Source: Patescibacteria group bacterium
GTDB taxonomy: Bacteria; Patescibacteriota; Microgenomatia; Levybacterales; UBA12049
DNA: 35,201 nt
Reading direction: 5' to 3'
Assembly: GCA_023485715.1 (NCBI GenBank)
Contig: JAMCZG010000025.1
Span: 1 to 35,201, forward strand
In this document: positions 1-35,201 of the stretch, piece by piece
How the letters are laid out: each line of letters opens with the position of its first letter
Numbering within the stretch: the stretch's first letter is position 1
Program-made: the position numbers and the translations under genes
The notes under the pieces: model-generated
What the model saw: only the letters and a program-made list of their open reading frames with translations
What the model was told of the DNA's origin: nothing
The model's database searches: none

Positions 1-109
1 TCAGAAACAAACCACGAATACAGAAACCGCGCAGGTAAAAATAGGCGGAGTTCCCTTTCAGTCGACTCAATCGACAACTTCGGTCGAAAATAACGTTGTT
101 GGCTCTTCG

Positions 110-2593
110 ATGGAACCGGTTAAAAGACAAGATGTTTCGGCACTGACACATTTGGATCCGCGGACGACAACGGTTTTAGAACACGCAAAACAGGAAACGA
201 TGAGGATAAAACAATCGTTTATCGAGCCGGATCAGCTTTTACTCGGCCTTTTGTTCGACGCGGACATTTTTAAACTGTTATCGCAATTTTCTTTAGACGC
301 AGCAAAAATTTCCCGTGAACTGCAGGGAAAAGAAAAAGAAGGGACATTTGTCGGCCAACCAACACTCAGTGATTCGTCTAAACAAATTTTTGAAGCTGCG
401 TATACAGGAGCTCAAGCCCGTGGAGTCGACTTTATAACACCAGAGGATTTGTTAATGGCGATTTTTTCGGCAAGCGTAGACACGGCAAATTATTTACAAT
501 CACAAGGGTTACAGAAAAAAGATCTCGAAGAAAAACTTTCGAAATCGAAGGAATTCTCTTCGGGAAAGAAATCCATACTTGATAAATATAGTACGGACTT
601 GACTGCTCAGGCAAAGGAAGGAGCGCTCGATGCGGTCGCTGGAAGAGACAGAGAGATCGAAAGACTGATACACATTTTACTTAGGAGAACAAAAAACAAT
701 CCCGTAATAATCGGGGAAGCAGGAGTAGGTAAAACTGCTATTGTGGAGGGTCTGGCACAAAAAATCGTAGACGGGACAGCGCCGAAAGACCTTTTAAATA
801 AAAGAATCATTATGCTAGATCTAACTTCTCTAGTCGCAGGTGCTTCTCATAGAGGAGAATTCGAAGAAAGACTTAGAGGAGTTATTCAGGAAGTTCAGGC
901 ATCAAGCGGTCAAATAATATTGTTTATCGACGAAATCCATACCTTAATCGGAGCCGGAGATATCGAGGGAGCACTGGATGCGTCGAATATTATAAAGCCG
1001 TTTTTGGCGCGCGGACAACTCCAGATAATCGGTACAACGACGACCGCAGAGTACAGAAGGTATTTTGAAAAAGACAAGGCTTTTGAGCGAAGGTTTCAGC
1101 CGGTTTTGGTCGATGAACCTGATGAAGAAAAGGCAATAGAGATGCTAAATGTTTTAAAACCTAAATACGAGACTTTTCATAAAGTAACAATTCTTCCCGA
1201 GGCGATCGAAGATGCGGTTCATTTATCAAAACGTTATATCGGGCAGCGTTATCTTCCGGATAAGGGGGTCGATTTAATCGATGAGGCAGCGGCAGAAGTA
1301 AGACTCGAACAGAACGAAGGGAAAAGACAGGATAACCAAGTTAAGTCAGAGGATATAGAAAAAGTCGTGAGTAGTTGGACCGGTATTCCGATTACAAAAT
1401 TAACGGAAGATGAAGGACAGAAGCTTTTACACCTCGAAGAATTAATGCATAAAAAACTTATAAACCAAGAAAACGCCGTTGCAGCAGTCGCAGAATCGGT
1501 TCGAAGGGGAAGAATAGGGCTTGCTAGTGCTAATAGGCCGATTGCCTCATTTGTTTTCCTGGGCCCGACCGGTGTTGGTAAAACAGAGCTTGCAAAAACA
1601 TTAGCCGAAATTCTTTTCGGTCGTTCTGATTTAACAATAAGGCTGGATATGAGCGAATATATGGAAAAACACGAAGTCGCAAAATTAATCGGCGCACCCC
1701 CTGGTTATGTTGGGTATGAAGAAGGCGGCCAACTAACAGAAGCGGTTAGGGCAAAGCCTTATTCAATAGTATTACTCGATGAGATCGAAAAAGCCCATCC
1801 TGATGTGTTTAATATTTTATTGCAGTTACTCGAGGACGGGAGATTAACCGATAATAAAGGAAACACGATTTCGTTTAAAAACACGATAATTATCGCGACT
1901 TCTAATATCGGAAGCGTTTTAATCCAACAACATCTTCTTGATCAAGCAAAAAATACTAAGCCGGTAGCTACTCAGCAGCAGGAAGTTAAACCGCCCGAAG
2001 ACGGTAAAAAAGACTACTCAGAATTATCAAAACTCTTAGTCGACGAACTTAGGAAATTCTTTAAACCTGAGCTTTTAAACCGCTTTGATGAAATCGTCGT
2101 TTTTGAGCCTTTATCCAGAGATAATATGTTAAAGATCGCAAAACTCAGAATAGAAGATACTAAAAAATTACTACTTGAGCAAAAATTCGATTTGGATATA
2201 ACAGAAAAGGCTTTGGCAAAACTTGCCGAAGAAGGTTACGATCCTTTGTATGGAGCAAGGCCATTGCGCCGTCTAATACAAACTTCGATCGAAAATCCGA
2301 TTGCAATACTTATAATCGACAAAACATTTATTGCTGGAGATAAAATTTTAATCGATTATGACGATACCAAAGAACAATTCGCGTTCACAAAAGTAGTGCA
2401 ACAACCCCAACAACCGGGTCAACCGGTTCAAGAACAGCCCTTACCTCAACCCCAGAAAGAAGAAGTTCAAAAAACTACAGACGGAATTGTTAATCAAGAT
2501 CAAAATATTCAAGAATCTCCGAAGCCTCCCGTTCAGCCAGTCCAGAATAGCGGTGGAACCCAGATGTCTCCGTCTGGTAACATAGGAGAGTAA
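110..2593 (+). CDS. Class I Clp/Hsp100 AAA+ unfoldase, ClpC-like, without M-domain or ClpP-docking loop
   Basis: 827-aa ORF with two Clp_N repeats. D1 has Walker A GEAGVGKTA and Walker B ILFIDEIHTL. D2 has Walker A GPTGVGKTE, Walker B VLLDEIEKAH and GARPLRR. D1 is very close to ClpC (RRTKNNPVIIGE, HRGEFEERL). The same frame stays open upstream to nt 2, so the start at ATG 110 is provisional. Confidence 0.9.
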   Translation: MEPVKRQDVSALTHLDPRTTTVLEHAKQETMRIKQSFIEPDQLLLGLLFDADIFKLLSQFSLDAAKISRELQGKEKEGTFVGQPTLSDSSKQIFEAAYTGAQARGVDFITPEDLLMAIFSASVDTANYLQSQGLQKKDLEEKLSKSKEFSSGKKSILDKYSTDLTAQAKEGALDAVAGRDREIERLIHILLRRTKNNPVIIGEAGVGKTAIVEGLAQKIVDGTAPKDLLNKRIIMLDLTSLVAGASHRGEFEERLRGVIQEVQASSGQIILFIDEIHTLIGAGDIEGALDASNIIKPFLARGQLQIIGTTTTAEYRRYFEKDKAFERRFQPVLVDEPDEEKAIEMLNVLKPKYETFHKVTILPEAIEDAVHLSKRYIGQRYLPDKGVDLIDEAAAEVRLEQNEGKRQDNQVKSEDIEKVVSSWTGIPITKLTEDEGQKLLHLEELMHKKLINQENAVAAVAESVRRGRIGLASANRPIASFVFLGPTGVGKTELAKTLAEILFGRSDLTIRLDMSEYMEKHEVAKLIGAPPGYVGYEEGGQLTEAVRAKPYSIVLLDEIEKAHPDVFNILLQLLEDGRLTDNKGNTISFKNTIIIATSNIGSVLIQQHLLDQAKNTKPVATQQQEVKPPEDGKKDYSELSKLLVDELRKFFKPELLNRFDEIVVFEPLSRDNMLKIAKLRIEDTKKLLLEQKFDLDITEKALAKLAEEGYDPLYGARPLRRLIQTSIENPIAILIIDKTFIAGDKILIDYDDTKEQFAFTKVVQQPQQPGQPVQEQPLPQPQKEEVQKTTDGIVNQDQNIQESPKPPVQPVQNSGGTQMSPSGNIGE

Positions 2594-4587
2594 TGGAAGA
2601 AAATTTAGCAGTACAGGAATCAGGCCTTTTCTTCGGGATTAAAAAAAAGTATTTAATTTTAATAGCTGCTTTTCTCTTGATTTTAATAAGCGTATTTGCC
2701 GGAAGTTTAATAGTTAAAAGTATAAAAGAGGAAAAGACGTCTGTACCCGGAATTTCTTCGCCCAAGACATGGGAGATTATCGTTTCTTTCGACACCGGTA
2801 GTCAAAAACTGACATTAAATAAAATCAGTGTTCTCGATCGGGAAATTGTCGCTGATTACACCGGTGCGAAACTTTCACCTTATGAACTTATGGCCGTTAA
2901 CGACAAGGGGGACATAGTTTATAAAACAAAAGTGAATATAACAGAGCAATTATTCTATGATATTTTAGATGTCGACTCAGATATTCCTTCCCCCCCAAAA
3001 AAATTAGATACAATATTATATATTCCATACCAAAAAACAGCTGTAAAAATTAGGATTACCAAAAATAGTGAAACAATTCTTGAGATAATGCTCCCGACTA
3101 AAACATCGTTTAAAATCATTCCGGGTGTTTTTGCAGCATCTTCGACTTGCAGAAAATTAACAACGGTCTTTTTAAGCGATGGGTATACGGACTTTAATCA
3201 ATATCGTTCCGATGTAAGACGATTAATCGACGCCTTCGAATCGATGCCCCCTTATTCTTCAAAGCCCGGTATTTTTGATTTTAAAATAATCGAAAACAGA
3301 GAATCTTTGGGTTGCTTAAACGGAATTTTTAGATGTATAACTAATCCGAAGATTCAGCAGATTAGCCGCGCATCTTACCCGAATGCGTCTAAATTTATTG
3401 TTGTGGTAAATAATCCTAACGCCGCCGCCGTTGACGGTAATGCATTAGGGGTGGCAAATAGTCCCGGAGGAGACACAGCTATTTTTACGAATAGAACAGA
3501 TCTTGACTCTCTTGTCCCCAACCTGTTTACAAAAGTCGCGGTTCACGAATTTTTAGGACATATAGTAGGTATTCTCTATGACAGGTATATTTATCCCTCT
3601 ACATCTCCCTTATCGAGTCTAACATATGCGCCGTTTGGGATTACTAACTGCACTACGTTAGATTCAGTTCCTGTGTTTTGGAATGTAACTCAAATTTACC
3701 AAGGTTGTACGTCAAGGAATCTTTATGCTCCGAGCCCTCTAACTTGTGCAGACGGTCCTGCAAATGGTACTCCAGAAAGCGTAATGAGCGCGGCAAAATG
3801 CGCAGGATATAATTTTGATAGGGTAGAACAAACATGGATAAGAGATTATGTTTTGACAGACTACGATGATCAATGTGGGGGTTCTCCTCCAGTAATTAGC
3901 GACATTCCGACACCGTCAGCGACAGAAACTCCTACACCAACGCCATCGCCTAGCCCGACTATAACACCTACTCCGACAGGAGCAGGGACAAGTCCAACGG
4001 GAGATCTCGCATGTACGGTTGTACACGAGGTAGAAACTTCTTCTACCTGTGATTACGATGAGGTTAATAAATATACAGATTGGTGTCGTACAGGCGAGTG
4101 GCATTGTGATTCAACAAAAGAAGTTGACGATAAGGGGTTACTTAAAAAATATACAGTTAATAGCTGGTGTGAGCCTAATACTAGATGTAGTACGAAACCG
4201 GAAGATGGTGGTCCGAAAGTTTGCGTAGAATGTGATGCTGGAGAAAATTTAATAAATTATATCGCAAGTGAAGAAGAAGCAAGTATCGGAAACGAAGCTG
4301 GTGTTTATTGCAGAAGATTTAAAGGCAATTGTGAATCGGATTGCAGCAAGTGTAAAACAGAAGACTTGTTAACTCATTGGGTGGAGAATAATTATGCTTA
4401 TAACTGCCATTCGTGTTCTTCTCCTGGTCCGGGACCTGACGGGGATCCAACAGGCACTCCTACAGATGTCACACCAACGGAAATTCCTTCTCCAACGCCG
4501 GTTTTATACAGTTGCGTATTTGATCCAAATTGTAAATCTGGAGGTAGCACGATGAGTATCTGTCAACTTATTTGCAGCGAAAAATAG
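2593..4587 (+). CDS. Exported or membrane-anchored peptidase-M64-like protein with variant HExxxH site, PT-rich linkers and Cys-rich C-terminal modules
   Basis: 664-aa ORF whose ATG overlaps the upstream stop (TAATG, 2591-2595), with GGAG 5 nt upstream. There is an N-terminal hydrophobic anchor (YLILIAAFLLILISVFAGSLIV). FLSDGYTDF ... VVVNNPN ... VAVHEFLGHIVGILYDRY resembles the M64 (IgA-peptidase) core as I remember it. PT linkers lie at about 3886-4005 and 4418-4500. The last ~190 residues contain 18 Cys. Confidence 0.6.
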   Translation: MEENLAVQESGLFFGIKKKYLILIAAFLLILISVFAGSLIVKSIKEEKTSVPGISSPKTWEIIVSFDTGSQKLTLNKISVLDREIVADYTGAKLSPYELMAVNDKGDIVYKTKVNITEQLFYDILDVDSDIPSPPKKLDTILYIPYQKTAVKIRITKNSETILEIMLPTKTSFKIIPGVFAASSTCRKLTTVFLSDGYTDFNQYRSDVRRLIDAFESMPPYSSKPGIFDFKIIENRESLGCLNGIFRCITNPKIQQISRASYPNASKFIVVVNNPNAAAVDGNALGVANSPGGDTAIFTNRTDLDSLVPNLFTKVAVHEFLGHIVGILYDRYIYPSTSPLSSLTYAPFGITNCTTLDSVPVFWNVTQIYQGCTSRNLYAPSPLTCADGPANGTPESVMSAAKCAGYNFDRVEQTWIRDYVLTDYDDQCGGSPPVISDIPTPSATETPTPTPSPSPTITPTPTGAGTSPTGDLACTVVHEVETSSTCDYDEVNKYTDWCRTGEWHCDSTKEVDDKGLLKKYTVNSWCEPNTRCSTKPEDGGPKVCVECDAGENLINYIASEEEASIGNEAGVYCRRFKGNCESDCSKCKTEDLLTHWVENNYAYNCHSCSSPGPGPDGDPTGTPTDVTPTEIPSPTPVLYSCVFDPNCKSGGSTMSICQLICSEK

Positions 4588-4661
4588 CAAGTCTCCATTT
4601 GTAATAAATAATTGTTTGCAATTTTACCCTAAAATTATCTACACTAAACTCAGGACTTTTT

Positions 4662-4991
4662 ATGAGTTATTATTTTCTGTTGCCGGTAACTTTTTTGAGA
4701 TTTTGGTTTATCGAAGCGCCGGTTTCTCTAATCGGTTTTTTTGGTTCTGTTAATTCTGCATTCGACCGATTATTTTCTTTAACACTTTTATTTAAAACTT
4801 TTTTTAAACCCTGGAAAAACGAGTATAGGCAAGGCTTGGTTGGATTTTCGATCGGGATGGGGATGCTTATTAAAAGTTGTGTGATTTTAGTCGATTTAAC
4901 GTTATTCTTTCTTTTGTTGTTCGGGGAATTAATCACGGTTTTACTATTTATTTTTTTGCCGATAGCGACGGTTTATTTTTTATTTTATTAA
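4662..4991 (+). CDS. Small polytopic membrane protein (about 3 TM segments), unknown function
   Basis: 109-aa ORF, strongly hydrophobic (FLLPVTFLRFWFIEAPVSLIGFF, LVGFSIGMGMLIKSCVILV, LTLFFLLLFGELITVLLFIFLPIATVYFLF). Its stop lies 1 nt before the next ATG. A weak AGGA lies 6 nt upstream. Confidence 0.6.
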   Translation: MSYYFLLPVTFLRFWFIEAPVSLIGFFGSVNSAFDRLFSLTLLFKTFFKPWKNEYRQGLVGFSIGMGMLIKSCVILVDLTLFFLLLFGELITVLLFIFLPIATVYFLFY

Positions 4992-4992
4992 T

Positions 4993-7392
4993 ATGATAGA
5001 AAACGCCCGATTTTATTATATTTATAGAACATTCCCACTTAGATTACTAAGAATTTTATCGTTTGTTCTATTAGTTTGGACAAGCTATATTGGGCTATCA
5101 AACAGTCTTTTTGGGTCGATTATTTGGCGATTGCCTATATTTTTGCTGTCGTTTTTTTTGATTTCTGAAATTTTCTTTAGATTCAAAATCGCAAAATATA
5201 AACCATCTACGCCAGTTTTAGAAAATAACGGGAAAAATCTATTGAAATCATTTACATTAGAAGCATTGGATGCTTTATATTCTTCTAGGAAAACAATTTT
5301 TGTAGTTAAAACCCTTCTTCATAAAAAACAAATTAGATTTATTTTACAGAAGTCAGATCTTAAAAAAAACGAGATTCCGTTAATCGAAGTTCCAAAGGAA
5401 GAACTCATAGAATCGGCTTTCGAGCTTGTAAGAAGTTTCAATGGAAAATTTGTTACGACGATGGATTTTTTTGTCGCCTACCTTTTAATAATAGAACCTC
5501 AGGCAAAAATCTTGTTCAGAAAAAATTTAAAAAAAGAGGAACTGCTTCATATTTTATTTTGGGCAAGGTATGATTTTTCTTTTGAGGAAGCACAAAAACC
5601 CTATAGAGTAAAATTTTGGGGGGAGGGAATCGGCGAAGATTGGATAACGGGATGGACTTTGGAAACAAAAAAATACACGATGGATATAACTCCCCAGATT
5701 CTTAAAAAAGAGATCGTTTTAGTCGGCCGCGAAAAAGAATTTAAACAAATGATGGAAGCCCTTTACAGAGGAGAAAAAAGTAATGTCTTACTTGTTGGTG
5801 AACCGGGAACCGGCAAGGCGACGTTGGTCGAAAAATTTGCCTTCGAAAGTATTGCCGGAAATTTACAAGGCAGGTTTACCCACCTTAAGTTTTACGAGCT
5901 TTTAGTCGGTCCGCTTTTAGCCGGAATCGAAAACCAAGGGGATTTAGAAGCTAGACTTCAGGCGATAATCGAGGAAATATCTCATTCGTTAAACATCGTA
6001 ATTTTTATTCCCGATATCCAAAATATTTTAGGCGCGTCAACTTTTAATTTAAATCTTTCGGGTGCTTTAATTCCGTACCTTAAAGACAGAAGGATTATTA
6101 TAATCGCGACTTCAGAACCTGCGGAATACAAAAAACATATCGAGCCAGAAATTGGGTTTATCGAATTTTTTGAAGTAATAAAAGTTGCTGAACCGGATTC
6201 AGAAAAAGCGCTGGAAATGCTTTTAGAAAAAGCAAATATTATCGAATATAATAATCATGTTTTACTGACTTACAGGGCAGTTACAGAGGCGATTAAATTT
6301 TCAAAAAAATATTCACAAAACTTGTATCTTCCGGGTGCTGCGGCGAGTCTTCTCGCAGATACGGCAAGTTCTGTCTACTTTTCGGGAAAAAAGGTTGTGA
6401 GGGACGAAGATGTTATAAGAAAAGTTGAGGAGAAAACAAATATTTCGGTTGCCGCACCCAAAAAAGAAGAAAAAGAGTTGTTACTTAATTTTGAACAAAA
6501 ACTTCACGAAAGAATTATTGACCAAGAAGAAGCTGTGTTTGCGATCGCGGAAGCCATAAGAAGAGTCCGGTCGGGGATGGTAAATCAAAACAGGCCGATT
6601 TCGTTTCTATTTTTAGGGCCAACCGGGGTCGGAAAAACCGAAACGTCAAAAGCTTTGGCGAGTTTGTATTTTGGGGGAGAGGAAAAGATGATAAGACTAG
6701 ATATGAGCGAATATCAGGGAGAGGACGGGGAAAGACGGTTGCTCGGCGCGCCGCCGGGGCAAGGACACGAAAAAGGCGAATTAACAGAAAAAATTTACGA
6801 CAATCCTTATTCACTAATCCTTTTAGATGAATTCGAAAAGGCAAACCCCAAAATTTTAGATCTTTTCTTGCAGGTTTTTGAAGACGGAAGATTAACAGAT
6901 AATAAAGGAAAAACGGTTTCGTTTGAAAACAGCATTATTATCGCAACCTCTAACGCCGGATCAGAATTTATCCGCGAGCAGATCGAAAACTTTGCCACTA
7001 CAGATAAAGATTTTCAAGCAAAACTTTTAGAATTATTACAAACGCAGGGAATTTTTAAGCCGGAACTTTTAAATAGATTTGATGCCATAGTTGTGTTTAA
7101 ACCTTTAGGAGAAAAAGAAGTTTTGCAAATTACAAAATTAATTCTTGATAGTGTTTCAAAAGAATTATTAAAACAGGATATTACGCTAAATTTTGATGAG
7201 ACCTTAGTTCAAAAAGTCGCACGGGAAGGATTCGATATTCAATTTGGTGCACGACCACTCCGACGCTTTGTTCAAAACAATATAGAAGACTTAATCGCAA
7301 AAAAAATTTTAACCGGCGAAATAAGCCGCGGAAGTAATATTTTACTTTCCGTCGATCAGGATAACAATATTAATATTTCTCCAATAGGATAA
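4993..7392 (+). CDS. Membrane-anchored Clp/Hsp100-family AAA+ protein with degenerate D1 ring and intact D2 ring
   Basis: 799-aa ORF with two N-terminal TM helices (about aa 17-63) followed by a Clp_N-like region. D1 Walker A is GEPGTGKAT (Ala after Lys, codon 5818-5820). The D1 Walker B position reads VIFIPDIQ (Pro-Asp at 6010-6015 instead of Asp-Glu). The D1 RRF arginine pair is replaced by IEFF. D2 is canonical (GPTGVGKTE, LILLDEFEKA, ATSNAG, GARPLRR). Confidence 0.85.
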   Translation: MIENARFYYIYRTFPLRLLRILSFVLLVWTSYIGLSNSLFGSIIWRLPIFLLSFFLISEIFFRFKIAKYKPSTPVLENNGKNLLKSFTLEALDALYSSRKTIFVVKTLLHKKQIRFILQKSDLKKNEIPLIEVPKEELIESAFELVRSFNGKFVTTMDFFVAYLLIIEPQAKILFRKNLKKEELLHILFWARYDFSFEEAQKPYRVKFWGEGIGEDWITGWTLETKKYTMDITPQILKKEIVLVGREKEFKQMMEALYRGEKSNVLLVGEPGTGKATLVEKFAFESIAGNLQGRFTHLKFYELLVGPLLAGIENQGDLEARLQAIIEEISHSLNIVIFIPDIQNILGASTFNLNLSGALIPYLKDRRIIIIATSEPAEYKKHIEPEIGFIEFFEVIKVAEPDSEKALEMLLEKANIIEYNNHVLLTYRAVTEAIKFSKKYSQNLYLPGAAASLLADTASSVYFSGKKVVRDEDVIRKVEEKTNISVAAPKKEEKELLLNFEQKLHERIIDQEEAVFAIAEAIRRVRSGMVNQNRPISFLFLGPTGVGKTETSKALASLYFGGEEKMIRLDMSEYQGEDGERRLLGAPPGQGHEKGELTEKIYDNPYSLILLDEFEKANPKILDLFLQVFEDGRLTDNKGKTVSFENSIIIATSNAGSEFIREQIENFATTDKDFQAKLLELLQTQGIFKPELLNRFDAIVVFKPLGEKEVLQITKLILDSVSKELLKQDITLNFDETLVQKVAREGFDIQFGARPLRRFVQNNIEDLIAKKILTGEISRGSNILLSVDQDNNINISPIG

Positions 7393-7438
7393 ATTACTAA
7401 TTTTAATAGGTTTTGCAACGTATTTTTCTTATTCAAGG

Positions 7439-7467
7439 TTGAAGCTGAGAGCGGAATCTGGTATAGT
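7439..7467 (+). promoter_or_regulatory. Sigma70-type promoter for nusA: TTGAAG-N17-TATAGT with TGn extension
   Basis: TTGAAG lies at 7439-7444, then a 17-nt spacer, then TGgTATAGT at 7459-7467. Only 7 nt separate the -10 box from ATG 7475, which implies a leaderless or near-leaderless mRNA. Confidence 0.45.
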
Positions 7468-7474
7468 ATACGGT

Positions 7475-8542
7475 ATGCCAGCGATACAAAGGAGCGAATT
7501 TGCATTAGCGTTAAACCAGGTCGCCACAGAACGTGGTGTAGACGTTTCTGTGGTTTTAGAAACAGTTAAAAACGCGATTCTAGCGGCCTACAGAAAAGAT
7601 CATCCAGGGATCGAAGTTACAGACTATTCAGTTTCTTTAAATCAAAACACTGGCGAGGCGCGGGTTTTTTGTAAAGACGATGACGTTACGCCCCCAGGTT
7701 TTGGAAGAATCGCAGCGCAGACTGCAAAACAGGTAATCCTCCAAAAAATAAGAGAGAAAGAAAAAGAAGTTATTCTTACAGATTACAAATTGAGGATAGG
7801 TTCTATTGTGAACGGAATGATTTTAAGGCTTATCGGTCCGAATGTTATAGTCGATATCGGAAAGGCAGAGGCAATGATGCCACCCCCAGAACAAATCCAA
7901 AACGAAAAATACTTTCTCAATAAAAAACTGGTTGTTTATATCGTGGAAACCAGAGAGGGCGTAAAGGGAGAAGAAATAATCGTGTCTAGAACGCACAATG
8001 GTCTTATCGAAGGACTTTTTAAACGTGAAGTTCCAGAAGTTGCTTCGGGCAGTGTAATTATAAAAGAGATCGCAAGAGAACCAGGTAACCGTTGCAAAAT
8101 TGCGGTTTTTTCTAATCAACAGGGAATCGATCCAGTCGGAAGTTGTGTCGGACAAAAAGGTGTTAGAGTTCAAGCGATAATCGCAGAGCTCGGAGGATTG
8201 GAAAAAATCGATATTATTCAATGGCAGGATGACCCAAAAAATTATATTGCTCAAGCCCTTTCTCCGGCAAAAGACGTAGTGATCGATCTTAACGAAAAGG
8301 ATAAGACAGCATTTGTTTATGTTCCAAAAGAGGAATTGTCGCTTGCGATCGGAAGAGAAGGACAAAATGTCAGACTCGCGTCGAAATTAACAGGATATAG
8401 AATCGAAATCGAGGAAAGAAAAGAAAATGAAGCAACTGAAAAAAAAGAGGAAACGGAAGAAGAAAAAAATGGGCAAGAGGAAGAAAAACCCGTAAAAAAA
8501 GTAAAGAAAAAGAAGACAAAAAAAGAAGAAAGCCCGAAATAA
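7475..8542 (+). CDS. nusA: Transcription termination/antitermination factor NusA
   Basis: N-terminal domain (MPAIQRSEFALALNQVATERGV), S1 domain (GSIVNGMILRLIGPNVIVDIG) and two KH domains (VGSCVGQKGVRVQAI, AIGREGQNVRLASKLTG), plus a K/E-rich tail. The ORF track starts at TTG 7439, but that TTG is part of the predicted -35 box, so I prefer ATG 7475. Confidence 0.93.
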   Translation: MPAIQRSEFALALNQVATERGVDVSVVLETVKNAILAAYRKDHPGIEVTDYSVSLNQNTGEARVFCKDDDVTPPGFGRIAAQTAKQVILQKIREKEKEVILTDYKLRIGSIVNGMILRLIGPNVIVDIGKAEAMMPPPEQIQNEKYFLNKKLVVYIVETREGVKGEEIIVSRTHNGLIEGLFKREVPEVASGSVIIKEIAREPGNRCKIAVFSNQQGIDPVGSCVGQKGVRVQAIIAELGGLEKIDIIQWQDDPKNYIAQALSPAKDVVIDLNEKDKTAFVYVPKEELSLAIGREGQNVRLASKLTGYRIEIEERKENEATEKKEETEEEKNGQEEEKPVKKVKKKKTKKEESPK

Positions 8543-8624
8543 AGATTATAAATTTTGAAAATTCAATGAAAATAAAAAATTTTGAATTTAAAAACAGAAT
8601 TTCGGACTTAGATAATTTTATTTT

Positions 8625-10103
8625 ATGGCTAAAAATAATTCAAAAAATGACGTACCACAAAATGTATTTCCTCCGGTAGTCTCCGTAGTCGGCCACGTTG
8701 ATCACGGTAAAACAACTCTTTTAGACGCTATCCGAAAGACAAATATTGCCCAAAGAGAGCACGGTGGAATAACACAAAAAATCGGCGCGTCAAATATCGA
8801 AACGACGCACGATGGAATAAAAAGAAGAATCACTTTTATCGATACGCCCGGGCACGAAACTTTTTTTAAAATGCGATCGCGCGGTGTTCAAGTTGCGGAT
8901 ATAGGGCTTTTGGTTGTTTCCGCCGTCGATGGAGTAATGCCCCAAACAAGGGAATCGATAAATCTTTTATTAGAGGCAAAAACGCCTTTTATCGTTGTTC
9001 TGACAAAATCAGATCTTTTAGAGAAAAATCCCGAAAAAACAAAACAACAGCTTCTTAAAGAAGGTATAGCCCTCGAAGGATATGGCGGCGATATCCCGAT
9101 TATCGAAGTCTCAGCAAAAACCGGACACAATATAAAAGAATTACTCGATTTAATAATTTTAGTTTTTGATATGAAACGTGCCTCAGATAAAGATATTTTA
9201 CGATCGGAAAAAGGAGAATTCGAAGCAGTCGTTATCGAATCAAAACTAGACCCAAAATCGGGCCCAAAAGCAACGCTCGTAGTCAGAAACGGAACAGTGT
9301 TTAACAAAGACGAATTATATTGCGAAGAAGTTAAGGGAAAAGTGAGGGCGATTATAAATGATCGAGGCCAACATCTTCAAAACGCGACGGTCGGAGAAGC
9401 GGTAGAAGTATTAGGTTTTAATTCTACTCCGCGTGTTGGAAGTATTGTTTATAAAACAGAAGAAAAAATAAAACAAGTGGATTTACCCCAACCTCAAAAA
9501 GCGATCAATCCCTTCGACGTTTCCTTTGAAGCAGAAAAAGACGTTTTGCCGATCATTTTGTGTGCTGATACCCTGGGGACACTAGAGGCTATTTTAAACG
9601 CATTGCCCGAAAAAGTACTCGTGGTTTCAAAAAAAACCGGCGATATAACGTCGGCAGATGTTTTATTGGCAAAATCGAGTAGCGCTATAATTATAGGTTT
9701 TAATATTAAGATAGCTCCAGAGGTTATGCGTCTTGCAAAAACCGAGCATGTTTTGCTCAAAAACTACACGATAATATACGAATTATTAGACGAATTGAAA
9801 GACGTAATCGAGGGAAGAAAAGAAGCAATCGTCGAAGAAATATACGGTACAGCTAAGGTTCTAGCGAGTTTTCCGTTTGAAAAGACGAAGGTTTTAGGTA
9901 TAAAAGTAGTAGAAGGGAGAGTTGCGCGGGGTGACAAGGTAAGATTAATGCGAGGAGAAAATATTTTAGGCGAGAGTTCAGTTAATTCTGTTCGGCAGGG
10001 AAAAGAAACCGTTTCTAAAATTGAAAAAGGACAAGAAGGTGGAGTGATTATTTCGCCTTTCCTTGACTTTACTATAGGTGATATGTTAGTATGCCATCGT
10101 TAA
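8625..10103 (+). CDS. infB: Translation initiation factor IF-2, short form starting directly at the GTPase domain
   Basis: G1 VVGHVDHGKTTLLD at aa ~20, DTPGHE and TKSD motifs, and C-terminal IF-2 domains. The 492 aa leave no N-terminal extension. Confidence 0.95.
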   Translation: MAKNNSKNDVPQNVFPPVVSVVGHVDHGKTTLLDAIRKTNIAQREHGGITQKIGASNIETTHDGIKRRITFIDTPGHETFFKMRSRGVQVADIGLLVVSAVDGVMPQTRESINLLLEAKTPFIVVLTKSDLLEKNPEKTKQQLLKEGIALEGYGGDIPIIEVSAKTGHNIKELLDLIILVFDMKRASDKDILRSEKGEFEAVVIESKLDPKSGPKATLVVRNGTVFNKDELYCEEVKGKVRAIINDRGQHLQNATVGEAVEVLGFNSTPRVGSIVYKTEEKIKQVDLPQPQKAINPFDVSFEAEKDVLPIILCADTLGTLEAILNALPEKVLVVSKKTGDITSADVLLAKSSSAIIIGFNIKIAPEVMRLAKTEHVLLKNYTIIYELLDELKDVIEGRKEAIVEEIYGTAKVLASFPFEKTKVLGIKVVEGRVARGDKVRLMRGENILGESSVNSVRQGKETVSKIEKGQEGGVIISPFLDFTIGDMLVCHR

Positions 10104-10115
10104 CGAAAATAATAT

Positions 10116-11138
10116 ATGGATAACCCAAATTTACAATCAATAAAAGATATTTTAGCGAATAATGAAAAAATCGCGATTGCGGTCGGTAAAAATCCCAACA
10201 TCGACGAGATGGCTGCGGCTTTGTCTTTGTATTTAAGCCTAGGAGAAATCGGAAAAAGTGTCGTCATCGCTTGTCCTACAGACCCAATTGTCGAAATCTC
10301 ATCCCTTGTTGGAATCGATAAAGTCTCTAAAAATATCGAGGGAGCGGGACCGGATTTAATCGTTTCTTTTCCATATAGAGAGGGAGAGATCGATAAAGTT
10401 TCTTACACGCTAGAAGATGGTTACCTTAATATAGTTGTAAAAGGTGGGGAAAAAGGAATGAACTTTAACGATCAAGACGTAAGATTTAGGCGTGGTGGAA
10501 GTTTACCGAAAACACTTTTTATTATCGGGACTCCGAACCTTTCGGATTTGGGAAATATTTTTAACCCGGAAAGTTTAAAGGACACAAAAATCGTTAACAT
10601 CGACAATAAGGAGGAAAACCAGGGGTTTGGAGATTATGTTTTTGTGAGTCCCAGATTTTCTTCGGTTTCAGAAGAGATTGGTTATATTCTTAAAAACTTG
10701 GGGCTTACGATAAATATCGATATTGCACAAAATATTTTATCTGGTATTACTTTTGCGACCGACAATTTCCAAAACCCGAAAACAAGCGCAGTCGCTTTGG
10801 AAATAGCGGCTTTAGCTATAAAAGAGGGTGCTATTAGACACAGAATCCCTAGCACGAACAGGATTTCCGACGAAGGTTCGTTTACTGAGCCGGTGTCAAC
10901 ACAGGCTAATTATCAAAACCAAAAAACACAATCGTCCCAATCAATGTCTCAATTTCCACAAAGAAATTTCGGCCACGTTCAACAAACACCAAGGCAGGCT
11001 ATGCCTTTTGGACAGCAACCAAAAGAACAACCCGAAGAAAAACCTATACAACCACAAAATAATTTAAAAAGGAAAGATAAAAACCCTCCATCTGATTGGC
11101 TCACCCCGAAAGTCTACAAGGGTTCTACATTAGTCTAA
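10116..11138 (+). CDS. DHH-family (NrnA-like) domain protein with degenerate catalytic motifs and a Q/P-rich tail
   Basis: 340-aa ORF that aligns by eye to B. subtilis NrnA. IAIAVGKNPNIDEMAAA matches motif I, IDNKEENQGFGD (DNK codons 10602-10610) sits where IDHHPNEDPYGD lies, and SGITFATDNF sits where GIVGDTGRF lies. I see no DHHA1/GGGH region. The C-terminal ~100 aa are low complexity. Confidence 0.6.
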   Translation: MDNPNLQSIKDILANNEKIAIAVGKNPNIDEMAAALSLYLSLGEIGKSVVIACPTDPIVEISSLVGIDKVSKNIEGAGPDLIVSFPYREGEIDKVSYTLEDGYLNIVVKGGEKGMNFNDQDVRFRRGGSLPKTLFIIGTPNLSDLGNIFNPESLKDTKIVNIDNKEENQGFGDYVFVSPRFSSVSEEIGYILKNLGLTINIDIAQNILSGITFATDNFQNPKTSAVALEIAALAIKEGAIRHRIPSTNRISDEGSFTEPVSTQANYQNQKTQSSQSMSQFPQRNFGHVQQTPRQAMPFGQQPKEQPEEKPIQPQNNLKRKDKNPPSDWLTPKVYKGSTLV

Positions 11139-11146
11139 TTCTTATT

Positions 11147-11182
11147 ACTTGTAGTTAGGTTTAATCCGTGCTATAATTAGTT
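11147..11182 (+). promoter_or_regulatory. Promoter for rpsO-pnp: ACTTGTAGTTA-N14-TATAATTAGTT (TTGTAG-N17-TGcTATAAT)
   Basis: -35 TTGTAG at 11149-11154, a 17-nt spacer, TG at 11169-11170 and a consensus TATAAT at 11172-11177. ATG 11192 lies 14 nt downstream. Both 11-nt blocks are identical to those upstream of ftsK. Confidence 0.5.
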
Positions 11183-11191
11183 GTTATAAAT

Positions 11192-11461
11192 ATGCCACTT
11201 AGTGCGACACAAAAAGAAGAAGTCATTAAAAAATTCCAAACAGCAAAGGGCGATACAGGAAGTCCGGAAGTTCAAATCGCGCTTTTAACGCGAAGAATAG
11301 ACCGGTTAACAGAGCATTTAAAAGCGCACCAACATGATGTTCATAGCCGACGCGGACTTTTATCGATGATCGCAAAAAGAAGAAGGCTTATAAATTTTCT
11401 ATCAAAGTTAGAAAAAGATAGAGCTCTCGAAATCACAAAAAAGATCGGATTAAAAGATTAA
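11192..11461 (+). CDS. rpsO: 30S ribosomal protein S15
   Basis: 89 aa with the typical S15 sequence (GDTGSPEVQIALLTRRIDRLTEHLKAHQHDVHSRRGLL). Confidence 0.97.
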   Translation: MPLSATQKEEVIKKFQTAKGDTGSPEVQIALLTRRIDRLTEHLKAHQHDVHSRRGLLSMIAKRRRLINFLSKLEKDRALEITKKIGLKD

Positions 11462-11465
11462 CTGC

Positions 11466-13754
11466 ATGAAAAAAACCTCAAAAAGTTTAGAATTATCAGG
11501 TAAAACAATTACTCTGGAAACAGGTTATTTAGCTCCCCAAGCGACAGCTTCTGTTTTGGCCCGGACCGGGGACACAGAAGTTTTGGTAACAATCGTGGAA
11601 GGCGCAGTTAGGGAGGATATAGATTATTTTCCGTTAACTGTTGAGTATATCGAAAGATTATACGCCGGAGGGAAAATAAAAGGGAGTAGATGGGTAAAAA
11701 GAGAAGGAAAACCGTCAGACGACGCGATTTTAACTGCGAGACTTATCGACAGATCGATAAGACCACTATTTCCCAAAGAATACAAAAATGAAGTTCAGGT
11801 TGTTATAACTGTTTTATCCGTCGACGGAGAAAACGAACCAGACGTTTTATCGATGATCGCAGTTTCCACGGCTCTTAATATTTCAAGAATTCCTTGGAAA
11901 GGGCCGATCGGAGCGGTAAGAGTAGGATATGTAAAAGAAAAAGGGAACGGAAACGCAGAATTTATAATTAATCCGAGAGTTTCGGAAAGTGAATTTTCTG
12001 AACTGGATATCGTTTGTTCTCATACAAAAGAAAAAACAATAATGCTGGAAGCTGGCGCGTTCCAAGTTTCAGAAAAAATTGTACTCGATGCGATCAAAAA
12101 AGCCCACGACGAAACAAAGAAAATAATCGGTTTCATCGAAGAGTTCACTAAAGAAGTAGGACAAAAAAAACAAGGTATTTCACAGGATTCGGTCCTACTG
12201 GAGCTAATCGCAAGAGTTGAAAAAAATTACAAGGAAGAAATAAAGTCGTTTATCTCGATCAGGGCCTCTAAAGAATCCACAAACAGTAACGAATTTTCTG
12301 GTTTAATAGATAAGATATTCGAAGAAGAAAAAACTGCAAACCCCGAGATTTCGATAGATAAAAAACTTGTTGCTAAAGCAGCAGAATATATTCTTTTTAA
12401 GGGTATTAGGGAAGACATTCTTAAAAAAGGAAAAAGGCCCGATGGAAGAAAAATAGATGAAATAAGAGAAATCTCTGGACAAGCTTCGATTTTACCAAGA
12501 ACTCATGGCTCAGCTGTTTTTCAGCGGGGAGACACACAAGTTTTAACTGTTGTGACTTTGGGTTCGCCAAAACTAGAACAATTAATCGAGTCTGCAGAGG
12601 GCGAAGAGACAAAAAGATATATTCATCATTATTCGATGCCGCCATATTCTGTCGGAGAAACCGGTAGAATGGGAATGCCGTCAAGGCGAGAAATCGGACA
12701 CGGTGCACTTGCCGAACGCGCGATTATTTCGGTTATACCGAACAGGGAAAAATTTCCCTACACGATAAGAGTGGTTTCTGAAGTATTGTCTTCGAATGGT
12801 TCGACCTCGATGGCATCTACTTGTGGTTCAACGCTCGCATTAATGGACGCAGGCGTTCCGATCGAAAAACCGGTTTCCGGAATCGCGATGGGGCTTATGT
12901 CTGATGTTTTTGGAAAAACAGATAATTACGTGATTCTTACAGATATATTAGGTCTCGAAGATTTTTCAGGAGACATGGATTTTAAAGTTGCTGGTACAGA
13001 CACAGGTATTACCGCGATTCAGCTGGATGTGAAAATAGCAGGCCTTACGATTAAACAAATCGAGGAAACTTTGGAACGGGCAAAGGTTGGAAGAATGTTC
13101 ATTTTGGAAAAAATGCAAAAAGTTTTACCATCTTCTCGAATGCAGGTTTCTGAATTTGCGCCAAAAATCGAAGTTATTCGTGTCCCGGTTGAAAAAATCG
13201 GTGAGGTTATCGGGCCCGGGGGACGGGTTATTCGAAATATAATCGCGGAAACAGGTGCGACAGTCGATGTCGAAGACGACGGTTCGGTCACAATTTCTGG
13301 AACTTCGGAAGATGCAGTAGCAAAAGCAGTAGATTGGGTTAAAGGATTGACTCGCGAGGTTGTTGCCGGAGAAGTTTTTGAAGGAACAGTCAAAAGAATT
13401 TTACCGTTCGGGGCTTTTGTTGAAGTGTTGCCCGGAAAAGAAGGAATGGTTCATGTTTCTCAAATGTCGACGGGATTTGTAAAAAATCCGAGCGAAGTCG
13501 TTACGATTGGTCAAAAAGTCAAGGTAAGAGTTGCTGAAATCGACGAACAGGGAAGAATTAATCTTTCGATGCTTTTCGGAGAAGACGCAAATCAAGCACA
13601 AAAACATCAGAATGTTCAAAGCCCGAAAAGTATGCACCCATTATCGATGCAGTTTAGAAGAGAAAGGTCTGTAATTCCCGGAAAACCGGCTTTTAGAAAA
13701 AGAGGTTCTTTTAGGTCACAATCCGGTCCCCGTTTTAATAAAAAACCGTATTAA
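11466..13754 (+). CDS. pnp: Polyribonucleotide nucleotidyltransferase (PNPase) with a basic C-terminal tail
   Basis: Two RNase PH domains, a KH domain (IGEVIGPGGRVIRNI) and an S1 domain (GEVFEGTVKRILPFGAFVEV). The start lies 4 nt after the rpsO stop. Confidence 0.97.
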   Translation: MKKTSKSLELSGKTITLETGYLAPQATASVLARTGDTEVLVTIVEGAVREDIDYFPLTVEYIERLYAGGKIKGSRWVKREGKPSDDAILTARLIDRSIRPLFPKEYKNEVQVVITVLSVDGENEPDVLSMIAVSTALNISRIPWKGPIGAVRVGYVKEKGNGNAEFIINPRVSESEFSELDIVCSHTKEKTIMLEAGAFQVSEKIVLDAIKKAHDETKKIIGFIEEFTKEVGQKKQGISQDSVLLELIARVEKNYKEEIKSFISIRASKESTNSNEFSGLIDKIFEEEKTANPEISIDKKLVAKAAEYILFKGIREDILKKGKRPDGRKIDEIREISGQASILPRTHGSAVFQRGDTQVLTVVTLGSPKLEQLIESAEGEETKRYIHHYSMPPYSVGETGRMGMPSRREIGHGALAERAIISVIPNREKFPYTIRVVSEVLSSNGSTSMASTCGSTLALMDAGVPIEKPVSGIAMGLMSDVFGKTDNYVILTDILGLEDFSGDMDFKVAGTDTGITAIQLDVKIAGLTIKQIEETLERAKVGRMFILEKMQKVLPSSRMQVSEFAPKIEVIRVPVEKIGEVIGPGGRVIRNIIAETGATVDVEDDGSVTISGTSEDAVAKAVDWVKGLTREVVAGEVFEGTVKRILPFGAFVEVLPGKEGMVHVSQMSTGFVKNPSEVVTIGQKVKVRVAEIDEQGRINLSMLFGEDANQAQKHQNVQSPKSMHPLSMQFRRERSVIPGKPAFRKRGSFRSQSGPRFNKKPY

Positions 13755-13805
13755 TAATCCTTAATAGTTCTCGTATTTATTTTTTGATTGTTGTATTATA
13801 AATTT

Positions 13806-14948
13806 ATGGATCCTTTGTTAATAGGTGATAATTCTAGTGATAATAAAAATGTCGAAATAAAAAACTCTTCGAATGCGAGTGCGGCCGCCGACCAAATAAG
13901 ACGTTTGGGGGAAAAAATCGAAAACGGAAATTTACCAGAAGACCTCAAGCAGCTTCTCATCGAAAGAATTCAGCGATTAACACTTCTTAGGGCATCTTCG
14001 GGATATTTAAGTCCTAACTATATTATCGAATACGAAAACACGTCTTCTTATGTTAATTGGGTCGTGAGTTTGCCTTGGGGAAAGATGACAAACGATTTAT
14101 TAGATTTGGTAAAAGCGAAAGAAATTTTAAACAAAAATCATTATGGTTTAAATTCGGTTAAGGACAGAATTTTAGAGTATTTAGCGTCCATAATTTTAAA
14201 CGAAAAAAATAAAACGTCGGAGCAAGAATTCAGGGTTTTACGCGCGCCGATTATTTGTCTGGTCGGTCTTGTCGGAACTGGAAAAACAACCCTTGCGTAT
14301 TCGATCGCAGAAGCTTTAGGAAGAAAATTCGAGCGGATTCCGTTTGGGGGCATGGGAGATTCGAGGGCGTTACGAGGTCAGTCGAGGGCGTTCCCAGATG
14401 CAGAACCAGGATCAATAGTAAAGAAACTAGTTCATTCCCAGGCAAAAAATTCGGTTATATTGCTTGATGAATTAGACAGAGTTTCCCAGGAGGCCAGAGC
14501 CGATATAATGGGAGTACTGGTTGAACTTTTGGATCCAGAGCAAAACAGGGCGTTTACAGACCACTACGTTGATTATCCTTTTGATCTATCTCAAATTCTT
14601 TTTGTCGCGACTGCAAACAACACGACGAATATTTCAACAGCTGTTTTGGACAGGCTAGAGATTATCCAGATGCCCTCCTATACAGACGCCGAAAAAACTG
14701 CGATCGGAAAAGACTATTTGTTTCCCAAAATTCGTTTGCAGACCGGGTTGTCACAAAATCAATTGATTGTCGACGAGGGAGTCTGGCCACTAATTATTCG
14801 GCCTTTGGGATTTGATTCGGGGATAAGAAGTCTTGAAAGGACAATTCAAGGGGTCTGCCGAAAAGTAGCCAGATATATTGTCGAGGGCAAGGGACAATCT
14901 TTTCATATAACAACAGAAAATATTAAAGAATTTATGCCGCAATATTAA
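13806..14948 (+). CDS. Lon-type AAA+ ATPase module lacking both the Lon N-domain and the S16 protease domain
   Basis: Collinear with E. coli Lon from about the YIDWMVQVPW region to just before the protease domain. Matching stretches are NWVVSLPWGK, HYGLNSVKDRILEYLA, Walker A GLVGTGKTT (14265-14291), Walker B ILLDELDR, LDPEQN, VLDRLEII and GIRSLER. The ORF ends 4 nt before rnj. The track start is TTG 13788, but I prefer ATG 13806. Confidence 0.85.
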   Translation: MDPLLIGDNSSDNKNVEIKNSSNASAAADQIRRLGEKIENGNLPEDLKQLLIERIQRLTLLRASSGYLSPNYIIEYENTSSYVNWVVSLPWGKMTNDLLDLVKAKEILNKNHYGLNSVKDRILEYLASIILNEKNKTSEQEFRVLRAPIICLVGLVGTGKTTLAYSIAEALGRKFERIPFGGMGDSRALRGQSRAFPDAEPGSIVKKLVHSQAKNSVILLDELDRVSQEARADIMGVLVELLDPEQNRAFTDHYVDYPFDLSQILFVATANNTTNISTAVLDRLEIIQMPSYTDAEKTAIGKDYLFPKIRLQTGLSQNQLIVDEGVWPLIIRPLGFDSGIRSLERTIQGVCRKVARYIVEGKGQSFHITTENIKEFMPQY

Positions 14949-14952
14949 TTTT

Positions 14953-16608
14953 ATGAATAACCAAATTTCTTTTATCCCACTAGGCGGAGTCGGTGATGTC
15001 ACACGCAACATGTATTTATACGAAACAGAGAACGAAATACTAATTATCGATTGCGGTTTGGGTTTTGCAGACGAAGCCATGCTAGGCGTTGATCTTTTAT
15101 TACCCGACATATCGTATCTGTTAAAGACAACAAAGAAAATCGTCGGAATGGTGTTAACTCACGGACACGAAGATCATATCGGTGCGCTTCCGTATATTTT
15201 GCCCCAGCTCCCGATTTTTCCGATATTAGGCACACCGTTAACAGCTGCGCTAGCAAACGAAAAACTTAAAGAATTTAACGTCGCAAGCCGTGTTAAAACA
15301 GTTTTATTCGACGAACAAGAAAAAATATTGGGAAGTTTTAAAATTTCCTTTATCCGCGTTACCCACTCGGTCCCAGACGCATCGAATTTATTAATAAAAA
15401 CGAAGGAGGGTAATTTTTATCACGGTAGTGATTTTAAATTCGATTTAACGCCAATCGACGGAAAGAAAACCGAGTTCCAAAAAATTGTAAACGGATCAAG
15501 TAGCGGCATAACTTGTTTAATGTCAGATTGTTTAGGTTCAGAACGAAAAGGATACACGCCTTCCGAGCAAAGTTTGTCCGAAAGTTTTGAAAGAGAAGCC
15601 CAAATTTGTCGGGGAAAAATTCTTATCACGACTTATTCGTCAAATATATCGAGACTTAATCAGGCAATAAAAGCAGGTGAAAATGTAGGCCGAAAGATTT
15701 GTTTTGTCGGAAGGTCACTTATAAAAGCAAAAGAAGTGGCGCAAAGACTCGGTTATTTAAAAATAAACAACGGATCAGAGGTACAGATAGAAGACCTTAA
15801 AAGACATAACGAAAAAAGATTATTATTGATTGTCGCAGGGAGCCAGGGACAGGAAAATTCCGCGATGACACGAATCGCAAACGATGAACACAGAGAGATA
15901 AAATTAAATCCTCAAGATACGGTTATTTTTTCGACCGATCCGATCCCGGGAAACGAAATTTCAGTAAATGATCTAATCGATACAATCGCAAAAAGAGGCG
16001 CCAGGGTTGTTTATTCGGACATAAGTGATGATTTCCACGTGTCGGGTCACGGTTCTTCCCAGGACATCATGCTTTTAATATCACTTGTTAAACCGAAATA
16101 TTTTTTACCGATCGGCGGAACTTTCAGACATATGGTTGCTTACAGGTCGCTTTGTGAAAAGCTCGGGTATAAAAAGGATGATGTTTTTTTGGTCGATGAC
16201 GGACAGGAAATCGTTTTTTCACAAAACAAAGCTTATAAAGGCAAGAAAATAGATATTAAAAATGTGTATGTGGACCAGATTAGCGGCGAAGAAGTCGAAG
16301 GTTTCGTTTTAAGGGACCGCCAAAAGCTTTCCGAAGGCGGATTGGTCATCTTATTGACAGAAGTTTCGTCTTCAACCGGAGCAATCGTAAACACACCCAC
16401 TGTTATTATCCGCGGTTTTCCTCAGGCAGATATTAATATTTTAGGCCGAAAACTCGAAAACCATCTGAAAAATACAGTTAAAGTAAAAGCAGGGGGTGTT
16501 ACAGACTGGATTTATATTAGAAAATTAATCGGCGAAGTTTCAGAAAGATTTATATTCAAAGAACTCCACCGTCATCCTCTGGTTTTACCGGTAGTTATTA
16601 AAGTATAG
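14953..16608 (+). CDS. rnj: Ribonuclease J (metallo-beta-lactamase / beta-CASP family)
   Basis: 551 aa with the HGHEDHIGALP motif and RNase J-type beta-CASP and C-terminal domains (FHVSGHGSSQD). Confidence 0.92.
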   Translation: MNNQISFIPLGGVGDVTRNMYLYETENEILIIDCGLGFADEAMLGVDLLLPDISYLLKTTKKIVGMVLTHGHEDHIGALPYILPQLPIFPILGTPLTAALANEKLKEFNVASRVKTVLFDEQEKILGSFKISFIRVTHSVPDASNLLIKTKEGNFYHGSDFKFDLTPIDGKKTEFQKIVNGSSSGITCLMSDCLGSERKGYTPSEQSLSESFEREAQICRGKILITTYSSNISRLNQAIKAGENVGRKICFVGRSLIKAKEVAQRLGYLKINNGSEVQIEDLKRHNEKRLLLIVAGSQGQENSAMTRIANDEHREIKLNPQDTVIFSTDPIPGNEISVNDLIDTIAKRGARVVYSDISDDFHVSGHGSSQDIMLLISLVKPKYFLPIGGTFRHMVAYRSLCEKLGYKKDDVFLVDDGQEIVFSQNKAYKGKKIDIKNVYVDQISGEEVEGFVLRDRQKLSEGGLVILLTEVSSSTGAIVNTPTVIIRGFPQADINILGRKLENHLKNTVKVKAGGVTDWIYIRKLIGEVSERFIFKELHRHPLVLPVVIKV

Positions 16609-16632
16609 AAATGTTTGCAGTAAGCTATATAA

Positions 16633-16668
16633 ACTTGTAGTTATTTTTTTAAGTCTATATAATTAGTT
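16633..16668 (+). promoter_or_regulatory. Promoter for ftsK: ACTTGTAGTTA-N14-TATAATTAGTT (TTGTAG-N17-TATAAT)
   Basis: -35 TTGTAG at 16635-16640, a 17-nt spacer and a consensus TATAAT at 16658-16663. ATG 16670 lies only 6 nt downstream. The blocks are identical to the rpsO promoter. Confidence 0.5.
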
Positions 16669-16669
16669 T

Positions 16670-18781
16670 ATGGCAAAAAGAAGACATTATAAGAAAAGAC
16701 ATTTTAAACTCAAACTTAAGAAAGAAACAATCTATTCTATTTTTGCTTTCGGCCTGATACTTGTGGGCGTACTTTTATTTTTATCTTTTTCCCGGTCCGG
16801 AGAAAATTTTGTTTTGGTAGATGATCTTCTTTCCGAGAAATTTGGTTTTATGTCTTACCTTTTCCCTTTAGTCTTAATCCTTTTTGGCTTGTTTTTTTTA
16901 AGACTCCGGATATTTTTATCCAAACCCAATGTTTCGATCGGTTTTGCAATTTTTTTTGTGTCGCTTTTGTCACTGGGTAAGAGCGGAGAAATCGGAAAAA
17001 GCATTTTCGCGACACTAGCCGAAATTTTAACAGTCGCTGGAGCAGATGCTGTATTTATCGCCGGACTCGCAGTCGGAATTATAGTATCTTTTGATACATC
17101 GATCGACGAAATTTTTTCGGCCCTTGCATTCGTTTATAAAAATATTCATAGATTATTTCCGGGCAGGATATTTTCTATTTTTAAGACAAAAAGACCTTTA
17201 CTTGTTCAGTCAAAAGGTATGGCGATAAAGGGAGAACAGAAGGATTTAATAGGAATATCGTCTAAAGGAGCCATTCCGTCTCTTGCAGTAAAGAGGGAAC
17301 CGGCTTTTCTTTCGGAAAAACTTGTCAGTAATACTTTACAGGGTCAAATTTGGGAATATCCGCCGCTTAATCTTCTTTCTGATTCTGCCGGACATAAAGC
17401 AAACAGGGGTGATATAAAAAAAACCGCAAGCATAATTGAAAAAACCCTCCAAAGTTTTGGGATCGAGGCCCGCGTTGCCGAAGTTAATTTAGGCCCTGCA
17501 GTCACCCAATATGCATTAGAAATCGCACTCGGTACAAAAGTATCAAAAATTACATCGTTGTCAAACGATCTTGCGCTCGCAACTGAAGCGCCGACTGGAC
17601 AAATAAGAATCGAAGCGCCGATCCCCGGGAGAAATTTGGTAGGAATCGAAATTCCAAACCGGTCGCTCGAAATTGTTTCGCTTAAAACAATGCTCGCGTC
17701 CAGTGTTATGCAAAAGAGTAAGTCAAAGCTCACCGTGTCTCTGGGTCTAGATGTTTCTGGCTCTCCGGTGGTAGCAAATATTGCCAAAATGCCTCACGTT
17801 TTGGTCGCTGGAACGACCGGTTCTGGAAAATCGGTACTGATAAATTCTTTTATATCGTCTCTTTTATTCAGGGCATCACCGGCGGAAGTAAAATTAATAC
17901 TTATTGATCCCAAAAGAGTAGAATTAACAGGATACAACGGAATTCCTCATTTATTACATCCGGTAATAGTTGAATCGGATAAAATTTTATCCGCATTAAA
18001 ATGGGCAATGGGAGAGATGGATAGAAGATATAAAATTTTTGCGGAAGCAAATGTTCGGAATATAGACTCTTATAATGAACTTTCTGCGTTTCAGGCGCTT
18101 CCATATATTGTTATTTTTATCGATGAGCTAGCGGATTTAATGGCGTTTGCCCCAGTCGACGTAGAAGATGCGATCGCGCGTTTAGCCCAGATGGCGCGTG
18201 CAACCGGAATCCATCTTGTAGTTTCTACCCAAAGGCCTTCGGTTGATGTATTAACAGGACTTATTAAGGCAAATATCCCTTGCAGAGTGGCGTTTAACGT
18301 TTCTTCGATGATCGATTCGCGTGTAATTCTTGACACTCCGGGGGCGGAGAAACTTTTGGGTCGGGGAGATATGCTTTATATCCCACCGGAACAGGCAAAA
18401 CCGACTAGAATACAAGGTGCTTTTGTTTCGGATGGGGACGTTAAAAAACTTGTTGATTATCTTAAGTCTAAAGCGCCTGCTGTTGAATACACAGAGGAAG
18501 TAACGACCCAAAAAGTAACGCTTAAAAAGGGAGGGATCTCAGTCAGTTCCGACGGTCGTGATCCGTTTATCGAAGAAGCAATCCGTGTTATTTGCCAATT
18601 CGATAAAGCGTCTGCATCGCTTCTACAAAGGCGTCTTAAAGTCGGCTACGCAAGAGCTGCAAGAATTTTAGACGAACTCGAAGGTATGGGAATTGTTGGT
18701 CCGGGAGAAGGATCAAAGCCCCGGGACGTATTGGTTAAAAACGCCGACGAAATTATTAATAATTTAAATGGCGGACAATAG
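16670..18781 (+). CDS. ftsK: DNA translocase FtsK/SpoIIIE
   Basis: N-terminal TM segments, motor domain with Walker A GTTGSGKS and Walker B FIDELADL, and a C-terminal gamma winged helix (LLQRRLKVGYARAARILDELE). Confidence 0.95.
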   Translation: MAKRRHYKKRHFKLKLKKETIYSIFAFGLILVGVLLFLSFSRSGENFVLVDDLLSEKFGFMSYLFPLVLILFGLFFLRLRIFLSKPNVSIGFAIFFVSLLSLGKSGEIGKSIFATLAEILTVAGADAVFIAGLAVGIIVSFDTSIDEIFSALAFVYKNIHRLFPGRIFSIFKTKRPLLVQSKGMAIKGEQKDLIGISSKGAIPSLAVKREPAFLSEKLVSNTLQGQIWEYPPLNLLSDSAGHKANRGDIKKTASIIEKTLQSFGIEARVAEVNLGPAVTQYALEIALGTKVSKITSLSNDLALATEAPTGQIRIEAPIPGRNLVGIEIPNRSLEIVSLKTMLASSVMQKSKSKLTVSLGLDVSGSPVVANIAKMPHVLVAGTTGSGKSVLINSFISSLLFRASPAEVKLILIDPKRVELTGYNGIPHLLHPVIVESDKILSALKWAMGEMDRRYKIFAEANVRNIDSYNELSAFQALPYIVIFIDELADLMAFAPVDVEDAIARLAQMARATGIHLVVSTQRPSVDVLTGLIKANIPCRVAFNVSSMIDSRVILDTPGAEKLLGRGDMLYIPPEQAKPTRIQGAFVSDGDVKKLVDYLKSKAPAVEYTEEVTTQKVTLKKGGISVSSDGRDPFIEEAIRVICQFDKASASLLQRRLKVGYARAARILDELEGMGIVGPGEGSKPRDVLVKNADEIINNLNGGQ

Positions 18782-18792
18782 AATTTTAAATT

Positions 18793-19434
18793 ATGTTAAA
18801 AATCGGCCAGAAGCTTTACGAGGAGCGTGTCAAAAAGAATTTAACCTTAGAAGAAGTTTCTAAAGCGACAAAAATCAGAGCCTCTTTTCTGTCTGCGATC
18901 GAAAAAGGGGATTATAAAAAACTTCCCTCACCGGCATATGCACAGGGATTTGTTAAAAATTATGCTGAGTTTTTAGGGTTATCGGCGAACAAAGCATTGG
19001 CTCTTTTCAGACGTGAATTCGACGAAGAAAAAGCGCTCAGAGTTTTACCCGAAGGCCTAGCTGGAAAAGAGGATTTTCCGGTAGAAGGAATAAAAATCCG
19101 TAAAATTCCGATAATTATAATTTTGATTTTTTTAGTGCTTTTGGGATATATAGTTTTTCAGTATAGATATACCTTTATAAATCCACCTCTGGATGTTAAT
19201 TCTCCGACAGAAAATGCGACGATTAATTCAGAAATTGTAGAAATTTCGGGAAAAACAGATCCTAATTCGACACTAACCATAAATAATAATCCAATTTCTG
19301 TCGAAAGTAATGGTGTGTTTAAGAAAGAGATCGATTTATTTCCTGGAAAATCGACAATTAAAATAAAAGCAGTTAACCGTTTTGGTAAAGAAACGGTTAT
19401 CGAGCGACATGTAGAAATAAAACCTGGTTCTTGA
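18793..19434 (+). CDS. rodZ: RodZ-like cytoskeleton protein (XRE-type HTH, one TM, extracytoplasmic beta-rich domain)
   Basis: The N-terminal HTH (IGQKLYEERVKKNLTLEEVSKATKIRASFLSAIEKGDYKKLPSPAYAQGFVKNYAEFLGL) matches the RodZ pattern. The TM segment is IPIIIILIFLVLLGYIVF. Confidence 0.7.
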   Translation: MLKIGQKLYEERVKKNLTLEEVSKATKIRASFLSAIEKGDYKKLPSPAYAQGFVKNYAEFLGLSANKALALFRREFDEEKALRVLPEGLAGKEDFPVEGIKIRKIPIIIILIFLVLLGYIVFQYRYTFINPPLDVNSPTENATINSEIVEISGKTDPNSTLTINNNPISVESNGVFKKEIDLFPGKSTIKIKAVNRFGKETVIERHVEIKPGS

Positions 19435-19459
19435 CATAAAAGCATAAGTGGAGTAACCT
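19431..19459 (+). promoter_or_regulatory. Possible promoter TTGACA-N17-TAACCT upstream of the ytxG-like gene
   Basis: A consensus -35 TTGACA at 19431-19436 overlaps the rodZ-like TGA stop. The -10 TAACCT at 19454-19459 is weak and lies 6 nt before ATG 19466. Confidence 0.25.
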
Positions 19460-19465
19460 ATTTTT

Positions 19466-19753
19466 ATGATAGATGCTGCCCAGCCGATACTACTTTTAGT
19501 GATAATCGTTTTGGCATTCCTTCTTTTGGTTTTAGGAATTCAGGTGTTTTTTATTTTAAGAGAGCTTCGACAGACAATTACTAAGGCGAACAAAGTTTTA
19601 GACGATACAGGTGTTATAACAGAAAGTGTTTCCAAGCCGATTTCTTCTTTTTCAAGTGTTGTCTCGGGAATAAAAGCTGGGGCGTCTTTTGCAAACTTTT
19701 TCAAAAGTAAATTTTATAAAGACGAATCAGAAGGGAAAAAAAATAAAGACTGA
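19466..19753 (+). CDS. DUF948/YtxG-like small membrane-anchored protein
   Basis: 95 aa with an N-terminal TM (ILLLVIIVLAFLLLVLGIQVFFIL) followed by a helical region. The architecture and its position directly upstream of a YtxH-like gene mirror the Bacillus ytxG-ytxH pair (from memory). Confidence 0.5.
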   Translation: MIDAAQPILLLVIIVLAFLLLVLGIQVFFILRELRQTITKANKVLDDTGVITESVSKPISSFSSVVSGIKAGASFANFFKSKFYKDESEGKKNKD

Positions 19754-19760
19754 AGAGGCT

Positions 19761-20105
19761 ATGGACCATTACAATCAAAAACAGAAGTCTGGGAACAATT
19801 TTTTTAACGGGTTTATTTGGGGTGCTGTAATAGGGGCCGGGATTTGCTATTTTTTTACAACAAAAACGGGTAAAAAACTGTTAAAAAAATTAACAACAGA
19901 CGGATTGGAAGGAGTAACCGAGGTAACGAATCTAATAAAAGAAGAGGTAAGACACGCTGAAGAACCTCAAATATCAGAAGATTTTGAAGAAGAAGCTGAA
20001 GAAGAGATAAAAACAAACGGCCACGCAAAAAATAACGGATCACCGATTAGAAAAATTACGACTTCAACAAAACGATTCTTCAAAGGTATCCCCAAAAGAA
20101 GTTAA
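19761..20105 (+). CDS. YtxH-like general-stress-type protein
   Basis: GFIWGAVIGAGICYFFTTKTGKKLLKKL fits the YtxH N-terminal signature. ATG 19761 is preferred over the track start 19689, which overlaps the previous gene. Confidence 0.6.
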   Translation: MDHYNQKQKSGNNFFNGFIWGAVIGAGICYFFTTKTGKKLLKKLTTDGLEGVTEVTNLIKEEVRHAEEPQISEDFEEEAEEEIKTNGHAKNNGSPIRKITTSTKRFFKGIPKRS

Positions 20106-21065
20106 TTACAATCCGTATTTTTCGATGTTAGCGTTGTGTTCCGCTAAGGTTTTTGAGTAATGATTATGGCCGGAGCTGTCAGATAAATAATAAAGATAAT
20201 CCGTGTTTGCTGGATTAATCGCGGCCTTTATCGAATCGATTCCGGGGTTTGAAATCGGACCTGGAGGGAGATTAGTGTTTTGATAAGTATTATATGAGGA
20301 ATCCAATTTCAAATCATCTATTGTTAAAGATTTTTTCCACCATGATTTTTCATCTAGCTGATAGCCTAATAAATATTGGATTGTTGCGTCGATCTGGAGT
20401 GGCATCGAGAGTTCCAGGCGGTTCATTATTACGGATGCGATAAGGGGTCGGTCTTCGGGGAATCTTGCTTCTCTTTCGATTAATGATGCGATAGTAATAA
20501 TTTCGCTTTTAGATAATTTATTTTGATCTTGGGGTGCAATACTTTCATATTTTGTCTCAAAATTATTCTTGAACATGGAAACGATAAGATCGATGTCGGC
20601 ATCTTTTGGAATTAAATAAGTATCAGGAAAAAGGTAGCCTTCGTTTTCAATAAGATTTTGTTTCCATGCGGGATCGTATGTTGCCAAGCTGGATCGTAGA
20701 ATTTCCGCGATTTCTTCGGCCCGTTTTCCTTCCGGAATCGTAACCCAGATATCAAGACTTCCGTGGGTTAAATTTTCCGCGATTTCTTCGGCGGTCATCG
20801 AGGGTGAGAGCCTAAAATCTCCGGCTTGGATATTTTTTTCGATTCCTAATTTTTTAATCAATATAAAGAATACAACAGGATCTTTTATTAAATTTTTACT
20901 TCTAAGATTATTTGATATTTCTCTTACGCCCTCGCCCTTGTTAACAACAAAAATTACTTGCGATTTATCGGATATGTTTACAGGAGAAAGACCGTTATTC
21001 CACCAAAAAAATCCTACAAGCAAGACGGCAGCAATTATAATACAAAAAATAAATATTCTTTTCAT
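20106..21065 (-). CDS. mltG: Endolytic murein transglycosylase MltG (YceG family)
   Basis: 319 aa with an N-terminal TM and YceG motifs (IPEGKRAEEIAEIL, ASLIEREA, LQIDATIQY, YNTYQNTNLPPGPISNPG). Confidence 0.9.
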   Translation of the reverse strand: MKRIFIFCIIIAAVLLVGFFWWNNGLSPVNISDKSQVIFVVNKGEGVREISNNLRSKNLIKDPVVFFILIKKLGIEKNIQAGDFRLSPSMTAEEIAENLTHGSLDIWVTIPEGKRAEEIAEILRSSLATYDPAWKQNLIENEGYLFPDTYLIPKDADIDLIVSMFKNNFETKYESIAPQDQNKLSKSEIITIASLIEREARFPEDRPLIASVIMNRLELSMPLQIDATIQYLLGYQLDEKSWWKKSLTIDDLKLDSSYNTYQNTNLPPGPISNPGIDSIKAAINPANTDYLYYLSDSSGHNHYSKTLAEHNANIEKYGL

Positions 21066-22337
21066 TTAATATTCAAGAATCGGAAAGTTTATGATCGAGT
21101 CCTTTCCCTCTTTGAGATTATACACGTTTTCGCTAAAAAGTGTATATATTGTTTCGCCTTTTACTATTTTCTCGTCAATTTTTTTGTTCAAAAAAATTCC
21201 AGCACCTTTTTGTTTAGGTGCGCCCAAAACCTTTGTGACGATGGTCGCATTTTTACTGTGAATTTGTTTCACTGTTCCGTTCTTTTTGGCCTTAACCTCG
21301 TAAACATGTTTTCCTGGTTGTAGATCTTCGCTGTCGACTTTTGGATTTCCGCCTTGTGCTTGTATAATATCCTGCATTTTTTTAAATGCAACGCCAGACT
21401 GTAAAATATTAGTTGCCCAACCGATCGAATTTCCGAAATTTTTTTTAACGTCGTCTTTTAATTTTTGAGGTGAATCTTTAAGACAAAGTTCTAGTAAATT
21501 TCCGGCTAAATTTAAAGCCCTGACTTCGAGATCGATCGGGCGATTCTCTTTTTGCTGTAAAACTCTTATCGCCTCTCGCGTCTCCAGTATCGGTCCGATG
21601 CCCCGTCCGGCAGGCTCGTCTGTTCTATGAACCAGTACGATTATTTTTATATCAAATTTTTTAGCAAGATACTCAAATTTTTCCTTAAGAACATTCGCAT
21701 CTTTAAGTGTATGAACTTTTACCATATCTCCATACGGAAGGTCGATTACAACATGGTTCGACCCGAACGCAACCTTTTTTGCCATAATCGAAACGAGGAT
21801 TTTATCAAAACTCTCAAACAAAAGCGGTTCTTCGATATGTATAATAATGTCGTCTGCAGGTGCTATATTAAAACTTCCTCCCCAGACAATACAGGCATTT
21901 GTTTTCTCGACAATTTTATAAATCTGTTCTCTTGAAAATGATACTGGTGCCAAAACTTCCATGTCGTCTGCGGTCCCACCAGGGGTTGTTATCGCGCGCG
22001 ATGAACTTTTCGGGATTAAAAATCCGGCAGATGCGACAATCGGTACTACGATTAAGGTTGTTCTGGTTCCCGGGACACCCCCGATAGAATGTTTATCCGC
22101 GACGATCCCTTTAAATTTTAATTTTTCGCCTGTTTCGACCATCGCTTTTGTTAAATAAAAGAGTTCTTGATTTGAAAAACCTTTTGAATAACCCGATGCA
22201 GCAAAGTACGTTGTTAAAACATCGCTTAATCTCCTCGATGAAATTTGATCCATAATCGCATAAAGTTCTTCGTAGTTTAATTTTTTTCCGACTAATTTCT
22301 TTCTAATCGCATCGAGTGCTAAATTTTTATGATCCAT
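21066..22337 (-). CDS. Thymidine-phosphorylase-family enzyme of the archaeal AMP-phosphorylase type
   Basis: ADKHSIGGVPGTRTTLIVVPIVASAGFLIPKSSSRAITTPGGTADDMEVLAPV closely resembles the AMP phosphorylase core (DKHSIGGVPG rather than the DKHSTGGVGD of thymidine phosphorylase). A strong SD, AAAGGAGAAGGA, lies upstream. ATG 22337 is preferred over TTG 22340. Confidence 0.85.
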   Translation of the reverse strand: MDHKNLALDAIRKKLVGKKLNYEELYAIMDQISSRRLSDVLTTYFAASGYSKGFSNQELFYLTKAMVETGEKLKFKGIVADKHSIGGVPGTRTTLIVVPIVASAGFLIPKSSSRAITTPGGTADDMEVLAPVSFSREQIYKIVEKTNACIVWGGSFNIAPADDIIIHIEEPLLFESFDKILVSIMAKKVAFGSNHVVIDLPYGDMVKVHTLKDANVLKEKFEYLAKKFDIKIIVLVHRTDEPAGRGIGPILETREAIRVLQQKENRPIDLEVRALNLAGNLLELCLKDSPQKLKDDVKKNFGNSIGWATNILQSGVAFKKMQDIIQAQGGNPKVDSEDLQPGKHVYEVKAKKNGTVKQIHSKNATIVTKVLGAPKQKGAGIFLNKKIDEKIVKGETIYTLFSENVYNLKEGKDSIINFPILEY

Positions 22338-22486
22338 CAATATCCTTCTCCTTTTATTTGTTTAATCGAATAAGAAACAATGTTTTTTATTAAAGAGATA
22401 ACAAAATAAAAAATCGAATTGATAATCCGATAAATTGCCGGCCATATTTTTTTAAAAAAAATAATAAATTTATTTTCTTCCTGCAT
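22337..22486 (-). CDS. Unlisted 49-aa ORF, putative small membrane protein
   Basis: My translation is MQEENKFIIFFKKIWPAIYRIINSIFYFVISLIKNIVSYSIKQIKGEGY. Its ATG lies 2 nt after the sortase stop and its TGA overlaps the downstream ATG (TGATG). It fills the whole apparent intergenic gap in very AT-rich DNA. Confidence 0.4.
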   Translation of the reverse strand: MQEENKFIIFFKKIWPAIYRIINSIFYFVISLIKNIVSYSIKQIKGEGY

Positions 22487-22488
22487 TT

Positions 22489-23223
22489 TTATATTTTTTC
22501 GAATCTCGCTTTAATGATTAACCTTTTCCATGTGGTTCCGGGGGGCGTGCAGGTAATCAAAGTTAAATAGCTGTCGTCATAGTTTTGACTAAAAACAGAA
22601 GTATCGTCCGCGTCAACAACAGTTATGTTAAATACCTTATACAGATATTCGATTCCATCTATCTTTACTTTAATCTCGTCTCCTATTTTTAGCAGATATG
22701 TTGTCGCAAAAATTGTTTTGTAATCATTTTGATTAAAAAGTTGAGGTAATGTCGAATGTCCGACAACAACAGCATTTCCTTTATTGGGTGGTATCGCTGT
22801 CCCGCTATAATTAATTAGATGTTTGCTGAGATCAAAATCTACCGTCGAAACGGTTGCATCTTTTATTCCAACTTTTGGGATGGAAAGGGTATAAGATTGA
22901 ATTTGCGGTGATTTATCCTCTGTCTTAAAATTTGGAAACCAATTTTGGGCATTAGTATAATCGATACCGCTAATTTTTTCTGTCGTTGCGGCGATTAAGC
23001 TTTGGACAGTTGATTTATTGACAATCGTATATTTGGGAATCGGTGCAGTAAGTTCATTAGACGCAAAAACCGGGGCAAAATATATTTGCCATGAGATTAA
23101 TGGAAAAAAAATATACAGTGCTGCGATAAAACCGAAAAATGCTATAAGAAAACTACCGAATTGCAAAAATTTTCGGGAATCAATCTTTATTTGGTTTTTG
23201 CTTTTGTAGTAATATTCACTCAT
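22489..23223 (-). CDS. Sortase (cysteine transpeptidase)
   Basis: 244 aa with an N-terminal TM, catalytic His (VVVGHSTLP), a TLITC motif (Cys codon 22549-22551) and a downstream Arg (KRLIIKARF). The start overlaps the upstream gene by 8 nt. Confidence 0.85.
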   Translation of the reverse strand: MSEYYYKSKNQIKIDSRKFLQFGSFLIAFFGFIAALYIFFPLISWQIYFAPVFASNELTAPIPKYTIVNKSTVQSLIAATTEKISGIDYTNAQNWFPNFKTEDKSPQIQSYTLSIPKVGIKDATVSTVDFDLSKHLINYSGTAIPPNKGNAVVVGHSTLPQLFNQNDYKTIFATTYLLKIGDEIKVKIDGIEYLYKVFNITVVDADDTSVFSQNYDDSYLTLITCTPPGTTWKRLIIKARFEKI

Positions 23224-25501
23224 TGCTTTGGATAACGATTCTGATATTGTCCGCTTTTTGTGGTAAAATTTTTGGCAGGAACGGAATATTGGGGGAAAGA
23301 GATACAGATCGATCAGAGACCTGAGGAAGTTTTGATATTATTTCTTCGGCTTCTTTAAACGATTTTCCTTTTATTGTTTCAGCCAACTTTTTTTCATCGA
23401 TTTTGGATAATAGAGATGCTTTTATTACGATTGTCCCGGTTATTTCTTTTTCGTTTTTAACTTTTGGACTGTTGATAGAAGAATCAATATTATCAATCAT
23501 CATATCTTGAATATTGTTTTTTAAAAGATTAGTTGAAAAAGATTCGAGATCTTTATTTGGGTAACAAAGCATTGTGTAATCGATGGTTGCCTTTAACGAT
23601 ACTTCTCTTGCTTCATCGTTTTGTTTTTTGCTAAAAGTTTTTTTGGTAAGGGTTATATCGGAGAAGACAGGGATAATCGAGTGTCCTGTCGGGATTTTTT
23701 TGATTATGTCGTCCTTTGCCTTTTTTTCGAATTTTTTGGCGACCTCGTTGGTTAATTTATCGATATCGTTTTTAGATACAATTGTGATTTCTTTTTTTGT
23801 TCCTCCTGAAAAAGCAGAATCGTTTTTAGCAACGATTGTTGTTGTCGGATAAGAACCGATTGTAAATTTAGTACTGGATGGGAGATTGTGTTCTTTACCG
23901 ATTTCTTTTGCCGTAACTTCGATTTTCTTTGTAACCGGCGGGGAACTTGCGTCTCCCGATCCAGAAGAAATAGTTACTGCTTTATCGAAAGTAAATTCAA
24001 GCTCATTCGGCGAAACAATAGTTGTTCCCTGGGGAAATGTTTTTTCCTCCGTAAGGCGACTATACAAAGTGACCGTTCCCTTTGCTTTATCGCCAGTTTC
24101 TTTTTTTCCGGTGGCTTGGGTTGAAGCTTCGCCCGTCTCGGAAACAGAGATCAAATTTCCGGCGATAATATTTTTTGAAATATCAGTTTTTTTATCCGCG
24201 ACAAAAATTGCATCGCTTTTCTTCTCTATAGATTTTGGATTAATATTTATGGTGACTTGCGCGCCCAGGTAAAAAATATAAAGAATAAATAAAAGAATTA
24301 GAAACGCAATTATAATAGGTGGGATAAAAACGATTTTATTACCAGATTTCATAAATAAAAACATCTTTCCGAAAATATTTCTTATTATTTTAACCGGTAG
24401 AGCCAATATACTTCCTGATCTGGTTATTTCTTCTTTGGTTTCATAATTTACTTCGATTTTTTCAGGTCTTCTTCTTTCCTCGGCGATTGCTGTTTGAGGT
24501 TCTATTTCTTCTTCGTCTTGTTCTTCTAATAATTCTTGTATTGGTGTATCTTTTTCTTCTTCGATCTCGTCAGTCTCTTTTTTTACCGATTTTGGCTCTA
24601 CTTTTATAACATCCGCTTCTTTTATAAAACCAAAGCTTTCTTCGTTCAGGGTCGCTGCTTGAGTCGTTTCCTTGTTTTTATCTTCATCTATTCTTGATTT
24701 TAGATCATCAGCTATTATTTTTTCTTTTTTTGCTTCATCTCCTAATACTTCAAAACCCATCTGTGTTGCCGCACCGAACAATATTGCTTTTGAGTCAAAC
24801 CATTTTGGGAGGTTAACGATTTGAGGGACATGTAAAAATGGAAGACTTTTGCTCCATACGTGTCCGATAAATTCCTGACTAAGATTTTCGCTTTCCTTGT
24901 CATCATAGATAATAATTTTCGAAGGTAAGATTTCATAGTCTGTAAAATGATGTAGAACTTGGTCTGTTATTTTTGGTATTGATCCCTCGATTTTTGCTGT
25001 TTTCGTTTCGATAATTTTCCCGGCTCGGACAAGAGAAACAGTAATATTTTTTTTGTCGACCTCGATAAGAATCGCAGAAACAGGCACTCCTTCTTCCTGT
25101 TGCAAACGATGCGTTATTGCTTCTTGGGTAACTAAAAATCCTATCGGAGCAAGTCCTAATGCGTCGCACGATTTTTTAAGTTTAGAAAGATAATCGTGTT
25201 TTATCTTCGATTGTTCTATCCAATTTTGTTTTACGCCGAAAATTGTTTTTAGTGTTTCGGTATTCTCAGAAATTGAGTTCTCAGCGATCGAAATCGCCTT
25301 GTCCATCGTCTCGATTAATTCTTCTTGCGTTACGGTTTCGATCGAGTCTTTAAAATACTCTTCGTTTTTACCGATGACTTGAATTTTTCCCGCGATAACC
25401 TCAAAAACTACCGCACTTACTTTTTCGTCTCTTAAAAGAAGAGCTAAATAATGTTCTGGTTTTTCTTTTTTTCCGAAAATAGAAGGCAGAGCGAGTTTCA
25501 T
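23216..25501 (-). CDS. Bitopic membrane protein: degenerate actin-like (FtsA/PilM-like) cytoplasmic domain, acidic linker, one TM, large extracytoplasmic domain
   Basis: 761-aa ORF. The N-terminal ~260 aa show a beta-beta-beta-alpha pattern (YLALLLRDEKVSAVVFEV..GKIQVIG), plus LGLAPIGFLVTQEAI and SAILIEVDKKNITVSLV, but no DxG/GGGT phosphate motifs. The linker is E/D/K-rich. The TM is IVFIPPIIIAFLILLFILYIFYL (about nt 24255-24340). The function is unknown. Confidence 0.7.
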   Translation of the reverse strand: MKLALPSIFGKKEKPEHYLALLLRDEKVSAVVFEVIAGKIQVIGKNEEYFKDSIETVTQEELIETMDKAISIAENSISENTETLKTIFGVKQNWIEQSKIKHDYLSKLKKSCDALGLAPIGFLVTQEAITHRLQQEEGVPVSAILIEVDKKNITVSLVRAGKIIETKTAKIEGSIPKITDQVLHHFTDYEILPSKIIIYDDKESENLSQEFIGHVWSKSLPFLHVPQIVNLPKWFDSKAILFGAATQMGFEVLGDEAKKEKIIADDLKSRIDEDKNKETTQAATLNEESFGFIKEADVIKVEPKSVKKETDEIEEEKDTPIQELLEEQDEEEIEPQTAIAEERRRPEKIEVNYETKEEITRSGSILALPVKIIRNIFGKMFLFMKSGNKIVFIPPIIIAFLILLFILYIFYLGAQVTININPKSIEKKSDAIFVADKKTDISKNIIAGNLISVSETGEASTQATGKKETGDKAKGTVTLYSRLTEEKTFPQGTTIVSPNELEFTFDKAVTISSGSGDASSPPVTKKIEVTAKEIGKEHNLPSSTKFTIGSYPTTTIVAKNDSAFSGGTKKEITIVSKNDIDKLTNEVAKKFEKKAKDDIIKKIPTGHSIIPVFSDITLTKKTFSKKQNDEAREVSLKATIDYTMLCYPNKDLESFSTNLLKNNIQDMMIDNIDSSINSPKVKNEKEITGTIVIKASLLSKIDEKKLAETIKGKSFKEAEEIISKLPQVSDRSVSLSPNIPFLPKILPQKADNIRIVIQSNE

Positions 25502-25502
25502 A

Positions 25503-27299
25503 TTAATTTTCCAATTTTCCGTAGATTCGTCGTGCCCCGTGTCCGATATTCTCCTGCTTTATTATACTAAACCTTTTTAGCTTGCCTGTAAAATCGACAT
25601 GGGGACCACCGCAGACCTCTTTGCTGAAATCTCCGATTGTGTATACATTTACTTTATCAGCATATTTTGCAATAAAAAAACCTAAGGCGCCTGATTTTAA
25701 CGCTTTTTCTTTGTCCATTGCCTCAAAAGCTATTGGTAGATTATCGTTAATTTTTTCATTTATTAAATTTTCGATTTTTTTTATTTGTTCTTCTGTTAAT
25801 TTTTCTGGATGCGAAAAGTCAAAACGCAAACGCTCGGACGTAATATTGCTTCCTTTCTGTTCGACATGGTTGCCTAATATTTTTCGTAATGCCGCGTGTA
25901 GCAAATGAGTCGCGGTGTGATATTTTACTGTCATTGTGGAATTATCCGCTAACCCGCCTTTAAACTTTTTTTCTGCTCCTGCTCTTGATAATTTTTGATG
26001 CTCTTCCATTTTTTTTGCAAATTCCTGTTCATTAAATTCATAGCCTAAACTTCTAATTTGAGTAGGAGAAAGTCCATGGGTCGAGTAGAGGAGAAACGCA
26101 TCTTCAGATGAGATTTTAGAAATGCCTTTTAATTCGTCACCGGTTTTATATTTTTTTTCGATCAATACTCTTGCTTTTTCGCGGGTTGTTCGATAAATTT
26201 CTTCTTCCTGTAAAATCGTGTTTTTGACGTTTTCAAATTTTTCTTCTAATTCAGGATCTGTGTCGATATATTGCCCGGCAATAGATCTCATTATCGGCAT
26301 AATTTCTTTTCCGCCGAGCTTGTAAAAATTATCCAGACCCCGTCTGATTAATCGTCTTAAAATATAGCCCTGTTCTTTGTTTGAAGGAATAACGTTAGAT
26401 GCGGCTATAAATGTTGACGCGATAAAATGGTCAATTATTATTCTTATTTCTTTTTTATAATCCCCGTATTTTTTCGCTGTTTCATTCTCAATAGTTTTTA
26501 TTATCGGTAAAAAAAGACTGGTTTGAAAAATGTCTGATTTATTTTCCAAAGCCGCCAAAAGTCTTTCGAGCCCACCGCCAAAATCAACATTAGCTTTTGA
26601 TAATTTTTCAAATCCATTCTCGGTTTTTTTATATTCCATAAAAACACTATTCCCAATTTCTAAAAATCTTCCGCACTCACAATTTATATGACATTTTTCT
26701 CCGAATTTTTTGTCGTGTTCTGTTCCTAAATCAAAAAACACCTCACTGTCTGGCCCACCCGGTTCGCCGATCGGCATATCTTTTGGAGTACCTGATCTTG
26801 ACCACCAGTTTTTGTCAACGCCGTAATAAAAAATTCGATCTGATATATCGACTCCTTCGTTATCAAACAATTCTTGCCAGATGTTTTCTGAAAGGTTGTC
26901 GCGAGGAATATTCTCGTATCCATTAAAAACAGAAATATACAACTTTTCAGCCGGAAGACCTAGGCCTTTTGTTAAAAATTCAAAAAACCACGGGATTTGT
27001 TCGCTTTTAAAATAATCACCCAAGCTCCAATTTCCGAGCATTCTAAAAAATGTTGTATGTCGGTTATCGCCGACTTCATCTATGTCTTGTGCTCTAAAAC
27101 AGTTCTGAACATTGGTTAATCGTTTTCCCAAAGGGTGCGGTTCGCCCAATAAATAGGGGATTAGTGGCTGCATTCCAGAACTCGTAAAAAGAGTGGTCGG
27201 ATCATTCTCTGGAATAAGGGGAGAATTTTCGATCCGTTTATGGCCGCGTTTCTCAAAAAAGGAAATATATATGTCGATAATTTCCCGGGCTTTCAACAT
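25503..27299 (-). CDS. alaS: Alanine--tRNA ligase, short form lacking the C-Ala domain
   Basis: N-terminal class II core (FFEKRGHKRIENSPLIPENDPTTLFTSSGMQP, LEIGNSVFMEY) and an editing domain (HTATHLLHAALR, CGGPHV). The protein ends right after the editing domain at 598 aa. Confidence 0.95.
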   Translation of the reverse strand: MLKAREIIDIYISFFEKRGHKRIENSPLIPENDPTTLFTSSGMQPLIPYLLGEPHPLGKRLTNVQNCFRAQDIDEVGDNRHTTFFRMLGNWSLGDYFKSEQIPWFFEFLTKGLGLPAEKLYISVFNGYENIPRDNLSENIWQELFDNEGVDISDRIFYYGVDKNWWSRSGTPKDMPIGEPGGPDSEVFFDLGTEHDKKFGEKCHINCECGRFLEIGNSVFMEYKKTENGFEKLSKANVDFGGGLERLLAALENKSDIFQTSLFLPIIKTIENETAKKYGDYKKEIRIIIDHFIASTFIAASNVIPSNKEQGYILRRLIRRGLDNFYKLGGKEIMPIMRSIAGQYIDTDPELEEKFENVKNTILQEEEIYRTTREKARVLIEKKYKTGDELKGISKISSEDAFLLYSTHGLSPTQIRSLGYEFNEQEFAKKMEEHQKLSRAGAEKKFKGGLADNSTMTVKYHTATHLLHAALRKILGNHVEQKGSNITSERLRFDFSHPEKLTEEQIKKIENLINEKINDNLPIAFEAMDKEKALKSGALGFFIAKYADKVNVYTIGDFSKEVCGGPHVDFTGKLKRFSIIKQENIGHGARRIYGKLEN

Positions 27300-27306
27300 A
27301 CTATAG

Positions 27307-27315
27307 ATTATACCA
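27307..27315 (-). promoter_or_regulatory. Extended -10 element TGgTATAAT, 7 nt upstream of the alaS ATG
   Basis: The minus strand reads TGGTATAAT-CTATAGT-ATG in the 30-nt trxB-alaS gap. There is no SD and I see no clear -35 box. Confidence 0.4.
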
Positions 27316-27329
27316 TGAAGATAATATTT

Positions 27330-28283
27330 CTATCTTTTAATCTGGTTTTGTCCCCAAAGAGACGGGGCGTTTTGTTGTTTAAGATAGGAAAAAGCCGAAA
27401 AGGAAGCACGCGCGCCAAGTCCGATCGCTGTTGAAATTTGCTCGATCGAAAGGCCTACGCTTACGATATCTCCGGCGGCAAAAGCGCCAGGAATATTCGT
27501 CGCAAGTTTATCATCGACTTTTATATATCCCTTTTCATCGACGTTAATTCCCAAGGGAACAGCGAGCGCGCTGCCCGGAACTCCGCCGATCTCGATAAAA
27601 ACTTTTTCAACATCTAATGTCTTTTCAGTCTCGTTTGATTTTATTTTTATTCCGGTTATTTTTTGTCCGTCGCCTAATATTTCTAAAACTTGCGCGTTAT
27701 AGAGAATCTCAATTTTTGGATCGTTTTTAATTTTTTCGATAAGAACGGGATCACTTCTGAGTTCGGAACCGCGATATATAAGGTAAATTTTACTGGCAGC
27801 CTGAGAAAGCTGTATTACTGCCTGAACAGCGCTGTTTGCACCGCCGATAACAGCGACATTTTTGTTTTCGTATTCAAATTTTTCGCACGTCGCGCAATAT
27901 TGCACGCCTTTTCCGATATATTCGTTTTCGCCGGGGATATTTAATTTTCGTCTCTCCGCGCCAGTTGCGATAATAAGCGTTAAACAATCAAAATTTTTTC
28001 CGCTTTCTGTTATGACTTTAAAATTATTTGCAGCCCTTTCGATTTTAGACACTGATTCGCTCAAAATTTCTGCGCCCCTTTTTTTTACCTGAGCGGCCAT
28101 TTTCTCGGCGAGTTCTTTTCCGGATATTTCTTCGAATCCGGGATAATTGATAATATCCGGTGCAAGACTCATTTGTCCTCCTAAAACGCTTCCGATCACA
28201 ATATGATTTAATTTAAAGCATGAGGCATAAATCGATGCAGTGAGCCCGGATGGCCCACACCCCACGATTACAAGATCATACAT
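27330..28283 (-). CDS. trxB: Thioredoxin-disulfide reductase
   Basis: FAD motif VIVGCGPSG, redox CATC, NADPH motif VIGGANSA and a C-terminal GD motif (AAGD). Confidence 0.93.
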   Translation of the reverse strand: MYDLVIVGCGPSGLTASIYASCFKLNHIVIGSVLGGQMSLAPDIINYPGFEEISGKELAEKMAAQVKKRGAEILSESVSKIERAANNFKVITESGKNFDCLTLIIATGAERRKLNIPGENEYIGKGVQYCATCEKFEYENKNVAVIGGANSAVQAVIQLSQAASKIYLIYRGSELRSDPVLIEKIKNDPKIEILYNAQVLEILGDGQKITGIKIKSNETEKTLDVEKVFIEIGGVPGSALAVPLGINVDEKGYIKVDDKLATNIPGAFAAGDIVSVGLSIEQISTAIGLGARASFSAFSYLKQQNAPSLWGQNQIKR

Positions 28284-28290
28284 AGTTAAA

Positions 28291-28299
28291 ATAATAACA
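28291..28299 (-). promoter_or_regulatory. Extended -10 element TGtTATTAT, 7 nt upstream of the trxB ATG
   Basis: The minus strand reads TGTTATTAT-TTTAACT-ATG. There is no SD. It is divergent from the rpoB promoter. Confidence 0.4.
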
Positions 28300-28346
28300 T
28301 AAAAGAAAATTAAAAACTATTTTAATCACATATATACTATAGGTTA

Positions 28347-28376
28347 TTGACAGGGGAAAGGGGAGTATGTTATACA
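28347..28376 (+). promoter_or_regulatory. Promoter for rpoBC: TTGACA-N18-TATACA with TGn extension
   Basis: A consensus -35 lies at 28347-28352 and TGtTATACA at 28368-28376. This leaves a leader of about 95 nt, with AGGAAG upstream of ATG 28472. Confidence 0.4.
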
Positions 28377-28471
28377 CTAAACACTCTATATAAAGTTATT
28401 TCCATAAGGGTGGATTACACTCGGTATTTTTTGTTGTATAGAAGTCTATAGGGTTACAGGAAGTTATTCAG

Positions 28472-31400
28472 ATGCTCAAAAATAATAATAACATTATAAG
28501 ACAAAACTGGGGTAAATCTTACTCCCTATTACCAAAACTCGATTTACTTGCCGTTCAAAAAGAATCGTATAGGTGGTTCAAGGAACACGCAGTTAAGGAG
28601 ATATTAGACGAAATCTCCCCGATCGATGATTTCACAGAAAAGAATTGGACGCTAACCTTAAACGATTATCGGTTTGGAAAACCATCAACCACGCCCCAAA
28701 ACGCACTTGCTAAAGGAATAACATACGATATTCCCCTGTATGTAAAGACGACCTTGGTAAATAAAAAAACGGAAAAGAAAATGAATGCCGAGGTGTTTTT
28801 GGGCGATATTCCCGAAATGACAGAAAGAGGTACGTTTATTGTCAACGGAATCGAAAGAGCAGTTGTTAATCAGTTAGTTAGATCGCCGGGAGTATTTTTT
28901 ACCGCGGTTTCAGACCCGGTTACCGGAAAAATGCTCTATAACGCAGAAATAAGGCCGATTCACGGTTCGTGGCTCGAATTTTCAACTACCAGGCACGCGA
29001 CTATTACAGTAAAAATCGACAGACGAAGAAAGTTTTTAGTAACGACATTTTTACGGGCTTTAGGCATTTCCTCAAACGACCAGCTAACAGAAAGCTTCAA
29101 ACAAATCCAATCCGAAGACAAAGACGAACACATTAAAAATACACTTCATAAAGACGAAACCACGACAGAAGCAGAGGCACTAGTTGAAATTTTCAAAAAA
29201 ATGCATCCTGGAGAACCGATTGTCTTGGAAAAAGTCAGGGAAAACATAACGAGTCTTTTTTTCAACAGCAGAAGATATGATTTGGGAGTAGTTGGAAGAT
29301 ATAAAATCAATAAGAAATTGGATGAAACACCTGGATTTAGGGTTTCGGAAGACCGGGTTTTAACTATCAGCGATATAATCGGGGCTATAAATTATCTTAT
29401 TTTGCTTACTTCCGGAAAGGGAACAGTCGATGACATCGATAGCCTTGCCAACAGAAGAGTAAGAAGTGTGGGGGAATTAGTCGCGACGACCGCATTCAGG
29501 GTGGGTGTTTTAAGACTCGAGAGAAGTATAAAAGAAAGAATGAGCTTGATTCAGGCAGATGTTCCGGTATCGATCCCCTCTTTGATTAATGCGCGACCGA
29601 TCATGGCGTCGATCAACGAATTTTTTAGGACTTCACAGCTTTCGACAATCCTCGACCAGACAAATCCCCTCTCGGAAATCGATAATTTAAACCGCTTAAC
29701 AGTAATGGGTATTGGTGGAGTTTCTAGGGAAAGAGCGGCATTTTCGATCCGAGATATCAACAGTTCTCAATATTCAAGAATTTGTCCGATTAGAAGCCCC
29801 GAAGGACCAAATATAGGATTGGTAACTTATTTAACTTTATACGCGAAGATTAATAAGTATGGTTTTGTCGAAGCACCGTATCGAAAAGTTGAAGTAAAAA
29901 AAACCGGTAAAAAAACGACTGTTAAGGCCCTGGACGAGATTGTTTATATCGACGCAGAAGATGAAGCAAAACATTATATTACAGGGGCAACTGTGTTATC
30001 TAACGAAGATATAATCGAAGACGAAATGGTTCCCGCAAGATACGGTGGAGAGTTTCTGGAAGTCGAAAAAGAAAAAATACAATATGTAGATATTACCCCA
30101 CGTCAGGTTGTTGGTAGTGCTGCTTCCCTCATTCCGTTTGTTTCCCACGACGATGCACAAAGATCCTTAATGGGTACACACATGCAATGCCAGGCAGTTC
30201 CATTAGTGGCACCCCAAAGTCCAATAGTTGGAACAGGGATGGAAGGAGCAGTTGCTCAAGTTATGCGTAGGGTTGTAACTGCGCCCTTCGATGGAAAAAT
30301 CGAATCAATTGATAGTAGAACAATGGTTTTAAAAGGAATAAAAGGAGAAAAAGCGGTATTTTCGATCGAGATTTTTAAGAGAACAGCACAGGCAACATGT
30401 TACACACAAAAGGTAATCGTCGATGTTGGGCAACGCGTTAAAAAAGGAGACGTTCTAATCGATGGGCCGGCGGCACAGTTCGGAGAATTGGCATTAGGTC
30501 AAAATTTATTGATCGCGTATGCATCGCTCGATGGATTGGGATACGAAGACGCCATTGTTGTGTCAGACAGACTAGTTAAGGAAGATGTATTCTCCTCAAT
30601 CCATATCGAAAAGTACGAGACGTCGGTCGTTGAGACAAAGCTAGGACCCGAGGAAACGACTCGTGATATCCCAAATGTCTCAGAAGAAGACCTTGCAAAC
30701 TTAGACGAAGACGGAATCGTTGTAGTCGGAAGCGAAGTCGAATCTGGGGATATTCTAGTCGGAAAAATCGCTCCTAAAGGAGAAACAGAATTAACAGCAG
30801 AAGAAAGATTGTTAAGGGCAATTTTTGGAGAGCAGGCGCGTGAGGTCCGTGATACTTCTTTAAGAATACCAAACGGCGAAAGAGGAACAGTAATAAGTGT
30901 TCAAATTCTCGATCGAAAAAGCGGAGACGAATTAGAGCCAGGTACGATCAGAAAAATTCTCGTCGAGGTAGCGCAATACAGACATATAGTTGTCGGAGAT
31001 AAGCTCGCCGGAAGACACGGTAATAAAGGAGTTATTTCAAAAATTTTACCGGTCGCTGATATGCCGTATCTTTCCGACGGGACACCGGTCGATATTTTAA
31101 TCTCTCCGATAAGCGTTTTAGCTAGAATGAATTTGGGGCAGTTACTCGAGGCGCATCTTGGGTGGGCTGCGCAAAAACTTGGGATGAAAATTGCGGTTCC
31201 TGTTTTTGAAAGAGTAGAAGAAAACAGAATACTCTCTCTTATTAAAAAAGCTGGTCTTCCGGAAAGCGGTAAATCTACTCTTTACGACGGGAGAACAGGA
31301 AAGCCATATGAAAATTCTGTAGTTGTGGGCATAGAGTATGTTATGAAACTTATTCATATGGTCGAAGACAAAACTCACGCAAGGTCGACTGGTCCGTATT

Positions 31401-31822
31401 CTTTAGTTACTCAACAACCTCTCGGCGGAAAAGCGCAAATGGGGGGACAAAGACTCGGAGAGATGGAAGTTTGGGCACTCGAGGCACACAGGGCGCGCTA
31501 TATATTACAAGAAATGTTAACGATTAAATCAGACGACATCGTCGGACGCGCAAAAGCTTTTGAAGCGATTGTTAAAGGTACAGATATCCCAACGCCAAAA
31601 GTACCCGAATCGTTTAAAGTCCTTATTAAAGAACTTCAAGCACTCGGTCTTAATATTGTTCTGACAGGAACAGAAGTAAAAGAAGAAGTGAAAGAGCCTG
31701 TTTTGGAAGAAAAATTAGAAGAAAAGGTCGAAGAAGAAGCAAAAGAACTTCAGGAAACCTTGGGTGGGGAAGAAGTGGCGACTGGGACAGAAAAAGGAAT
31801 GGAGGTTGCGACCAATGAATAA
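28472..31822 (+). CDS. rpoB: DNA-directed RNA polymerase subunit beta
   Basis: 1116 aa with many conserved beta blocks ([86 protein letters not shown]). The tail is acidic. Confidence 0.98.
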
Positions 31823-34800
31823 TCCTAAAAATAAAGACTTAATGATCGTCGACTTTAGTTCGCTTAAGATTCTTCTTGCGAGTAAAGAGGATATTACTAA
31901 TTGGTCTTACGGTGAAATTACCAAGCCGGAAACGATTAATTACAGAACGCTTCGGCCGGAGAAAGATGGTCTTTTCGACGAAAGAATTTTCGGACCTACA
32001 AAAGACTGGGAATGTTATTGCGGTAAATATAAAAGAATAAGATATAAGGGAATAGTCTGTGATAAATGCGGTGTGGAAGTCACATTGTCGAGGGTTCGCA
32101 GGGAAAGAATGGGACACATTTCTTTGGCTTGTCCAGTCGCCCATGTATGGTTTTTCAAAGGTCCGTCCTCTTCCCTATCTTTAATCCTAGATGTTTCACA
32201 AAAGAATTTGGAGTCGGTTATTTATTATGCATCTTATCTTGTAACCGCGATCGACGAAAAGAAAAAGGAACACGCACTTTCCCAATTTGCGCAAATAATC
32301 GATGACCGCAAGAAAAAACAGCAAAGAGAAAAAGAACTAGAAGAAAAAAAGATCGATAAAGAAATAGAGGAAAAATTAAAAGAAGCAAAGCAAACAAACA
32401 TCACGAAAGAGCAAAAACAGCTTATAACTCAAGAACTTGCGCTTCTAAAAAGACAAAGAAATACACGACTTTCGGAACGCTTAGAGGCAGAAAATAAAAA
32501 ACTCGACGAAATAGCAGAAGCACTTGCCAAGCTTTTAAAAAGCTTAAAGGTGGGGAGCGTTCTTTCTGAAGATGAATATTTCAAACTTCTGGAATACGAT
32601 ATTCCCGTATTCTTCACGATTAAAACCGGCGCGCAGGCGATTTTGGAATTATTAGATAAAGTTGATATATCTTCGTTAATCGTTTCTCTCCGGAGCGAAT
32701 CGGAAAAATCAAGCGGGGCAAAATACTTAAAAATTATCAAAAGATTAAGGCTTCTTGAAATGATGAGGAAGGCCGGGGTGACTGTTTCCTCTACAATTTT
32801 TACCGTTTTACCGGTAATTCCACCTGATTTAAGGCCGATGGTGCAGCTGGTTGGGGGAAGGTTTGCTACATCCGATCTAAACGATTTATATAGAAGGATA
32901 ATAAATAGGAATAACAGACTTAAGCACTTAATAGCTCTTGGAGCACCGGAAATAATTCTTCGAAACGAAAAGAGAATGCTCCAGGAATCGGTCGATACGC
33001 TTATCGATATGTCACAAAGAACCCAGGTTGTTGCGTCTCCCCTTCGGTCTCTTTCGGATATGTTACGCGGGAAACAGGGGAGATTTAGACAAAACCTTCT
33101 TGGTAAAAGGGTAGATTATTCCGGCCGTTCGGTAATCGTAGTTGGTCCAAACCTGTCCCTTTCGCAATGTGGTCTTCCTAAAGACATGGCACTCGAAATG
33201 TTTAAGCCCTTTGTTTTAAGAGAAGTAATAGTTCGGGGATACGCGCCTAACATAAAATCTGCAAAACGGTATATCGAAAAAAGACCGCCGGAAGTTTTTG
33301 ACATTTTAGAAGAAATAACAAAAAACCATCCCGTTTTATTAAACCGTGCGCCGACACTTCATAAGCTCGGTATACAGGCATTTTATCCGGTTTTAATCGA
33401 AGGATCGGCGATTAGTATTCATCCGTGCGTTTGTTCTGGATACAACGCGGATTTCGACGGAGACCAAATGGCAGTCCATATTCCATTATCGCAAAAAGCC
33501 CAGGAAGAAGCGGTAAATCTTATGATGCCAAGCTTTAATTTATTGAAACCTGCAGACGGAAACCCGATCACGCTTCCAAACAGGGAAATGGCTGTTGGAG
33601 TTTTCTTTTTAACAACTATGGACGAAAGATTGAGAAAAGAAGAAATTCCATATTTTGCAGAAATAAACGAAGTGTTTTTAGCGCACTCGCTGAATAAAAT
33701 AAACTTACGCGAACCGATTAACGTCAGAATCGAAAATAAAATAGTCGAGACCACAGTCGGAAGACTTATGTTTAACGAAAAACTTCCGAAAGTTTTAGGT
33801 TTTATTAACCAGGCAGTTAAGGCATCAACGATTAGGAAAATCGTAACAACTGCAATTTCTGTTTGTTCATCCCAAGAAGTAGCGGAGCTTATCGATAATA
33901 TTAAAAATCTCGGATTTTATGCAGCGACAATTTCCGGAGTTTCCGTTTCGGTTTTTGACAACCAGATGGTTCCGGAAAAAGAAAAACTAATCGAAGATGC
34001 AGAAAAAAAGATTTCGGAAATAAACGACGAATACCAGGCTGGACTCATTACGCTTGACGAGAGGAAAAGATTGTCAAACGAAACATGGCTTAAAACAACA
34101 GACGCGATTGCAGATCTTACATGGAACAGTTTAACTCTGACGAATCCGATTAAAACATTTATCGATTCAGAGGGAACCAGGGTTGGTAAAGATCAATTAA
34201 AACAGTTATCTGCGATAAGAGGGTTAATTTTAGATCCGTTGGGAAAAATCGTCGAACTTCCGATCAAGTCAAATTTCAGAGAAGGCTTATCGATTTTTGA
34301 ATACGTTACATCGGCGAGGGGTTCGAGAAAAGGGTTAACGGATTCGGCCCTAAAAACAGCAAACGCGGGGTATTTAACAAGAAGACTTGTCGATGTGGCA
34401 CACGATGTTATCATAAGAAACGAAGATTGTGGAACAACAGAGGGAATAGCTATTTTTGAAGAGAAAAACAGAGCGGCGTTGGCTGACCGATTAATCGGAA
34501 GATTAGCCCTAAACGATATACATTCGAAAAAGACGAAAAAAAGATTTCGGAAGTTCGACGATTTTATAACAGAAGAAAAGGCTAAAGCGATCGTCGAAAA
34601 CGATGTAAAAGAGGTAATTGTCAGGTCCCCTTTAACCTGCAAGCATCTATACGGGTTATGCGCAAATTGCTATGGATGGGATTTTGCGACGAGAAGAAAA
34701 GTTGAGCTCGGCGTCCCGGTTGGAGTCGTTGCTGCGCAATCGATCGGAGAGCCCGGAACCCAGCTTACGATGAGGGTTAGACATTTCGGAGGAGTTGTAA

Positions 34801-35201
34801 TGTCGGACGTTACCCAAGGGTTGCCGAGGGTCGAAGAGTTGTTCGAAATGAGAACGCCTAAAAACCTCTCCCCGATCACAGAGATTAGCGGGAAAGTAAA
34901 AATCGAAACACGGGACGACGGATATGTTGTAAAAATTAAAAACAGTAAAATAAAACCGATCGAAGAACGCGAATATTTTGTTCCGCTTGCTGCAGATATT
35001 TTAATCTCAGACGGCGATGACGTTGTTGCGGGGACTCCGCTTGCAGAAGGCCACTTGGATCCAAAAGAGGTTCTAAAAGTCAGAGGCTTAACTCAGACAC
35101 AGCAGTATATAGTAAACGAGGCTCAAAGGGTTTATGAATCTCAGGGAATCGCGATTAACGATAAGCATTTTGAAGTAATTTTACGCAAGCGGAGTCCCCG
35201 C
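31815..35201 (+). CDS. rpoC: DNA-directed RNA polymerase subunit beta-prime, partial (runs off the 3' edge)
   Basis: Not in the ORF track because there is no stop in the window. ATG 31815 overlaps the rpoB end by 8 nt and is preceded by GGAGG at 31801-31805. Translation gives a zinc-binding N-terminus ([25 protein letters not shown]), [42 protein letters not shown] and the [12 protein letters not shown] catalytic loop. The frame is open to nt 35201. Confidence 0.97.

Follow-up and report, generated by a model that had tools for sequence, protein, structure and literature searches.

The conserved unit at this locus is a pair of adjacent genes, g3 and g4, which encode a small membrane protein and a membrane-anchored Hsp100 paralogue, and not the four-gene module (g1 to g4) proposed in a sequence-only reading of the same DNA. 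We put at about one half the probability that g3 and g4 make up a two-gene membrane module which, set in a conserved housekeeping and proteostasis neighbourhood, would carry out a non-threading remodelling of membranes driven by D2, the second ATPase ring of g4. The pair was examined in the window, i. e. the whole 35,201-nucleotide stretch of Patescibacteria DNA analysed, and in 80 species-level relatives from Levybacteria and Gottesmanbacteria.

All four genes are on the plus strand. g1 (2..2593) encodes a soluble double-ring Hsp100 ATPase, with its 5′ end missing at the window edge; g2 (2593..4587), for a zincin-like protein that is exported or anchored, fills a variable slot between g1 and g3; g3 (4662..4991) encodes a 109-aa membrane protein and is the obligate partner gene of g4 (4993..7392), which encodes the anchored Hsp100 paralogue. 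The four reading frames and their junctions are real, as first described: g1 and g2 share a TAATG stop/start overlap (2591-2595) with AGGAGA 5′ of it, g2 and g3 are separated by a 74-nt spacer (4588..4661, no strand assigned) without consensus promoter, terminator or CIRCE element, and at the g3/g4 junction (4989..4995) a single base stands between the g3 stop TAA and the g4 ATG. The start given for g1 at position 110 had to be abandoned, the frame being open from base 2. The Met that begins the 110-2593 ORF is internal and sits inside a '[IV]VGS[SA]M' motif kept in orthologs; further upstream, these start with 'M[LF]GNLF..KK' and continue with a linker of low complexity. Because orthologs place the Met at position 110 inside a conserved motif, g1 is cut by the window edge. 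Consensus scans for promoters (27 found, 20.1 expected) and terminators (10 found, 8.3 expected) stayed at chance level, and are therefore uninformative on transcription units. Allowing up to 3 mismatches, we detected no CIRCE (HrcA operator) in the window, and in relatives these operators occur at hrcA only, never before g3 or g1. On these grounds, a dedicated heat-shock operator for g3-g4 or for g1 was rejected.

g4 was found directly 3′ of g3 in 75 of the 75 assessable loci. The distance between the two genes falls within -19 to +20 nt for 64 of the 66 relatives compared, with a median of 1 and a 4-nt overlap in 21 of them, a spacing which, as far as sequence tells, is as expected for translational coupling. 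Distant g3-like genes were collected by a profile search among 1.84 billion representatives, and 10 out of 10 precede a g4-family gene, in unrelated contexts that include Peribacteria and Peregrinibacteria. In one of these distant pairs (L083), a 94-aa ORF lies between the g3-like and the g4-family gene; in another (L090), the g4-family variant has no D2 and is still found beside a g3-like gene. The pair of the window has all the traits by which g3-g4 is recognised, namely g3 immediately upstream, a TM anchor, a degenerate first ring (D1) and no Tyr in the D2 pore loop. When the neighbourhood comparison suggested together with the four-gene proposal was run, conservation was seen for g3-g4 in close and distant genomes alike, but for the four-gene order in close relatives only. 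We found no description of the g3-g4 pair in the literature, and nothing on membrane-anchored or pore-loop-less Hsp100 proteins in Patescibacteria or the candidate phyla radiation (CPR).

By its predicted features, g4 is a class-I Hsp100 paralogue anchored via an N-terminal two-helix hairpin. AAA, AAA_lid_9, AAA_2 and ClpB_D2-small all score above the Pfam cut-off, and the best solved relatives are ClpC and ClpB (E = 8e-114). The TM hairpin (5044-5175) is made of two N-terminal TM helices, likewise predicted for 55 of the 66 orthologs and for 6 of the 7 distant members, and is followed by a Clp_N-like repeat and then by a family-specific motif, GEGIGEDWITGWTLETKKYT. A double-ring Hsp100 with two TM helices and a mutated first ring had been read here from the letters, and this description stands: the D1 Walker A is GEPGTGKA (5797-5820), and VIFIPDIQ (5998-6021), with its FIPDIQ, replaces Walker B. 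Across 66 orthologs, D1 keeps GxxGxGK, the Ser/Thr following the Walker A Lys is mostly gone, and hhhhDE is replaced by YIP[DNE]F. D2 retains an intact Walker A (GPTGVGKT, 6616-6639) and Walker B (ILLDEF, 6817-6834), as well as sensor 1, the Arg finger (ELLNRFD) and sensor 2 (GARPLRR). Neither the D1 pore loop (AGIENQGDLEARL, 5920-5958) nor that of D2 (GAPPGQGHEKGE, 6745-6780) contains a Tyr, and an aromatic residue is present in the D2 loop of 0 of the 66 orthologs. These motif states agree with the alignment to solved ClpC and recur in distant members, where the D2 pore loop is shortened or deleted, with the exception of L083, which keeps GAPPGYQG. Loss of the aromatic pore loops is compatible with translocation. 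The M-domain is absent from g4, which is as short at this place as g1, and there is no ClpP loop, ENFATTD being aligned to YVGFNVQD in the ClpP-loop region of ClpC. Monophyly of the distant g4-like proteins is at best tentative, as 2 of 9 have pairwise scores marginally better with g1 than with g4. An AlphaFold2 prediction of g4 from its single sequence had a mean pLDDT of 34.8, the N-terminal helical hairpin alone reaching 61-74, and a database search with the N-terminal 240 residues returned 9 matches, all fragmentary. Based on the fact that D1 is dead, D2 intact and the aromatic pore loops absent family-wide, g4 is probably not a threading unfoldase. The 'unfoldase pair' formerly proposed falls with the same observation, as g4 has no aromatic pore loop in either ring.

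Its partner g3 had been credited with about three TM segments. The C-terminal TM hairpin is firm, but the N-terminal helix is weakly hydrophobic, so that 2-3 membrane segments are to be counted. The g3 model (pLDDT 88.5) is helical and has no AAA fold. A near-invariant basic loop, TFFKPWKNEYRQGLVGFS (4797-4850), contains the conserved FFKPWKNEYRQG. Searches of Pfam and NCBIfam assigned g3 to no family, no relative was found in PDB, and Foldseek detected nothing in PDB that resembles the g3 model at E <= 0.001.

For g1, the earlier description as a double-ring Hsp100 with intact Walker motifs, but neither M-domain nor ClpP loop, was borne out by Pfam, by alignments and by 33 orthologs. The same four Pfam domains as in g4 (AAA, AAA_lid_9, AAA_2, ClpB_D2-small) are above cut-off, ClpC and ClpB are again the best solved relatives (E = 4e-207), and the Walker motifs are canonical in D1 and D2; judged by sequence, both rings are active. 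Compared to B. subtilis ClpC, a 55-residue gap takes the place of the M-domain, a position at which 29 of 33 orthologs have about 30 residues and ClpB and ClpC alignments break. The [LIVM]-G-[FL] ClpP loop was found in 0 of 33 orthologs over the loop region examined. The D1 pore loop (AGASHRGEFEER, 836-871) has His at the Tyr position, the D2 pore loop (GAPPGYVGYEEGG, 1691-1729) carries a GYVGY that is invariant in orthologs, and the C-terminal tail is Q/P-rich.

g1 and g4 both share the N-domain, D1, AAA_lid_9, D2 and ClpB_D2-small with class-I Hsp100 proteins (ClpC, ClpB, ClpA, ClpV/TssH). The Walker A and B motifs in both rings and the aromatic D2 pore loop (GYVG) of this class are kept in g1, whereas in g4 the Walker motifs of D1 are degenerate and there is no such loop. 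Departures from the class are the His of the D1 pore loop in g1, and in g4 the added TM hairpin, the missing D1 Walker B and the absence of either pore-loop Tyr. In ClpB, the M-domain is a long coiled coil between D1 and D2 and the element of coupling to DnaK. Lacking an M-domain, g1 and g4 are therefore neither ClpB-like nor ClpC-like in regulation, and lacking a ClpP-docking loop, they are not protease partners of the ClpA/ClpC type. Neither protein reaches the cut-off of any NCBIfam equivalog: with the ClpB model (cut-off 1232), g1 scores 880 and g4 442, and with the TssH equivalog TIGR03345 (cut-off 885), 696 and 366, respectively. No T6SS genes were found in the window or in the loci of relatives. 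An assignment of g1 or g4 to ClpV/TssH of T6SS was rejected, TIGR03345 being below cut-off and T6SS genes missing nearby.

The nearest functional analogy for g3-g4 is Torsin with LAP1/LULL1, in the eukaryotic ER and nuclear envelope. Torsin is a Clp-like AAA+ protein, related to the D2 of Hsp100, that is membrane-associated, has no aromatic pore loops and depends on membrane-spanning cofactors (PMC5425593). It has a single ring whose Arg finger is supplied by the cofactor, whereas g4 has two rings, its own Arg finger and sensor 2; the cofactors have a degenerate AAA fold, whereas g3 is a helical protein. We regard g4 as an analogue of Torsin only and not as a member, and claim no homology beyond the AAA+ core. 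Pex1/Pex6 and NSF combine one ring for nucleotide binding and assembly with one motor ring, and Pex1/Pex6 is held at the membrane by a small tail-anchored partner, Pex15/Pex26. These proteins are of the classical AAA clade, with functional pore loops in the active ring, whereas g4 is an Hsp100 without them; the anchor of Pex1/Pex6 is a separate protein, that of g4 its own TM hairpin. FtsH has 2 N-terminal TM helices followed by a cytoplasmic AAA+ part, and acts in membrane protein quality control (see also PMC7949044). Unlike g4, it has one AAA ring only, with aromatic residues in the pore loops, and is fused to an M41 protease; a protease domain is missing from g4, and no protease partner for it is encoded nearby.

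The absence of ClpP, ClpS, MecA and DnaK genes, reported by the sequence-only reading, is correct for the 35-kb window, but that of DnaK is a boundary effect: in relatives, hrcA-grpE-dnaK-dnaJ lies just upstream of the region, outside the part that the window covers. Among 63 loci, dnaJ precedes g3 in 44 and is its immediate neighbour in 7. The gene order is hrcA-grpE-dnaK-dnaJ, then an optional c13-c11-(c15)-g1 block with a variable exoprotease, then g3-g4-nusA-infB, and loci accordingly are of two types, with and without the block. Near the distant pairs of Peribacteria and Peregrinibacteria, groES-groEL adjoins one (L084) and a Cpn60 gene lies near another (L081); other distant pairs adjoin unrelated housekeeping genes (tmk, rplJ-rplL, tuf-rpsJ, rpsP). 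As the neighbours are the dnaK operon in Levybacteria and groES-groEL in two Peribacteria/Peregrinibacteria loci, a role of g3-g4 in envelope or membrane protein homeostasis is suggested. The proteostasis link of the pair rests on synteny.

g2 had been described as an anchored or exported, Cys-rich protein resembling a metallopeptidase of the M64 type. An N-terminal signal anchor (2656-2712), an HEFLGH motif of the zinc-binding HExxH kind (3544-3561) and a total of 26 Cys uphold most of this description, including 14 Cys in a 165-aa middle region seen in this window alone; H318, E319 and H323 are invariant among the 9 sequences of the family. The M64 assignment is weak. With Peptidase M64 (IgA peptidase), g2 has the HExxH in common, and its residues 184-342 align, HExxH included, to positions 8-170 of the M64 profile; however, the score of this sub-threshold match is 19.3 bits, below the gathering cut-off of 26 (PF09471), and 2 of 9 family members match M64 at E <= 0.01. 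A profile of the g2 family found no match among PDB sequences at E <= 1. From its sequence, the label of an unclassified zincin-like exoprotein suits g2 better than that of a Peptidase M64. Genes of the g2 type were seen at 9 of 80 loci. Between g1 and g3, 11 loci have nothing, 8 have g2, 4 an S8 gene, 2 an M4 gene and 9 other genes. Of the 34 loci in which g1 lies upstream, 15 carry an exported protease gene there (g2-type zincin, S8 subtilase or M4 thermolysin). In g2, a four-Cys tail (LYSCVFDPNCKSGGSTMSICQLICSEK, 4504-4584) ends the protein behind a P/T-rich linker, and most slot proteases end in this same way. The strict tail motif has 9 matches among 1,086 ORFs, all immediately upstream of g3, and tagged proteases are found at roughly 17 of 80 loci, in a single subclade. 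g2 would then be one among several interchangeable tagged exoproteases.

These recurrences speak for the idea that the four genes are one machine, the two Hsp100 ATPases serving to handle the Cys-rich exported protease or to control its quality: three unrelated catalytic families, most members with a common tail, occupy the same slot, and g1 overlaps g2 by TAATG. We hold it improbable, given that the tagged proteases are confined to that subclade while g3-g4 is universal without exoprotease genes, that the proteases have N-terminal anchors of the Sec type, and that g4 has no threading loops; besides, cytoplasmic Hsp100 proteins are not known to act in export. As most genomes have g3-g4 and no such exoprotein gene, quality control of the exoprotein is not the core function, contrary to what was first suggested. 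A far more probable explanation, with a chance a little short of even, is that g1 and g2 stand beside g3-g4 by inherited synteny in a compact genome, the space between the dnaK operon and nusA being prone to insertions and the flanking modules functionally unlinked. The coexistence of loci with and without the c13-c11-(c15)-g1 block, the highly variable content between g1 and g3, and the nusA-infB-rpsO-pnp synteny kept downstream in 46 of 51 loci all agree with it, although tagged proteases recurring in one slot are not obviously random. Operon packing, the null hypothesis first put forward, thus fits the juxtaposition of g1 and g2, but it leaves the g3-g4 pairing itself unexplained and is rejected for that pair.

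It has also to be considered whether g4 is a catalytically reduced, membrane-anchoring subunit that co-assembles with or docks active g1, g3 stabilising the anchor, as Pex1/Pex6 on Pex15/Pex26 and inactive FtsHi joining active subunits offer precedents. Indeed, 27 of 52 loci have g1 upstream of g3 in the same orientation, 165 to 7079 nt away, and in 11 the two genes abut directly; M-domain and ClpP loop are missing from both proteins alike, the D2 GYVGY is kept in g1 and missing in g4, the retained D1 P-loop of g4 could serve ring assembly, and docking could go through the conserved N-terminal 'MLGNLF' peptide of g1, which is attached by a long flexible linker. We nevertheless judge such an arrangement unlikely: dnaJ and g3-g4 are separated by a few variable genes, g1 not among them, in at least 29 Levybacteria loci, a g1-like gene is found beside the distant pairs in 0 of 10 loci, and the identity between g1 and g4 is only 36%. 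Moreover g1 is tied more closely to other genes, a T4SS-pilin-like c13 and a giant membrane protein c11 being at most 2 genes upstream of it in 26 of 27 loci. g1 is an accessory neighbour outside the core pair, and g3-g4 requires neither g1 nor g2. g1 itself may be an active threading ATPase, independent of ClpP and DnaK, that goes together with c13 and c11. Finally, a small TM protein with an NTPase is a common defence architecture, and at E ~1e-36 to 1e-40 the PADLOC models PDC-M37B and DolB recognise D2 in both g1 and g4, as if g3-g4 served in defence or resembled a toxin system, its small membrane effector being controlled by the ATPase. This we find very improbable indeed, since the matches concern a generic AAA_2 module, g1 equally, with g2 and g3 unmatched, and since the pair occupies a fixed core-genome position among housekeeping genes, not variable islands, in every species examined. 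An anti-phage defence system was rejected, the PADLOC matches being restricted to that generic module.

In the two-gene membrane module that we favour, g3 and g4 would be synthesised at a constant ratio and assemble into a membrane complex. The basic loop of g3 would face the cytoplasm, following the positive-inside rule, and contact the N-terminal/D1 part of g4, which fits with the D2-less L090 variant still pairing with a g3-like gene. D1 of g4 would be a nucleotide-binding assembly ring and D2 the sole motor. A ring without gripping pore loops would not thread polypeptides, and g4 is more likely an ATP-driven switch or remodeller, acting in a Torsin-like manner on a membrane-proximal client or on the g3 assembly. 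Going further, we propose tentatively, and with the odds against it, that g3-g4 is an unrecognised machine of several CPR lineages: a membrane-embedded Hsp100 derivative that has abandoned threading, forms a switch driven by D2 and operates jointly with g3, its obligate small partner in the membrane.

The neighbours provide two more leads, namely the four-Cys C-terminal tail common to three unrelated exoprotease families, and g1 as a ClpP- and DnaK-independent Hsp100 linked to genes for pilin-like and VirB6-sized membrane proteins. g3-g4 is a core, fixed-position gene pair in Levybacteria, with divergent versions in other lineages of the candidate phyla radiation; the host genomes being very small, retained genes are likely to matter. 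Hsp100/Clp ATPases are threading machines whose mechanism rests on pore-loop tyrosines, and the g4 lineage points to a different mode of action within this well-studied superfamily. If our proposal is true, Torsin and its cofactors would have in g3-g4 a functional counterpart among prokaryotes, one that acts on the envelope or on membrane protein complexes of small episymbiotic bacteria. The pair offers a testable target for the envelope and proteostasis biology of these mostly uncultured organisms.

The four genes that a sequence-only reading had joined into one module at 110-7392 lie where it placed them, all on the + strand: g1, a soluble double-ring Hsp100 ATPase (110-2593 as annotated), g2, an exported zincin-like Cys-rich protein (2593-4587), g3, a 109-aa membrane protein (4662-4991), and g4, a TM-anchored Clp-like Hsp100 ATPase (4993-7392). 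The junctions are also as claimed: g1 and g2 overlap in TAATG at 2591-2595, with AGGAGA in front, a 74-nt spacer separates g2 from g3, and the g3 stop (4989-4991) is followed by a single base and the g4 ATG at 4993. Downstream of g4 are nusA, infB, a DHH-family gene, rpsO and pnp; further housekeeping genes follow beyond pnp, among them a Lon-like AAA module, RNase J and FtsK. The Lon-like product (386 aa, 13788-14948, +), encoded directly after pnp, is a third atypical AAA+ protein in the window; its similarity to Lon is confined to the AAA+ and lid region (TIGR00763 positions 252-571, a match below cut-off), and it lacks a peptidase domain. A 761-aa ORF (23216-25501, −) has no Pfam match at E <= 1e-5 and no NCBIfam match at E <= 0.001.

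To assess conservation, one genome from each GTDB species was scanned with an alignment; of the 163 loci found, 80 were kept, and their neighbours were called by tblastn and ORF clustering. The order g3 then g4 was present in all 75 assessable loci, at a distance of −19 to +20 nt in 64 of 66 (median 1; 4-nt overlap in 21), and nusA was found downstream in 46 of 51. The rest of the four-gene order is not conserved: g1 lies upstream, on the same strand and within 10 kb, in 27 of 52 loci (165-7079 nt from g3), and g2-like genes occur in 9 loci in all. The module as first described is thus supported in part, and the finding is the g3-g4 pair, not the four-gene module.

Pfam assignments (HrcA, GrpE, HSP70, DnaJ, and T4SS_pilin for cluster c13) gave the wider order in relatives: hrcA-grpE-dnaK-dnaJ, an optional block, then g3-g4-nusA-infB-DHH-rpsO-pnp, the optional block consisting of c13, c11, sometimes c15, g1 and a variable gene. 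dnaJ is upstream of g3 in 44 of 63 loci, and immediately before it in 7. ClpP, ClpS, MecA and DnaK are all absent from the window, as had been noted, but the lack of a DnaK partner is a result of where the window starts. CIRCE operators were found in relatives only at hrcA and never upstream of g1 or g3: inverted repeats of the CIRCE type, variants of TTAGCAGTC-N9-TACTGCTAA, stand just upstream of hrcA in 18 loci (e.g. L007:5650, L063:3169), and none was found in the window.

c13, a T4SS-pilin-like 99-aa protein (PF18895), and c11, a polytopic membrane protein of 750-2147 aa belonging to no family, are encoded at most two genes upstream of g1 in 26 of 27 loci (L010:2590-5344 and 25 others alike), a region beyond the left edge of the window. 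Because of this linkage, g1 is tied more tightly to c13-c11 than to g3-g4, which suggests that it belongs to a separate pilin/membrane-protein/ATPase module. The c15 cluster is an exported family of ~460 aa ending in 'HPF[ST]C..', with no Pfam or NCBIfam match; it is found between c11 and g1 in several loci (L015:3804-5195), and in tandem directly upstream of g3 in two (L037, L069).

Both ATPases have the Pfam domains AAA, AAA_lid_9, AAA_2 and ClpB_D2-small, so that the double-ring Hsp100 fold proposed for them is confirmed; both score below cut-off against the NCBIfam equivalogs ClpB, ClpA, TssH, ClpK and ClpG. The start of g1 at 110 has to be abandoned. Its frame is open from base 2 of the window, and all 32 g1 orthologs compared share an N-terminal 'M[LF]GNLF..KK' peptide, which a Q/P/T-rich linker, between about 30 and several hundred residues long, joins to the Clp N-domain. 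The motif '[IV]VGS[SA]M.P..RQDLS.LSHLD' comes after this linker, and the Met at 110 is its internal Met: the window edge cuts the 5′ end of g1. The short N-terminal peptide resembles a motif for docking or targeting. At the other end, the orthologs have a low-complexity tail 49-554 aa long. Alignment to solved ClpC structures bears out the absence of an M-domain (55-residue gap relative to B. subtilis ClpC) and of the VGF/AGF ClpP loop, [LIVM]G[FL] being absent from that region in all 33 orthologs; as also claimed, the Walker motifs are intact, and all of them are invariant in the 33, together with the canonical D2 GYVGY. The D1 pore loop is AGASHRGEFEERL in all 33 (836-871 in the window), with His replacing the canonical ClpB/ClpC pore-loop Tyr.

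g2 carries a signal anchor at its N-terminus and an invariant HExxGH; of its 26 Cys, 14 fall in a central region found only in this window. It is Cys-rich and anchored or exported, as described, but its likeness to M64 is weak (Pfam Peptidase_M64, 19.3 bits, below the cut-off of 26). The slot between g1 and g3 holds nothing in 11 loci, g2 in 8, an S8 subtilase with its prodomain in 4, a thermolysin-like M4 protease in 2, and unrelated genes in 9. The g2-type zincins, S8 and M4 proteases, which are unrelated families, have in common an extreme C-terminal four-Cys tail after a P/T-rich linker, of pattern C-x(2,3)-D-P-x(1,2)-C-x(6,8)-C-x-L-x-C-T-x-[KN]. The g2 tail (4504-4584) ends in ...LYSCVFDPNCKSGGSTMSICQLICSEK, that of the S8 subtilase is FFDCRVDPNCTPDQESIHFCPLICTPK and that of the M4 protease FNCVIDPKCSSGQKNLQFCPLICTPK; outside the window, tagged proteases are at L019:8054-9934, L009:7646-9928 and about 14 other loci, and the tagged genes all directly precede g3. 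The strict motif matched 9 of 1,086 ORFs, all 9 immediately upstream of g3. The tail, matched by none of the sorting-domain models in NCBIfam or Pfam, may be a surface-retention or sorting tag. It is a subclade feature, present in roughly 17 of 80 loci, and therefore cannot define the function of g3-g4; it is nonetheless an unexplained regularity.

g3 has no family in Pfam, NCBIfam or PADLOC. Its close database relatives number 174, those with a name being Levybacteria or Gottesmanbacteria, and a search of 1.84 billion representative proteins with a g3 profile retrieved only 76 clusters, all short stand-alone proteins. The most distant of these relatives, of 120-141 aa, share the pattern WWY..P...FS...LL[KR]T.F.PW[KH]RD, and with a profile built from them 61 proteins were retrieved, of which some bear the names Peribacteria or Peregrinibacteria. 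The genomic contexts of 10 of these differ (after tmk, rplJ-rplL, tuf-rpsJ, rpsP, an RsmD-like methyltransferase or a POTRA protein). In 9 of the 10, a Clp-like gene of 793-898 aa is next, directly or overlapping, except that in L083 a 94-aa ORF with one TM segment (7478-7762) is interposed and the g4-like gene has no TM hairpin of its own, an arrangement that may reflect gene splitting or an artefact of assembly (ambiguous bases, 'XX' in the translation). The tenth, L090:5394-6848, encodes a 484-aa protein homologous to the g4 N-domain and degenerate D1 (E = 4e-20), with no D2 motor and with dus as the next gene. Seven of the nine ATPases score higher against g4 than against g1, and two the reverse, so that the ATPase partners may not be monophyletic. 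Of the seven examined for motifs, all have intact D2 catalytic motifs and six a pair of N-terminal TM helices; six have a D2 pore loop that is shorter or missing altogether (L083 keeps Tyr), and D1 Walker B is degenerate in five (L086 and L087 keep DE or DD). The g3-g4 pairing is the conserved feature, and chance is ruled out.

The two TM helices and mutated first ring attributed to g4 hold across orthologs, and its sequence is more unusual than was reported. At the N-terminus, a pair of TM helices is predicted in 55 of 66 orthologs; the rest of the protein is predicted to have none. Over the same 66, D1 keeps GxxGxGK, the next Ser/Thr being mostly lost; YIP[DNE]F stands in place of the hhhhDE of Walker B, and the pore loop has no aromatic residue. 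In D2, next to no variation is seen in Walker A and B, sensor 1, Arg finger and sensor 2, while the pore loop, G[AS]PPGEG[DS]E[RK]GE, is without Tyr and carries deletions in 12 of 66. Alignment to ClpC confirmed the motif positions, and showed that the M-domain and ClpP loop are absent here too. Only the N-terminal hairpin was usable in a single-sequence model of g4. For g3, a model built with a 30-sequence alignment was confident (pLDDT 88.5): helix 7-37, short helix 40-45, conserved loop 46-59 and a 49-residue helix 60-108, which hydropathy splits into two TM segments; no fold match was found in the PDB.

Architecture, motif states, pairing and spacing are shown by the data above. Beyond these, we infer co-translation of g3 and g4 and their assembly into a complex in the membrane. 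The basic loop of g3 would be cytoplasmic and contact the N-terminal/D1 part of g4, which fits the case of L090, where a D2-less protein still pairs with a g3-like gene. D1 would act as an assembly ring and D2 as the sole motor. Because aromatic pore loops are absent, the g4 ring is unlikely to thread polypeptides, and would more likely work at the membrane as a switch or remodeller driven by ATP. In the main rival reading, g4 would anchor g1 or co-assemble with it. The half of the loci in which g1 adjoins agrees with this reading; the 29 of 44 loci with an upstream dnaJ that have no g1 between dnaJ and g3 do not, and neither do the distant lineages. Torsin, with LAP1/LULL1, is the closest working analogy to g3-g4, as it is a Clp-related, membrane-associated protein, devoid of aromatic pore loops and cofactor-dependent (PMC5425593). 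With its two rings and an Arg finger of its own, g4 is itself no Torsin. Our literature searches turned up no account, for these bacteria, of an Hsp100 that is membrane-anchored, pore-loop-less and joined by a small membrane partner. The genes around the pair, which are those of the dnaK operon in Levybacteria, groES-groEL directly alongside in L084 and a nearby Cpn60 gene in L081, point to a possible role of g3-g4 in proteostasis.
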